Shown here piece by piece: positions 1 to 64,000 of a DNA stretch of 64,000 nucleotides. A model generated the notes under the pieces. The model saw nothing but the letters and a program-made list of their open reading frames with translations, had not been told where the DNA came from and did no database searches. A program made the translations under genes and the position numbers. The stretch's first letter is position 1, and each line of letters opens with the position of its first letter. This DNA is from an uncultured delta proteobacterium (GTDB taxonomy: Bacteria; Myxococcota; Myxococcia; Myxococcales; Myxococcaceae): NCBI GenBank assembly GCA_963771175.1, contig CAVYSY010000021.1, forward strand, positions 32,001 to 96,000, written 5' to 3'.

Positions 1-1732
1 CCCAGCTTGCGGAAGCCGTCGGCCCAACCCAGGAGCTTCAGCAGGTGCGGGTCCGACAGGTCCGGGATGACGGTCGCGAGCTTGCCCGCGAAGACCTCGC
101 CGGTGTTGCCGTCGATGGAGACGGTGTCCCCCTCCTGGAGCACGCGCCCGGCGACGGTGAGGCGCCGCTGCTCGCTGTCCACCTCCATCGCCGAGACGCC
201 CACCACGGCGGGCTTGCCGAACTGCCGCGCCACCAGCGCGGCGTGGCTGGTGCGCCCACCCCGGCTGGTCAGGATGCCATTGGCCGCGAGCATGCCGTGC
301 ACGTCATCCGGTCGGGTCTCCTGCCGCACCATGATGACGGCCTTCTTCTCCTCCTTGGCCCAGCGCTCGGCGGTGTCGGCGTCGAAGGCCAGCACGCCGC
401 TGGCGGCACCGGGAGACACGTTCAGCCCCGTGGCCAGCAGGTCCCCCCGCTCCTTCGCCGCCTTCTTCTCGGCGGGAGTGAGCTGGGGGTGCAGGAAGAA
501 GTCGACCTGCTCGGGCTTCACCCGCAGGACGGCCTCCTTCCGGGAGATGAGCTTCTCCTCGGCCAGCTCCACCGCGATGCGCACCGCGGCCTGCGCCGCC
601 CGCTTGGCGTCCCGCGTCTGCAGCATCCAGAGCTTGCCCTGCTCGATGGTGAACTCGACGTCCTGGACGTCGCGGAAGTGCCGCTCGAGCTTCTGGCAGT
701 ACTTCTCGAGCTGCGCGTACTGCTTGGGCAGCAACTCCTTGAGGGCGGCGATGCGCAGCGTGGGGCGCGTGCCCGCGACCACGTCCTCGCCCTGGGCATT
801 GGAGAGGTAGTCGCCCTCGAGCTGCCGCTCGCCCGTGGACACGTTGCGCGTCGTCAGCACGCCCGTGCCCGAGTCCTTCCCCCGGTTGCCGAACACCATG
901 GTGACGATGTTGACGGCCGTGCCCAGGTCATGGGCGATCCCGGCGGCGTTGCGGTAGTCCACGGCGCGCTTGCCATTCCAGCTCCGGAAGACGGCCTCGG
1001 TGGCCAGCCGGAGCTGCTCGAGCGGGCTCGTGCGGGAAGTCGTGGCCGGACTGCTCGCGCACAATCCGCTGGAAGGCCTGCGGTAATCTCCTTCAGGTCC
1101 TCGGCCGGCGAGCGTCCGCGTCGTTCTCGATGCCGCGCCGGTTCCGGTACTCCTCCAGCACGCGCTCGAAGGGCTCGTCGGGCAGTCCGAGCACGACGGT
1201 GCCGAACATCTGCACCAGCCGGCGGTAGGCGTCGTAGACGAAGCGCGCGTCGCCCGTGAGCTTGGCGACGAGGCCCTCGGCGACCGCGTCGTTCAGCCCG
1301 ATGTTGAGGACGGTGTCCATCATCCCGGGCATGGAGAACTTCGCGCCGGAGCGGCAGGACACGAGCAGGGGGTTGCTCGGGTCTCCGAGCGTGCGCCCGG
1401 CCCGCTGCTCCAGCTTGCGCAGGGCGGCGAGCTCCTGCTCCCAGAGTCCCTCGGGGAAGCGGCTGCCGGCGGCGAGGAAGGCGTTGCAGGCCTGGGTGGT
1501 GACGATGAAGCCGGGCGGGACGGGGAGCCCGAGGCGCGGTCATCTCGGCCAGGTTGGCCCCCTTGCCGCCGAGCAGGTCCTTCATGTCCGCGCGGCCCTC
1601 GTCGAAGAGGTACACCCACTTCTGCCGAGGGCTGGTGCGGGCGCGGGGTTTGCTGGAGGAACGACCGGGCCGAGGTTTGGCGAGGCGGGTCGGGCTCTTT
1701 CGGAGCGGAGACTTCCGGGCGCGGGTGGGCAT
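1..1732 (-). CDS. ppdK: Pyruvate phosphate dikinase, N-terminal part (runs off window start; about 3 frameshifts)
   Basis: Motifs across frames: WVYLFDEGRADMKDLLGGKGANLAEM, VSCRSGAKFSMPGMMDTVLNIGLND, GTAVNIVTMVFGN, VQDVEFTIEQGKLWMLQTR, GILTSRGGRTSHAALVAR (phospho-His). Frameshifts near 1540, 1100 and 1035. Confidence 0.95.
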
Positions 1733-1890
1733 GGCGAGCTGTTCCGGGGAATGCGTGAAGAAGACCCAGGGAGTCACAGCATTCGCCGTGCCAGGAGGGG
1801 CTCCAGCGAGGAGCCCCGCCCGGTGCGCAAACCTTGCGCTCCCCTGTCCCTGAAAGTGGGGATGAGGAGCCCGGGCGCGCAAGATGCGCG

Positions 1891-2904
1891 CTACTTGCCC
1901 TTGGTGTACTCGCGGCTGGCGATGACGCCCTGCACCTCGGCGAGCGCCCGCGCACCCGAGGCGGACTCCAGCGCCTTCTCGGCGATGGTCTGCACCTGTC
2001 GCTTGGCCTCGGCCAGCTCGGTCTGGAGCGCCTGGAGCGACTGGGTCTGCCGCGCGTTGGTCTCCTTGAGCGAGGAGATTTCCATGCTCGCCACGCGCTG
2101 GGCCGTCTCGGCATCCTTCTGGGCGAGGGTGAGCTTCATCTCCCAGTCATGCTTCACCCGGTTGCCCGCGATGGCCGCCGCCGCGTCCGTCTCCTTCTTC
2201 AGCACGGCCGGGAAGTCCGCCACCTGCTGGCGCAGCTCCTCCAGCTCCTTCTCGCGCAGCTTCAGCGCCTCCTCGCGGGCGGCCCAGTCCTTCTCGAGCT
2301 TCTCCTTGCGGTCGCGCTCGGCGGCACCCTGCTGGCGGAGCTGCTCGGCGAAGGCGTCCTGCTCCTTCTTGCGCTGGAGCTGGATGTTATAGACGTACTC
2401 CTCCTCGGCCCGCTTGCGCGCCACCTCGGAGGCCTCCCGCTCGGCCGCGAGGTCCGCGGCGAACCTCGTGCGCGTCTGGGAAATCTCCTCGTGGAGCCGC
2501 TCCAGCTCGGCCTCCAGGTCCGCCTTCTTCTTGTCGTGCTCGGCCACCAGGACGTCGATGGCGCTGGCGGCGACGTCCTTGCCGTGCAGGGCCGCCAGCT
2601 CCTCCGTCTTGAGCTTGATGGCCTCGTCGAGCTTCTTCAGCTCCTCGACGAGCGAGATGACCTGCTCGTTGATGCCGCCGAGCGTCTTGTTGATGGTGAG
2701 GCCGGCCTCGGTGACCTTCTTCACGGCCGACTCCGCCGAGAGGCTGGACACATCCGTCAGCACGTTGCGGGCGTGGGACTGCTGCGCCTCCTGCTCCTTG
2801 ACCGAGACCACGGGCTTGTTGCGGCTCTTGCGGGCCAGCTCCTCGAAAGCGCTCTTGGTCTGCTCGGTGGAACGACGGCGGGCGGACGAGTTGCGAGTAG
2901 CCAT
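1891..2904 (-). CDS. Conserved long coiled-coil protein of unknown function
   Basis: ATG at 2904 preceded by GGAG. Heptad-rich E/K/A/L sequence throughout and clean host codon usage. Confidence 0.8.
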   Translation of the reverse strand: MATRNSSARRRSTEQTKSAFEELARKSRNKPVVSVKEQEAQQSHARNVLTDVSSLSAESAVKKVTEAGLTINKTLGGINEQVISLVEELKKLDEAIKLKTEELAALHGKDVAASAIDVLVAEHDKKKADLEAELERLHEEISQTRTRFAADLAAEREASEVARKRAEEEYVYNIQLQRKKEQDAFAEQLRQQGAAERDRKEKLEKDWAAREEALKLREKELEELRQQVADFPAVLKKETDAAAAIAGNRVKHDWEMKLTLAQKDAETAQRVASMEISSLKETNARQTQSLQALQTELAEAKRQVQTIAEKALESASGARALAEVQGVIASREYTKGK

Positions 2905-3129
2905 GACGTGATGCTCCAGGTTGGACGTGGGTCTCTGCCCCCCTCTCGGGCGGCCATGAACAAGGTTTACCCAATGGGTCTGACATGGCCGGGGCTCCGA
3001 GGACGCCCTCGGAGGTCCGGAGAGCCCGCTGGACGAGCAGGCGGCCGCGCCCGCGGTCCACGCCCCGTTACATCCGACTTCCCGGGACTCGAACAACGGG
3101 GAGGACTGGAGTCCTCGAGGAGGCTGGAC

Positions 3130-3339
3130 ATGAAGAAGAACGACAAGAACAAGGCCCCGCGGAAGGACAAGAAGCCGTTCTTCGCGCGGTTGTTGGAGGC
3201 TCAGGAGCTGGAGCAGGTGGCGGGTGGCGCGGGTGGCGTCCAGACTCGCAAGTTCCCCTCGGACAAGGACGAGAGCAGCGACGGGCCCATCGTCACCCAG
3301 AAGTTCCCCTCGGACACCGACGAGGGCGGGGGGTACTAA
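3130..3339 (+). CDS. Microviridin/marinostatin-type (graspetide) precursor peptide, 69 aa, two cores
   Basis: [69 protein letters not shown]. Has the PFFARxL leader motif, a double-glycine site and two TxKxPSDxDE cores. GAGGAGG RBS upstream. Confidence 0.9.
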
Positions 3340-3394
3340 GGCTTCGCGGGGGGCTCGGCGATGGGTGGGCCGCTCGCATGCCTATACTCGCGCC

Positions 3395-5491
3395 GTGCGA
3401 AGACACGGAACGTTGGGGTGGGGATGTCTGGCGTTACTGCTCATCTCCTGCTCGGCGCATCGGCCCGCCAGCGAGGTCTCCCGGCAAGCCGAGACCGGAC
3501 GGAGCCTGCGCGCGCGCATCTACCTGGCGAAGGGCGAGGCGGCGGTCGACTCGCGGCAATGGGGTCTGGCGGCAGCGTATTTCGCGGCCGCCCGTGTGGA
3601 GCAGGACTCGCTCGCGGCGCAGTGGGGTCATGCCTGGGCGACGAGCCATGCCTCCACCCAGCTCTGGACGAAGAAGTTCGAGGGCTCCGTCCTCGCCACC
3701 GCCTTCTCCCCGGATGGCCGGGTGCTGGCCTCGGCCGGATACGATTCCATCATCCGTCTCTGGGACGTGAGCCGCGGTGAGCTGCTGGCGGAACTCAAGG
3801 GCCATACGGCCGAGGTGCATGCCGTCGCCTTCTCCCCCGACGGTCGAGTGCTGGCCTCCGGAGGCAGGCCGGGAGAGATTCGAATCTGGGACCTGAGCCA
3901 GGGTCGGCAGGTGGCCCTGCTCGAAGGCCACTCGGACGTGGTGCGCGGGCTGGCGTTCTCGCCGAGCGGGAAGCAATTGGCCTCCTGTGGCGTGGACAAG
4001 ACGGTCCGTGTCTGGGACGTCGGCACCGGGACCGAGCGGATGCGGTTCGACCACGACGAATATGCCATCTCCGTCGTGTTCTCCGGTGATGAGCGACAGC
4101 TCCTCTCGACGAGCATGGACCGGACCGCCCGGCTGTGGGACCTGGATGCACGCAAGGAGCTGCGCCGCCTCCTCGGACACGAGGAGAAGGTGGAATCGGG
4201 TGCTTTCTCTTCGGATGGGCAGCTCGTCATGACCGCGGCGAGCGACCACACGGTCCGGTTCTGGAGCGCGCGGTCCGGACAGCTCGTCAATGTCCTGAGA
4301 ATCCCGGGCGGTATCGCGAGCGTCGCCATCGATCCCGGGTTCCGGCTCATCGTCGAGGCGGGATGGGATGGCCGCGTCCAGCTCGTCGATGCTCGCAGCG
4401 GGGAACTCCTCGATCGTCTGGATGCACATCACGCGATGACGATGGCGGTGGCCCTGTCTCCGGACGGTCGCACCTTCGCTTCTGGTGGAAGGGACGGCTC
4501 GTTGCATGTCTGGTCCCGACCCGAGGCTCCCGCCGAGGTCGTCCTCCGAGGCCATCAGGTCTGGATCGAGGCATTGGCGTTTCCCGAGGAGCAGGCGCTC
4601 GTTTCAGGTGCGGAGGATGGCTTGCGCCTATGGGGCCTCTCGGGAGGGAGCGCACTGGAGCCGAAATCGTTCGAGACGGGGAGCTTCTCCCTCGCGGTGA
4701 GCCCGGATCGAAAGCTCATCGCGGCGGGTGCGCCCGATGGAACGGTGCGCGTCCTGGAGGCCAGCTCGGGCCGGCAGGTGCTCGGCCTCTCCGGCGTGGC
4801 GGGCTCCGTTCGGGGCCTGGCCTTCGCACCCGATGGGAAGACCCTCGCGGCGGGCGGGGAGCGCGACGTCATCCTCTGGTCGCTGCCCTCCGGCTCCGTC
4901 CTCGGGCAGCTCGCGGGACACACGGGGAAGATCTGGTCCCTGGCCTTTGATTCGACGGGGAGCCGCCTCGCCTCCGGCAGCTCGGACGGTACCGCGCGGA
5001 TCTGGGATGTGAGTCGCCGTCAGCAGCTTCGACAGCTCGACACGGGGGGCACGGTTCGAGCCGTTGCCTTCACCCCCTCCCATGGCCTCCTGGTGACGGC
5101 GGGCATGAAGCAACCCCTTCGCCTCTGGGATGCCGCGGACGGCCGTCTGTTGAAGGAGCTGGACGATGGCCCTGTCGGCACCCTCTCCATGTCCTTGTCA
5201 CGGGACGGGCGGTTCATGGCCTCGGGCGGAATGGACCTGCTGGTGAAGGTCTGGAGCCTTCCTTCCGGCGAGCGGATGGGGGAGATCCCCGGTCATCAGG
5301 GGATGCCCACCGCCGTGGCCTTCTCGCCTGGAGCCTCGACCCTGGCCTCGGCGGGAGCGGACAGGACGATCCGCCTGAGCAGGATTGAAGGCATCGTTCA
5401 TCCGATGTCGCCCGAGTCGGCGCTCGCGGAGGCGCTGAGCCGATACGGGCTCACCCGGGAGGAAGAGCGGTTCCTCATCCAGTACCGCTGA
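3395..5491 (+). CDS. WD40-repeat protein (about 14 repeats), probable lipoprotein
   Basis: Repeated GH..V..VAFSPDG..LASGG.D.TVR.WD units. An in-frame GTG at 3395 gives a signal peptide ending LALLLISC. Start is inferred. Confidence 0.88.
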
Positions 5492-5772
5492 CGGAGGTCC
5501 GTGCTCATCTCCATCACTTCGCACCGAGGTCCAGCAATGCTCGAACCTCGACCTCGGTACCGAAGGTGCGGGCGCGAGCCAGCGGAGTCTGGCCGTTACC
5601 CTGCTCGGCACGTCCTAGCCGGCTGGGTGACGGGTGGGCGCGAGGCTCGCGTGGTGGGTCCAGGCTGGTTGCCCGAGGTCCGCTCAGCCTCCGGCGCTTT
5701 CCGCCGAAGTCATCCAATTGCTTCGCCGGTCCGTAGCGGGAGTGAAGACACCGCACTCCATGAGGACCGACC

Positions 5773-7341
5773 ATGCCGAAGTTGAACCCACTGGCCGCCA
5801 TCGCGGTCCTGTCGACGGCGACCCTGGCATTCCCGCTCGGGGCTCTCGCCGCCAGCCACCGCGAGGCACCCATCACCGCCTTGGACCACAAGGCGGACAT
5901 CACCGACTTCTTCGCCTTCGTCAGCTATGACAAACCCGACAGGGTCACGTTCATCCTGGACGTGGACCCGCTGTTGGAGCCGGCGAACGGACCCAACTAC
6001 TTCCCGTTCGATCCCAACATCCTCTACACCATCAAGATCGATAACGACCACGACGCCATCGAGGACGTCTGGTTCGAGTTCCGCTTCAACACGGAAATCC
6101 GCGCGCCCAACGTCTTCACGGGCTACGTGGGCGCGGGCTCGGGCATCGCCGCCCCGGGCAACTCGCCCCCGCCGATCGCGCCCGGAACCCCCGTCGTGCC
6201 GCCGGCCATCACCGCCCTGGACGGGCCCGGCTCGGAGGGGCTCAGCCTGCGCCAGCAGTACACGGTGACCCTGGCGCGCCGCGGTCCGGGCAACTCCGTG
6301 AAACGCACCCGCCTGGGCGAACGCATGCGCCTGTTCGCGCTGCCGAGCAACGTCGGCCCGCGCACCATGCCCAACTATTCCTCCCTGGCGAAGCAGGCCC
6401 TCTTCCGGGTGGGCCAGGACGTCAGGGTCTTCGCCGGCACCGTGGAAGATCCGTTCTGGATCGACCTTGGCGCGGCCTTCGACTCCCTGAACTTCCGCGC
6501 CACCGGTTTCAAGGTGCCCGGTGTGCTGTCGGACGCCCAGGACGCCGACGACACCCGCAACTTCGCCAGCGATGCCGTCTCCGGCTACAACGTGAACGCC
6601 ATCGCCATCGAGGTGCCCATCTCCCTGCTGACCCGCGACGGCAAGCGGCACGCACCCACCGAGCCCGCCGCCACGCTCGGCACCTGGGCCACGACCTCTC
6701 GCCAGCGTGTCTCCGTCCGCCGACACCCCGCCGAGCGGAACGGCGACGCCCGGGACGCCGACGTCTGGCGGCAGGTGCAGCGCATGGGCAACCCGCTCAT
6801 CAACGAGCTCCTCGTGGGCACTGGCTCCAAGGACCGCTTCAGCACCGACCAGCCCAGGAACGACTCGCGGTTCGCGCCCTTCTTCCTCGACCCCTTGCTG
6901 GCGCGCGTGCTGAACGCCGTGTATGGGATTGACATCCCCACCCCGCCCCGCACCGATCTGCTGCCACTGGTGACCTACGCGCCGCCCATCGCGGCCGCGG
7001 GCACCCCCGCTGGCCCGGTCGCCGATCTGCTGCGCTTGAATACGGGCGTACCGCCCACGCCGGTGGGCAAGCAGAAGCGCCTGGGCCTGCTCGCGGGCGA
7101 TCCCTCCGGCTTCCCCAACGGGCGCCGGCTGGGCGACGACGTCACCGACATCTCCGCACGCGCGGTGGCGGGTGTGCTGAACCCCCAGTTCAACAAGGCC
7201 CCCAACAACCGCATCGGCGACGGCGTCAACACCAACGACGCCCCGTACCAGAGCACCTTCCCGTACCTCGGCCTCGCGTGGGACGGCCGCAACCGCCGCC
7301 ACATCGACCCGGGTGAGGTGGGAGGCGGTCCCGTCAACTAG
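5773..7341 (+). CDS. DUF4331 domain secreted protein
   Basis: Signal peptide followed by ASHREAP...ADITD. Also contains VFAG..EDPF..DL, QVQRMGNPLINE and GFPNGRRLGDDVTDI. Confidence 0.9.
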   Translation: MPKLNPLAAIAVLSTATLAFPLGALAASHREAPITALDHKADITDFFAFVSYDKPDRVTFILDVDPLLEPANGPNYFPFDPNILYTIKIDNDHDAIEDVWFEFRFNTEIRAPNVFTGYVGAGSGIAAPGNSPPPIAPGTPVVPPAITALDGPGSEGLSLRQQYTVTLARRGPGNSVKRTRLGERMRLFALPSNVGPRTMPNYSSLAKQALFRVGQDVRVFAGTVEDPFWIDLGAAFDSLNFRATGFKVPGVLSDAQDADDTRNFASDAVSGYNVNAIAIEVPISLLTRDGKRHAPTEPAATLGTWATTSRQRVSVRRHPAERNGDARDADVWRQVQRMGNPLINELLVGTGSKDRFSTDQPRNDSRFAPFFLDPLLARVLNAVYGIDIPTPPRTDLLPLVTYAPPIAAAGTPAGPVADLLRLNTGVPPTPVGKQKRLGLLAGDPSGFPNGRRLGDDVTDISARAVAGVLNPQFNKAPNNRIGDGVNTNDAPYQSTFPYLGLAWDGRNRRHIDPGEVGGGPVN

Positions 7342-7399
7342 TCAGCCCGCCGTGGGTGCGCTCACCGTGCGCCCACGGCTTTCCTTCCAGGAGGTTTCC

Positions 7400-8557
7400 A
7401 TGAAAGCGATTGGGAGTCTGGCGGGGATCCTGCTCTTCGCCTCTGTCGCCCTGGGTCAGATCCAGGTGAAGCCCACGCCCGCGGAGGTGCGGATCGCCCA
7501 GGCGCGCGGCGCCATCGAGAAGAACCCTGAGTACTACCAGGCCTACAATGACCTCGCGCTGGCCCTGGCTCGCCGTGCGCGTGAGACGGGAGATCCCACG
7601 AAGTACAGTGAGGCCGAGGAGGCCCTGAAGCGCTCCTTCCGGCTCCAGCCCGACAACTTCGAGGGGCAGAAGGTCCAGTGCTGGCTGCTGCTGGGAAGGC
7701 ACGAGTTCGAGAAGGCGCGCGAGCTGGCCCGCGAGCTCAACCGCCGTGCGCCCGACGACGTGCTGGTGTATGGCTTCCTCGCGGACGCCAACGCCGAGCT
7801 TGGCAACTACCCGGAGGCGGAGACCGCCGCGCAGTGGATGCTCGACCTCCGCCCGGGCAACATCCCCGGGCTGACGCGGGCGGCGTACCTGCGGGAGACC
7901 TACGGCGACGTCGAGGGCGCGCTGGAGTTGATGCGCATGGCCTACGACCAGACCGACCCGGGTGAGCTCGAGGACCGCGCCTGGCTCCTGACGCAGATCG
8001 GTCACCTGCACCTCATCCATGGCAAGCAACAGGAGGCCGAGGCCGCACTGCTCGAGGCCTTGCGCCTGTTCCCCCGGTATCACTACGCGCTCGGGACGCT
8101 TGGCACGCTGCGCATGGAGCAGCGCCGCTGGGCGGATGCCGTCGAGCTGTTCGAGCGGCGCTACGCCGTTGCGCCCCATCCGGAGAACCTCTATCCGCTG
8201 GCGGAAGCGTTGGAGCGCGCCGGCCGCTCCCGCGAAGCGCGAAGCGCATTCCGCACCTTTGAGCGGCAAGCCGTGCGCGAGAGCGTGCAGAGTGACAATG
8301 CCAACCGCGAGTTGATCTTCTATTACATCGAGCACGCCCACGAGCCGGCCCGGGCACTGCGCCTGGCGGAACGCGAGTCCGCTCGCCGCGAGGACGTCTA
8401 CACCCTCGACGCGTACGCCTGGGCGCTCCATGCCAACGGCCGTGACCGCGAGGCGCAATCGCAGATCGATCGCGTGCTGAAGATCGGGGCCCGCTCGCCC
8501 CTCTTCCAGTCACACGCCAGCGCCATCGCGGCCGGGCTCGGCCAGGTGTCCAGATGA
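7400..8557 (+). CDS. Secreted TPR-repeat protein (DUF4331 partner)
   Basis: GGAGG RBS and ATG at 7400, signal peptide, multiple TPR-like helical repeats. Directly follows the DUF4331 gene. Confidence 0.85.
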   Translation: MKAIGSLAGILLFASVALGQIQVKPTPAEVRIAQARGAIEKNPEYYQAYNDLALALARRARETGDPTKYSEAEEALKRSFRLQPDNFEGQKVQCWLLLGRHEFEKARELARELNRRAPDDVLVYGFLADANAELGNYPEAETAAQWMLDLRPGNIPGLTRAAYLRETYGDVEGALELMRMAYDQTDPGELEDRAWLLTQIGHLHLIHGKQQEAEAALLEALRLFPRYHYALGTLGTLRMEQRRWADAVELFERRYAVAPHPENLYPLAEALERAGRSREARSAFRTFERQAVRESVQSDNANRELIFYYIEHAHEPARALRLAERESARREDVYTLDAYAWALHANGRDREAQSQIDRVLKIGARSPLFQSHASAIAAGLGQVSR

Positions 8558-8599
8558 GACGTCTCGCGCTCCGCCCGGAGAGCACGAGCGGGCAACCTC

Positions 8600-8819
8600 T
8601 CAGGGCGTGGAGCGGACTCCCAGCATGCGGAGCGCCAGCTCGGCGAGGGTGTCGATGGCGAGCGTCTCCGACGGCTCGTACCAGTACGGGATGCGCAGCC
8701 CCATCGTGGCGATCGCCACCGCGGTGACGAGCACCTGGGGTGGAGAGAAGAGACTCATGGCCACCCCTCGCGCGATGACCTCGAGCAGGAGGGCGGAGGA
8801 CTGGTCGCGCAGCGCCGCG
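8600..8819 (-). pseudogene. 3' remnant of a TetR-family regulator (C-terminal domain only)
   Basis: LLLEVIARGVAMSLF..AVAIATMGLRIPYWYEP..TLAELALRMLGV resembles a TetR C-terminal ligand domain. No HTH or start codon; abuts the stop of the upstream remnant. Confidence 0.55.
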
Positions 8820-9062
8820 CTACTTCTCCCGGAGGGCCGTGAGGACCTCACGCGCGGCGGCCACGGAAGAGGCCGGGTTCTGGCCGGTGATCAGCCGCCC
8901 GTCATGCACCGCGAAGCTGCTCCACAGGGGCCCTCGCTCGTAGCGGGGCCCCAGGTCGCGCAGCCGCGTCTCCAGCGGGAAGGGCACCAGCTTGTCGAGC
9001 TTCACCGCGCGCTCCTCCTCGTCGGAGAAAGCCGACACACGCTTGCCGGCCACCAGGGCCAA
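8820..9062 (-). pseudogene. 3' remnant of a DJ-1/PfpI (type 1 glutamine amidotransferase-like) gene
   Basis: LVAGKRVSAFSDEEE..VPFPLETRL..DGRLITGQNPASS is the C-terminal third of this family. The catalytic-Cys region and N-terminus are absent. Confidence 0.8.
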
Positions 9063-9217
9063 GAGGTGAGACTCGCCTCTGCCCCCCGAGGGCTCACACT
9101 ATCTCCCGTGTAGCCGACTTATTGGGTGTGTCCACGAAATCGGGGCAGGCTCATCATGGACGTGAGCCGGCACGACGCCGGAGCAGGACGCATTCCCACC
9201 GCCCAGGAGGAGGGCAT

Positions 9218-11426
9218 ATGAAGGACCACAATCAGGGAACCGATGCGACCGGCAGCAGCGGCGACGGTTCGAGCGGAAGCGGTTCCGGCGGCGACTCCGG
9301 CAACGGGTCGACCCCGCCGACCCGGCCCGTTCGGCCGAACGTGCTGATGATCATGGTCGACCAGCTGTACTACCCGGGGACGGGCTACGGCTCGGCCGGG
9401 TTCGCGGACGACATCAAGCGCATCCTCTCGTTCGTCGGCAGCCTCGAAGGCAACGACTACGTCCAGCACTTCCCCGGCTTCTGCAAGCTGCGCGAGTACG
9501 CGGTGGTGTTCACTGATCACACCATCGCGGAATCGGCCTGCATTCCCAGCCGCGCCAGCATCATGACCGGGCAGTACGGGCCGCGTACCGGCGTCACCCA
9601 GACAGATGGGCTGTTCAAGAGCGGCGACGCCTCGAACTTCCCGTGGCTGCGCGCGGACGGGGCGCCGACCGCGGGCGATTACTTCCGCGAGCTCGGTTAT
9701 TCCACGCACTACTTCGGCAAGTGGCATGTCAGCGATCCGCCGGAGCACACCCTGCAGGGCTTCGGCTTCGGCGACTGGGAGCTTTCGTGGCCGGAGCCGC
9801 ACGGCGCGCTGACCAACAACATGGGCGTGTATCGCGACTACCAGTTCGCCGATCTCGCCTGCGCCTTCCTGCGTCGGCGCGGGCTCGGCGTGCCGTTCTC
9901 GCGCGCGAGTTCGACCGCTGGCGATCATCATCCCGAGCACGGCTTCGTGCCCACGCCGCCGCCGTTCTTCGCGGTGTGCTCGTTCACCAATCCGCACGAC
10001 ATCGCCACCTATCCGGTGCTGCCGCGCGCGCTGAGGCCGGCCAGTCCCGGCGCCACCGTCACTCCGCAGGCGCTGGTCGGGCCGGGCGGTTCGGTGCCGA
10101 TCCCCGCACACGGGCACGGTCAGCGCGAAGCCGCAGAGCGGCACCTTCCGCGTGCCGCTGAATCCGACCGGATTGCCGCAGGACTGCGCCAGCGCCTCGC
10201 CGACCCAGAAGGAGAACCTGCTCGACAACAAGCCGCGCGCGCAGTTCGACAGCTCGTACAAGGTCGCGCTCGGGCTCGCCGCGAAGACCGGGCTCGGTGT
10301 CGCCCAAGCCATGGGCGGCGATTCGCAGACCGTGCTCGCCAACGCGGTGAAGGCGACGCTCGCCTCCTCCTTCCCGTTCCAGCTGCAGAGCGATCCGGAC
10401 GGCGCGGGCACCGGCTTCCTGCAGTACTACGCCTACATGATCTCGATGGTCGACCGCCACATCCTGCGCGTGCTGGAGGCGCTGGAGGAGTCGGGCCTGC
10501 GCGACGAGACCATCGTCGTCTTCGCCTCGGATCACGGCGAATACGGCGCCGCGCACGGCATGCAGATCGAGAAGTGGCACGGCGCCTATCAGGAAGTGGT
10601 GCACGTGCCGTTCCTGATCAGCTCGAGGACCTACAACGATGCCACCGACGCGCCGATCGCGATCAACGCGCAGACCAGCCACATCGACATCCTGCCGACT
10701 CTGTTCGGTTTGATCGACGCCAGGCCGGAGGAGCTCGAACGCGCGCGCCGCGCGCTGTCGAAGACGCATCTGGCCGCGCCGCTGCCCGGCGCCAACCTGG
10801 TGCCGGTGATAGCTGCCGGTGGCGGTCCGGTCATCGGCCCCGACGGCGAGCCGCGCATTGGCGTGCTGTTCGCGACCGACGACATGATCACCGAGCCGCT
10901 GCCGCGCGACGACGATCCGCACAACCAGGCGTCGTGGCAGCAGTACGCGGTGTACGCGGCGACGGTGGAGCTGTTGCGCACGCCGCCCGCGGACGGGCAG
11001 TCGCATCCCTATGTGCCCGAGCTCGCGCCCGGCCCGGTGGTGCAGCCGGCGCACGTGCGCGCGCTGCGCTCGGGCGACTGGAAGCTGGTGCGCTACTGCG
11101 ACCCGTGGAGCGAGAACCCGGTGCCGGACCAGTGGGAGCTGTACAACCTCGCGGTCGATCCGGTCGAGGCCACCAATCTGCTGATCTACGACGGCGCGTT
11201 CCCGACCGTGATTGCTGGGACCGCGTTGCCGGGCGGGCTGACCGTGGCCCAGGTGACCGACGCGGCGAACACGCTGCGCGCGGAGCTGGCGCGTCAGGAG
11301 GCGCGGCTGCTGTCGCCGTATCCGAGCAAGTACCCGACCGCCGGGGAAGGTGTCAGAGGACTCATCCCGACACCTCGCTCCCACGAGTCGTCTGATACCC
11401 CATCCGGTCTCCTACGAGTCGTCTGA
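9218..11426 (+). CDS. Formylglycine-dependent sulfatase-family hydrolase (one frameshift at about 10100-10150)
   Basis: GGAGGAGG RBS; RPNVLMIMVDQ, CIPSRASIMTG (CxPxR), YFGKWH, NPHD, ETIVVFASDHGE, SHIDILPTL, WELYNLAVDPVEATNL. The last ~26 aa are encoded by the adjacent repeat cluster. Confidence 0.88.
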
Positions 11427-11472
11427 CACCCCATCCGGGTTCGGCGTCTCCTACGAGTCGTCTGACACCTCG
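11343..11472. repeat. REP/BIME-like cluster: three direct copies plus one inverted copy of GAGTCGTCTGACACC
   Basis: CTCC(C/T)ACGAGTCGTCTGA(T/C)ACC starts at 11378, 11409 and 11448. Inverted copy AGGTGTCAGAGGACTC at 11348-11363 matches 15/16. Located between convergent genes. Confidence 0.85.
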
Positions 11473-11493
11473 TTCGGAAGGTGGGCGGGGCGC

Positions 11494-12069
11494 TCAATTC
11501 AGCGTCCCGCACTCGGCGATCCGCTGCACCCGAAGCGCGTCCAGCCGCTCCAGCGCCGCCGCCGCCTCCGGTCCCTCGAGCACCGCCACCGCGCGGGCGA
11601 TCGCCTCCAGGGTGGACATCCCAGACGGGTGCGTGGGCTCGCGGAGCCGGAGCGTCCCGGGCGCGGGCGGCGGCAGCACCAGCCGGGGGAGCGTCCGCAG
11701 CGCGGGGAGCCGCTGGGTCATCCGCCGCGCCTGCGACCAGCTCCCGTCCAGCACCACCAACTGCCTCGGCGGAGGGGCGTCCGGCGGCGCGGTGGGGCCA
11801 TCGGGGAAGAGCAGCCAGGTGCCGGGCTCGGAGAGCAGGGCGGTGTCGAGGGCCTCGTCCAGTGCGCCGTAGGTGAGCAGCCTGGCGTTCACGAGGGCCA
11901 GTGCGGCCACCCGCCCGGTGTTGCTCTTCTTCCGGCTCTCCACCGCGTGCTGGAGGAGGAGGAAACGAGTGCGCGTCTCCACCCGGGGAATCTCGGCACA
12001 CAGGCACAGGTGCGGCGGGAGGTTGCAGCGGTCGCAGCGGGGCCGGAAGCGGGAGATGCGGGGAGACAT
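11494..12069 (-). CDS. DTW-domain protein (tRNA-uridine aminocarboxypropyltransferase-like)
   Basis: N-terminal CxxC..CxC, HxxE..KKSNTG, WLLFP, VVLDGSWSQAR (DxTW variant), MSTLEAIARA. Confidence 0.9.
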   Translation of the reverse strand: MSPRISRFRPRCDRCNLPPHLCLCAEIPRVETRTRFLLLQHAVESRKKSNTGRVAALALVNARLLTYGALDEALDTALLSEPGTWLLFPDGPTAPPDAPPPRQLVVLDGSWSQARRMTQRLPALRTLPRLVLPPPAPGTLRLREPTHPSGMSTLEAIARAVAVLEGPEAAAALERLDALRVQRIAECGTLN

Positions 12070-12182
12070 CCTCCGGCATCGTGTTCCAGCGGACGCGGGG
12101 AGGGAAGCGTTCGTTTCCGCTCCCGGCGCTCGCCCGCCCGGTCCCCGGGGAAGGCGGGGAAGGTGTCAAAGGCGCGCGAGCC

Positions 12183-13148
12183 TCAGGCCACCGAGGGCAC
12201 GGGCTTCTCCTTCACGTCCGCCCTCGGTGCGCCCAGCGCGAGCCCCGCCGCGCTCAGCCGCACCAGCACCACCCACACCACGTCCGCCAGCAGCAGGTGC
12301 ACGAGCTGCATCCACACCGGCGCCAGCAGCACCAGGTTCACCAGCCCCGCCACCAGTTGCAGCGCGTACAGCACGCCCAGCAGCCTCGCGGACTTCCGCA
12401 CCGCGGGCGAGGGCCGCAGCCGCGCCACCATCGTCGCCGAGAACACCACCAGCGCTCCCACGGCCACCGCCAGCACCGGGTGCAGCACCCGCAGCCGCAG
12501 CAGCACGTGCGCCGTGGGCGACACGTCCTGGCTCAGCCCCTCGGCGAGGCTCGTCGCCGGGAAGAGCGTGTCCCCCAGCGCCGCGATGGCGCCGCTCACC
12601 CCGAGCACCAGCACGCCCACCAGGCTCCCCGCCACCAGCCACCCCGTCAGCCCCTGCCGCCTCAGCACCACCCGCTCCCGGCCCTCCGCCCACCAGCACG
12701 TCAGCGCCATCGCGCCCACCAGCAGGAACGTGTTGATGAGGTGCGCCGCCATCCACCAGGCCCGCGCGGTGGAGGGGTTGTCCGCCACCATCTTGAAGAG
12801 CACCAGCCCCGCGCCCACCGCCGCCTCCGTCAGCATGAAGAAGAGCGAGGCCCCCGCCGCCTTGCGCACCGGGTGGCCCTTGGCGTGCGCCCGCAGCCCC
12901 CACACGCACAGCACCACCGCCAGCACCAGCGCCAGCCCGCTCGTCAGCCGGTGCGTGTACTCGATGAGCGTCTCCACGCTCGGCGCGCGCGGCACCACCT
13001 CGCCGTTGCACACCGGCCAGTGGTCTCCGCACCCGGCGCCCGAGCCCGTGGCGCGCACGTAGGCGCCCCACAGCACCACGGCCAGGGTGTAGACGAGGGT
13101 GAGCCAACTGAAGATGCGGAAGGAACGGGAGGACACGGAGGAGCTCAT
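12183..13148 (-). CDS. ctaA: COX15/CtaA family heme A synthase
   Basis: GAYVRATGSGAGCGDHWPVCNG, IEYTHR, about 8 TM helices with conserved His residues. Confidence 0.88.
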   Translation of the reverse strand: MSSSVSSRSFRIFSWLTLVYTLAVVLWGAYVRATGSGAGCGDHWPVCNGEVVPRAPSVETLIEYTHRLTSGLALVLAVVLCVWGLRAHAKGHPVRKAAGASLFFMLTEAAVGAGLVLFKMVADNPSTARAWWMAAHLINTFLLVGAMALTCWWAEGRERVVLRRQGLTGWLVAGSLVGVLVLGVSGAIAALGDTLFPATSLAEGLSQDVSPTAHVLLRLRVLHPVLAVAVGALVVFSATMVARLRPSPAVRKSARLLGVLYALQLVAGLVNLVLLAPVWMQLVHLLLADVVWVVLVRLSAAGLALGAPRADVKEKPVPSVA

Positions 13149-13286
13149 CGGCGGGCAGGTCCCCGGACCAGGGGGCACGGGTGGCTCCTCCCTAACGCAC
13201 TTCGCCCCCGACCGCCGCACCCGCGTGCCGCCGCTCCGGGCGCCTGCTCCCTTCTCCCGCCTGCCTTGTCGGTGTTCCTCCTTCCC

Positions 13287-13393
13287 TATCCAGCCGGGTC
13301 TCTGGATACCCCCCGCCGCGCTTTGGATGGGCCGCTGGAAAGGCCTGCCTGCCCTCGGCGGCGTCCTGGAAAGGGATTGGATGATTTCCAATC
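13287..13393. promoter_or_regulatory. Putative upstream activator sequences (YTGGAW repeats and two 7-bp inverted repeats)
   Basis: TATCCAG-N8-CTGGATA (13287-13308) and GATTGGA-N5-TCCAATC (13375-13393). TGGA at 13303, 13324, 13336, 13367 and 13378, roughly in helical phase, 25-130 bp upstream of a sigma54 promoter. Confidence 0.5.
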
Positions 13394-13414
13394 GGCCCCC
13401 AGGGTCCGAAATCG

Positions 13415-13432
13415 TTGGCACGCGAACTGCTA
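13415..13432 (+). promoter_or_regulatory. Sigma54 (-24/-12) promoter
   Basis: TTGGCACGCGAACTGCTA: GG(13417-18)-N10-GC(13429-30), near-consensus TGGCACG-N4-YTGCW. Predicted TSS about 13442. Confidence 0.75.
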
Positions 13433-13441
13433 CATGTTGAC

Positions 13442-13599
13442 TCGATAACGATTTCGAGTTCGGGCGCCTCGGTGCCTGAAGCGCTCCGTGGGTCGGGGGA
13501 CCCCCCCACCTCGGCCCGCGAGCGCATCTTTTCGCGGTTGTCGTCGTAGGTACGCACCGCGGGTCGGGTTCGCCCCCTGTCCTGGCCCGCGGTGTTCTT
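13442..13599 (+). ncRNA. Candidate sigma54-dependent small RNA, three stem-loops with C-rich loops (Pxr-like organisation)
   Basis: SL1 13459-13480 (9 bp, 2 G.U). SL2 13481-13525 (~17 bp, 3 G.U, loop GACCCCCCCA). SL3 13554-13595 (15 bp, 3 G.U, loop UUCGCCCCCUGU) followed by UCUUAU. No credible + strand CDS. Confidence 0.62.
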
Positions 13600-13626
13600 A
13601 TGTCCTCGGCTCGCGGCTCCGGGCGC

Positions 13627-16599
13627 TCAGCCCGTGATGCGCAGCCGATCCGCCCCCAGCACCGCCGGAAGCGAGCCGAAGGCCAGCGAGCGCTCGATGA
13701 CGTTGCGCAACTCGCGCACGTTGCCCGGCCAGGAGTGCGCGGTCAGCGCGGCCAGCGCGTCCGGCCCGAGCCGCGGCGGCTCCTGGCCCTCGGGGGTGAG
13801 GTGGCGGACGAAGTGGCGCGCCAGGGCGAGCACGTCCTCGGGCCGCTCGCGCAGCGGAGGCACCCGCACCGGCACCACCTGCAGTCGGTAGTAGAGGTCC
13901 TCGCGGAAGCGGCCCTCGCGCACCAGTTGTCCCAGGTCGCGGTGCGTGGCGGCGATGACGCGCACGTCCACCTGCACGGGCCGCGTCTCGCCCAGGGGGA
14001 AGATTTCACCGTTCTCCAGGAAGCGCAGCAGCTTGGGCTGCACCTCGAGCGGCAGCTCGCCAATCTCGTCGAGGAAGAGCGTGCCCCCGTGGGCGGCGCG
14101 GATGACGCCCGGGTGGTCCGTGGCCGCGCCGGTGTAGGCGCCGCGCCGGTGGCCGAAGAGCTGGCCCTCGAAGAGCTCGCGCGGCACCGCGGCGCAGTTG
14201 AAGGCCACGTAGGGCCTGTCCGCCCGCGAGGACAGCTGGTGGATGGCGCGCGCCACCACCTCCTTGCCGCTGCCGGACTCGCCGGTGACGATGACGGTGG
14301 CGCGCGAGGCGCTCAGCCCCGCAAGCTCCGTCTTCAGCCGCCGCATGGCGGGCGAGGCGGCGATGAAGCCGGGCACCTCCGGCGTGCCCTCGGGCTCGCG
14401 CGTGGGGGAGGGCGCCGCCTGGGCGAAGCCGCGCAGCACGGCCACCTCCAGCGCGAAGCCGGCCAGGCGCGCCAGTGCGGTCATCAGGGCCCGTCCGTCC
14501 GCGGGCAGGGGTCCGGCCACGCCCAGGCGCAGCCGGCGGCCACACCCGTCGCCGAACTCCACCCACTCGCTGGCGGGCACGCCGTCCTGGCCCAGCAGCG
14601 GCGTGGCGTGGCCCTGCGAGTCCAGCTCTTCCAGGCGCGGGGAGCGGCCGGGGAAGAGTCCCTCCAGCACCGCCACCAGCTCGCGCTGGATGAGGGGAGC
14701 GCCCATGCCGCGCACGGCGAGCCGCTCGAAGGGCACCAGCAGCGACTCGGCGCCCAGCCGGGGCGTGGCGTCCGAGGGCACCGTCTCCGGCGCCCGCGCC
14801 TGGAAGTGCTCCGGGCCGGAGTTCGGGGGCGGGGTGATGCCGTGGCGGCGCAGCTCCTCTTCACTCTGGTGGAGCCGCGCCGCGGCGCCGGGCTCGCCCC
14901 AGGCGCGCGCCACCAGGGCGAGCGTGCGGCGGGTGAGGGCGCTCTCCGCGACATCTCCCGCGAGGGTGAAGGTGGCCAGCGAGGCCTCCAGCTTCTCGCG
15001 CGCCTCGTGCGAGCGGCCCTCGCGCGCGAGCAGCACGCCCTTGTGGCGGTGGAGCATCGCGGTGCACCAGGCGGAGGGGAGCTGCTCCATCATGGCGCGG
15101 GCCCGACGCAGCGCCGCGCGGGCCTCGGGGAGTTGGTTGGCCGCGGCGCGCGCTCCTACCTCGGCGATGACGCAGTCGCGCCGCAGGTAGGGCCAGCCGC
15201 CCACTTCCAGGGCGCGGGCGTGGGCGGCGGCGAAGCCCTCCGCGGCCCGTTGCGCGTGGCCCTCGGCCCAGTCCGCCAGCGCCTCCACCCAGCACCCGTA
15301 GACGCGGGTGAGGGGCCGCTGGATGGGGCCGCTGTATTCCGAGAGCCGGGCCGCCAGCCGGCGCAGGTCCGCGTAGCGGCCGGTGAGATACAGGAGGCGG
15401 GCGCGCTGCACCGCGAGGTGCTGGGGCGTCCATTTCAGCTCCTCCACCACCGCGTCTCCCTCGTCCAGCACCGCCTCGGCTTCGGCGAAGCGGGCCAGCC
15501 GCAGCAGGGCATCCGCCTCCGCGCGCACGGCGAAGATGAAGGAGAAGCCCCGGGTCATCCGCCCGCCCCAGGCCGCCTCCCGGGCGCGGCGGATCAGCGC
15601 GAGCGCCTCGTCGGGCTCGCACGCCTCGTCCAGCCGACGCTGCGCGAGGAAGGCGAGGGCGCGCGCCTCGAGGAAGGCATAGCCCATGCGCGCCGCTCCC
15701 TGCGCCACCTCGCGGAAACGTTGCGTGGCCAGCGCGGCCTCGCCGCGGATGGCGGTCTCGTGCGCGATGACGTCCGCGGCCATCAGCCGCAGCGCGGGGT
15801 CCGACACCCCGGCGAGCGACTCCTCCATGTGCCCGGACTGGCGGGCGATGAGCTCGGGGGCAACCAGGTTGAAGGCCGCGGTGGCCTCCGCCACGCGCAG
15901 CATGGCGCCCGCCTCCGCACGCGCGAAGAGGGCGTGGTGCAGCAGCGCCTCGGCGCGCGCCACGTGGACGTTCGCCTTGCCCGCGTCGAAGTGCCGGCCG
16001 TCCGGCGAGGCGAAGAGGTTGGCGGCCATGACATGGACGAACACCTCGGCGGACCCGGGCAGCAGGCCCGCCTCCGCCTCGGCCAGGTGGGGCAGCAGCA
16101 GGGAGAAGGCGCGCCGCACGTCCTCGGAACCCCAGCGGTACACGTAGGCCAGGCTCACCGACGCCAGGGCGCGCGCTCCCACGGAGCGCAGCTCGCCCGA
16201 GCCCAGCAGTGCCATCAGGGCGTCCTCGGCGGCCCGCCACTGCGCCCGCTGCAGGAGCGCCACGCAGGTGGAGAGCTGGGCTCGCTCCTCGCGCGAGAGC
16301 TCCTGGCGGAGCACGTTCTGGCCCAGTCGGGCGGGAGGAGGGGGCAGGAGCGGTTGCCCGCCCTCGGCGAGCTGGCGCAGCGCCTGCATCACCCGGCCTC
16401 TCGGCCGGCGGGCTTGCGGAGCGGCTGGCGGTAGCTCCCAGCGGTATACGGTGAGGGGCGTTACTCCGAGCTGCCGGGCGAAGGCCGCGCGGCTGAGTTC
16501 TCCACGCAGCGCGCGAATCGCCTCGGGTCCGAACCCCTCTGCTCCAGTCGTCGCCACCTGTTCATCCCCTTGCGTCCCCACCACCCGCGCTGCCTTCAT
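13627..16599 (-). CDS. Atypical sigma54 enhancer-binding protein: N-terminal XRE HTH, TPR-like helical region, C-terminal AAA+ domain
   Basis: [28 protein letters not shown] (HTH); [43 protein letters not shown]. Ends about 24 aa later with no Fis-type HTH. Confidence 0.9.
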
Positions 16600-16709
16600 C
16601 GATCATTCGGCGCGGAAGGGCAAACTCTGTGGGTCCGCGAACAAGCGGGCGTGGCGCATCCATCCCGCCAGTGCGCGGAGGGGAATGCGAGGAGTGCCCC
16701 CTCGTCTGA

Positions 16710-18123
16710 CTACTCGTTGGCCTGGGCCTGCGCCCTCAGGGGCGTGGTGCTCTGGGCGGACACCAGGCGCACCGTCTTGATGTTGAGGAACTCGAGGATG
16801 CCGTGGCGCGCCAGCTCGCGCCCGTGGCCCGAGGCCTTCACCCCGCCGAAGGGCAGGCGCGGGTCGCTCGCCACCATGCCGTTGACGAACACCGAGCCGG
16901 CCTCCAGCCCGTCGATGAAGAGGCGCTGCTCGGCCTCGTCGCTCGTCCACACCGAGGAGCCCAGCCCATACGGCGAGTCATTGGCGATGCGCAGCGCGTC
17001 CTTCGCGTCCTTCGCGCGGAAGAGGACGGCCACCGGGCCGAACATCTCCTCGGTGTAGGCGGGTGAGCCCGGGGGCGGGTGGGCCAGCACGGTGGGCGGG
17101 TACCAGAAACCGGGCCCGGAGGGCTTGAGGCCTCCCAGCAGCAGCTTCGCTCCCGCGGCCACGCTGCGCTCCACCTGCTCGTGCAGCCCGCCGCGGATGG
17201 CCTCGGTGGCGAGCGGCCCCACCTCCGTCTTCGGGTCCGCGGGGTCTCCCACCACCGCGCGGCGCATGCGCTCGACGAAGCGGCGCTCGAACTCGGCGTA
17301 GATGGGCTCGGTGGCGATGAAGCGCTTGGCGGCGATGCAGGACTGGCCGTTGTTGATGAGGCGGGCCTTCACCGCCGTCTCCACCGCCGCGTCCAGGTCC
17401 GCGCTCGGCAGCACGACGAAGGGGTCGCTCCCGCCCAGCTCCAGCACCACCTTCTTGAGCTGCTGGCCCGAGCGCTGCGCCACGTCGCGGCCCGCGCCCT
17501 CGCTGCCGGTAATCGTCACCGCGCGAATCGCGCGGGTCCTCGATGAGCCGGCGCGCCCCCTGCACGTCCACCAGCAGCGTCTGGAAGGCGCCCGGGGGGA
17601 AGCCCGCGCGCAGGAAGAGCTCCTCGAGCGCCAGCGCGCACTGGGGCACGTTGTGCGCGTGCTTGAGCAGCCCCACGTTGCCCGCCATCAGCGCCGGGGC
17701 GGCGAAGCGCACCACCTGCCAGAAGGGGAAGTTCCACGGCATGATGGCCAGCACCGGCCCGAGCGGCTGGTAGCGCACGAAGCTCGTGTCCGGCGCGGTG
17801 TCCACCGGCTCGTCCGCCAGGAAACGCTCGGCGTGCTCCGCGTAGTAGTGGCAGGCCGTGGCGCACTTGCGGGCCTCGGCGCGCGCGGCCTCCAGCGGCT
17901 TGCCCATCTCCTCCATCATCATCCGCCCGTAGCGGTCCGCCTCGGCCTCCAGCAGCTCCCCCGCCCGGCGCATCCACCCGGCGCGCTCGGCGAAGGAGGT
18001 GTGGCGGAACGTGCGGAACGTCTCCTCGGCCCGCCGCAGCTTCGTCTCCACCTCGTCCTGCGAGTGGGCGTCGAAGGTGCGCAGCGTCCGGCCAGTGGTG
18101 GGGTCGATGGTGGCGAAGGCCAT
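16710..18123 (-). CDS. NAD(P)-dependent succinate-semialdehyde dehydrogenase family (frameshift at about 17525)
   Basis: [61 protein letters not shown]. Confidence 0.92.
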
Positions 18124-18553
18124 GGGCTTCCTCCCGGGCGCGGAGTGTGGGCCCGGCTTCTGGAGGCCACAAGCCGAGGGTATCGCCGCCGTTCACACCC
18201 GCACGGCTCCCCACGACAGGAGGGTCATGGTTGACGGAGGTGTCAGGGCACACTCCTCTCACGGAGAGAGCATGTCTGTCTTACTTAAGGAGAATTACAC
18301 GGTTTCTGATTCATTCTTGAAGCATGGGTTTCACTTTCGATGCAACTCGTCCGCTCCCTTTGAAAATCAGGCTTTCCTTTGTTCACTGTCAACGGCATGT
18401 TTCAGCCCTGACGGCATGTCCCAGGGGGCATTCCAATCCTTTCGCGGGCTTGGAGAGTTGGACCAGTTCCTGCTTTCGACCCGCGCCTATTGGGCCGGTG
18501 AAGCGGCAGAAACGTTGCTTCTCTGGTCCAGAAGAACCCTTCGCGAGGAACCC

Positions 18554-19975
18554 ATGCGCTTCCAACTCCGCCACATCGTCCCACTCGCCCTGCTTTGGAT
18601 GGGATGCGGTGCAGAGACTCCCGTCTCCGAGGCGCTGCCCTCCGAGGTCGAGGAGCTGGTCCAGGAGCAGTCGATGCTCCAGGTGTCCGACAACCCGAGC
18701 TTCCTCGGGGGCATGGCGGAGGCCCGCCTCGTGAGCGGCTTCGAGCGCGAGCGGGTGGTCGACGACATCTACCACTACAGCGCGAAGCTCCAGGTGGGCC
18801 CCAACCCCGCGCATGACGTCATCACCGTGCACCGCGTGGTGCGCGAGCGGCTTCCCGGGCATCCGGCGGCCAGCCCCGAGTCCGTGTTCATGCTGCACGG
18901 GGACGGGTGGAACTTCACCGGCGCGTTCATGGCGAGCACGCAGACGCAGGCGGTGCCGACGGACCACTCCATCGCCATCTACCTGGCGCGGCGGGGCGTG
19001 GACGTGTGGGGCGTGGACCTGCGGTGGACCCACGTGCCGCTCGAGGAGCAGGACTTCTCCTTCATGGCGGGTTGGAACATGGGCATGCACGTGCGCGACG
19101 TGGGCACGGGTCTGGCCGTGGCGCGCAAGGTGCGCGCGCTGACGGGGAGCGGCAACGGCCGGATGGACCTGCTGGGCTGGAGCCGCGGCGGCATGCTCGG
19201 CTACGCCTACCTGAACGCGGAGACGCGGCTTCCCCTGAACGTGCGCCACGTGAAGGGCTTCATCCCGGTGGACGCGGTGCTGCACTTCGGGCCCCAGGCC
19301 GCGCAGCAGCGCCAGTGGGCCTGCGCGCGTGCGGCGCTGGCCGAGGCGGGGCTGACGGCGGGGCAGCTCGAGGGGGGCCTGCTCGGGCCGGGCGCCGGCG
19401 TGGGCGTGCTGTCGCTGGGCCAGGCGGCCATCTCCCTGCCGGACGAGGTCGCCCTGCCGCCGATGCCGCCGCTGCCCTACCGGCAGCTCGCCGTCGTCCT
19501 CGGGGCGGCCACCTTCCAGTTCATCTCCAACCCGACGCTCGGCGTCGAGCCGACGGTGCCCTTCTACCACTTCACCTCCGGCGAGTTCGGCGGGGGGTCG
19601 CTGCTGCCTTCGGGGCTGCGGTACGTGAAGGAGCGGCAGTTCTTCGACCTGCTCGCCTCGGCGCGCCCCTACCAGAGCTTCGAGGAGGTGGTGGAGGGCG
19701 AGCAGCTCCTGTGCGGCCAGAAGGACCTGCCGTATGACGACCACCTGGCCGAGGTGAAGGTGCCGGTGCTGTACGTGGGGGCCGCGGGCGGCTTCGGCGA
19801 GTACGGTGTGCACTCGACGACGCTGCTGGGCAGCCGGGATGTGAGCATTCACCTGGTGCGGCGGCAGTCGTCCGAGGCGCGCGTCGCCGACTACGGCCAC
19901 GCGGACCTCTTCCTGGCCAGCGACGCGGACAAGGCCGTCTGGGCTCCCATCCTCGCGTGGATGAAGCGTCACTGA
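18554..19975 (+). CDS. Alpha/beta-hydrolase-fold lipoprotein
   Basis: Signal/lipobox LALLWMGC, VFMLHG, DVWGVDLR, nucleophile elbow GWSRGG, C-terminal YGHADLF. Confidence 0.82.
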   Translation: MRFQLRHIVPLALLWMGCGAETPVSEALPSEVEELVQEQSMLQVSDNPSFLGGMAEARLVSGFERERVVDDIYHYSAKLQVGPNPAHDVITVHRVVRERLPGHPAASPESVFMLHGDGWNFTGAFMASTQTQAVPTDHSIAIYLARRGVDVWGVDLRWTHVPLEEQDFSFMAGWNMGMHVRDVGTGLAVARKVRALTGSGNGRMDLLGWSRGGMLGYAYLNAETRLPLNVRHVKGFIPVDAVLHFGPQAAQQRQWACARAALAEAGLTAGQLEGGLLGPGAGVGVLSLGQAAISLPDEVALPPMPPLPYRQLAVVLGAATFQFISNPTLGVEPTVPFYHFTSGEFGGGSLLPSGLRYVKERQFFDLLASARPYQSFEEVVEGEQLLCGQKDLPYDDHLAEVKVPVLYVGAAGGFGEYGVHSTTLLGSRDVSIHLVRRQSSEARVADYGHADLFLASDADKAVWAPILAWMKRH

Positions 19976-20002
19976 GCGAGGGGGCGTTGCCGTCGCCCTC
20001 CC

Positions 20003-20040
20003 ACCGGGCCTCGCGGAGACGCGGGGCCCGGTTCTTTTTT
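20003..20040 (+). terminator. Intrinsic terminator
   Basis: ACCGGGCCTCGCG-GAGA-CGCGGGGCCCGGT stem followed by TCTTTTTT. Confidence 0.85.
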
Positions 20041-20131
20041 GGCGCCTCCCCGGGCGGGGAGGTTCCGGTCCCTTCCCGACTCCTTAGATTGGGAGCCTGT
20101 GCTCTGGGATCTTCCCGGAAGGAGGGCCGCC

Positions 20132-20830
20132 GTGGTCGACAACATCTGGACCGAGTTCGCCAGGAGCTATGACGCCATCTGCTCCCAGCTCAATTGCTAC
20201 CGGCGCATGGTGGCGAAGGTTCACCGGGACACCGAGGGACGCCGGTACGTCATCGACGCCGGATGTGGCACGGGGCTGGTGAGTCAGCCGCTCGTCGAGC
20301 GCGGGCACACGGTGGTGGGCTTCGACAACAACCCGGCGATGCTCGGGCTGGCCCGGCGCAGGCACGAGGAGGCGCCCGAGGAGGCGCGTCGGCGCTGGAA
20401 GGTGTTGGAGGGGGACGTGCGCTCCTTCCCCGCGGAGGTGCCGGGCGAGGCGGACGCGGTGCTGCTCAACAACGTCCTCTTCTACGTGCGCGAGCCGGAG
20501 GAGGTGCTGCGCGAGGCCCACGCGCACCTCAAGCCGGGCGGCGTGCTCATCGCCACCGGCCCCCGCCAGCGGCCGGACCTGCGCAAGGTGATGGTGCGCT
20601 CCATCGAGGAGTGGACGGCCGAGGGCCGCTGGGACGCGGCGCTGCAAGCCGCCACCACCTACCACGTGGACTTGACGCGCCGGCTGGTGATGGACCCCAA
20701 CGAGATGGTGACCTTCTTCGAGCCGGACGTGCTCGTGGACACGCTGCGGCGGGTGGGCTTCTCGCACGCACTCGCGGCCGACAGCGACGACTACTACGGC
20801 GAGAACTACTACGTCTGCATGGCGCGGTAG
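20132..20830 (+). CDS. Class I SAM-dependent methyltransferase
   Basis: AGGAGG RBS and GTG at 20132; VIDAGCGTG, GFDNNPAML, LKPGGVL. Confidence 0.88.
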   Translation: MVDNIWTEFARSYDAICSQLNCYRRMVAKVHRDTEGRRYVIDAGCGTGLVSQPLVERGHTVVGFDNNPAMLGLARRRHEEAPEEARRRWKVLEGDVRSFPAEVPGEADAVLLNNVLFYVREPEEVLREAHAHLKPGGVLIATGPRQRPDLRKVMVRSIEEWTAEGRWDAALQAATTYHVDLTRRLVMDPNEMVTFFEPDVLVDTLRRVGFSHALAADSDDYYGENYYVCMAR

Positions 20831-20863
20831 TGCCCCGCCCCCCGCGCCCGGGGCCGCGCCTCG

Positions 20864-21337
20864 TTAGAGGACGAGCCCCAGGGCCCGGGCGTCGTGGATG
20901 ATTTTCAGCCCGTCCACCTTCAGCCGGTGGGTGAGGAAGGGGGCGATGGTGTCCCCGTGCTTGTGCAGGCGCGCGTAGTTGTTGTCGTAGATGCGCGTCA
21001 CGATGAGCTGGGCGGAGGCGATGATGCGCTGCAGGTTGTGCTGCAGCTCGTTGCCCTCCATGACCAGGTGGAGCTCGCAGATGTACTTGCGGTGGTCCTC
21101 CAGCATCTTGAAGAGGGCCTTGCGCTGCTCGCCGTTGGGCACCCGCGCCTTGGGGGCGGTGGTGACGACGCAGACGAGCTGCTGCCGGTAGGCCTCGTAG
21201 GAGTCCCGGAAGCGCATGGTGACCGTCTGGAGCTCCAGGGCGTTGGGCGGCTGCTCCCAGCGGATGAAGAAGACCTTGTTGATGAGACCCGTCTTGAAGT
21301 TCGGGGCGGACGCGAGATTCGGGGCGGTAGCGAACAT
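20864..21337 (-). CDS. Hypothetical protein (possibly STAS/SEC14-like fold)
   Basis: GGAG RBS, strong host codon bias, globular 157-aa sequence. Fold guess is from sequence pattern only. Confidence 0.7.
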   Translation of the reverse strand: MFATAPNLASAPNFKTGLINKVFFIRWEQPPNALELQTVTMRFRDSYEAYRQQLVCVVTTAPKARVPNGEQRKALFKMLEDHRKYICELHLVMEGNELQHNLQRIIASAQLIVTRIYDNNYARLHKHGDTIAPFLTHRLKVDGLKIIHDARALGLVL

Positions 21338-21577
21338 GGGGACCGTCACTCCCAAAGCGGGCCGAGGGGTGGGGGCTCGGACAAGGATGGTGCCTGAAAT
21401 CTGGTGACGGGGTTCGGCCCGCCCAAGTCCCACCGCGAGTCGTCTGCACGGGAGCGTACAAATGCGTGGCCAGAGCGTCGGGGATTGCACGCATGGGCGG
21501 GCTCCAGGGGCCACGGCAGCCGACATCCCGGCCTGGAGTGGGCTCCCCGATGACGGGGGAACGGTTAGTGTGGGCGG

Positions 21578-22321
21578 ATGCGACTCGCCGAGCTGCGGGA
21601 GCGCGTCCCCAAGGTGATGATGGGGGCGGACGGCATCGGCCTGCTGGCCACGCTGCTGACCCTGCTGACGGTGGGGCTGGGCTTCATCGCGCTGTCGGAC
21701 GAGGTGCGGGAGAAGGACACCCAGCACCTCGACGAGCGCGTGCTGCTGTCGCTGCGTCGAGCGGGCAACCCGGAGGTGCCGATCGGCCCCCATTGGCTGG
21801 CCGAGGTCGCCCGGGACGTGACGGCGCTGGGCAGTGTGTCGGTGCTGACACTGGTGGTGTGCGCGGTGAGCGGCTTCCTCGTGCTGGTGCGGCGCTGGCG
21901 GACGCTGGCCCTGGTGGTGGGCTCCACGTTGGGCGGGGCGCTGGTGAACGCGCTGCTCAAGAGCCTGTTCGCCCGGCCGAGGCCCACGGTGGTGCCGCAC
22001 CTCACCGGAGTGCTGATGGAGAGCTTCCCCAGCGGGCACGCGATGCTGTCGGCCATCGTCTACCTGACGCTGGGCGCGCTGCTGGCGCAGCTCACCGAGC
22101 GGCGGTGGCTCAAGGCGTACCTGGTGGGCGTGGCGCTGCTGCTCACGCTGTTCATCGGGCTGACGCGCGTGTACCTCGGTGTGCACTACCCGACGGACGT
22201 GCTGGGCGGGTGGATGGCGGGGCTGGCATGGGCGCTGCTGACGGCGCTGGTGGCGCGCGCGGCCAAGCGGCGCAGCCCCGCACTGCGCGAGGAATCGCGG
22301 GGAGAGACGGCTCCGTCATGA
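21578..22321 (+). CDS. PAP2-family membrane phosphatase
   Basis: LKSLFARPRP, SFPSGHA, TRVYLGVHYPTDVLGG. Confidence 0.92.
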   Translation: MRLAELRERVPKVMMGADGIGLLATLLTLLTVGLGFIALSDEVREKDTQHLDERVLLSLRRAGNPEVPIGPHWLAEVARDVTALGSVSVLTLVVCAVSGFLVLVRRWRTLALVVGSTLGGALVNALLKSLFARPRPTVVPHLTGVLMESFPSGHAMLSAIVYLTLGALLAQLTERRWLKAYLVGVALLLTLFIGLTRVYLGVHYPTDVLGGWMAGLAWALLTALVARAAKRRSPALREESRGETAPS

Positions 22322-24095
22322 GCGCGTGGGTGGATTCCAGGGGGCTGGTGGGCCGGTGGCGCGACTGGTGGGCGCACCTGCGTCCCGCGCTGCCCGTCTT
22401 CTACGACGAGGCGTATCGCCCGCCGCTCACGGCGCTCGAGTCCTCCGTGAGCGTGGAGCCGCGGGGCATGGACTTCACCGCCTGGTACCTGCTGGAGACA
22501 GGCGTCCTCCGCCCCGAGCACTTCCACCGTCCGCGGCCCGTCTCCTACGCGGAGCTCTCGCGGGTGCATGGCGCCGCGTACCTGGAGTCGCTCGGGCGGC
22601 CGGAGACGCTGGCGCGCATCTTCGGGGTGGACCCGTCGGACGTGCCGGTGGATGCGCTCCTCCACACGCAGCGGCTCATCTGCGGCGGCACTCTGGGCGC
22701 GGCGCGGCTGGCCCTGGCGCGGCGAGGCCCCGCGGCGCAACCTCGGGGGAGGCCTGCACCACGCCATGCCCGACAAGGGTGGGGGCTTCTGCGTCTTCAA
22801 TGACATCGCCGTGGCCGTGGCGGCCCTGCGCGCCGAGGGCTTCTCGGGATGGGTGGGGGTGGTGGACCTGGACGCCCACCCACCGGATGGCACCGCCGCG
22901 TGTCTGGCGGGAGATGCGCGCGCCTGGGTGGGCTCCCTGTCCGGCAGTGACTGGGGGCTCGTGCCGGGTGTGGACGAGGTGCTGCTGCCACCGGGCTGCG
23001 ATGACGCCACCTACCTGCGCCTGCTGCACGGGTTGCTCGCCCGCATGCCGAGGGTGGACCTGGCCTTCGTCCTCGCGGGCGGGGACGTGCTGAAGGGGGA
23101 CAAGCTCGGCCGCGTGGGCCTCACGCTGGACGGAGCGCGGCGCCGGGATGGGAGCGGTGGCCTCGGCCCTCCGGGGCACCGCCAGCGTGTGGCTGCCCGG
23201 CGGTGGCTACCACTCCGAGTCCTGGAAGGTGTTCGCCGGCTCGGTGCTGGTGCTCACTGGCCGGGAGCGGCGGCGCATCACCGCGCGGTTCGATCCGCTC
23301 AGCGCGCGCTATGCCCATGTCGCCCGGCGGCTCGTGCGGGAGGAGGCGGCCCACGCGGAGGAGCTGTTCACCCTCACCCAGGAGGACCTCGAGGGCTCCC
23401 TGGGCCGGCAGTCGTCCCTTCGCGCGCCGCGCCTGCTGGGGCACTACACCGCGCAGTCCCTCGAGTACAGGCTCCACCGCTACGGGCTGCTGCCGTACCT
23501 GGAGCGGCTCGGCTATGGCGACCTGACCGTGGAGCTGGGGTCCACGGGGACGGGAGACCGGATGAAGCTGCTGGGACAAGCGGACGGCCAGCGGCACCTG
23601 CTGGTGGACCTCGTCGTCGAGCGCCAGCACATGGGAGGAGAGGACTTCCTCTTCGTGAACTGGCTCACCCTGCGCCACCCGCGCGCGCGCTTCAGCGAGC
23701 TGCGCCCGCGACTGCCGGGACAGGAGGTGCCGGGCCTGGGGCTGGCGCGCGAGATGGCCGAGCTGCTGGACAGGGCGGCCGAGCACCTGGGGTTGGCCGG
23801 AGTGGCCTTCCGCCCCATGTGGTACCACCTGGCCGTGGTGGCCAGCTCCCGCTACCGCTTCCTGGACCCGGAGAGACAGGGGCGCTTCGAGGCGCTGCGG
23901 GCGGCGCTGGCGCACCTGACCCTGCTGGAGGCCACGCGCGCGGTGGCCGAGGGACACGTGTGGCTCGACGGAGCGCCCTACGCGTGGGAGCCGGACCTCA
24001 TGGTCTCCCGGGTGACTCCCGGCCCCGAGGACGCGGCCCGGGTGGCCGCCGAGCGCGAGCGCCACCGCTTCACCGTGGCACCCGCCGCGAGCTGA
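22318..24095 (+). CDS. Histone-deacetylase-family protein with C-terminal extension (frameshifts at about 22735 and 23148)
   Basis: ELSRVH..YL, NLGGGLHHA..GGGFCVFNDIAVA, DLDAHPPDGT, AGGDVL.GDKLG, GGGY. ATGA overlap with the PAP2 gene. Confidence 0.88.
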
Positions 24096-24113
24096 GCCCG
24101 CGGGTCGGGTGAC

Positions 24114-25379
24114 TCACGACGCGGAGAAGAGGGGCCCGTGGGGGAGGGAAGGGAGCCGCATGCAGAAGGCCACGCCCTTGGGGTGGTTGTCCTCCACCCA
24201 GAGCCACCCGCCATGGGCCTGCACGGCGCGGCGGCAGAAGGCGAGCGCCAGCCGGTTGCCGCCCTCGGCGCGGCCGGTGGTGGGGGCGTGCTCGGGCAGG
24301 TGGGCGTCGAAGAGGTGCGCGCGCGCGGCGGGGGGGATGGCGGGGCCCTCGTCGCGCACCCGCAGCTCCAGCAGCCCCGGCTCGGGGTTGGAGGCCTCGA
24401 GCGTCACGCGGCTGCTGCCCAGCGCGGTGTACTGGAAGGAGTTGTCGAGCAGGTTGATGAGGGTGCGGCGCAGCAGCTCGCGGTCTCCGGTGAGGAGCGG
24501 CTCCACCAGCTTCATGTTCTGGGTGAAGCGGCGCGGGGAGCCCACCAGCCGCTGCTGGAAGTCGCGCACCACCTCGGAGAGCAGCAGCGAGACGTCGAAC
24601 TGCGCCGGCTTGAAGGAGAACGAGGCCTCGTCGCTGTTCGCGTCCAGCAGGTTGTGGACCGTGCGCTGGAGGCCGTCCGCCGCGTCGCGGATGTCACGGG
24701 TGGCACGCAGCACCTCGTCCGGCAGGTGCGGGCCGTACAGCGTGAAGGCGGCGTTGGTGAGGATGCTGGACAGGGGCGCCTTGAAGTCGCGCATCACCCG
24801 CTGCATCAGGTGGTCCTTCTGGCGCTGCACGCTGGCCAGCGTGTCGCGCTGCGAGCGCAGCTCCGCCTCGCGCCGCTCCAGCTCGCGCACCCGCAGCCGC
24901 AGCAGGAGCTGGGCCTCCACCTGCTTTCCGAGCACGACCAGCGCCTCCTGCTGCTGTGGCGTGAGGTGGCGCGGTTGGTGGTCGATGACGCACAGGGTGC
25001 CCATGTTGAGCCCGCTCGCGCCCTTGATGGGGATGCCGGCGTAGAAGCGCACGTGCGGCCCGCCGGTGACGAGCGGGTTGTCATGGAAGCGCTCGTCGTC
25101 GTGGGAGTCCTCCACCACGAAGAGCTCCTCGCCGAGGATGGCATGAGCGCAGAAGGCGAAGTCGCGCGGTGTCTCCGGCGCCTCCAACCCGATGCGGGAC
25201 TTGAACCACTGCCGGTAGTGGTCCACCAGGGAGACCAGGGCGATGGGCGTCCCACACAGCTGAGAGGCCAGGCGCGTCAGGTCGTCGAAGCCGGCCTCTG
25301 GCGTCGTATCGAGAATCTCGAGGGTGTCGAGCGCCTCGAGGCGGGCGTCCTCCTGCGGATGGAGCGGTGCGGCCTTCAT
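24114..25379 (-). CDS. GAF-domain sensor histidine kinase-like protein (degenerate H and G boxes)
   Basis: GAF: EDARLEAL..ILDT..FDDLTRLA..AFCAHAI..VRFYAG. H-box reads VMRDFKAPL; G2 box reads GGNRLALAFC. Confidence 0.88.
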   Translation of the reverse strand: MKAAPLHPQEDARLEALDTLEILDTTPEAGFDDLTRLASQLCGTPIALVSLVDHYRQWFKSRIGLEAPETPRDFAFCAHAILGEELFVVEDSHDDERFHDNPLVTGGPHVRFYAGIPIKGASGLNMGTLCVIDHQPRHLTPQQQEALVVLGKQVEAQLLLRLRVRELERREAELRSQRDTLASVQRQKDHLMQRVMRDFKAPLSSILTNAAFTLYGPHLPDEVLRATRDIRDAADGLQRTVHNLLDANSDEASFSFKPAQFDVSLLLSEVVRDFQQRLVGSPRRFTQNMKLVEPLLTGDRELLRRTLINLLDNSFQYTALGSSRVTLEASNPEPGLLELRVRDEGPAIPPAARAHLFDAHLPEHAPTTGRAEGGNRLALAFCRRAVQAHGGWLWVEDNHPKGVAFCMRLPSLPHGPLFSAS

Positions 25380-25510
25380 TCGATGTTCTCCGGGCGGAAG
25401 CCTCCTACCAACGGCGTCCCGCCACGCAACACTCTACCTGGGGGCTTCGTGTCGGGGGGCTCGCCTGGAGGGCTGGAGAGCATCCGGCGGCGCGGGGCCT
25501 GGTGGGGACC

Positions 25511-26133
25511 TCAGGATTGCGGCTCGGGGTCCTTCGCGCCCTGCTCTTGTTCCAGCGTCTTGCGCCACTCCTCGAACCGCTCGAAGAGGGAGAAGGGGTG
25601 GAAGGCGAGGTGGTCGATGTTGCGATGGTACGCCGCGAGATAGGGCTCGCCCCCGAGTTGGATGACGGCCTGTGAGGGCCGCTCGGGCAGGCTGTAGAAC
25701 CAGGCCCGGGCCTGCTCCCGGGTGTCGAAGCTGGCGACCGGCGGTGGAGGACGGCCGTCCTTCATCATCTCCTCAAAGTGGTACTCGATGGAGTGGGTGG
25801 AGACTAGCTTGCGGAGGTTGATGTCTCGCCAATAGTAGACGGAGTGGTATTCGTCCGCGATCAGCACCGCGGCCGTACGGGGTGGTTTGGGATGGTTCTT
25901 CAGCCACGCCTCCGCCTCTTCGCGCGTTGCGAAAGAGGCGAGACCATCTCGGGTCCTTCGGTCCTGAGCTCCTGGCGGTAGTCCTCGAAGTCATACTGCT
26001 GGCCCGTCGTACTGATGAATTGGAGCGCGTCGGCTGCGGTGAGAAGCAACTCCTTCTCCTCGGCGGACTCGGTCTTCTCAAGAATCAGGCCGAGGAGATT
26101 GATGGCTTCGAAGATGGGGCTTTGGGGTTTCAT
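25511..26133 (-). CDS. Hypothetical protein with an internally duplicated motif (frameshift at about 25940); immunity-like
   Basis: Joined frames give two copies of ASF.TRE(E/Q)A.AW....P.(P/R)P..A.(V/I)....(E).Y. Confidence 0.7.
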
Positions 26134-26169
26134 GTTATGCCTCGGTGATGAGGAACCGAGCAGGGCTCA

Positions 26170-26774
26170 TCAGGATGCCAGGAGCACCGCGGGGGCGAGG
26201 ACCACGAGCCCCGCTCCAGCGGAAACCGTGACGAAGGCCACTCCGGCGATGACGACAATGCTGCCCACCAGAATGCCCTGGTGATGGCGCTTCAACCAGT
26301 CGACGGCTTCGTCCACGGCCGAGAACTCCTGGCGCTGACGGCGCTCCAACTCCCGGCAATCATCGTAGGCCTGTTGGCATTGCTCGCGGCACCACGTTTC
26401 CTTTCCGCCCATTCCCCTTCCCCCGGACGTGATGTGTCCGAACCCCCGAGGAAGGGGGCGGCTCATGCACATCTTGATGCACTGACGGTTCTCCGCATCA
26501 CAGTCGCGCTGGTAGCTCATCGATGACGAGCACGATGCGTCCATACGTCGACCCACGGGCGCTCGACGGGCAGCCTGTATCCTGAGAGGTCGAACTCCTC
26601 GGCGCGCCGCCAGTCGTGGGTGACCTGCCCGCCGGGCGACTCCTCGAGGACGAGCACGTAGCGGTTGAGCTCTTCGACGGCCGGGGTCGCGGTGTAGCGG
26701 GTGGCACTACACGAGACGAGCAGCATGCAGAGGGTCGGGGCCAGGAGCCACGTTGGCGCCATGCGGTTCTTCAT
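26170..26774 (-). CDS. Cys-rich lipoprotein with C-terminal hydrophobic hairpin (frameshifts at about 26520-26555)
   Basis: Lipobox MLLVSC; C-x6-C-x3-C..C-x3-C-x6-C; C-terminal ILVGSIVVIAGVAFVTVSAGAGLVVLAPAVLLA. Confidence 0.72.
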
Positions 26775-26818
26775 GAGGAGCGCGCGTGTACCACGGGGGT
26801 CCGTGATAGTCAGGGGCC

Positions 26819-27498
26819 GTGGACGACCTCGACGCCCGCCGCCGCGAGCAGCACAAGCTGCGCCTCTCCTGGATGCCGTGGCTCTACTTCTCCCTCAAGC
26901 CGCGCCACCGGGAGTGGGCCCACGCCTGGCAGAAGGAAGTGCAGGACCAGCTTGCGCGAACTGGAGACGGTGGAGATCGTCGAGGGCTGCTTCGTCGCTC
27001 CGGAAGCGCGGCTCTTCGCCGAGCCGGGCCGCACCATCCGCATCATCGGCCCCGGGGTGAGCATCGCCGCACATGCCTTCGTCCACGGGCCGGTGGTGCT
27101 GGAGGCGCGACGTGAGCCTCAACGCGCGCGTCAGCCTGGATGGCGGAGCGGGAGGCATCCACATCGGTGAGGGCAGCCGCATCGCCACCGGCGCCGCCCT
27201 CTACGCCTTCGACCATGGCCTCGCCCCGGACCGGCCCGTGCGCTCCCAGCCCGTCACCTCGAGCGGCATCGTGCTCGGCAAGGACGTGTGGGTGGGGGCC
27301 AACGCCGGCATCACCGATGGGGTGCGCATCGGAGACCATGCCGTGGTGGGCATGGGCGCCGTCGTCACCCGGGACGTGCCCGCCTGGGCCATCGTCGCCG
27401 GGGTGCCCGCACGCGTCATCGGTGACCGCCGCGACCGCCGCCACTCCGGTGCGGCCGGCTCCGGTTGGTCACCACCGGACGATTCCCAGGAGGAATGA
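26819..27498 (+). CDS. Hexapeptide-repeat (left-handed beta-helix) acyltransferase (two frameshifts)
   Basis: IVLGKDVWVGANAGITDGVRIGDHAVVGMGAVVTRDVPAWAIVAGVPARVIG. Confidence 0.88.
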
Positions 27499-27613
27499 GC
27501 CGACATTCCCTGGCTTTTCTGTCGACTCCTGAGAAACCAGTACCTGAGAGCGGTACCTGAATTGACTCGGAATTCATTTCGGGACCGTATGCTCTCCCCT
27601 GGGGACAAGGAGC

Positions 27614-28807
27614 GTGGACATGGCGTACCAGCCGCTGTCGCAGGTCGTCGCCCTCGATGCCGAGCGTCCCGAGTCGGACTCGCTCTCACGGCTGTCCATG
27701 CTGGCGCTCGCCTCGGGTCTCCGCTCGGGACTGTCGGCGGACGCGCTGCGCTATCACTTCCTGGCGGAGCGGCTCTCCGAGGTGGTCTTCCACCTCGACG
27801 GCTCGGGGCGCCTCTCCTTCCTCGGGCCCGCCTGGACGTCCCTCGCCGGCCAGTCCGTGGAGGAGGTGCTCGGCAAGCCGCTGGTGGAGGTGATGCACCC
27901 GGAGGATCGGCCGCGCGTGCAGGCCGTGCTGGATGCGATCGCCGCGCGCGTGCAGGCCTCCTTCCGGCTCGAGCTGAGGCTGATGGCCGCCAGTGGTCCG
28001 CTCTGGGTGGAGCTGGCCGCGCACAGCTCGCCCACGGGTCAGGGCGAGGTGCTGGGCACGCTGGCGGACCTCACCGAGCGCCGGCAGATGCAGGCGCGCC
28101 TGCAGCTCTCCGACAGGCTGGCCACCCTGGGGATGCTCGTGCCGGGCTTCGCGCACGACATGAACAACCCGCTGGCCTACATGCTGGCCAACCTGGACTA
28201 CCTGCTCTCGAGCATGGCGGGGGTGGCGGGCAGCACCTCGCCGGACCGGGTGGCCGAGTGGCGCGAGGCGATCGGCGAGGTGCGCGAGGGCGCCGAGCGG
28301 TTGCGGCAGATCATCGGGCACCTGCGCAGCTTCCGGTCGGATTCGAACCAGGGGCCGGTGGACCTGAACCTGGTGCTCGATGGGGTGGGGCAGATGGTGG
28401 CCAGCACCCTGCGCTCGCGCGGGCGCCTGGTGCGCGACTATGGCGCCCGGATGCTGGTGACGGGCAGCGAGGGAGGGTTGCGCCAGGCCTTCCTCAACCT
28501 CGTCCTCCACGCGGTGCTGGCGCTGCCCGAGGGCGACACGGAGGAGAACGAGGTGCGCCTGGTCACTCGGGAGGATGGCGAGGGCCACGTGGTGGTGGAG
28601 GTGCATGACACCGGCGCGGCCATCCCCCCCGACGTCCTGCCCCGCCTGTTCGAGCCCTTCTTCTCGCTCCGGGGCACGGAGGCGGGGCCGGGTCCGGTGC
28701 TCTCCGTGTGCCGGGACATCCTCCGCGGGCTCGGTGGGAGCATCACCGTGACGTCCTCACACGGCCGGGGGACCGTCTTCCGGGTGACGCTGCCCATGGC
28801 CTCCTGA
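27614..28807 (+). CDS. PAS-domain histidine kinase-like protein (intact H box, degenerate ATP-binding boxes)
   Basis: PAS: VFHLDGSGRLSF..EEVLGK..MHPEDR. H-box FAHDMNNPL; N-box NLVLHA; G1 DTGAAIP; G2 GPGPVLSVC. Confidence 0.88.
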   Translation: MDMAYQPLSQVVALDAERPESDSLSRLSMLALASGLRSGLSADALRYHFLAERLSEVVFHLDGSGRLSFLGPAWTSLAGQSVEEVLGKPLVEVMHPEDRPRVQAVLDAIAARVQASFRLELRLMAASGPLWVELAAHSSPTGQGEVLGTLADLTERRQMQARLQLSDRLATLGMLVPGFAHDMNNPLAYMLANLDYLLSSMAGVAGSTSPDRVAEWREAIGEVREGAERLRQIIGHLRSFRSDSNQGPVDLNLVLDGVGQMVASTLRSRGRLVRDYGARMLVTGSEGGLRQAFLNLVLHAVLALPEGDTEENEVRLVTREDGEGHVVVEVHDTGAAIPPDVLPRLFEPFFSLRGTEAGPGPVLSVCRDILRGLGGSITVTSSHGRGTVFRVTLPMAS

Positions 28808-28887
28808 GCGGGGCCGCCGGGCCTGCACCGCTGCTCGCTCATTCCTACCCTTCAAGAGCGGCGGCTCCCGCCGTGCTGGAGGTGTGT

Positions 28888-30966
28888 GTGCGTTCGTGGG
28901 TCATCCGCCTGGGTGCGCTCGTGTTGGCACTGGTGCTCGCCGCCTGTGGTCAGCGGGGCTCCAAGGCGGGACAGGAGGAAGGGCTTCCCCTGGGGCAGGG
29001 CGGACAGGGGCTCGGTGGCACCTGTGCCGGGCAGCAGTCGTTCCTCGTCGGCAGCGGCATCTACGACATCACCGGCCCCGCCGCCGAGCTGGGGATGCTG
29101 GGCTACGTGGAGCTGGAGCAGCAGACGGCGGGCATCCACCAGCGCCTGCGCTCACGGGCCTTCGTCATCGCCTCGCCGTGCAATGGCAAGCGCGTGGTGT
29201 TGGTGACGGCGGACCTGGGCATGCTGTTCCAGGGGGTGAAGCAGCAGGTGATGGAGCGGCTGCGCGCCGCCTACGGGCAGCTCTACTCCGAGGACAACGT
29301 GCTGCTGAGCGCCACCCATACCCACAGCGGGCCGGGGGGCTTCTCGCACTACGCCCTCTACAACCTGAGCACGTTTGGTTTCGAGCCGAGGAACTTCGAG
29401 CTCATCGTGGAGGGCATCTACCAGTCCATCGTCCGGGCCCACGAGCACCTGGGGCCGGGCCGCGTCTTCCTGGCGGCGGGGGACCTGCTCGACGCGAGCC
29501 GCAACCGCTCGACGGAGGCCTACCTCCTCAATCCGCCGGAGGAGCGCGCGCGCTACGCGCATGACACGGACAAGCGGATGACGCTGCTGCGACTCACGAA
29601 GGACTCGGGGACGGAGGTGGGGCTCATCAACTGGTTCTCCGTCCACGCCACCTCGATGGGAATGGAGTACCAGCACATCAGCGGCGACAACAAAGGCTAC
29701 GCCGCCTACCTCTTCGAGAAGGCGAGGGGCACGCGCTACGACGCCACCGGGGACACCTTCGTGGCCGCCTTCGCGCAGGGCAACGAGGGCGACGTGACGC
29801 CCAACATCCATGGGGGCGAGGACGGCGGCGGGGAGGACGACTTCGAGAGCACCGAGCTGTCGGGCCGCAAGCAGTACGAGCGGGCCGTCTCGCTCTACGC
29901 GAGCGCCACCACGCGCCTCACCGGAGGGGTGGACTACCGGCACGTGTACGTGAAGATGGACGACGTGGCGGTGTCTCCCTCCTTCACGGAGGGCACCGCG
30001 CGGCACACGTGCCCGGCGGCCATCGGCATCTCCATGCTGGCGGGCGCCGAGGACGGGCCGGGCGTGGGGGGCGAGGGGGCCACGTGCGCCGTCAGGCACA
30101 ACGTGTGGAGCGCCTTCACCTGCACCACCACCACCACGCCCTGTCAGGCGGAGAAGCCCATCGTGCTGGAGATGGGCTCGATGAAGCCCTACCCGTGGAG
30201 CCCCGAGGTGCTGCCGATGCAGCTCATCACGGTGGGCACCCTTGCGCTGGTGGCGGTGCCCTTCGAGCTGACGACCATGGCGGGCCGCCGCCTTCGTGAG
30301 ACGGTGCGCGCCCGGCTGGCACCCGCGGGGGTGACGGAGGTCGTCATCGCGGGCCTGTCCAACGCCTACGCCGGCTACGTCGCCACGCGCGAGGAGTACG
30401 CCAAGCAGGAGTACGAGGGGGCCTCCACCCACTTCGGGCCGTGGACGCTGGCGGCGATACAGCAGGAGTTCGACGCCCTGGCCCGGGCCCTGCGTGAGGG
30501 CACCTCGGTGCCGCCGGGGCCGACGCCGAGGGACTTGAGCCGCCAGCAGAAGCACCTGCGGCCCGGGGTCCTCTTCGACGACAAGCCGCTGTGGGTGGAC
30601 TTCGGCGACGTCCTCACCGACGCGCACGAGTCCTATGCGCGCGGCGACACGGTGCGCGTCACCTTCTGGGCGGGGCACCCGAAGAACGACCCGCACACCC
30701 AGGGCACCTACCTGCGCGTGCAGCGCCGCGAGGGGCTCCTGTGGAAGGACGTGGCGTACGACTGGGACTGGGAGACGAAGTACACGTGGCGGCGCGGCTA
30801 CTGCCTGCCCACCCTCGCGTGCTCGCACGCCCTCCTCGAATGGGACATCCCCCCGGACGCGGAGCCGGGCCTCTACCGCATCGTCCACGAGGGGGACTGG
30901 AAGTCCGGCTGGGACGGCAAGGTGCGCTCCTACCGGGGCACCTCGCGCTCCTTCTCCGTGCGATGA
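28888..30966 (+). CDS. Neutral/alkaline ceramidase, lipoprotein
   Basis: GGAGG RBS and GTG; lipobox VLAAC; YDITGPAAE.GM.GY, SATHTHSGPGG, WFSVHATSM, ISGDNKG, GDVTPN, E.TTMAGRR, YEGASTHFGP. Confidence 0.93.
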   Translation: MRSWVIRLGALVLALVLAACGQRGSKAGQEEGLPLGQGGQGLGGTCAGQQSFLVGSGIYDITGPAAELGMLGYVELEQQTAGIHQRLRSRAFVIASPCNGKRVVLVTADLGMLFQGVKQQVMERLRAAYGQLYSEDNVLLSATHTHSGPGGFSHYALYNLSTFGFEPRNFELIVEGIYQSIVRAHEHLGPGRVFLAAGDLLDASRNRSTEAYLLNPPEERARYAHDTDKRMTLLRLTKDSGTEVGLINWFSVHATSMGMEYQHISGDNKGYAAYLFEKARGTRYDATGDTFVAAFAQGNEGDVTPNIHGGEDGGGEDDFESTELSGRKQYERAVSLYASATTRLTGGVDYRHVYVKMDDVAVSPSFTEGTARHTCPAAIGISMLAGAEDGPGVGGEGATCAVRHNVWSAFTCTTTTTPCQAEKPIVLEMGSMKPYPWSPEVLPMQLITVGTLALVAVPFELTTMAGRRLRETVRARLAPAGVTEVVIAGLSNAYAGYVATREEYAKQEYEGASTHFGPWTLAAIQQEFDALARALREGTSVPPGPTPRDLSRQQKHLRPGVLFDDKPLWVDFGDVLTDAHESYARGDTVRVTFWAGHPKNDPHTQGTYLRVQRREGLLWKDVAYDWDWETKYTWRRGYCLPTLACSHALLEWDIPPDAEPGLYRIVHEGDWKSGWDGKVRSYRGTSRSFSVR

Positions 30967-30979
30967 GCCGGCACGGCGC

Positions 30980-31576
30980 TCAGCTACAGGTGCGGTCGGG
31001 GCTGCAGTTCTTCTTGCACTTGCGGCACGGCCCGCCGCCCTTGCCGCACTTGTCCCGCGTGTTGCCCGGCTCGCAGACGTTGTTCGAGCAGCAGCCGTCG
31101 CATCCGGAGCACGAGCCCCCATCCGGGGTGCCCGTTCCTCCTCCCGTCTCATCGGGAGGGACCGGCTCCAGCCGGATGGTGACGTCCACCTCGTACCCGT
31201 CGTGGAGCTGCGCGCTGCCCTCGCCCCGGGCCACCACGAGGTTGTCGCGCAGGCCCTCGACATACACCTTCGCCCGCACGCCGTTGGCTTCGTCCTCCAG
31301 CAGGACGCGCAATGTCTCTCCGCTGGAGAGCAGGCGCTCGGGCTGTTCGGGAAGCACGTGGGGCCCGAAGGGCTGTCCGCCCTCCACCGAGCCCCCCACG
31401 CGCACCTGGGTGAGCAGCAGTGTGGGATCGAACGCCGTGGTGACGTAGAGCGCCGTTCCCGACGCCGCCGCCGGATCCCGGCAGGACGCCAGCAACACGG
31501 CGCACACGAGTCCCAGGACGCCGCGCCATCCGACGCGACTCCCTCCCCCGGTCCATTCCCCAGATCCGCGCATCAT
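30980..31576 (-). CDS. Lipoprotein with Cys-rich C-terminus
   Basis: Lipobox VLLASC; ends CSGCDGCCSNNVCEPG..CGKGGGPCRKC..CS. Start uncertain. Confidence 0.75.
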   Translation of the reverse strand: MMRGSGEWTGGGSRVGWRGVLGLVCAVLLASCRDPAAASGTALYVTTAFDPTLLLTQVRVGGSVEGGQPFGPHVLPEQPERLLSSGETLRVLLEDEANGVRAKVYVEGLRDNLVVARGEGSAQLHDGYEVDVTIRLEPVPPDETGGGTGTPDGGSCSGCDGCCSNNVCEPGNTRDKCGKGGGPCRKCKKNCSPDRTCS

Positions 31577-31692
31577 GGCGCACATGAGGTAGCCATGGAG
31601 CACCGCGTGCGTCCCTGGACCGGCCGGGTCGATGTCGAGCAGGCGGCGTTGCGGTGGAGCCGAATGACGGGAGGCGGACACCCCTCGTCACA

Positions 31693-33117
31693 TCAGAGCG
31701 GTGCAAGGGCCTCCTTCGTCGGATCGGATTGTGTGCCCGCGGACGGGCCGCTCACCGGGCTGAGCCGCAGGAGGTGCTCGCGCAGCATGGGCGAGGGGTT
31801 GATGAACTGGAGGCCCACCCCCGGGGACATGCGCCAGGCGCGCGCCTGGGCCGAGTCCACGTGCCGCACCACCTCGCCGACGCACTCCACCTCCTCGCCG
31901 CCGAGCAGGAGGGTGAACTCGAGCCGGGTGAAGAGCTGGGGGAAGGGCTCGGCGCAGCACATGAAGAGGCCACCGCCGCTGAGCTCGGTGCAGTGGACCA
32001 CCACGGTGCCCTGGCTGGAGCGGCGGCGGACCCGGGCCATCCAGGTGGGGAGCGGGGTGGGGTCATCGGGCTCGGGGCGGGCGGGGACGGTGGGAACGGG
32101 GATGCTGGGGGGTGAGCGCCGCGGGTTGGCGGGGGCGGGCCGGGTGCTGGGCGTGGGCGGCACGGCGGCGAGCAGGGCGCGCTTGAAGTCGAACGCGGTG
32201 GCGAAGCGCTCGGCCGGATTGCGCGCCAGGGCCCGCATCAGGGCCCACGAGAGCGACTCCGGGACGGTGGGGGCGAGCTCGTGGGGCGGGCGGAGCGGGA
32301 GCGGCTCTGGCGAGAGCAGCAGCTCGGCGAGCTGCCCGCGCGGGAAGGGGAGCTGTCCGGTGACGAGCAGGTAGCCCGTCACCCCCAGCGAGTAGAGGTC
32401 CGCGCGCCCGTCCACGGGCTGGCCGGCCCACTGCTCCGGGGCCATGTACGCGGGCGTGCCGAACACCTGCCCGGCCACCGTCTGCTCCTGGTTCCCCGGG
32501 TCGCGCAGCGCCTTGGCCACGCCGAAGTCGAGCACCTTGAGCGCGGGCAGCTCTCCCTGGCGCTCCATCATCAAGAGGTTGTCCGGCTTGAGGTCCCGAT
32601 GCACCACGCCGCAGCGGTGGACGGCCTCCAGTGCGTCACAGGCCTGGGCGAGCAGCCAGACCACCATGCTCGGGTCCATCGGGCGTGGCAGCCGGGACAG
32701 GGGCGTGCCCTCCAGGTACTCCATGACGAAGTAGTGGAGCCCGTCCGCGGCCTCGTTGATGTCGAAGATGCGGACGATATTGGGGTGTCCGATGAGGTTC
32801 ACCGTGCGCGCCTCGGCGTAGAAGCGCGCGCGCAGCCGGGCATCCTGGGCCAGGTGGGGATGCAGCACCTTCACCGCCACCCGGGCGCCGATGAGCGTCT
32901 GCTCGGCGAGGTACACCGTGCCCATGCCACCGCTGCCCAGCAGGCGTATCAGCCGGTAATGGCCGAGCGTGCGGCCGAGCAGGTCCACCGGCTGCGGCAT
33001 CGTCGAGGCCGCGGGGCGCGGAACCGCTCCCGAGGACTCGGCTCCGGTGCAGGTGTCCTGAGCCGGATCGCACATGGCGCTCACGTGATGTTCTGACGAA
33101 CAGTACTCGCGGGACAT
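31693..33117 (-). CDS. Hanks-type Ser/Thr kinase with C-terminal PilZ-like domain (Pkn1-like)
   Basis: [36 protein letters not shown]; Pro-rich linker; [21 protein letters not shown] (PilZ-like). Confidence 0.92.
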
Positions 33118-33409
33118 GGTGGCCGAGGGTGGTGCTGCGTGGAGGGCAATGAGCCTTCTGCAAGGGCCATGCTGTGTGGCTGGGCGGAGGGTGGACGTGG
33201 GGCTTGTGTCGCAGGGAGTGCGCTACGACGAGAAACCGCATGCTTGCAGTGCCCACCAGTGCACGCCTCCCAGGCTCTCGGAACGGGAGATCAAATCGTT
33301 CAGTCAGATACGAGGTGGGTTGATCAAAACTTCCAACTCTCGCGGCTTTCGATGGATGTTCTGCTCTCGTTAGCCGGCGTCCCCTTTCACGGCCGCGGAG
33401 GGCACGTGC

Positions 33410-33908
33410 ATGGTGATCATCCTGATGGGCGTGTCGGGGGTGGGGAAGACGACGGTGGGTGTGCGGCTGGCGGCGGCGCTCGGGTGGAGGTTCCGGGACG
33501 CGGATGACTTCCACGCCCCCGAGAGCATCGCGAAGATGGCCGCGGGGATTCCGCTCACGGACGAGGACCGGTGGCCCTGGTTGGAGCGGCTGGCGGGAGC
33601 TCATCCGTGGCGCGCTGGAGTCGGGAGAGGACGTGGTGCTGGCGTGCTCGGCGTTGAGGAAGGTCTACCGGGAGCGGTTGACGGTGGATTCAACGCGGGA
33701 GCGGTGGGTGTACCTGAGGGCGCCTCGCGACGTCATCGCGCAACGGCTGGGGCAGCGACGGGGCCACTACATGTCGCCGACGCTGCTCGACAGCCAGCTC
33801 GCGACGCTGGAGCTGTCGGAGGACGCGCTGACGGTGGACGTGTCGGCGGACCCGGACGCGGTGGTGGCCACCCTCCTCCGGGAGCTGGGACTTCAGAGGC
33901 CTTCCTGA
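33410..33908 (+). CDS. gntK: Gluconokinase (frameshift at about 33595)
   Basis: MGVSGVGKTTVG, DADDFH..SIAKMAAGIPLTDEDRWPWL, ACSALR..YR, GHYM..LLDSQLATLE. Confidence 0.92.
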
Positions 33909-33991
33909 CGGAGCGCGGGCTAAGCCATCGGAAGTAAGTCCCTTCAGGGGCGACGACCGGCACCCACCGGCCTTCCGGCCACACTTTTCAG

Positions 33992-34018
33992 AAACCTGTC
34001 CGACTGTCGGACAGGTTT
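33992..34018. repeat. Perfect 13-bp inverted repeat (REP-like palindrome)
   Basis: AAACCTGTCCGAC-T-GTCGGACAGGTTT between convergent genes. Confidence 0.85.
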
Positions 34019-34162
34019 TTCGAAACCGAGCCCGGAGGGTCCTCTGTCCGCCGACCCCCTCCTGCCTCCCGGGCGCGCTCCTCACGAACGGGTCCGACCC
34101 TCGGAGCAGTTGCGCGAGCGCGCGCCCGGCGGTCCCCCCTTCACCGACTTGCTTCTGATGGC

Positions 34163-34799
34163 TTAGACGGAGGGCCGCACCCGCTCCACCGTCGCGCCCA
34201 GCCGCTCGAGCAGCTCGCGATACCAGGTGAAGGCCTGCTCGGTGCGCCCTGGCAGGGCCTTCGTCCCCCACAGCACGGCGAGGGTGCGGCGCGTGTCGCC
34301 CTGCGTCTTGGTGCGCTGCGAGTCCTTCACCGCGTTGGCGCAGGGGCCCTCCGCGTCGAAGAGGCACAGCAGGCCCTCCAGGTCGATGCTCTGCCCGGAG
34401 GCGTTGAAGACGTACGAGGCCCCCGCCGGGGCCACGCCGACGCGGAAGGGCTCCTTTGCCCGGTCCAGGTCCACCACGCTGATGGGCAGCCCGCTGTGCA
34501 GCGACACCGCGTTGCACACGTCCACCGCCGCGTTGATGGAGCCGAGCGAGCCATCCCCCGCCGCCCGCACCAGGTACTCCGAGGCGGGCTTGCCCCGGCC
34601 CGTGGGCTTGTAGCCGCCATGGCGCAGCAGGTCCCTCACCGCGCCCCGCACGGAGTCATCGGCGCTCAGGGGCGCCGACGCGCCCGGCTTCAGCAGCGCC
34701 ACCAGCCACTCGGGCGAGGGCGAGGCGGACAGCGGTGACGGGAAGGTGGCCGTCGAAGGCCACCACGTCCAGGAGGGGATGGGGGTCGAGCGTGAGCAC
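34163..34799 (-). CDS. Standalone B3/4 (PheT editing-like) domain protein (frameshift at about 34750)
   Basis: GGYKPTGRGKPASEYL, INAAVDVCNAVSL.SGLPISVVDLD. Confidence 0.85.
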
Positions 34800-34808
34800 G
34801 TCGCCGTT

Positions 34809-36250
34809 CTACTCGAAGAGGCGGGTGGCCATGCGCTGCATCTTCTTCGCCTTCTCCGTGTACGGCGGGAACATGGTGCGCAGGAAGGAGAGGGGCCCCT
34901 GGCGCAGCACCGCCCGCTCGTGGCTGAAGGTGCGGAAGCCGAACTCGCCGTGGTAGTTGCCCACGCCGCTCTCGCCGATGCCGCCGAAGGGCAGCTCCGC
35001 GTTGCTCAGGTGCACCACCGTCGTGTTCACGCACGTGCCGCCCGCGGACGTCTCCGCCAGCAGTTGGTTCACCGTCTTCGAGTTCCGGCTGAAGATGTAC
35101 ATGGCCAGCGGCTTGGTGCGCGAGCGGATGTCGCTCACCACGTCGTCCAGCCGCTCGTAGCGCAGCACCGGTAGCACCGGGCCGAAGATCTCCTCCTCCA
35201 TCACCGGCGTCTCCGGCTTCACGCCCGCCAGCACCGTGGGCGCGATGTAGCGGCTGGTCGCGTCCACCACGCCGCCCACCACCACCTGCACCCCGCTGGC
35301 CACCGAGCGCTCCAGCAGCCGGTTCACCCGGGCGAACTGCCCGTCATCCACCATGCGGCAGAAGTCCGGGGTGGCCTTCCGCGCCTCCTCCGTCGTCCCG
35401 TAGAAGCGCTCGATCGCCCCGCGCAGCTTCGTCCAGGAACTCATGCTCCCGCGAGGCGTGCACGTACACGTAGTCCGGCGCCACGCACGTCTGCCCGCCG
35501 TTGAGGAACTTGCCGAAGGCGATGCGCTCGGCCGCCGCGTCGAGGTCCGCCGTCTCGTCCACCACGGCGGGCGACTTGCCGCCCAGCTCCAGCGTCACGC
35601 CGGCCAGGAACTTCGCCGCCGCCTCCATCACCATGCGCCCCACGCGCGGGCCACCGGTGAAGAAGAAGTGGTCGAAGGGCAGCTCCAGCAGCGCCTGGCC
35701 CTCCTCGACGCCTCCCTGCGCCACCATCACCTCGGACGGATCGAACACGTCGCGGATGAGCTGGTCGATGAAGGCCGCCGTGTGCGGCGTCTTCTCGCTC
35801 GGCTTGAGCATCACGCAGTTGCCCGCCGCCACCGCGGCCACCAGCGGCGCGATCGATGAGCTGGAAGGGGTAGTTCCACGGGGCGATGATGAGCACCACG
35901 CCCTTGGGCTCGTAGCGCACCTCGCTGCGCGTGCCGGTGAGCAGCACGGGCGTGCCCACCTTGCGCGGCTTCATCCACCTGCCCAGGTTCTTGATGGTGT
36001 GGTCGAGCTCCGAGAGCACCATCAGCAGCTCGGAGGTCTCCACCTCGGCCGCCGGCTTGCGGAAGTCCGCGTGGATGGCCTGGTAGAGGCCCTCGCGCCG
36101 CTCGACGATGGCGCGCCGCAGCTTCTCCAGCTTCGCGATGCGTTCCTTCGCGCTCGTCCGCGCCATCTCCCAGCGCCGGGCCCGCAGGCGCTCGAACGCA
36201 TCCTGGAAGGGGTTCTTCCGGGTCTTCTCGTCCATGCTCACCACGCGCAT
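34809..36250 (-). CDS. Aldehyde dehydrogenase, ALDH3/fatty-aldehyde type (frameshifts at about 35855 and 35435)
   Basis: IIAPWNYPF, LKPSEKTP, FFTGG, TLELGGKSP, NGGQTCVAPDY, EEIFGPVLP, LPFGGIGESGVGNYHG. Confidence 0.92.
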
Positions 36251-36349
36251 TGCTTCTCTCCTCTGGTTCCGCGTTCGAGTGCCGCCGCTCCCCACCCAGG
36301 CTCTATGTCATCCTTAATCAAGCCTGTCGGAGTGCGGCGATGGGAATGT

Positions 36350-37054
36350 TCACGCCTGGACGCGCTTGAAAGGCGTCGGGTCAGCGGGCCTCGAGCCCGC
36401 GCAGAGCGTGGCGAGGGAGGCGGTGAGCTCGCGGGAGAAGTCCACCCGGAGGGGATTGAGGTGCGGGGCGGCCGCGTGGACCTCGCGGGCCACCGGGGCC
36501 AGGTCCGCCATCTGTCGCAGGCCCACCACCAGGGCGTACACCTGGAGGAAGAAGTGGATGCCCTCACCGGACTTCAGGAAGGGCAGCCGCTTCTCCACCA
36601 GCGCGCCGGCGCGCACCACCGCCTCCAGCAGCCGCTCCTTGAAGCCGCGCACCTGCTCCACGGTGACGTTCTGCTCCAGCACCGTCTGCAGCCGCGCCAG
36701 CAGCCGGGTGAGCGACTCCTCGCCCTCCAGCGACTCCGCCACCGTGCGCGCCACCCGCGCCCCCGTCCACCGGCCCTCCCCCTTGGCGAGCGTCACCTCC
36801 AGCCGCGCGAACCAGGCGAAGAGCAGCTCCTCCAGCAGCGCCAGGAACAGCGCCTCCTTGGTGGGGAAGTAGAGGAACACCGTCCCCTTGGCGAGCTGCG
36901 TCCGCTCCGCCACGTCCGCCATCTTCACCTCGTCGTACGAGGTGGCCTGGTAGAGCGCCAGCGCCGCGTCCAAGAGCTGCCGCCGCCGCGCCTCCTTGTC
37001 CTCTTCCTTCCGCGCCCGCTGGGGAAGTACCCGCTTCGCGTTGTTGCTGACCAT
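36350..37054 (-). CDS. TetR-family transcriptional regulator
   Basis: RRRQLLDAALAL..MADVAERTQLAKGTVFLYFPTKEALF. Confidence 0.93.
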   Translation of the reverse strand: MVSNNAKRVLPQRARKEEDKEARRRQLLDAALALYQATSYDEVKMADVAERTQLAKGTVFLYFPTKEALFLALLEELLFAWFARLEVTLAKGEGRWTGARVARTVAESLEGEESLTRLLARLQTVLEQNVTVEQVRGFKERLLEAVVRAGALVEKRLPFLKSGEGIHFFLQVYALVVGLRQMADLAPVAREVHAAAPHLNPLRVDFSRELTASLATLCAGSRPADPTPFKRVQA

Positions 37055-37105
37055 GAGTCACTAATTAAGTGTCCCCAGGTCCGTTGTCAATGACCCAGGG
37101 TCATT
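37048..37105. promoter_or_regulatory. Two TGAC-N5-GTCA operators flanking a sigma70-like promoter of the TetR gene
   Basis: AATGACCC-A-GGGTCATT (37089-37105, perfect) and TGACCATGAGTCA (37048-37060, over the start codon). Minus-strand TTGACA (37090-37085), N17, then TAATTA. Confidence 0.72.
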
Positions 37106-37160
37106 TACCCGGGGGCGGGGGAAACTCGCGGCGGCCGGCTGGGTGTGCGAGCATGTAGGC

Positions 37161-37788
37161 ATGCGGCCCATCCAGGCGGAGCTTCTCGACGGTGGCGGGC
37201 TGTACCGGGAAGTGGTGCTGGGCAAGCTGGCGCACGCGCGCGAGTCGGTGTGGATAGCCACCGCCAACGTGAAGGCCATGTACGTGGAGCAGGCGGGGCG
37301 CTTCGTGCCGCTGCTGGAGGTGCTGGACAGGCTGGCGGCGCGCGGGGTGGCGCTGCGGCTGCTTGCACGCGGAGCTGCCCAGCCGGCCCTTCCGGGCGGA
37401 GTTCGACAAGCGCTCGCGGCTGGTGAAGGGGGGCCTGGAGCTGAAGGTGTGCCCGCGGGTTCACTTCAAGACAGTCCTGGTGGACGGGGCGTGGGCGTAC
37501 CTGGGCAGCGCCAACCTCACCGGGGCGGGGCTGGGGGCCAAGGGCGAGGACGTGCGCAACTTCGAGATGGGCTTCGTCACCGAGGACTTCGACGTCATCG
37601 ACCGGGTGACGGCGCTCTACGAGTCGGTGTGGAGCGGGGCCGAGTGCCGCGGTTGTCGGCTGCGCGCGGTGTGCCCGGATCCGATCTTGCCCGCGGGCGC
37701 GGGCTCGGCGAAGAAGAGGCCGTCCGACGGCGTCCGTCTGGGCAAGGCGCGGCGCCTGGTGCGCCGACGCACGGAGAAGCCACGATGA
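37161..37788 (+). CDS. Single-HKD phospholipase D/nuclease-like protein (frameshift at about 37363)
   Basis: RVHFKTVLVDGAWAYLGSANLT..RNFEMG; C-terminal CRGCRLRAVC. Confidence 0.85.
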
Positions 37789-38390
37789 AGCTCTACTACA
37801 GCCAGTTCACCCGAGGTCACCGCCCCCGCTGGGTGCTCGAGGAGTTGGGCCTTCCCTACGAGCTGCAGCGGCTGGACATGCGCAAGGGCGAGCACAAGTC
37901 GCCCGAGTACATGAAGGTCCACCCGCTGGGCCAGGTGCCCGCGCTGGAGGACTCGACGGGCGTGCTGTTGGAGTCCGGCGCCATCTGTCTGTACCTGGCG
38001 GACAAGTACCCGGAGAAGGAGCTGGCCCCGGCGCTCGGCACGCACGAGCGCGGCGAGTACTACCAGTGGAGCATGTTCGCCCTGGCCACGCTGGAGCCGC
38101 CCCTCATCACCATCGCCATGAACACCCGCTTCCTGCCCGAGGCCGAGCGCCAGCCGGCGCTGGTGGAGCGCGCGAAGCAGCAGCTCCAGCCGGTGCTGAA
38201 GGTGCTCGAGGGCCACATCGGACGCCGCGAGTTCATCGTCGGCAACGCCTTCTCCGTGGCGGACGTGCTCACCGCCGCGACGCTCTCCTGGGCCCAGTCG
38301 ATGGGCTTGCTCGCCGGCTTCTCCGGGCTCGAGGCCTACACGAAGCGGCACCTGGAGCGCCCCGCGGCCAGGCGCGCCTACGCGGACTAG
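37785..38390 (+). CDS. Glutathione S-transferase
   Basis: MKLYY..RPRWVLEELGLPYE..HPLGQVPAL..LESGAICLYLA..FSVADV. ATGA overlap with the upstream gene. Confidence 0.93.
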   Translation: MKLYYSQFTRGHRPRWVLEELGLPYELQRLDMRKGEHKSPEYMKVHPLGQVPALEDSTGVLLESGAICLYLADKYPEKELAPALGTHERGEYYQWSMFALATLEPPLITIAMNTRFLPEAERQPALVERAKQQLQPVLKVLEGHIGRREFIVGNAFSVADVLTAATLSWAQSMGLLAGFSGLEAYTKRHLERPAARRAYAD

Positions 38391-39304
38391 GGTGTCTTGC
38401 GGTGACGGGCGCGCCAGGCGCTGGGGGACTCGCCCGTCATCTTGCGGAACAGGCCGCTGAAGTGCTGGAGCGACGCGCACCCCACCTCCACGGCCACCGA
38501 GGTGAGCTTGGCGTCGCTCTGCAGCAGCAGCGTCTGCGCGGTGCGCACCTGCACGGTGTTGAGCTCCAACTGGAAGGAGGTGCCGGCCTCGCGCAGGCGG
38601 CGCTGGAGGGTGCGCTCGGACATGCCCAGCTCCCGGGACACGTCCCCGAGGCAGGCTTCCACCAGCCGGGTGCGCAGCACGCGGTGCAGCTCACTGAGCA
38701 GTGGGGACTGCCCCATGAGCTGCATCACCAGGTCGTTCAGCTCGTCCACCAGGGGACGAGACTCCTGCTCGGGCCGGCCCAGCCAGGAGAGCGCCTCGAG
38801 TGGGTCCGCGAAGGCCCGGGTGGGGTAGCTGGTGCTGACGAGGCTGTAGAAGCCCCCCACCACCGCGCCCGTCATCCCCTCGGGACGCAGCAGCGCCTGG
38901 CGCTTCACCGTCTGGGAGAAGCTGCCACTGCGCGGCACCATGTACTTCACCAGGACGGCGAGGCCGTTGGCGTCCGGGGCCTCCACCCGGCGCGCGTCCA
39001 CCAGGGACATGTGGGGCACGGCGGGCGCCAGCTCCACGTCCAGCACCTGGGTGAGCCGCTGGATTTGAGACTCGCCCGGCCTTCCCCACAGGACGAACCC
39101 GCACAGCTCGGGCGAGGCGTACCAGTGGAGGAAGTTTTCCCCCGTCAGGTAGCGACCGATGGGGTCTTGGAGGTAGTCGTCGAGTCCTTCTGCGGAACGC
39201 ACAGTGCGGCAGCATAGCGCCTGCCGAGCCGGGCGCCCCAGGTGGGATGGCTGGGGGCCCGCGGGGGTTCCAGTGGTGGACGCGCCGGATGTGAACTGCT
39301 TCAT
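38387..39304 (-). CDS. AraC-family transcriptional regulator
   Basis: VSRELGMSERTLQRRL..VAVEVGCASLQHFSGLFRKMTGESPSAWR. Confidence 0.9.
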   Translation of the reverse strand: MKQFTSGASTTGTPAGPQPSHLGRPARQALCCRTVRSAEGLDDYLQDPIGRYLTGENFLHWYASPELCGFVLWGRPGESQIQRLTQVLDVELAPAVPHMSLVDARRVEAPDANGLAVLVKYMVPRSGSFSQTVKRQALLRPEGMTGAVVGGFYSLVSTSYPTRAFADPLEALSWLGRPEQESRPLVDELNDLVMQLMGQSPLLSELHRVLRTRLVEACLGDVSRELGMSERTLQRRLREAGTSFQLELNTVQVRTAQTLLLQSDAKLTSVAVEVGCASLQHFSGLFRKMTGESPSAWRARHRKTP

Positions 39305-39314
39305 TGTGCGCGGC

Positions 39315-39782
39315 TCACTCCTCCCGGCGCAGCGTGGCGGCGACCAGCGACAGTGCTCGGAGTTGGTGGGGGTTGAGCTTGCGCACGTGGCGCAGCAGTC
39401 GCCGCATCTGCGGCCCCTCGCGCTCGGGGGGCGGAGGCTCCTCGGTCCATGCGGGCGGTTGGGCGGTGCTGAGGGCCAGCAGCTTGTCCGCGGGCAGGCG
39501 CAGGGCGACGCACAGCCGCCGCAGGGTGGGGACGCTCGGCATCAGCAGCCCCCGCTCCAGGCGGCCGTACACCTCCGTGGCCACGCCAATGCGTTCGGCC
39601 ACGTCCGCTTGCGTGAGTCCCGCCTTCTGTCGGGCTTCCCGGGCCGTGTCGCCCAGGGCCTTGGAAAGCCTCTGCCTCACTTCGCGTTTCCCCCGAGGCG
39701 GGCTCACCTCCTTGCCGCGGGGGCCGCGTCGGGGCGTGGAGGTCTGCTCGGGGGGGACTGGAAAAGTAGTCTTCGACGCCAT
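39315..39782 (-). CDS. XRE-family HTH regulator
   Basis: GAGGAG RBS; AREARQKAGLTQADVAERIGVATEVYGRLERGLLMPSVPTL. Confidence 0.9.
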   Translation of the reverse strand: MASKTTFPVPPEQTSTPRRGPRGKEVSPPRGKREVRQRLSKALGDTAREARQKAGLTQADVAERIGVATEVYGRLERGLLMPSVPTLRRLCVALRLPADKLLALSTAQPPAWTEEPPPPEREGPQMRRLLRHVRKLNPHQLRALSLVAATLRREE

Positions 39783-40492
39783 GGCTCCTCTGGGCTCAGG
39801 CATGACCTCGTGGGTTATATGACTTATACGGTCACATGTCAGCGCGAAACTTTTCGAGTAGTGCTCGAACGTACGTTCTCCCTGTCCTCGTGTTGGGGAG
39901 CGGACCTGTGCGAAGCCCTGGGGCGCGCGGAGGCGTGCCGGAGCCGCGCGAGAGCGCGTGCGAGCCAGGGCCGCGCGCTCCTTCATGCTCAGGCCACCAA
40001 AAACGAACGCCCCGCCAAGGGCTGTCAGGCACCCTGGCCGGCGTTTGCCGATGATGCCCCGCTGTGACGCGGGTGCGCCGTCTGGGGATTTGCTCCCACA
40101 CGGGCTCGCTGCTGGCCGTCAGCGAACTTCACGGGTCGCGATGCTTCAGGTCATTTCAACACAAAGCGGCGTGACCTTCAAGGTCGGGTCCTTCAGCGCT
40201 CGATGGACTTCGGCTCCGGCGCCGTGGCCCTGACCGGGAGGCCGGTGTTTCTCGGGGGGAGGTGGAAGGCTCGATCGACGGGAAGGCCGAGAAATCGGCC
40301 TCGGCGCGATTGTCAACCCCCCAGGTCAGCCGTGGCGGAAAAGTCCCAACCATTTCAGGGGTTTACCTCTCACGAAGGTCTGACATATGGTGACCGCCTC
40401 CCGGGGGTTCCCGGGTGCCGGTGTCCCCCGCGTTCCCAGGCGCGGGGCTCCAGGCGTACCCCCGTGATTTTGGTTGGAGGGCTGTTCAGGCC

Positions 40493-42107
40493 GTGAGTGA
40501 CGAGCGTCCGGACGCGCTGCTCAAGAGCGCACTCGAAAAGATTGTCTACTTCGAGGCCCGTGCCGAGCAGCTCCACCACGAGCTGCTCTCCACCCGCGAG
40601 GAGCTGGAGCACCTCAGGCGCGAGCTGACGCAGTCCGAGGAGCGCGAGCTGACGCTGCGCCGGGAGGTGGCCGAGCTGGAGGTGCGGCTGGGCCGGCTGG
40701 GCGCCGATCGCGACGAGCTCACCCGCCTCAACGAGGCGCTGCGCACCGAGCGCAGCCAGCTCCTCGGCAAGCTGCTGGAGGCCAGCCGCATCCGCGCCTC
40801 GGATCGCCGCGACGAGGGGGACGAGGACCACCTGGGCATCGACCTGGCCTCGTTCATCTCGCAGCTTCGCAGCGAGGCGCTGGAGCGCCCGGCGGGGGCC
40901 ATGGCCATCCCGCCTCGGCCGCTGCCGCCTACCCGTGGCCCGCGCAGCCCGAGGTGGAGCCGGCGCCCGCGCTCGCGGTGGTGACGGCCTCGGCGACCGC
41001 GGCCGCGGCGAGCGTGTCTCCGGTGGTGCAGCACGCGCAGCGCCTCTTCCTGGAGGGCCGGCTGGCGGTGAGCCCCGGACAGCTGGCGGAGCTCGCCGGG
41101 GGCCATGACGAGACGCTCTTCGGCTTCTCCGTGCGCGAGCTGTCCGCGCCGGACGCCGCCTCGCGCGTGCGCGCCGCCGAGCGGCTCAAGGCCCTGGGCC
41201 AGCCGGCCGCCGCGCCCGCGCTCGCCACCGCGCTGCACGCCGAGAAGGACCCCACCGTGCAGGTGGCGCTGCTGGCCGGCCTTCGCCGTGGTGGGCAGGG
41301 CGGAGGGGGCCTCGGTGGTGTCGCCCGCTGCTGGCCTCGCACCGTCCCCGAGGTGCGCATCGCCGCGCTCAAGGCGCTGCTGACGCCTCGCCCCAGCGGA
41401 GGCCGCGCCCCACCTCGCGCAGGCCATGAAGGACCCGGACCGCTCCGTGCGCCGGCGCGCCTCGCTGCTGGCGCTCGGCCTGGAGGGCGAGGGCGCGCGG
41501 CGGCTGGGCGAGGAGGCCATCCACGACGCGGACCCCGAGGTGCGCAGCCTCGCGGCGCTGGCGCTCGGGGCCGGCGGCGGGGAGCGCGCCCGGGCGATGC
41601 TGCTGGAGGCCCTCAAGGACCCCGAGCTGCGGGTGCGCCGGCCGCCGCGCAGAGCCTCTCGCGCATCCTCGGCCAGGACGTCTCCGCGGTGGTGGACATG
41701 GACGAGGGCCAGCGCCGCCGGGAGATCCGCCGGCTCGCCACGCTCCCCGTGCACCCGGTGCGCGCCTCGCTCGCCCCGAGGCCCCGCCGCCCCCGCGCGT
41801 CGCGAGCCGCGCCCCGGTCCACCGCGCGCCCGCCCCGGCTGCCGGCCGCGTCCAGGCGCCTGTCCGGGCCGCAGGCCACGCCGTGCCGCCGCCCCCGCCG
41901 CGCCCCCGCGGCGTCGCGCCCGGCCTCGCCGGTGGAGGCCCTGTGTGCGTCGCTGATGTCGGAGATTCGCGTCGCCATCCGCGGCCGCTCGCTCGCCGAG
42001 CTGTCGCGGGACTCTCCGCGCGCCCCGAGCTCGCCGAGGAAGCGCTCGCCCTGCTGGTGGCCCGGGGCGCGGTGGTGCGCAGGGGTCACAAGTACTTCGC
42101 CGCTTGA
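40493..42107 (+). CDS. pomY: PomY-like cell-division positioning protein (coiled coil, HEAT repeats, Pro-rich region); several frameshifts
   Basis: SDERPDALLKSALEKIVYFEAR coiled coil, HEAT repeats (DPDRSVRRRA, DADPEVR), C-terminus VVRRGHKYFAA. Synteny with pomZ and pomX. Confidence 0.85.
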
Positions 42108-42146
42108 GGCAAGGTAGCGCCCCCAGGGTTCGACGAAGGGTTGTTC

Positions 42147-43108
42147 ATGGAAGCGCCGACCTACAGCCCGAAGCAGGTGGCCGAGATGCTCGGCGTGCCG
42201 GCGAAGGCCAGCGCCTCGGCGCTGAAGAAGGACAGCTACACCGCCGATGACGTGTGGGAGCTGCGCGGCGAGCTCGGCGCTACCCGCCGTCCCTCGGCCG
42301 CCGCAAGCAGCTCTTCCTCAACTTCAAGGGCGGCACCGGCAAGACCTCGCTGTCCACCTCCTACGCCTGCCGCCTGGCGGAGATGGGCTACCGCGTGCTG
42401 CTGGTCGACCTCGACACCCAGGGCCACGCCACCAAGTGCCTGGGCTACGAGGGCGAGGACTTCGAGCAAGACGCTGCTCGACGTGCTGGTGCGCAAGACG
42501 CCCCTCTCGCGAGGTCATCCAGAAGTCCGCCCTGCCCAACCTGGACTTCGTCCCCTCGAACCTGACGATGTCCACCGTCGACCTGGCGCTGATGCCGATG
42601 GCCGGGCGCGAGTTCAAGCTGCGCAACGCGCTCAAGGAGGTCGAGGGCCACTACGACGTCATCGTCTTCGACGCGCCGCCCTCCTTCGGCCTGCTCAACC
42701 TGAACGCGCTGATGGCCGCCGACGACCTGTTCGTCCCGGTGCTGGCCGACTTCCTCTCCTTCCACGGCCTCAAGCTGCTCTTCGAGACGGTGCAGAGCCT
42801 CGAGGAGGACCTGGACCACGTGCTCGACCACGTCTTCATCGTGGTCAACGCCTTCAACGCCACCTTCAAGCTGGCCAAGGAGGCGCTCGAGGCGCTGCAG
42901 ACGCACTACCCCGAGTACCTGCTGCCCACCATGGTGCGGCAGTGCACCAAGTTCGCCCAGGCCTCCAGCGAGGGCCTGCCGGTGTTCGTGGCCGACCCCG
43001 ACTCCAAGGGCGCCACAGGACATCCAGGCCCTCATCGAGAACGTGCTGCCGCGCTTGCGGGCGGACGCGGCTCCCGGCAGCGAGACCGGTGCGCAGCAGG
43101 CCGGCTGA
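42147..43108 (+). CDS. pomZ: PomZ (AgmE) ParA/MinD-type ATPase; several frameshifts
   Basis: MEAPTYSPKQVAEMLGV, QLFLNFKGGTGKTS, DLDTQGHAT, FDAPPSFGLLNLNAL, RQCTKFAQASSEG. Confidence 0.92.
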
Positions 43109-43139
43109 CGCCACCCCTCTCCTCCGCTCAGGCTCGCCC

Positions 43140-44205
43140 ATGAAGAAGGCCTTCGAACAGAACGTGTCCCGCGCCAAGCCGCGCCTGCGCCTGGGCGGCG
43201 TTCACCGGTGTCGTCGACCGCCGCCGCTCCCGATGAGGCGCCCGAGCCCGAGCAGGCCCAGGCTCCCGAGCCGCGCGCAGGCGCGCGGCCTCCGAGCCCG
43301 TGCACGCCCCCGAGCAGGCACGGGCCTCCGAGCCGATGCTGGTGACCCAGGCGCCCGCCGCGCGCATGACCTGTCCACCGAGGTGCGTGCCCGCATCGAG
43401 CGCGCCCGCGCGCCCCGCTCCACCGCCGCCGAGGCCCTGGACGGCGGCCCTGAACACGCGCCCGAGCCCGCCCGTGGCCCGCGTGGAGGCTCCCGAGCCC
43501 GAGGTGGAGGTGCAGACGCCGGCCAGCGCCCCGCGAGGAGCTGGACACGCGAGGCCCGCCGCGAGCGGCTCAAGGAGCGCCTCAAGGCGGTGCGCGAGAA
43601 CCCGCGCCCCGAGCCCCTGCCGGCCACGCGTGGCCGAGGCGGGCGTGCGCGCGGTGGAGCGCATCGCCGCCCTGCAGGCCGAGCTCACCAAGGTGAAGAC
43701 GCTCAACCTCTCGCTCACGCAGGACCTGGAGGCGGCGCGGCGCCAGTCGGAGAAGGCCACCGAGGAGGCCCGCCTGCGCATGGACGAGGCCCGCCGGCTC
43801 GCCACCGAGATGGAGGGCCGGGTGAAGCTGCTCGCGCGACCTCGAGCGCGAGCTCGCCGCGCTGGAGGGCGAGCGCGACGAGGCGCTGCTGTCGCCTGCA
43901 GGAGTCGCGTCAGGCCTGCAGGCCGCCGCCCAGGAGCGCACGGCGCTCGAGGCCGCAGGTCGCCGAGGCGCAAGCAGGCGCTCGCCGACAGCCTCTCCGA
44001 GGAGGAGCGGCTCGCCGGCGAGCTGGAGGTCGGCCAAGGACGAGGCCAGCCGCGCTGCGCCGCGCCGTGGACGCGCTCAAGAGCGAGCGCGACGTGCTGG
44101 CCCAGCAGGTGGCCTCGCTCACCGCCGAGCGCGCCGAGCTGCTCGAGGCTCGCAAGGCGCTGCGAGGCCGTGCACCGCGCCCTCAGCCACGCCGTGGCGC
44201 GCTGA
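43140..44205 (+). CDS. pomX: PomX (N-terminal ATPase-activating peptide, C-terminal coiled coil); several frameshifts
   Basis: N-terminus MKKAFEQNVSRAKPRLRLG, Ala/Pro-rich linker, coiled coil ending VHRALSHAVAR. Confidence 0.88.
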
Positions 44206-44316
44206 CATCCGCGCACCTTCGCCCCGGTGTAGGTTCCGCCGGGGCGTGGCCGGGTGTTGAATCGAAAGGTCTTTCCTGCGTCATCAGGGCCGGACCTTTT
44301 CGAAGGATGTACCCCC

Positions 44317-44983
44317 ATGAAGCGCAATCTCCTGTTCGTTGCTCCCCTGCTCCTCGCCGCTTGCGGCGGTGGCTCTCTCGGTCTCGACATCAACAGCGAT
44401 GACTCGGCCGAGAACACCACCCTCTCCTCCGTGAGCGCGCTGCGCCGTGGACCTCACCACGGTGAAGTCGGTCAAGGTGACCGTCAGCGAAATCTGGGTG
44501 CACGTGGAGGACAAGGCCACCAAGACCGAGTCGGTCGACGGCTCGACGATCGACGACTCCTCCAAGCGCTGGGAGCAGGTGTCTTCCGAGGAGCGGAGCA
44601 TCGACCTCATGACGGTGCGCAATGAGGCGACGAAGCCGCTCGGCGACCTCGCCGTGCCCGAGGGGAAGGTCACCCAGATGCGCCTCCGGCTGAAGGGCAC
44701 CGCCGAGGAGGGCTCGGACAAATACCGCATCGCGGGCGCCGTGGAGGAGACCGACGGCACCGTGTGCGACCTCATCGTCCCCAAGAGCGCCATCAACCCG
44801 GGCGTGAAGATCGAGGGCTCCTTCAAGGCGATGAAGATCGAGGCGGGTGGCAAGCATCGCGCCGTCCTCTCCTTGAAGCTCAAGGACTCGGCGAAGCTGA
44901 CCGACGGCACCACCTGCGCGTACCGGCTCAACCCGGTGATGAAGGTGAAGAAGTTCGAGGTCGAGTCGGACGACAAGAAGTAG
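44317..44983 (+). CDS. DUF4382-like lipoprotein (frameshift at about 44443)
   Basis: Lipobox LLAAC; SVKVTVSEIWVH, IDLM, VPEGKVTQMRL, LIVPKS, YRLNPV. Confidence 0.75.
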
Positions 44984-45009
44984 CCGCGCGCTCCCTTGCC
45001 GTACTCCGG

Positions 45010-45045
45010 AAGCCCGCCTGGGTCCTCGTGACCCGGCGGGCTTTT
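45010..45045 (+). terminator. Intrinsic terminator
   Basis: AAGCCCGCC(T)GGGTC-CTCGT-GACCCGGCGGGCTTTT. Confidence 0.75.
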
Positions 45046-45243
45046 CCGCGTCTGGAGGCTCGTGGAGCACCCGGGCGAGCACCGAGGGTCCAGTCGAGCC
45101 ATCGCAGCCTCTCGTGACATCCAGGCGAAGACGCCGGGCTCCGTTGCCGCACTCCGGGGTGAGTCGGAGCTTTACCGGCGAACCCGAGGAGCCTGGGGGC
45201 CTTCCGGCCAGCCGTGTTCCCCGAGCCGCCAAAGGAGTCATTC

Positions 45244-46448
45244 GTGGCACTGGACCTCTTCAAGGAAAAGGGCGTCCCGCTGGATCGGCAGGCCTTCACC
45301 TGGAGGGATCTGACGCGGCGCACCTACAGCAAGCTCGACGACGACGCGTTCACCCGCGTGCGCGTCATCCTGATGAACGGCATCGAGTCGGAGGCGCTGC
45401 GCTTCAGCCACGCCTGCGCGCGGATGAACCGCGCAGCTCCGCGAGTCGCTCGCGCATCATCCGCCGGGTCGAGCAGCACCAGCAGACGCTGGTCAACTGG
45501 CTGAACCCGGCGGACCAGTCGCCGCTCGAGACCACCCTCGGCTTCGAGCAGGTGGCCATCGAGGTGACGGCGCAGCGTCGCCGAGCACGAGCCCGACCCG
45601 TACCTGGCCCAGGTCTACCGCTTCGGCCTGCTCGAGGACTTCGACCACCTGTACCGCTACTCGGCGCTGTATGGACCGGCTCGAGGGCAAGGACGCCAAC
45701 GACCTCATCCAGAGCTACACGCGACATCCTCCCCGGGCGGCCCACCGCGGTCGAGCACCGCGCACCCGCTGGACGACCTGCGCCGGCCCTACGACGCGCG
45801 CACCGCCGAGCCGCTCACCAAGATTCACGCGCTCACCATCACCGCGGCCGAGCACCAGACGCACGACTTCTACATGACCATCGGGCCCATGTTCACCGAC
45901 CCGGTGGCGCGCCAGCTCTACGCGGAGATCGCCTCCATCGAGGAGCAGCACGTCACCCAGTACGAGTCGCTGATCGACCCGGACGAGTCGTGGCTGGAGA
46001 AGTGGCTGCTGCACGAGGCCATCGAGGTCTACAACTACTACAGCTGCCTGCAGTACGAATCGAACCCGCGCATCAAGGAGATCTGGGAGCGGTTCCTCGA
46101 CTACGAGCTGGGGCACCTGCACTACGTGATGCGAGCTCTTCCAGCAGCTCGAGGGGCGCGATCCGGCCGAGGTGTTGCCCAGGACGCTGCCGGAGCCCAT
46201 CCGACTTCGAGAGCCACCGCGAGTTCGTGCGCAAGGTGCTCAAGGACGAGGTGGAGATGAGCGCCAAGGGCACCGAGTTCGTGCCGCGCGGCGAGGAGTC
46301 CGAGCGCACGCTGCGCTACCGCCAGCAGCTCAACTCCGAGGGCTCGCCGAGCGAGATCGCCGCCGCGGGCTACCACTGGCGTCCGGGCACCGAGCTGGCC
46401 GAGGAGGCCAGTCGCATGGGCACCTATGCCGAAGGGAGGATCCAGTAA
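45244..46448 (+). CDS. Conserved hypothetical protein with multiple ExxH motifs (probable tandem ferritin-like); several frameshifts
   Basis: AAGGAG RBS and GTG; RVILMNGIE.E, VEQHQQ, LLEDFDHLYRY, AEHQTH, IEEQHVTQY, YELGHLH. Confidence 0.75.
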
Positions 46449-47207
46449 TGCATCGCAAGGCGAGCGAGTTGGGGATGAACCGGACAGGCCTCCAGACCTC
46501 CCCGGTGCACAGCAAGAAGGCCATCGAGGGCGCCGAGAAGGCGCTGCCGAGCAGCCCCGGGAGATGCCTCGGCCATCTGGAAGGAGCGCCAGGCGTTCTC
46601 GCGCGAGGTGGACGGCTTGGGCTCGGTGCCGCCTCCCGCCACCGTGAAGGGGATGGCCAAGGCGGCGGTGGACATGCTGAAGGGCGGCCGGGCCACCGTC
46701 TTCATCGACAAGCTGGGCCAGCGCGCCGGCTTCGAGCGCACCGGGGTGCGGCTCTACGAGGCGGCTCTGTCCAAGCTGGATGTGTTCGGCTCCTGGGCCG
46801 GCGGGCCCTCACGGGAGCAGCTCGAGAAGATCCGCCTGGACGAGCTGAAGCACTTCGCGCTCGTCAAGCGCACCATCGAGAAGCTGGGGGGCGACCCCAC
46901 GGCGCTCACGCCCGCGGCGGACCTGCAGGCCAACATGTCCGACGGTGTGCCCAAGATGCTGGTGGACCCGCGCGTCAACCTGCTGCAGTCGCTGGACGGG
47001 CTGCTGACGGCGGAGCTCGTGGACAACGCGAGCTGGGAGCTGCTCATCCAGCTCGCGCGGGAGCTGGGACACAAGGACATCGCCGAGGACTTCCAGCGGG
47101 CGCTGGACGTGGAGCAGGAGCACCTGGCGCTGGTGCGGAGCTGGCTCGTCGCCGGGGTGATGCTGGAGGCGAAGGTCGGCGAGGAGGCCGCGGGCGCTCC
47201 GGCCTAG
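46448..47207 (+). CDS. Ferritin-like diiron protein (frameshift at about 46562)
   Basis: TAATG overlap; FERTGVRLYEA, DELKHF, AELVDNASWE, EQEHL. Confidence 0.82.
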
Positions 47208-47222
47208 TGGCCAGGGCAGCGG

Positions 47223-47810
47223 CTAGAACGAGGAGTTCGGCTCCTGGAGGAAGGCGACTTCCTCCGGGGTCGACTCCCGCCCCAGGATGGCGTTGCGGTG
47301 GGGGAAGCGCCCGAAGCGCGCGATGATGTCGTGGTGGCGCCGGGCGTACTCCAGCGTCCCGGTGCTGCCCGGGTCCCTCGGGTTCCGCAGGGCGAGCATC
47401 TCGAAGAGGGACACGGACAGGCGCTGGTCGTGAATGTCCTCGCTGTGCTCGAAGGGCAGGTAGAAGAACCACCGCCACACTGGAGGCAGGGAGACGTCGA
47501 GCCCCCGGGCGAGTGCATGCCGCGCCACCTCGCGGGCCTGGGCGTCGGTGGCGAAGGCGCGCGGGGTGCCCCGGAAGAGGTTGCGCGGGAACTGGTCCAG
47601 AAGGAGCAGCAGGGCGAGGCAGCCGCGCGGCTCGTCGCGCCACGACTGCAACCCGCCCGCGGCGGCCTCCTCGTGGGTGGAGAGGAAGCGGCGGGCGCAC
47701 TCGGCGTCGAAGGCCGGGTCCTTCTCGAACCAGCGACCGCGCGGTTGCGTGTGGCCCGGCTCGGACGGCGGGCCGAACCAGAAGGTGAGGATGTCGTCCA
47801 CGCTGGCCAT
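47223..47810 (-). CDS. DUF924 family protein
   Basis: DILTFWFG, WF.KDPAFDA, LDQFPRNLFRG, FFYLPFEHSE, HHDIIARFGRFPHRNAILGREST. Confidence 0.92.
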   Translation of the reverse strand: MASVDDILTFWFGPPSEPGHTQPRGRWFEKDPAFDAECARRFLSTHEEAAAGGLQSWRDEPRGCLALLLLLDQFPRNLFRGTPRAFATDAQAREVARHALARGLDVSLPPVWRWFFYLPFEHSEDIHDQRLSVSLFEMLALRNPRDPGSTGTLEYARRHHDIIARFGRFPHRNAILGRESTPEEVAFLQEPNSSF

Positions 47811-47918
47811 GGGCTCCTCCATGAGGAGTGCCGTTCTAGCACTCCTCTTCGGGCGGGGGTGGCCGTCAGGGTCGCGAGGTCGCAGCTTCCACCAACGACC
47901 CCTGATGGAGGCTGGACG

Positions 47919-48455
47919 ATGCGGGAGCAATACAACCTGAACCACCCGTCCCTCACCACCCTGCGGAATCCGTCCCTGCGGACGGAGTCGCTCGTGGCGC
48001 TGGGCACTCTCGGGGCGCTCACCGCGGGCTCGGCCGCCGTGGGGGCTCGTGCCGCGAAGGGGGGCGGCTCGCAGCTCTGGTACAGGCGGCTGCGCAAACC
48101 TCCCTTCCAGCCGCCGGCCTGGGTATTCGGCCCGGTGTGGACGGTGCTGTACGGACTGATGGCGTTCTCCGCGTGGAGGGTGTGGAACCGGCCCGCGGGC
48201 CCCAAGCGCTCGCGGGCGCTGCTGCTGTGGGGCACGCAGCTCGGGTTCAACGCCCTCTGGTCCCCGCTCTTCTTCGGCAAGCACCGCCAGCGGGCGGCAC
48301 TGGTGGACATCGGTGCTCTGGGAGTGAGCCTCGCCGCGTACACCGCTGTGTCGAGCCAGGTGGATCGCCAGGCCGCGTGGATGATGGCGCCCTATCTGGC
48401 CTGGGTGGGCTTCGCCGGTCTGCTCAACGAGGAGATCGTCCGCCTCAACGATTGA
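47919..48455 (+). CDS. TspO/MBR tryptophan-rich sensory protein
   Basis: WY..L.KPPFQPPAWVFGPVWTVLY, QLGFNALWSPLFFG, APYLAWVGFA..LN. Confidence 0.93.
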   Translation: MREQYNLNHPSLTTLRNPSLRTESLVALGTLGALTAGSAAVGARAAKGGGSQLWYRRLRKPPFQPPAWVFGPVWTVLYGLMAFSAWRVWNRPAGPKRSRALLLWGTQLGFNALWSPLFFGKHRQRAALVDIGALGVSLAAYTAVSSQVDRQAAWMMAPYLAWVGFAGLLNEEIVRLND

Positions 48456-48707
48456 GCAAGCAGGCGCTGCCTTTCATGCTGCCGTGCGTGCTCGCGCTGC
48501 CCGACCCGTGTGTGGGCGCGTCACCCATCAGGTAGAGCCGTCCACTTGACGTATGACGTCATGCGCCCGATACTCATGATGGAGGTCGGGGCGCGTGGCA
48601 ATGACTGTCATGGAGCCCCAAGCGGGGAGCGTGTCAGGGGGTCTGGTTAACCTTCCGGAGAGTGAGGGCGTTGCCGGGAGGTGGGGCGTGGAGGGGGAGG
48701 CGTTGGC

Positions 48708-48965
48708 CCGATTGCCAAGCTCAAGGTCCGTGTCGATCGACGCCCGCCACCCGTCATCGGTCTGTTTTTCAGTGTGAGTGGCTTTACCGTGCCCGCGGTG
48801 CAGGAATTCAACGCACAGCCTTTGCGTAACCTCCTGCTGTGGGCAGAGCCGGATGTGACCCTCGCCATGAGGCGCGGCCTGCGGAGCGCGCTCAGGGTCA
48901 AGTGGCGAAAGGCCGTGGAGGAAGTCGTGATGGATCACGAACTCGAAGAGGAGGATTTCCGATGA
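48708..48965 (+). pseudogene. Probable 3' remnant of an Mrr-like restriction endonuclease gene
   Basis: PIAKLKVRVDRRPPPVIGLFFSVSGFT.PA..LLLW resembles the C-terminal half of Mrr_cat domains. No catalytic D..ExK part or RBS upstream. Confidence 0.5.
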
Positions 48966-49507
48966 TTCCGGTGCTGGTCGTTCGAGGCGAGGCAATGGCC
49001 CGGGTATTCCTCAAGCTGCTTGAGCCGGAGTTCGGCCGCGAACTCCGCGTGGTCGGGTCGAACTACGTGGGGAGCAGTGTCACCTCGGCGAGATCCATCC
49101 TTCTCCATCGCAAGTCCGCCGTGGCCCTGGTCACCGATGCGAAGCCGGAGGAACTCCGGCAGACGCATCGCTCCATTGTGTACCTGCTCAGTGGGGCGGG
49201 CTGTGTCGACCTGTGGAAGATCACCCTGCTGGTGCCGGAGACGGAGGTGCTGCTCTTCCAGGATCGGGGCGTGCTGCGCCAGCTCCTCGGGCGCGAGCCG
49301 ACGGAGGAGGAGCTGCTCCGAGGCCAGACCGAGCCCCGGCGCACCCTGGAGCAAGCGCTCGGGTTCGAGTGGTTGGCCCTCGACGCGGAGCTGTGCCGGC
49401 GCTTGGAGACGGTGGACGTGAGTCCCCTGGCCGAGCACTCCTCCGTGCGGCAGGTGCGGCAGTTCTTCCGCGACCACCGGGATGGGCGAGCCTCGCTGCC
49501 CTTCTGA
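48962..49507 (+). CDS. Hypothetical protein
   Basis: GGAGGA RBS, ATGA overlap with the remnant; SSVTSARSILL..AVALVTDA, LLVPETEVLLFQD. Confidence 0.72.
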   Translation: MIPVLVVRGEAMARVFLKLLEPEFGRELRVVGSNYVGSSVTSARSILLHRKSAVALVTDAKPEELRQTHRSIVYLLSGAGCVDLWKITLLVPETEVLLFQDRGVLRQLLGREPTEEELLRGQTEPRRTLEQALGFEWLALDAELCRRLETVDVSPLAEHSSVRQVRQFFRDHRDGRASLPF

Positions 49508-49519
49508 ATCAATCCGCGT

Positions 49520-50320
49520 CTATCGCGGGGACAGACCGACCAGGGGCGAGCGCGAGGTCATCAGTTGTCGGCGCCGGACGATGGAGCGCAATCCCAGCCA
49601 CATGGCCCCGAGTGACACGACCATCCACACCGCCGCCCAGAGGGGCGCGGGCAGGTAGGTGAGCTGCGCCATGGCGTGCGCATCGGAGACGCCCACCTCC
49701 AGGCCGTAGCCGAACAGGCCCTTGATGTCCTGCAGTGCCAGGAGGCACGACAGCGCGGCGACCCATACGACGAGCCCGCGCCGCAGCCACACCGGGCCCT
49801 TCCACGCCACCAGCCCGAGCAGTGCTCCCATGCCGGCGATGAAGCCGAGCGTGAAGAGCCCATCCGAGCGCGAGGAGCCGGTGGCGAGCGCATGGGCGGC
49901 GCCGGGGTCGGGTGGGAGCAGCGGCACCCAGAGGACGGCCACGCCCACCATCCAGGCCACCAGCCCCCACAGCAGGGCGCGCCCGCTGCGCATGCGCCCG
50001 GCGGCCACCAGCAGCAGCGCCCCGGCCAGCGAGGAGCCCACGTAGCCACCCGAGGCGATGAGCAGCTCCTTCCAGAGCGAGCCGGTGAGGGAGTGGTAGG
50101 TGAGCCCGCCCGTGGCCGGGCTGATGGTGACGCTGCTCACCTGGGAGCCCACGGCCCAGGCCGAGAGGGCGTGCCCGCTCTCGTGCATGAGCGTCACCAG
50201 CAGCCGGAAGGGGTACAGCCACACCGTCTGCCACAGGAAGAGGCTCGCCGCGGCGGCGAGCACCAGGCACGCCAGCAGGGCGCGGGTGGACATCGGCGGT
50301 GGCTCGGGGACGGGTCGCAT
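49520..50320 (-). CDS. M50B-family intramembrane metallopeptidase
   Basis: TLMHESGHAL, ASGGY.G, SDA..MA, multiple TM helices. Confidence 0.88.
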   Translation of the reverse strand: MRPVPEPPPMSTRALLACLVLAAAASLFLWQTVWLYPFRLLVTLMHESGHALSAWAVGSQVSSVTISPATGGLTYHSLTGSLWKELLIASGGYVGSSLAGALLLVAAGRMRSGRALLWGLVAWMVGVAVLWVPLLPPDPGAAHALATGSSRSDGLFTLGFIAGMGALLGLVAWKGPVWLRRGLVVWVAALSCLLALQDIKGLFGYGLEVGVSDAHAMAQLTYLPAPLWAAVWMVVSLGAMWLGLRSIVRRRQLMTSRSPLVGLSPR

Positions 50321-50404
50321 GCCGCTTGGACGCTAGCACGGGCGCTTTCGTTCCATGGCCCTCTGGCGCCTGGTGGCTCGGCGTGCTGGTAGAGTGGCGG
50401 ACTC

Positions 50405-52618
50405 ATGGCGCCCAAGACGAACACGGCGGAAGCCTATGCCGCCCAGCATCGCGGTGATTCGGACCACTACGCCACCTACTTCGCCGGCATGGATGCCTCC
50501 ATGCAGCAGAAGGTAGCCCTCACCACCGCGCACTTCCCCTCGCGCGGCCGGGTGGCGGACATGGGCAGCGGCTCGGGTCGCGGCACCCATGACCTCGCGT
50601 GTCTCTACAGCGGTCTGGAGTTGGTGGGCGTGGACATCAACCCGGTCTCCGTGGAGATGGCCGCCGCGTCCTACCAGCGCCCCAATCTCCGCTACATCGT
50701 GGGCGACATCGCCGACCCCGTCTTCCCCCCCGAGTCGCTGGATGGGGTGCTCGACTCGTCGGTGCTCCACCACGTCACCAGCTTCAATGGCTTCTCCCTC
50801 GCGCGGCTGGAGGAGTGTCTGGACAATCAGGTGCGCGCGCTGCGCACCGGCGGCGTCATCATCATCCGTGACTTCGTCATCCCCGACGGGCCTCCCGAGG
50901 TGTTCCTCGACCTGCCCGAGACGGATGGTGCCCCCGAGGGCCCTGTGCAGGGCCTGTCCACCGCCGCGCTCTTCGAGCGCTTCGCTCGCGACTTCCGCTG
51001 CGGCGTCAACCGGGATGGCCCGGTGCCGTACTCGAGGCTCGTCTCTCCCCACGCGGGGCATGTCCGCTATCGGCTCGCCCTGCGTGCCGCCAACGAGTTC
51101 ATCCTCCGCAAGGACTACCGCACCGACTGGGACGTGGAGCTGCTCGAGGAGTACACCTACTTCTCCCAGGCCCAGTTCGAGGCAGCCTTCCGGCGCCGCG
51201 AGCTGCGCATCGTCAGCTCGATGCCCATCCACAATCCGTGGATCATCGCCAACCGCTACGAGGGCCGCTTCCACCTGAGCGACACCGAGGGCCGGCCGCT
51301 GCCGTTTCCTCCCACCAACTACCTCATCGTCGGCGAGAAGGTGCCCCCTGGCGCGGGCGTGGCGCTGCGCGAGGAGCACAGCACTCCGCTCGCCTCGCCC
51401 CACTTCCTGTCCCTCAGCGCCTGGCGTCATGAGGAGAGCGGTCGTGTCTTCGAACTGGTGGAGCGCCCGGGGCGCACGATGGACCTGCTGCCCTGGTTCC
51501 GCCAGGAGGGACAGGTGTTCGTGCTGGCCAAGAAGGGCTTCCCTCGGCCCATCGTCAACGCGTGCGCGGACCACCCCAACCTCGGCGGCGCGACGCTCTC
51601 CGGCTACGTCACCGAGCCCCTCGCCGCCATCACCCATGCGGGTGAGCCCCCCGAGAAGGCCATCGCGCGCATCCTCCACGAGCGGGCCGCTCTCCCCGCC
51701 GAGCGCATCCGCGCCGTGGGCGAGCCGGCGCACTACTTCACCTCGCCCGGCGGAGTGAGCGAGCGAGTATCCGCGTACCTCGTGGAGGTGGCTCCGACCA
51801 CCGGGCTGCCGGCACCCGACTACGGCCTGTTCACCAGCGCCGGCTCGGTGCGCGAGCTGGATGCTCGCCAGGTGCTCCGGGCTTGCCACGTGGGCGGCAT
51901 GGTGGACGCGCGGCTCGAAATCAACATCCACCGCCTGCTGCGCCACCTGGGCGCCTCGCCGGGACCGTGGATCGGCGCCTCCCTGCGGCTCACCGAGCAG
52001 TCCCGTGTCCCCAGGTGGGCCGAGGACGCGCTGGCCCCCGCGCGCCGCGCGGTGTTCTCGTCCCACGACGAGGGCGGCACCGGCTACCTGGACCTGCGCA
52101 CCGGCACCTTCTCCGAGCTCGACGCGGAGGGCCGTGTGCTGGCGAGCGTGCCGCGCGAGTACCTCGTGCCCCGCGAGGCCAGCCGCAACACCACCGTGGC
52201 GCTCCCGGTGGTGCGGACGCCGGAGGGCATCCGCGTGGGCATCGAGCACCGGGAGTTGCCCGCGGTGCAGCACTTCACGGGAAGCGCGAGCCTCGCGGTG
52301 TCACCGGCCTGGCGGTTGCCCCGGACGCTCACCCACTCGAGCCAGGTGCCCGCCTTCATCGCCGAGCGCCTGCTCGAGGAGTTCTCCGTCTCGGTGCGCC
52401 ACACCTGGGAGCTCGGTGGCTCGTACCATGCGACTCCGGGCGTCACCCCCGAGCTGGTGTGGCCGTTCGCCGTGGAGGTCGAGGCCGATGCGGCCTGCGA
52501 CTCGCGGCTGCGCTGGATACCGCTGGAGGTGCTCATCAGCGAGCTGGACACGGTGCGGGACGCGCACCTGCTGGTGGTGGCCTGGCGGCTGGCGCACGCG
52601 CTAGGCGTGCTGGGCTGA
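50405..52618 (+). CDS. Class I SAM methyltransferase fused to two degenerate Nudix-like domains
   Basis: VADMGSGSG, GVDIN, SSVLHH, LRTGGVIIIRDF. C-terminal half has ARILHERAAL..YFTSPGGVSE and AERLLEEFSV..YHATPGVTPE. Confidence 0.82.
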   Translation: MAPKTNTAEAYAAQHRGDSDHYATYFAGMDASMQQKVALTTAHFPSRGRVADMGSGSGRGTHDLACLYSGLELVGVDINPVSVEMAAASYQRPNLRYIVGDIADPVFPPESLDGVLDSSVLHHVTSFNGFSLARLEECLDNQVRALRTGGVIIIRDFVIPDGPPEVFLDLPETDGAPEGPVQGLSTAALFERFARDFRCGVNRDGPVPYSRLVSPHAGHVRYRLALRAANEFILRKDYRTDWDVELLEEYTYFSQAQFEAAFRRRELRIVSSMPIHNPWIIANRYEGRFHLSDTEGRPLPFPPTNYLIVGEKVPPGAGVALREEHSTPLASPHFLSLSAWRHEESGRVFELVERPGRTMDLLPWFRQEGQVFVLAKKGFPRPIVNACADHPNLGGATLSGYVTEPLAAITHAGEPPEKAIARILHERAALPAERIRAVGEPAHYFTSPGGVSERVSAYLVEVAPTTGLPAPDYGLFTSAGSVRELDARQVLRACHVGGMVDARLEINIHRLLRHLGASPGPWIGASLRLTEQSRVPRWAEDALAPARRAVFSSHDEGGTGYLDLRTGTFSELDAEGRVLASVPREYLVPREASRNTTVALPVVRTPEGIRVGIEHRELPAVQHFTGSASLAVSPAWRLPRTLTHSSQVPAFIAERLLEEFSVSVRHTWELGGSYHATPGVTPELVWPFAVEVEADAACDSRLRWIPLEVLISELDTVRDAHLLVVAWRLAHALGVLG

Positions 52619-52912
52619 CGCCCCCCCACGGGGCGTCCTCCCTGCCCTCGCGGCAACGTTTCTTTGCCCCCGAGCCTCACTCCGAGTAGGAGGGGCGCGT
52701 TGACTGACCGACACAGCAGGCGAGGGCGTTGGGGCCCGCGAGGTCCTTGGAAGCCGGAATCAGGGCTCCTCGAAGGACGGCCGGGCATGCGCCCAACCCT
52801 GGATGAACGCTGGACGGCACCCACCCGACTCGGGTCTCTATGCGGCGCGGCGCCGCGCCGCGGGGCGGTCCAGCCAGAGGTGGACCCGTAGGGGCCCCGA
52901 CATGGAGAAATC

Positions 52913-54802
52913 ATGAGCCACACGAAGTCGTCCCTCCTGCGGGGGACGCGCAGCAGTGGCGCGCGCTCGTCGACGCGTTCGGCGGGAGTCGTGCGCCTGT
53001 CCGCTGTCGCCACGATGCTGCTCGCCTCGGCCGCGCTCGCGCAGCCCTCGGGCCTGCCGGAGTTCGAGCTGGAGCGTCTGGAGTTGAACCCCAACGGCAA
53101 GGGCTCGCTGCTGATGGGCACTGGCGAGCTGCTGCCGGCGGGCGGCTTCCGCCTCTCGCTCGCGGGGCAGTACGAGAATGATCCGCTCGTGATGTACCGC
53201 GATGGCAACCGGCTGGGCTCGGTGGTGGGAGACCGGGTGACGGCGCACCTGCTGGCGGCCTGGGCCCCGATGCGGTGGCTGGAACTCGGCGTGCAGCTCC
53301 CCGTGGTGGCCTGGCAGCGCGGGGAGGACCTCTCCGCACAGGGCGTCGGGGCTCCGGCCCGCACGGGCCTGTCCACGCCGACTGTCCAGGTGCGGCTGGG
53401 GCTGCTCTCGCAGCGGCGGGACGCTCCGGTGGACCTGGCGCTCGAGCTGGGCGCGGGGCTTCCGGTGGGCAGCGCGGACGCGCTCTCGCGGGACCGCGGC
53501 GTCCGGCTGTCGCCCAAGGTGATGGCGGGCCGGCGCTTCGGCGGGCTCCGCGCGGGTGTGGAGGCCGGCATGCTGGTGCGGTCCTCGGTCGCCCTCAGCG
53601 AGGATGCGGACATCCAGGACGAGCTGGGCAACGAGGTGCGCCTGGGCGCGGTGCTCGCCACCACGGGTGATGGGCTGCGCGGAGAGCTCAACGTGCGCGG
53701 CACCCTGCCGCTCACTCGCGAGCCGAGCTCCCTGGAGCTGCTGGCCGGTCTGCGGCTGCCCGTGGGCGAGTCGACCGAAATCTATGTGCTCGGCGGTCCT
53801 GGCTTCGGTGACGCTCCGGGAACGCCCACCTTCCGCCTGCTGCTCGGCGCGGCCTTCGGTAGTGGGGAGGAGCCGGACGCCTCGCGTCGTGACGATGACG
53901 GCGATGGCGTGAAGAACGCCGACGACACGTGCCCCTCCGTTGCGGGTCCGGCCGAGCGCCAGGGCTGCCCGGTGAAGGACACGGACCAGGACGGCATCGA
54001 GGACGCCGCCGACACCTGCCCCACCGAGGCGGGCCCGGCCGAGCGTCAGGGCTGCCCGGCGAAGGACGCGGACCAGGACGGCATCGAGGACGCCGCGGAC
54101 AAGTGCCCCGCAGAGGCGGGCCCGACCGAGCGCCAGGGCTGCCCGGTGAGGGATGCGGACCAGGACGGCATCGAGGACGCGGCGGACAAGTGCCCCACCG
54201 AGGCGGGTCCGGCCGAGCGCCAGGGCTGCCCGGTGAAGGATGCGGACCAGGACGGCATCGAGGACGCGGCGGACAAGTGCCCCACCGAGGCGGGCCTGGT
54301 GGAGCTGCGCGGTTGCCCGGCGAAGGACTCGGACGGCGACAGCGTGGCGGACCACCTGGACAACTGCCCCACCGAGAAGGGCGTGGCCACCAACGCGGGC
54401 TGCCCGGTGCAGCAGAAGCAGCTCGTGGCCATCCAGACGGGCAAGCTGGAGATCAAGGAGTCGGTGTTCTTCGCCACGGGCAAGTCCGTCATCCAGACGC
54501 GCTCCTTCAAGATGCTGGACCAGGTGGCCAAGGTGCTCCAGCAGCACCCCGAGGTCGACAAGGTGGTCATCGAGGGCCACACGGATGACCGGGGCAACGC
54601 GGAGGCCAACCGCAAGCTGTCGCAGGCGCGGGCCGAGGCGGTGAAGAGCTACCTCGCGAGCAAGGGCGTGGATCCGTCGCGCCTGGAGGCGAAGGGCTTC
54701 GGGCCGGACCGTCCCCTCGCGACCAACAAGACGGAGAAGGGCCGCGCGGCCAACCGGCGCGTGGAGTTCATCATCGTCACCCCCGAGCGCGAGCTGAAGT
54801 AG
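52913..54802 (+). CDS. TraB-like outer-membrane protein: beta-barrel, TSP3 repeats, OmpA domain
   Basis: Signal peptide, amphipathic beta strands, six D.D.DG..D..D.CP repeats, IEGHTDDRG..NRKLSQARAEAV..NRRVEF. Confidence 0.92.
   Translation: MSHTKSSLLRGTRSSGARSSTRSAGVVRLSAVATMLLASAALAQPSGLPEFELERLELNPNGKGSLLMGTGELLPAGGFRLSLAGQYENDPLVMYRDGNRLGSVVGDRVTAHLLAAWAPMRWLELGVQLPVVAWQRGEDLSAQGVGAPARTGLSTPTVQVRLGLLSQRRDAPVDLALELGAGLPVGSADALSRDRGVRLSPKVMAGRRFGGLRAGVEAGMLVRSSVALSEDADIQDELGNEVRLGAVLATTGDGLRGELNVRGTLPLTREPSSLELLAGLRLPVGESTEIYVLGGPGFGDAPGTPTFRLLLGAAFGSGEEPDASRRDDDGDGVKNADDTCPSVAGPAERQGCPVKDTDQDGIEDAADTCPTEAGPAERQGCPAKDADQDGIEDAADKCPAEAGPTERQGCPVRDADQDGIEDAADKCPTEAGPAERQGCPVKDADQDGIEDAADKCPTEAGLVELRGCPAKDSDGDSVADHLDNCPTEKGVATNAGCPVQQKQLVAIQTGKLEIKESVFFATGKSVIQTRSFKMLDQVAKVLQQHPEVDKVVIEGHTDDRGNAEANRKLSQARAEAVKSYLASKGVDPSRLEAKGFGPDRPLATNKTEKGRAANRRVEFIIVTPERELK
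53894..54408 (+). repeat. Intragenic 87-bp tandem repeat (thrombospondin type-3 units)
   Basis: GACCAGGACGGCATCGAGGACGC recurs at 53984, 54071, 54158 and 54245, plus two diverged flanking units. Confidence 0.9.
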
Positions 54803-54820
54803 CCGAAGGAATCGAAAGTC

Positions 54821-57719
54821 ATGAGCAATCCATTCATGAAGAAGTGGCTCTCGGGCGCGCTGTGTGCGCTGGCTCTCGGCTCGACGGCGGCGCTGGCCGA
54901 GCCGGACTCGTTCGGGCTGGGCGACGGGCACAGCGGTGCCCTCTCGGTGACGACCGCCGGCAGCATCATCATCAACAGCTATGTCCCGGTGACGGGGCCT
55001 CTGGCGCCGGGGGACAGCTCCATCCCGGTGGGGACGTGCACGGGCGATGCCTCCTGCTTCAAGGCCGGAGATCTGGTCATGGTGCTGCAGACGACGGGCC
55101 TCGTGCCCGCGCCGGGCTCCGGCGACACGTCGACCCTCCATCTCACTGGAGCCAACCCCGTGGGCCGCTGGGAGTTCGCGCGGCTGGCCTCGGTCTCGGG
55201 GACGACGCTGACGCTGACGGCGCCGCTCATCTACGACTACGCCGCCAACGTGACCCAGGTCATCCGGGTTCCCGAGTACACGGACGTCACCATCACCATC
55301 AGCACCGGCAGAATCATCGCGCCGGCCTGGGATGGGAGCACCGGTGGAGTCATCGCGTTCCTGGCCACCGGCGTCGTCTCCAATGCCGGGCAGATCAACG
55401 CGAGCCTGCTCGGGTTCCGCGGAGGCAAGTACGTCAATGATGACGGCACGGGTTTCGGCTGCAATGGGCTGGATGAGCCCATTGGCGTCCGAGTCCGCTG
55501 ACCTCCTTCCGAGGCGCGCAGAAGGGCGAGGGCTTCGCCATTACTCGCTACGGACCCTCGCACACCGGTTTCGGAAATGTGGCCAACGGAGGGGGTGGCG
55601 GCGTCTGCTCCAAGACCGGCGGTGGTGGTGGGGGCAACGGCGGCGCTGGCGGCCAGGGTGGTTGGTCGGACTCCGCTGATGGCTCCAGGCCCTACGGTGG
55701 CCTGGGGGGCACGGAGATCGAGCACAACGATGGCTCGCTTCTTACCCGCCTCCCGTTGGGAGGCGGTGGTGGCGCGGGACACGGGGTCGACTCCTCCGGC
55801 GTGCCGGGCGGGAGGGGCGGAGGCATCGTCTTCATCCGCGCGAAGCAGCTCACGGGTACGGGCTCCATCCAGGCGAATGGTGAGTCCGGTCTCCCTGACC
55901 ACATCCGATGCCTCCAGTGGCGGTGGCGCGGGCGGTACCCTCTACCTGCGCTTCACCGAGGCCGCCGCGTGCGCCTCCCAGATCAGCGTGGTCGCCAAGG
56001 GGGGGCTCGGCGGCAGCTCGGGACGCCGCGTTGGTCGGTCCCGGTGGTGGAGGCGGCGGGGGCCGCATGCTGTTCCAGTCCGCGGGCGGCACCTGCGTCA
56101 CCACGACCTCGCCGCCCTTCATCGGCCCCAACAACGTGGGAGGGGCCAACCCGGGCTCGCAGCAGGACACGAGCTCTCCCTCGTATGGCGCTCAGGTGGG
56201 ACAGCCGGGTGACTTCGACAAGCGGTCCACGGGGTTCGTCGTGCCGCCAGTGCCCGAGGTGAGCACGCCCGCGGACAAGTCCTTTACCAGCAACCCCCGG
56301 CCCGTCATCACGGGCACGGCCAGTCCCAGCACCACGGTGGTCATCTACATCGATGGGGTCGCGGTAGGTCAGACGACGTCCGACGCCGCCGGCAACTACA
56401 CCTTCGTGCCGACCACGGCTCTCTCCGAGGGGAGCCACGTGGTGCAGGCGGCCACGGAGATCGAACTCGTGCAGAGCGCCAGGAGCACGGGCAACACCTT
56501 CACCGTGGACCTCACGCCGCCGAACACGTTGATCGTCTCGAGCCCGCCGGGCACCACCAATTCGACGAGCGCGACGTTCGATTTCAACTACGCGGGGACG
56601 GAGACGGGCACCGTCACGTACGAGTGCAAGCTGGACACCGAGGCGGCCTTCACTCCGTGCCCCGATCCGAAGACGTACACGAACCTGGGGGAGGGGCCGC
56701 ACACGCTGCTGGTGCGCGCCATGGATGCCGCGGGCAACGTGGACTCCTCGCCGGCCCGCTACGACTGGACCGTGGACCTCACGCCGCCAGAGACCAAGAT
56801 TGTCTCGGGCCCGGCGAGCCTCACGCGCGAGACGAGTGCCACGTTCGACTTCGACGTGGTGACGCCGGAGCCGGGCGTGACGTACGAGTGCAAGCTGGAC
56901 ACCGAGGCGGACTTCACCCCGTGCGCGGACCCGAAGACGTACATGGGTCTGGGTGAGGGGATGCACTCGCTGCAGGTGCGCGCCGTGGATGCCCTGGGCA
57001 ACGCGGACCTCTCGCCGGCCAGCTACACCTGGACGGTGGACACCGTGGCGCCCGCAGCGCCCGTGGTGAGCGAGACGCTGGAGGGCGCGACGTTCGAGAC
57101 CCCCACGCCGCCCATCACCGGTACGGCAGAGCCCGGGAGCACCGTCACCATCATCATCGACGGTGTGGCGGTGGGCACCACCACGGCGGATGCGGCCGGA
57201 AGCTGGAACTACACGCCGACCTCGCCGCTGTCGGAGGGCTCGCACGAGGTGAAGGCCCGCGCCACGGACCCGGCCGGCAACGACGGCCCCGTGTCCGGCG
57301 GCCGCACCTTCTCCATCCAGGACTCCACGAGGCCGGAGACCACCATCACTTCCGGTCCCTCGGGCTCCACCCCGGAGCGCGGCGCGACGTTCGAGTTCGG
57401 CTCGAACGAGCCGGGCGTCACCTTCGAGTGCAGCCTGGATGGCGCCGCCTACACCCCGTGCACGTCGCCGGTCACCTTCAACGACCTGGCTCCGGGCGAG
57501 CACACCTTCCAGGTGCGCGCGCGCGACGCCGCGGGCAACGAGGACACCACCCCGGATACCCGCACCTGGACCGTTACCGAGAGCACGGGCAACGGGGGTG
57601 GGGACATCTCCTTCCGCGGCGACGGCTTCGGCTGCTCGGCCACGGGCGGGGACTCCACGCTGGTGCTGATGGGTCTGGGCTCGTTCCTCGCGCTGGCCCG
57701 CCGCCGGCGCCGGAACTAG
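54821..57719 (+). CDS. AgmC-like cell-surface protein with Gly-rich region, Ig-like repeats and MYXO-CTERM (about 3 frameshifts)
   Basis: Signal peptide then AEPDSFGLGDGHSGAL, TQVIRVPEYT, WDGSTGGVIAF, five Ig-like repeats (VDLTPP.T.I..), C-terminus GFGCSATGGDSTLVLMGLGSFLALARRRRRN. Confidence 0.87.
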
Positions 57720-57739
57720 CGCTCCACGTGTCGTGATTC

Positions 57740-57781
57740 AGGCCGGGCTCCCCTCTCATCGAGGTGGAGCCCGGCCTTTTT
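57740..57781 (+). terminator. Intrinsic terminator between convergent genes
   Basis: AGGCCGGGCTCC...GGAGCCCGGCCT followed by TTTT. Confidence 0.85.
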
Positions 57782-57787
57782 CGTGCC

Positions 57788-59356
57788 TCAGTGGACCTGC
57801 TGGGACGAGCCGGTGAGGGGGTGCTCGGGTTTGGGCGGGGTGGCACTGGCGGCGGCCAGCAGGGGCAACGCCACATAGAAGGTGGAGCCCCGGCCCACCT
57901 CGCTCTCCACCCAGATGCGGCCGCCGTGGCGCTCCACGATGTCCCGGCTGATGTAGAGGCCCAGCCCCAGCCCGCCGTAGGACGTGACGGCGACGTTCCG
58001 GGCGCGGAAGTAGCGCTCGAAGAGCTGCTCCAGCTGGTCGCTCGGGATGCCGATGCCCTTGTCCGTCACCAAGAGCAGCGCGAAGTCGTCGTTCACCTCC
58101 AGCGACACGCGGACGGTGCTGTCCCCGGGGCTGTACTTGAGGGCGTTCTCCACCAGGTTGGCGATGACCTGCTCGAGCCGGTACGGGTCCCCGCGGATGC
58201 GCACCGGCTGGGCCGGATGCGTGAAGTCGATGCGGTGCTGGCCCCGGTCCACGTCCATGGTGGACAGCACATGCTTCACCAGCGTGTCCAGCCGGGTGGG
58301 CTCGAAGTGCAGCGCGAGCCGGCCCGCCTCGATGCGCGAGGCATCCAGCAGGTCATTGATGAGCGCCGTCAGCCGTACCAGGTGCTGGCGAGCGTGGCGC
58401 AGCAGCGCGGGGTCCACCGGCTCGTTGCGCTCCAGGCGGCGCTCCAGGCTGGCCAGCCGCAGCGACAGCGGGGTGAGTGGTGTCTTCAGCTCGTGCGAGG
58501 CGATGGTGAGGAAGTCGTCGCGCACGCGGATGGCTTCCTGGGCCTCGCGGAAGAGGCGAGTGCGCTCGGCCTCCGCCCTGCGCTGCTCGGTGACGTCCTC
58601 GACGATGCCCACGCCGCCCTCCACCTGCCCGTCCTCGTTGAGGTAGGGGGCGATGTGGATGCGCACCGGGGTGACCTTGTCCGCGGTGAGCGAGTGGTAG
58701 TCCCCCTCGTAGTACGCGTGGCGCCCGGCGAGCACGTCGCGCACGCAGGACATGAGGGCATCGTCATGGAGGGTGAGCAGGTTCAGCCCGATGAGCATCC
58801 GCTTGGACGAGCCGATGATGCGCACGAAGTATTCGTTGCACGCGACCAGGGTGGGCGTGGTGTCGAAGTGGAAGAGGCCCAACGGGGCGTTCTCGAAGAC
58901 GAGGTGATAGGCGCGCTCCCCGGCGGAACCGGGGTCCGCGGTGCGCGTGTGGACGGCGGAGGACAGCCGCTCCAGGGGCTCGTCGGTGTAGTCGGGGTAC
59001 TCGGGCGGGCGTCGCAGCACCAGGGAGATGCGCTCCCCGGAGCCCTCGCCCGTGGTGCCCGCTGTCACCTCCACCTCCAACTCCGGTCCATTCCGGTGCA
59101 GCATGGACACCCGGATGGGGCGTCCCCCCAGCGCGCGCCGCCGCCCCAGCAGGTAGCGCACGAAGGAGTGACCCTCGAAGGACCGCAGGCGCTCGGGGAT
59201 GAGGCGGGCGAGGGGTTGTCCTTTCAGCTCCTTCAGTGTCCAGCCGAGCAGTCGTTCGGACGCGGAATTCACGTAGAGGACGCGCTCGTCGCCATCGCAG
59301 GCCACGAGCGGATCCGCCATCGCGTCCATCAGCAGCCTGAAGTCATCGCCAGCCAT
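57788..59356 (-). CDS. Double-PAS sensor histidine kinase (canonical)
   Basis: ASHELKTPL, NLVENALKYS, DKGIGIP, LFERYFR, GGLGLGLYIS. Confidence 0.93.
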   Translation of the reverse strand: MAGDDFRLLMDAMADPLVACDGDERVLYVNSASERLLGWTLKELKGQPLARLIPERLRSFEGHSFVRYLLGRRRALGGRPIRVSMLHRNGPELEVEVTAGTTGEGSGERISLVLRRPPEYPDYTDEPLERLSSAVHTRTADPGSAGERAYHLVFENAPLGLFHFDTTPTLVACNEYFVRIIGSSKRMLIGLNLLTLHDDALMSCVRDVLAGRHAYYEGDYHSLTADKVTPVRIHIAPYLNEDGQVEGGVGIVEDVTEQRRAEAERTRLFREAQEAIRVRDDFLTIASHELKTPLTPLSLRLASLERRLERNEPVDPALLRHARQHLVRLTALINDLLDASRIEAGRLALHFEPTRLDTLVKHVLSTMDVDRGQHRIDFTHPAQPVRIRGDPYRLEQVIANLVENALKYSPGDSTVRVSLEVNDDFALLLVTDKGIGIPSDQLEQLFERYFRARNVAVTSYGGLGLGLYISRDIVERHGGRIWVESEVGRGSTFYVALPLLAAASATPPKPEHPLTGSSQQVH

Positions 59357-59493
59357 GCCTTCCCTCTACGGAGGGAGTCACCTCCAGAGCCTACAGGGTA
59401 GATACGGAGGACCCGCCCCGTGAGTGCCTGAGTGCCTGACAGCAGCGGGTTGGAGCCCGGCTCGCGGAGCGGGGGAGGGATCGCCGCACTGAC

Positions 59494-60504
59494 TCACGGC
59501 CCGCCAGTCGCGGGGGGCTCGCCGGCCGGCATGGGCACTTCGCGTCGCGCGGCGGGCGGCTCCAGTTGGAAGCGCGCGATGAGGGGCATGTGGTCCGACA
59601 GGCCGTGGAAGCGGCTGCGTGTGTCCCCGAAGGGATTCGTCTCGTCGGTGTCCTGCCAGCGCACCCCGGCTCCGGAGAAGATGTGGTCCAGGTGCATGCG
59701 CATGTGCATGAAGCCGGCGGTGGGAAAGCCGCGCGAGGTCTTCGGGTCTATCTGGCCCACCGCCGCCTGGGCAGAGGTGAAGCTGGCTTCGTCGCACAGG
59801 TAGTGGAAGACGGGGGAGGCCGGGGGCGAGTTGAAGTCCCCGCAGATGAGGAAGGGCTCGCCGGCTGATTGATGCCGCACCAGCTCGGCGAGGGCGCGCG
59901 CCTCGTGGAGCTGGTTGATGCCGTTGCCCATCTTGTCCTTGGTGGACCAGAAGGCCCGGGAGAAGGGGGTGGGCAGGCTGAGGTGGGTGTTGAAGACGTG
60001 GAGCGGCAGCCCGTCCTCCATGCGCAGCAGGCGCATGTGCGCGCAGATGCGGCTCTGCTTGCGCTCACGCAGCATCCGCACGTGATGGTGGGTGATTTGA
60101 TGGGGCGCGTCCACGTTGTGGGTGTCCACCATGAGCCGCTGGGTGTTGACGAGGATGGCCAGCCCGGTGGTGTAGAGGGAGAACTCCCCCAGCTTGTAGC
60201 GGTGGGCGCGGAAGTAGTAGGCCTCGTAGGGCATGGGCCGGCGCAGGTTGGCGAACGTCTCCTCCATGCGCCCCATGAAGGCCTCGAGCTGCGTCTCGCC
60301 CGGGCGGGCGGGCCGGTGGGCGATGCTGCTGCGGAAGGACTGCGTCTCCACCTCCTGCAAGCAGATGATGTCCGGTAGCGGGTCCAGTGCGGCCAGCGCG
60401 GCGGACACCCGCCGCTTGGGGCCCAGCGTGCTGGCGAGCCCGCGCAAGGCGTGTCCGAAGTACCGGACGTTGTAGCTGACGATGCGTAGAGGCGTTGGGG
60501 CCAT
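59494..60504 (-). CDS. Endonuclease/exonuclease/phosphatase family protein
   Basis: LRIVSYNV, DIICLQEV, VFNTHL, ICGDFNS, LDHIF, SDHMPL. Confidence 0.92.
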   Translation of the reverse strand: MAPTPLRIVSYNVRYFGHALRGLASTLGPKRRVSAALAALDPLPDIICLQEVETQSFRSSIAHRPARPGETQLEAFMGRMEETFANLRRPMPYEAYYFRAHRYKLGEFSLYTTGLAILVNTQRLMVDTHNVDAPHQITHHHVRMLRERKQSRICAHMRLLRMEDGLPLHVFNTHLSLPTPFSRAFWSTKDKMGNGINQLHEARALAELVRHQSAGEPFLICGDFNSPPASPVFHYLCDEASFTSAQAAVGQIDPKTSRGFPTAGFMHMRMHLDHIFSGAGVRWQDTDETNPFGDTRSRFHGLSDHMPLIARFQLEPPAARREVPMPAGEPPATGGP

Positions 60505-60728
60505 GCTCGCTCGTGCGCCGTGTGGAAGAGGGAAGTAGGGGGAAGTTACTGCTTTTCTTCGTCGGGGGGGAGCGCCCTGGACCTTGCGTCCCGGCCCAGG
60601 ACACGGATACTTCGCCGCCACCAGGGATGCTTGGCAGCCCTGGTGGCGTGCAACCCGCCCGCTGGCCGGTAGCGGGCCTGGAATCCGGCGCGGCCCCCCC
60701 GCGCCCCCCAAGACGGAAAAGGAACAAC

Positions 60729-61256
60729 ATGAACATGCGTTCGACGCTGTGCGCGGTCGCGGTGGCTGGTGGTCTGCTGGGCTGCAATCCGCAGCCCGAA
60801 TACTACCGGGTAGCCATCGATGACGCGCCGCTGAACAACCTTCCCTCGAGCTGCTACGCGGGCGGCACCGCGCCCGCGCCGCGGGGCGACACCGTGAACG
60901 ACGTGCAGCAGTGGGTCCTCTGGGAGGGCGTCGAGGACCGCAAGTACCTGCAGGTGGGTGCCATCAACTACGACATGGGGGACGCGGACACCGTGAACAT
61001 CCCCGGTGACGCCATCCCGAGCTCCGGCGAGGGGGAGAAGCTGACCTTCGTCGCCGAGCGGACGTTGAGCAACCCCAGCCGCACCTTCCGGGCCACCTAC
61101 ACCTTCGACAAGGAGCCGGGGGACACCCTGGAGGGCTCGCTGGCGCTGAGCTCCACCTGCACCGGCACCGGCTGCGATCCCAACTGCGAGGCCTCGCTGC
61201 GCTTCACGGGCCGCCGCATCACCGCGGACCAGGAGCTGCCGGTCTCCGGTCAGTAG
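60729..61256 (+). CDS. Hypothetical lipoprotein
   Basis: AAGGA RBS; lipobox GLLGC; beta-rich body. Confidence 0.8.
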   Translation: MNMRSTLCAVAVAGGLLGCNPQPEYYRVAIDDAPLNNLPSSCYAGGTAPAPRGDTVNDVQQWVLWEGVEDRKYLQVGAINYDMGDADTVNIPGDAIPSSGEGEKLTFVAERTLSNPSRTFRATYTFDKEPGDTLEGSLALSSTCTGTGCDPNCEASLRFTGRRITADQELPVSGQ

Positions 61257-61347
61257 TACCGGGCGGGGTGGCCCCGGCGGGCCGGTGGCCACCCCCTCCG
61301 CCGGGCAGGCGACGGGCGCGAGTCGGTGTTAAAGGAGAGGACACGCC

Positions 61348-62190
61348 ATGACGTCCTCTCCTCCTCGTTTCCGTGGAACCGATACCTACCTCTCCAGCGA
61401 GGGCCTCCAGGCCGCCGTCAATTGCGCGCTGACGCTCCAGCGCCCGTTGCTGGTGCGCGGCGAGCCGGGCACGGGCAAGACGCTGCTCGCCGAGGCCGTT
61501 GCCCAGAGCCTGGGCTTGCGCCTGCTCACCTGGCACGTGAAGAGCACCACGCGCGCCCAGGATGGCCTGTACGTCTACGACACCGTGCAGCGCCTGTATG
61601 ACTCGCGCTTCGGCGATGGGGACGTGCGCGACATCCGCCGCTACATCCGCCTGGGGCCCCTGGGTGAGTCCTTCGCCTCGAAGGAGCGCGTGGTGCTGCT
61701 CATCGACGAGGTGGACAAGGCGGACGTGGAGTTCCCCAACGACCTGCTCCACGAGCTGGACCGGATGCGCTTCCGCGTCACGGAGACCAACGAGGACGTG
61801 GCGGCCACGCACCGCCCGGTGGTCATCATCACCAGCAACAACGAGAAGGAGTTGCCGGACGCCTTCCTGCGCCGGTGCGTCTTCCACTTCATCGACTTCC
61901 CGGACCAGGAGCTGATGCGGCGCATCGTCGAGGTGCACCACCCGGGGCTGGACGCGTCGCTGACGGAGCAGGCGCTCAAGGTCTTCTACGAGCTGCGCGG
62001 CTTCACGCGGCTGCGCAAGCGGCCCACCACCAGCGAGCTCGTCGACTGGATTTCGGTGCTCAAGGCCAACGGCGTCGCCCACGTGAAGCTGGACGAGAAC
62101 CTGCCGTTCCTGGGGGCGCTGCTCAAGCGCGAGCAGGACCTGATGGCGGTGGCGGAGGCCTTCGGGCGGGGCCGCCGGACGAAGGCCTGA
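61348..62190 (+). CDS. MoxR/CoxD-type AAA+ ATPase
   Basis: PLLVRGEPGTGKT, LLIDEVDKADVEFPNDLL, ELPDAFLRRC. Confidence 0.93.
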   Translation: MTSSPPRFRGTDTYLSSEGLQAAVNCALTLQRPLLVRGEPGTGKTLLAEAVAQSLGLRLLTWHVKSTTRAQDGLYVYDTVQRLYDSRFGDGDVRDIRRYIRLGPLGESFASKERVVLLIDEVDKADVEFPNDLLHELDRMRFRVTETNEDVAATHRPVVIITSNNEKELPDAFLRRCVFHFIDFPDQELMRRIVEVHHPGLDASLTEQALKVFYELRGFTRLRKRPTTSELVDWISVLKANGVAHVKLDENLPFLGALLKREQDLMAVAEAFGRGRRTKA

Positions 62191-62203
62191 GCGAGGGCGC
62201 GCC

Positions 62204-63411
62204 ATGTTCCTGCCCTTCCTCTACGAGTTGCGGCGGCGCGGAGTGCCGGTGGGCGCGCAGGAGGCGCTCGCGCTGGCGGAGGCGCTGAAGGCGGGGCTGC
62301 ACGACAGCTCGCTGGACGGCTTCTACCACGTGGCGCGCGCGCTGCTGGTGCACGCGGAGACGCACCTGGATGCCTTCGACCAGGCCTTCCTCTCACACTT
62401 CAAGGGCATGGAGGGCTCGGGGCAGCAGCTCGCGCAGGAGCTGCTCGAATGGCTGAAGGACGCGCGCGAGCGGCGTGAGCTCACCCCCGAGGAGCGCGAG
62501 CTGCTGGAGCACTTCGACGTGGAGGAGCTGGAGAAGCTCTTCCAGGAGCGCCTGGACGAGCAGCGCGAGCGGCACGACGGCGGGACGAAGTGGGTTGGGA
62601 CGGGAGGGGCCTCGCCCTTCGGGAACTCGGGGCACCCGCGCGAGGGCATCCGGGTGGGCGGCGAGGGCGCCCAGGGCGGTGGCGGCCGCATGGCGATGAA
62701 GATCGCCGGAGCGCGCAAGTACCGGGCTACCGGGGTGACGTGGTGCTGGACACGCGGCAGCTCGCGGTGGCGCTGCGCAAGCTGCGGGCCTTCGCTCGCG
62801 AGGGCGTGGCGGACGAGCTGGACGTGGAGGGCTCCATCGCCGCCACGGCGAAGAACGCGGGCGAGCTGGAGGTGGTGACGCGCCCGCCGCGCCGGCCCAA
62901 CACGCGCGTGGTGCTGCTGATGGACGTGGGCGGCTCCATGGACCCGTACGCGCACCTGGTGAGCAAGCTCTTCTCGGTGGCGAAGCAGGCCACGCACTTC
63001 AAGGAGCTGCGCACCTACTACTTCCACAACTGCGTGTACGGACGCGTCTTCGACTCGCCACACATGGTGGGGGGCCTCAGCGTGCCGGACCTGCTGGGGC
63101 AGGTGGGGCGCCACCACAAGCTGGTGGTGGTGGGTGATGCGCTGATGGCGCCGTACGAGCTGACGATGCGCACCAACTCGGAGGGCCGCTACGACCCGGA
63201 GAACGGGAAGGAGGGGCTGGTGTGGCTGATGGAGCTGGCGCGGCACTTCGAGCGCAGCGCCTGGCTCAACCCGGAGCCTCCGCAGACGTGGCGGGGCAAC
63301 ACCATCCATGCGGTGAAGAATGTTTTCGACATGTTCCCCCTGACGGTGGAGGGACTGGGCGAGGCGGTGGCGCACCTGACGAAGGGGCGCATGGTGCGCG
63401 GTCGCCGATAG
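62204..63411 (+). CDS. VWA-domain (CoxE-like) partner protein (frameshift at about 62725)
   Basis: GGTKWVGTGGASPFG, ELDVEGSIAAT, LLMDVGGSM, YFHNCVY, VGDALMAPYE, WLNP. Confidence 0.9.
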
Positions 63412-63457
63412 CTGGAGTATCGTCCCGCCGCGTTTTCACATCGCAGGGGGTCATGAA

Positions 63458-64000
63458 ATGGCGACGACGATTCTGGTGACGGGTGCCACGGGCACCATTG
63501 GCTCGCAGCTCGTGTCCGCGCTGAAGGGCAAGACGGACGTGACGGTGCGCGCGGCCGTTCGCAGCGCGGCCAAGGCCGAGTCCCTCAAGGGCGGCAACGT
63601 GACGCCCGTGGACTTCGAGTACACGAATCCGGCGCAGATGCAGAAGGCCGTCGAGGGCGTGGAGAAGCTCTTCCTCGTCACGCCCTTCACCCCGGACCAG
63701 GTGGACCTGGGCGCCCGGCTCATCGACATCGCCAAGGCCGCGGGCGTGAAGCACATCGTGAAGCTGTCGGCCATGGGCGCGGACTTCGAGCCCGGCATCC
63801 AGCTCGGGCGGTGGCACCGCACCCTCGAGCGCTACATCTCCGGGTCGGGTCTGACGTACACCTTCCTGCGGCCCAACAACTTCATGGAGAACTTCGTCAA
63901 CTTCTACGGGCCGGCCAAGGACGGGAACATCTACCTGCCCTGGGGCCAGGGCGCGTGCAGCTTCATCGCGGGCGCGGACATCGCCGAGGTGGCCGCCGCC
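63458..64000 (+). CDS. NmrA-like atypical SDR oxidoreductase (runs off window end)
   Basis: MATTILVTGATGTIG, AAGVKHIVKLS, YTFLRPNNFMEN. Confidence 0.9.
   Translation, partial: MATTILVTGATGTIGSQLVSALKGKTDVTVRAAVRSAAKAESLKGGNVTPVDFEYTNPAQMQKAVEGVEKLFLVTPFTPDQVDLGARLIDIAKAAGVKHIVKLSAMGADFEPGIQLGRWHRTLERYISGSGLTYTFLRPNNFMENFVNFYGPAKDGNIYLPWGQGACSFIAGADIAEVAAA

Follow-up and report, generated by a model that had tools for sequence, protein, structure and literature searches.

A candidate sigma-54-dependent small RNA, distinct from Pxr, beside the gene of a one-component HTH-TPR-AAA+ activator in myxobacteria

Several sigma-54-dependent small RNAs (sRNAs) are encoded beside their own activator, as in the pairs Qrr1/LuxO, GlmY/GlrR, CrcZ/CbrB and NrsZ/NtrC. 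The myxobacterial counterpart is Pxr, which is likewise sigma-54 dependent and encoded beside its own activator, and whose C-containing SL1 loop is reported to be essential (PMC5568312, PMC5684412). According to PMC5568312, pxr genes are flanked by nla19 and an NADH dehydrogenase gene, which also holds for the tandem pair of pxr paralogues in Cystobacter minor Cbm 6. A preprint reports binding of Pxr near Shine-Dalgarno sequences (10.1101/2025.09.11.675593). We found no functionally characterised myxobacterial sRNA other than Pxr in the literature searched, and the mapping of Pxr targets has only just begun.

Here we describe a locus in the window (the whole 64-kb stretch of DNA that was analysed) in which a predicted sRNA gene lies between a ctaA/COX15 heme A synthase gene and the convergent gene of a sigma-54 activator (Table 1). 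Inspection of the ctaA leader shows a GTG at 13178, behind GGGAGGAG, as a possible alternative start of ctaA. The same arrangement, with the candidate sRNA between the activator gene and ctaA, is found in 11 of 12 related loci, namely nine from Archangium, one from Citreicoccus and one from a Myxococcaceae bacterium (L001 to L011), the twelfth (L012) being a Polyangiaceae locus; in total, 12 sRNA sequences were compared, 10 of them from Archangium. We consider it reasonably likely that the locus holds an independent gene whose product, a structured RNA of ~160 nt, founds a new family of sigma-54-dependent sRNAs; the neighbouring HTH-TPR-AAA+ protein would activate its transcription, and the RNA would act via C-rich loops. 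The proposed family probably belongs to the Cystobacterineae, with members seen in Archangium, Citreicoccus and the one Myxococcaceae bacterium.

Table 1. Features of the candidate sRNA locus, in window coordinates
Feature	Position	Strand	Details
ctaA/COX15 heme A synthase gene	12183..13148	-	PF02628, E 1.5e-39
Enhancer-like array, putative UAS	13288..13391	+	seven TGGAW/WTCCA half-sites
Palindrome TTGGATGATTTCCAA, 3' end of array	13377-13391	+	core GGATGATTTCC at 13379-13389
Sigma-54 (-24/-12) promoter TGGCACGCGAACTGCT	13416..13431	+	GG 13417-13418, GC 13429-13430
Predicted sRNA gene, ~161 nt	13442..13602	+	start predicted 12 nt past the -12 GC; end predicted from the U-rich tail of SL3
SL1	13459..13480	+	9-bp stem, YUYG tetraloop (CUCG in the window)
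SL2	13481..13525	+	16-bp stem, one bulged C, C7 loop, then AUCUUUUC
C7 run, SL2 apical loop	13501-13507	+	predicted unpaired probability 0.81
SL3	13554..13595	+	15-bp stem, loop UUCGCCCCCUGU, then U-rich tail (13596-13602)
C5 run, SL3 loop	13573-13577	+	predicted unpaired probability 0.96
Convergent sigma-54 activator gene, 990 aa	13627..16599	-	PF00158, E 2.2e-66

The original prediction had placed a near-consensus sigma-54 promoter on the plus strand, pointing into a gap with no credible coding sequence, and both parts of this description hold. The promoter TGGCACGCGAACTGCT is the sole match without mismatch to TGGCACGNNNNYTGCW (TGGCACG-N4-YTGCW) on either strand of the 64 kb, with a mean of 0.08 exact matches in shuffled sequences and at least one match in 8 of 100 shuffles; with one mismatch allowed, the window holds 4 matches against 2.0 expected. 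Both promoter elements are retained in 11/12 loci, as TGGCAYG and (Y/A)TGCT, around a variable 4-nt spacer (CGAA, CCGA, CCCC, GCCC, CCAC, ACCC, GCCC, CGAG, TGGG), and the stretch from -12 to +1 is also variable, with conservation returning at about +1. The locus thus has a conserved -24/-12 promoter directly 5' of a conserved, structured non-coding region, as is characteristic of sRNAs controlled by sigma-54 and an enhancer-binding protein. Open reading frames overlapping 13150-13640 are short or antisense read-throughs, none of them a credible coding sequence, and no conserved small ORF was found on the sense strand of the 12 orthologous RNAs, in which frame and length differ.

The plus strand of 13442-13605 folds with -90.9 kcal/mol (z -5.36; z between -5.4 and -6.0 overall), a value that none of 200 shuffles equals. 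Placed on the consensus structure, the window RNA shows exactly eight G.U pairs and zero non-standard pairs, in agreement with the three stems, eight G.U pairs, single bulged C and lack of mismatches that had been read from the sequence. The C7 and C5 runs claimed for two of the loops are located in SL2 and SL3 and are predicted to be exposed (Table 1), and the U-rich tail claimed for the last stem is found as UCUUAUG, 3' of SL3. A weak 4-bp 5' hairpin, missing from that earlier description, is present in addition to SL1-SL3. A helix closing the 5' end onto the linker in the minimum free energy fold of the window was rejected, as only 71% of its cells pair and two of its positions are mostly unpaired. 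The C-run of SL2 is 6 to 8 nt long in the 11 long orthologues, in which the C-runs are predicted to be unpaired with probabilities of 0.65-1.0. SL2 and SL3 resemble each other (local score 27 versus 14.5 +/- 2.3 for shuffles, reached by 1 of 1,000), and an SL3 also matches the SL2 part of the covariance model, which suggests that the two hairpins arose by internal duplication. SL3 would probably serve both as terminator and as carrier of the second C-loop. A simple terminator scan requiring a loop of 3-8 nt gave no matches in the window region or in L003, and SL3 is not callable under this rule because of the loop length demanded; the one match was in L010, where the SL2 hairpin and its tail are flagged as terminator-like. 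The U-tails that follow the hairpins of the window RNA are short.

With respect to the conservation of promoter and stems in relatives, which had been named as a check, we observe that promoter, stems and loops are kept in 11/12 loci, with compensatory changes in the stems. The RNA is 86-90% identical to its Archangium orthologues, compared with 62-69% for upstream intergenic DNA (8/9 Archangium loci), and its loops are better conserved than the linker. Alignment A4 covers 11 sequences and 44 pairs with 480 cells, of which 98.5% are paired; it was fitted to the model, which biases its counts towards the consensus structure. In A4, 11/44 pairs change on both sides, compared with 2.0 +/- 1.0 in shuffles (0/500 reach the observed number) and 1-3 when partners are slid; a plain MAFFT alignment gives 6/44 compensatory pairs. 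Most of the both-side changes are contributed by one divergent sequence, L010. Seven pair positions are mostly G.U across species in A4. All cells of SL1 pair (100%), with both-side changes in 5/9 pairs, and in L010 the entire stem sequence is replaced while the hairpin is retained at the same position. SL2 pairs in 98.3% of cells, with both-side changes in 4/16 pairs, and SL3 in 100%, with 10 invariant pairs, four changed on one side and one compensatory. SL3 is nearly invariant in Archangium (93-100% identity), and invariant pairs are uninformative on structure.

A cmsearch with the covariance model over 233,578 nt (the window and the 12 loci) returned 11 full-length syntenic matches (74-189 bits, E <= 2.3e-16) and a partial match of 28.4 bits in L011; all copies are syntenic, and no second copies were found in this search space. 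The L011 orthologue measures 108 nt; it has neither the 5' hairpin nor SL1, and no SL2 can be recognised in it, so that the conserved core may be SL3 alone. Scanning the full window against Rfam at gathering thresholds gave no matches, and a permissive scan of 13100-13750 (cmscan, E <= 10) returned only MIR1883 and IRES_mnt, both at chance level, with nothing relevant. Rfam contains a Pxr model, and the candidate sRNA itself is absent from Rfam 15.

The neighbouring gene had been called a sigma-54 activator, an assignment that its Pfam matches support (the AAA+ module, Table 1, with a lid domain, TPR_12 and a weak HTH_28). The protein combines an N-terminal XRE-like HTH (approximately residues 28-67), a long TPR-like region of ~550 residues of helices and an AAA+ sigma-54 module (746-975) with Walker motifs and GAYTGA as its version of the GAFTGA loop. 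In a set of 121 proteins, made up of the window protein with 120 homologues, this loop reads GAFTGA in 67, GAYTGA in 43 and GSFTGA in 7, and is missing from 4. It shares the AAA+ sigma-54 interaction module, Walker motifs and GAFTGA-type loop with enhancer-binding proteins of the NtrC/PspF/PexR type, whose sites, dyads or repeats, are likewise described as lying over 50 bp upstream of the promoter (PMC12754779). Unlike them, it is without a C-terminal Fis-type HTH, and its N-terminal XRE-like HTH is likely to bind DNA instead. Of 30 family members, 13 match HTH_28, six match HTH_3 and none matches HTH_8, and in the 93 homologues in which WPGN[VI]REL was located only 20-30 residues follow this motif, so a C-terminal HTH was not found; the N-terminal HTH block is the best-conserved part beyond the AAA+ module. 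In an NCBIfam search only the AAA+ module matches, below every equivalog cut-off, and comparison of the N-terminal 110 residues with PDB sequences gave nothing meaningful. PexR (MXAN_1565), with a GAF-AAA+-HTH architecture, is described as a separate activator (PMC12754779).

Upstream of the promoter, the half-sites of the array are found at -154, -139, -118, -106, -75, -64 and -56 relative to the predicted start, with seven in 230 nt compared with a background of 0.6 per 230 nt, a tenfold density that is the maximum of the 64 kb. Positions -57, -65, -76, -96, -108 and about -144 recur in Archangium loci. The palindrome core GGATGATTTCC is invariant in 12/12 sequences; each of L001-L011 has a single copy, and there is none in L012. 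The latter locus encodes a distant homologue of the activator (37% identity), and its sole GGATGA cluster, three copies spaced by 11 and 22 bp, is located ~80-125 bp ahead of a sigma-54-like promoter that adjoins the homologue gene and precedes a HlyD-family gene; this promoter has two mismatches, and as many matches are seen in 33/200 shuffles. The arrangement in L012 parallels the array of the sRNA loci, and we count it as independent support for a link to the activator. Adjacency and motifs, that is, the conserved synteny and the enhancer-like array, likewise lend indirect support to a link between activator and sRNA.

What the sequences show is a conserved promoter and upstream array, a covarying structure specific to one strand, exposed conserved C-loops and synteny, whereas transcription, the activating protein, the pairing targets and any physiological role are inferred. 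Sigma-54 RNA polymerase would bind the -24/-12 promoter and be activated by the adjacent one-component HTH-TPR-AAA+ protein, whose N-terminal HTH would bind the helically phased TGGAW/GGATGA array 55-155 bp upstream. The transcript would begin near 13442 and fold into SL1, a structural tetraloop hairpin, followed by SL2 and SL3 as duplicated hairpins, each with a C5-C8 loop run and then a U-rich tail. Two RNA forms, of ~90 nt and ~160 nt, are possible because both SL2 and SL3 have such a tail. The exposed C-runs would pair in trans with G-rich mRNA sequences, mainly Shine-Dalgarno regions, as proposed for Pxr.

The same observations bear on several other readings. Because ctaA and the activator gene are co-directional (on the same strand in 11/12 loci, from two families), the sRNA is antisense to the gap between them, and a sigma-54 transcript could act mainly in cis on the activator-ctaA intergenic RNA and the activator 3' UTR instead of on distant mRNAs, with transcriptional interference, or formation and cleavage of a duplex, tuning or uncoupling ctaA or the activator. 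The minus strand has no U-tailed hairpin past the activator stop codon, so that read-through into the sRNA region is plausible, and in L004 the sRNA is predicted to end at 8954, directly next to 8955, where the activator ORF ends. In the window, the SL3 loop 9-mer TTCGCCCCC recurs a single time elsewhere, at 13201-13209 in the ctaA leader region, which puts a complement of the loop in the leader. The ctaA leader, the single cis lead, is nevertheless unsupported as a target of the SL3 loop, with the 9-mer exact in only 4/12 sequences and the best predicted duplex sites differing in position between species, and the analysis yielded no other target. A purely antisense role would moreover need no strand-specific covarying structure with exposed, invariant C-loops, and we regard it as unlikely to be the main explanation, while action in cis and in trans is mutually compatible. 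It is scarcely credible that there is no RNA gene at all and that the hairpins are a terminator or structural element of the convergent activator gene behind a fortuitous promoter match. SL3 does start only 32 nt past the activator stop codon, and a hairpin is possible on both strands (reverse-strand model matches of 12.7-18.2 bits). The reverse complement of 13442-13605, folded alongside the plus strand as had been proposed, reaches -66.9 kcal/mol and is no better than shuffles (z -0.82; 40/200 as good). The G.U pairs of the plus strand become A.C mismatches on the minus strand, which also has no U-tract after the hairpin and no terminator in the scan. The promoter is kept with a variable spacer, and conservation extends to the 5' region and SL1, which lie at a distance from the stop codon. 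Every one of the 12 orthologues shows the contrast between strands (z -3.7 to -7.5 for the sRNA versus -0.9 to -3.3 for the opposite strand), indicating, as originally argued, that termination of the convergent gene does not by itself account for the hairpins.

A diverged pxr paralogue, moved to another locus and placed under another activator, seems a distinctly improbable origin. The two RNAs have in common a sigma-54 promoter, an adjoining sigma-54 activator gene, a multi-stem-loop form with a U-rich 3' tail, a C-run in an exposed loop and the restriction to Cystobacterineae, and pxr is known to duplicate (PMC5568312), so that its tandem paralogues find a parallel in SL2-SL3 here. Our comparison used only the primer-derived parts of ancestral Pxr (PMC5568312 Methods). 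Within these, the loop motif GGTTCCCCCC (Pxr positions 13-33), which gives GGUUC(G)CCCC(C) in common with Pxr SL1, matches the SL3 loop of L011 at 10/10 and of L010 at 12/13 positions, with 3 and 2 of 300 shuffles scoring as high. Against a common origin, the match is 9/10 and non-significant in the 10 Archangium sequences (28-47/300 shuffles), none of the 12 RNAs resembles Pxr in its positions 48-111 (73-258/300 shuffles score as well), and no Rfam match to Pxr appears at E <= 10. The locus and activator type differ as well: pxr lies downstream of nla19/pxrR, with pxrK, and before the NADH dehydrogenase gene, whereas the RNA described here is convergent with an HTH-TPR activator gene and lies between it and ctaA; the Pxr activator is described as a response regulator with the kinase PxrK (PMC5684412), whereas the activator here is a one-component protein without receiver domain; and pxr measures 108 nt, compared with ~160 nt. 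Both loci coexist in one strain: in Archangium minus Cbm 6 (L005; synonym Cystobacter minor Cbm 6), for which the pxr context is published, the RNA described here is flanked by ctaA and by the gene of a 990-aa HTH-TPR-AAA+ activator. The candidate sRNA therefore appears to be distinct from Pxr and at a separate locus, as had been predicted, and the label "Pxr-like" stands for its architecture and one loop motif of 10-13 nt, significant in L010 and L011 only, and falls for overall sequence homology. The duplicated units SL2 and SL3, with the same stem and C-run loop, and the better conservation of loops than linker might also suit an RNA that titrates an RNA-binding protein, comparable to CsrA/RsmA or Hfq sequestration. 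No regulator that binds C-runs is known to us from these bacteria, a sponge would normally offer more than two motifs, and the preprint has Pxr base-pairing near Shine-Dalgarno sites (10.1101/2025.09.11.675593), making titration very unlikely.

An independent sigma-54-dependent sRNA acting in trans remains our preferred reading, and every computationally testable part of the original prediction came out in its favour. It resembles Qrr1, GlmY, CrcZ and NrsZ in its -24/-12 promoter, putative upstream activator sites and an adjoining gene for the presumed cognate activator, but its sequence and structure are unrelated to theirs (no match in Rfam), and LuxO, GlrR, CbrB and NtrC belong to the two-component response regulators and carry a C-terminal HTH, compared with the N-terminal HTH, TPR region and missing receiver of the protein here. 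A Myxococcus xanthus orthologue may be among published sRNA candidates; MXAN_RS24205 and four neighbouring tags have no further mention in the literature searched.

In a broader context, the locus would be a further case of the known design of a sigma-54 sRNA beside its own activator and introduces no new principle. What is gained is a defined module of promoter, enhancer and activator, in which the activator is unusual for its N-terminal HTH and a DNA motif can be proposed, together with a covariance model that is ready for annotating Cystobacterineae genomes. If real, the RNA would be another conserved sigma-54 sRNA whose C-run loop resembles that of Pxr, and thus a sibling for comparison of shared or competing targets. 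It is conceivable, although doubtful, that fruiting myxobacteria in this way possess a second sigma-54 sRNA with a duplicated C-run seed of the Pxr SL1 type, controlled by a one-component HTH-TPR-AAA+ sensor on an 11-bp-phased GGATGA enhancer, which as a Pxr sibling with overlapping Shine-Dalgarno-proximal targets would add a second input to the choice between growth and development and, being also antisense to the activator-ctaA transcript, would tie it to respiratory heme A supply.

Across both strands of the 64 kb we find a single exact match to the sigma-54 pattern TGGCACGNNNNYTGCW (chance matches average 0.08 per shuffle, with at least one in 8 of 100 shuffles), and, as the original prediction had it, this near-consensus promoter points into a gap (13149-13626) where inspection of the ORFs yielded no credible CDS. 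A search allowing one mismatch gives 4 matches in the window against 2.0 expected, so that only the exact site is exceptional. The other one-mismatch matches, at 1778-1793 (-), 22224-22239 (+) and 62331-62346 (+), have no TGGAW cluster near any of them, and their total is at chance level. The gap lies between the heme A synthase gene ctaA on its left and, on its right, a gene whose product is indeed a sigma-54 activator, as claimed (PF00158, E 2.2e-66). Since both genes are on the - strand, the candidate small RNA (sRNA; 13442-13602, about 161 nt) converges with the activator gene, diverges from ctaA and runs antisense to the intervening gap.

Coordinates of the features at the candidate sRNA locus and at the distant homologue locus L012 (Polyangiaceae MAG)
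Sequence	Feature	Position	Strand	Basis
Window	COX15/CtaA heme A synthase gene (ctaA), left of gap	12183-13148	-	PF02628, E 1.5e-39
Window	Sigma-54 (-24/-12) promoter TGGCACGCGAACTGCT	13416-13431	+	Sequence match to TGGCACGNNNNYTGCW
Window	Weak 5' hairpin, 4 bp	13442-13457	+	Consensus structure
Window	SL1, 9 bp, CUCG loop	13459-13480	+	Consensus structure
Window	SL2, 16 bp, one bulged C, loop with C7	13481-13525	+	Consensus structure
Window	SL3, 15 bp, loop with C5	13554-13595	+	Consensus structure
Window	Activator gene, 990 aa, right of gap	13627-16599	-	PF00158, E 2.2e-66; AAA+ lid; TPR_12; weak N-terminal HTH
L012	Divergent gap with three GGATGA copies and TGGCATGGTGGCTGCT	5873-6027		Motif search
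L012	HlyD-family membrane-fusion gene	4635-5873	-	ATG 12 nt after TGGCATGGTGGCTGCT

The + strand from 13442 to 13605 folds at -90.9 kcal/mol (z -5.36), a value that 0 of 200 shuffles equal, versus -66.9 kcal/mol for its reverse complement (z -0.82, equalled by 40 of 200), and the predicted strand specificity is thus upheld with both strands folded. The description of three stems with eight G.U pairs, one bulged C and no mismatch is likewise accurate on the consensus structure, where the window has exactly 8 G.U pairs and zero non-standard pairs. A helix joining the 5' end and the linker in the window's minimum free energy fold was rejected as not conserved, being only 71% paired across the alignment.

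A protein search with the activator gave 217 proteins at E <= 1e-10 among 8000 scored candidates; among the best 120 listed, the full-length relatives come from Archangium and Vitiosangium (about 80% identity), with Myxococcus and Pyxidicoccus at 67-70% and Polyangiaceae and 'Deltaproteobacteria' at 40-50%. Searching genome contigs with the N-terminal 740 residues of the activator provided 12 loci, namely nine from Archangium (L001-L009), Citreicoccus inhibens (L010), Myxococcaceae bacterium GXIMD 01537 (L011) and a Polyangiaceae MAG at 37% identity (L012), a sample without Myxococcus, Corallococcus and Stigmatella. In 11 of the 12 the activator gene is followed by ctaA on the same strand, and in those 11 an aldehyde dehydrogenase gene lies ahead of it. 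In the window the latter gene (16710-18123, -) is split over two frames, 16978-18123 corresponding to Pfam Aldedh positions 9-193 and 16710-17519 to positions 210-461; both parts are found in 11 related loci, and the coordinates in L001 place them in one frame, which indicates a frameshift or sequencing error near 17520 in the window.

The promoter and the stems are conserved in these relatives, as the original prediction would require. On the opposite strand, 3' of the activator gene, the strict promoter pattern occurs in 10 of 12 loci, and allowing any base before TGCT adds the L010 promoter TGGCACGCGAGATGCT, for a total of 11. In a search of the window and the 12 loci, the stems recur in 11 full-length matches to a covariance model. 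The -24 and -12 elements are conserved with four spacer bases varying by species, most of the 10 bases from -12 to +1 vary, and conservation sets in again at the predicted start. The RNAs of L001-L010 measure 156-163 nt, and that of L011 is 108 nt. Compared with the window, the Archangium loci show 86-90% nucleotide identity in the RNA (93-100% in SL3), 84-91% in the activator CDS and 86-96% in ctaA, with the 204 nt upstream at 62-69% in eight of the nine; L001, the closest locus, has 84% there. On the RNA strand the folds of all 12 orthologues are better than those of shuffles (z -3.7 to -7.5, versus -0.9 to -3.3 on the opposite strand). Sense-strand ORFs compared between species hold no conserved peptide in the RNA, because they shift frame and length.

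RNAalifold on a MAFFT alignment of 11 sequences gives 44 pairs, with compensatory changes in 6 of them. The covariance model built from this alignment (R1), searched against 233,578 nt comprising the window and the 12 loci, returned the 11 full-length matches (74-189 bits, E <= 2.3e-16), all of them syntenic copies, and a partial match in L011 (28.4 bits); elsewhere it found only chance-level or reverse-strand hairpin matches, with none in L012. In the model-fitted alignment 98.5% of 480 cells pair, and the covariation looked for is present, with changes on both sides in 11 pairs versus 2.0 +/- 1.0 after shuffling (0 of 500 shuffles reach 11), in an alignment that is biased towards the model and in which L010 supplies most double changes. 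Sliding the partners by 1-3 columns leaves only 1-3 such pairs. The double changes fall in 5 of 9 pairs of SL1, 4 of 16 of SL2 and 1 of 15 of SL3, which is near-invariant in Archangium and hence uninformative on pairing, either way. L011 separately retains a 14-bp SL3, with A-U where others have G.U, A-U or G-C. Seven pair positions of the model-fitted alignment are predominantly G.U, which fixes the strand of the structure.

The two C-rich loops noted originally (C7 in SL2, C5 in SL3) recur in all 11 long orthologues as runs predicted to be unpaired, C6-8 in SL2 (0.65-1.0) and C5-7 in SL3 (0.74-0.96). The stems and loops of SL2 and SL3 are alike (local score 27 versus 14.5 +/- 2.3, reached in 1 of 1000 shuffles), and SL3 of L011 aligns with the SL2 portion of R1. 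Most Archangium loci have U-rich tails, AUCUUUUC 3' of SL2 and UUCUUUUC 3' of SL3, the latter at the place of the short tail described behind the last stem. Because the two hairpins are alike and both have a U-rich tail behind them, the RNA gene has the appearance of a tandemly duplicated unit of C-loop hairpin and U-tail, and such units could give a short RNA of about 90 nt and a long one of about 160 nt. A simple scan, whose rule needs a 3-8 nt loop, called no terminators in the RNA region, the SL3 loop being larger; the SL2 hairpin and tail of L010 satisfy the rule. In L003 (~8920-8980, - strand), L006 and L010, additional DNA separates the 3' end of the sRNA from the stop codon of the activator gene. 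On the sRNA strand, the L003 stretch closes with GCGCCGCCCCG and T8, an arrangement that resembles a back-up terminator of the sRNA despite not being called by the scan.

The SL3 loop 9-mer TTCGCCCCC has one other identical copy in the window, at 13201-13209 (+), so that a complement of the loop lies in the ctaA leader (-), just upstream of the Shine-Dalgarno sequence GGGAGGAG; of the 12 sequences compared (window and 11 loci), only 4 have this match exactly. The start of ctaA is ambiguous, either ATG at 13148 or GTG at 13178 (-), 6 nt past GGGAGGAG, and most Archangium loci lack ~30 nt found in the window between the ATG and the Shine-Dalgarno sequence.

Upstream of the predicted start, 230 nt contain 7 TGGAW/WTCCA half-sites against 0.6 expected, the densest point of the window. 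Their recurrent positions in Archangium are -57, -65, -76, -96, -108 and ~-144, with spacings near 10-12 and 20 bp. The proximal pair is TTGGATGATTTCCAA; its core GGATGATTTCC is the same in all 12 sequences and occurs once per locus in L001-L011, with no second copy there. The only other match to this palindrome in the window, with 3 mismatches, is GTGGATGATTTTCAG at 20894-20908 (+). The activator probably binds DNA through its N-terminus, where the HTH block is the most conserved segment of the family apart from the AAA+ module; Pfam assigns HTH_28 to 13 and HTH_3 to 6 of 30 family members and HTH_8 to none, and only 20-30 residues follow WPGN[VI]REL in the 93 homologues with that motif. The activator has no receiver domain and falls below every NCBIfam equivalog cut-off. 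The enhancer-like repeats share their core with GGATGGATG at 16657-16665 (-), which lies ~60-65 nt ahead of the start codon of the activator gene, is present in the window and seven Archangium loci beside a conserved CTGTTCGCAG...GTTTGCCCTTC block, and may be an autoregulatory site. The 14-kb locus L012 has no sRNA by R1 search; its sole GGATGA cluster, three copies spaced 11 and 22 bp, lies in the divergent gap adjoining the homologue's gene, ~80-125 bp upstream of the sigma-54-like TGGCATGGTGGCTGCT, which has two mismatches to the pattern and is not significant alone (the number of matches is equalled in 33 of 200 shuffles). This arrangement hints at independent support for a link between activator and GGATGA, and suggests that the neighbouring targets under control of the activator family vary from one lineage to another.

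The known RNA for comparison is Pxr, the developmental sRNA of Myxococcus. Its gene pxr, with a sigma-54 promoter, is located downstream of nla19/pxrR, the two-component partner of pxrK (PMC5568312, PMC5684412), is flanked by nla19 and a NADH dehydrogenase gene in every species studied, and encodes a 108-nt RNA with three stem-loops (PMC5568312). The Pxr SL1 loop is required, and C-to-A at its fifth base inactivates (PMC5568312, PMC5684412). Cystobacter minus and Archangium minus are names of the same species, and L005 comes from its strain Cbm 6; this strain has the pxr cluster at nla19 and the sRNA at ctaA, so that the two are separate loci in one genome. Of the Pxr sequence, ancestral positions 13-33 and 48-111, taken from primers printed in PMC5568312, could be compared. 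None of the 12 RNAs is similar to positions 48-111, and positions 13-33 share GGTTCCCCCC with the SL3 loop in L011 (10/10) and L010 (12/13), with scores reached in 3 and 2 of 300 shuffles, respectively; the 9/10 agreement with Archangium is not significant. Rfam 15 gave no match at any threshold tried. The sRNA is thus alike to Pxr in design and perhaps in seed, yet tests of membership in that family came out negative, in agreement with the view that the two are distinct.

The promoter and structured RNA are confirmed as observations, and sequence analysis, to the extent of its reach, supports the original interpretation. We consider it reasonably probable that this is a new family of sigma-54-dependent sRNAs, in which the adjacent one-component HTH-TPR-AAA+ activator would act via the GGATGA/TGGAT enhancer array on the sRNA promoter, and the RNA would act through its two exposed C-run loops. 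In M. xanthus, sigma-54 itself is reported to be vital (PMC12754779). The main rival, a cis-antisense role of the RNA on the activator-ctaA transcript, is compatible with the account of a new sRNA family.

Full-text searching turned up no paper that describes a second myxobacterial sigma-54 sRNA; the Myxococcus sRNA papers it gave deal with Pxr, except for one review and one preprint (10.1101/2025.09.11.675593). The review mentions 'tens of non-coding RNAs' from M. xanthus RNA-seq (PMC8538405). An orthologue of the sRNA may already have been detected as an unnamed candidate; if so, the novelty of the sRNA would be lower and confidence in its reality higher. A new sRNA family of this kind would be of moderate interest overall and of real interest for the myxobacterial field.
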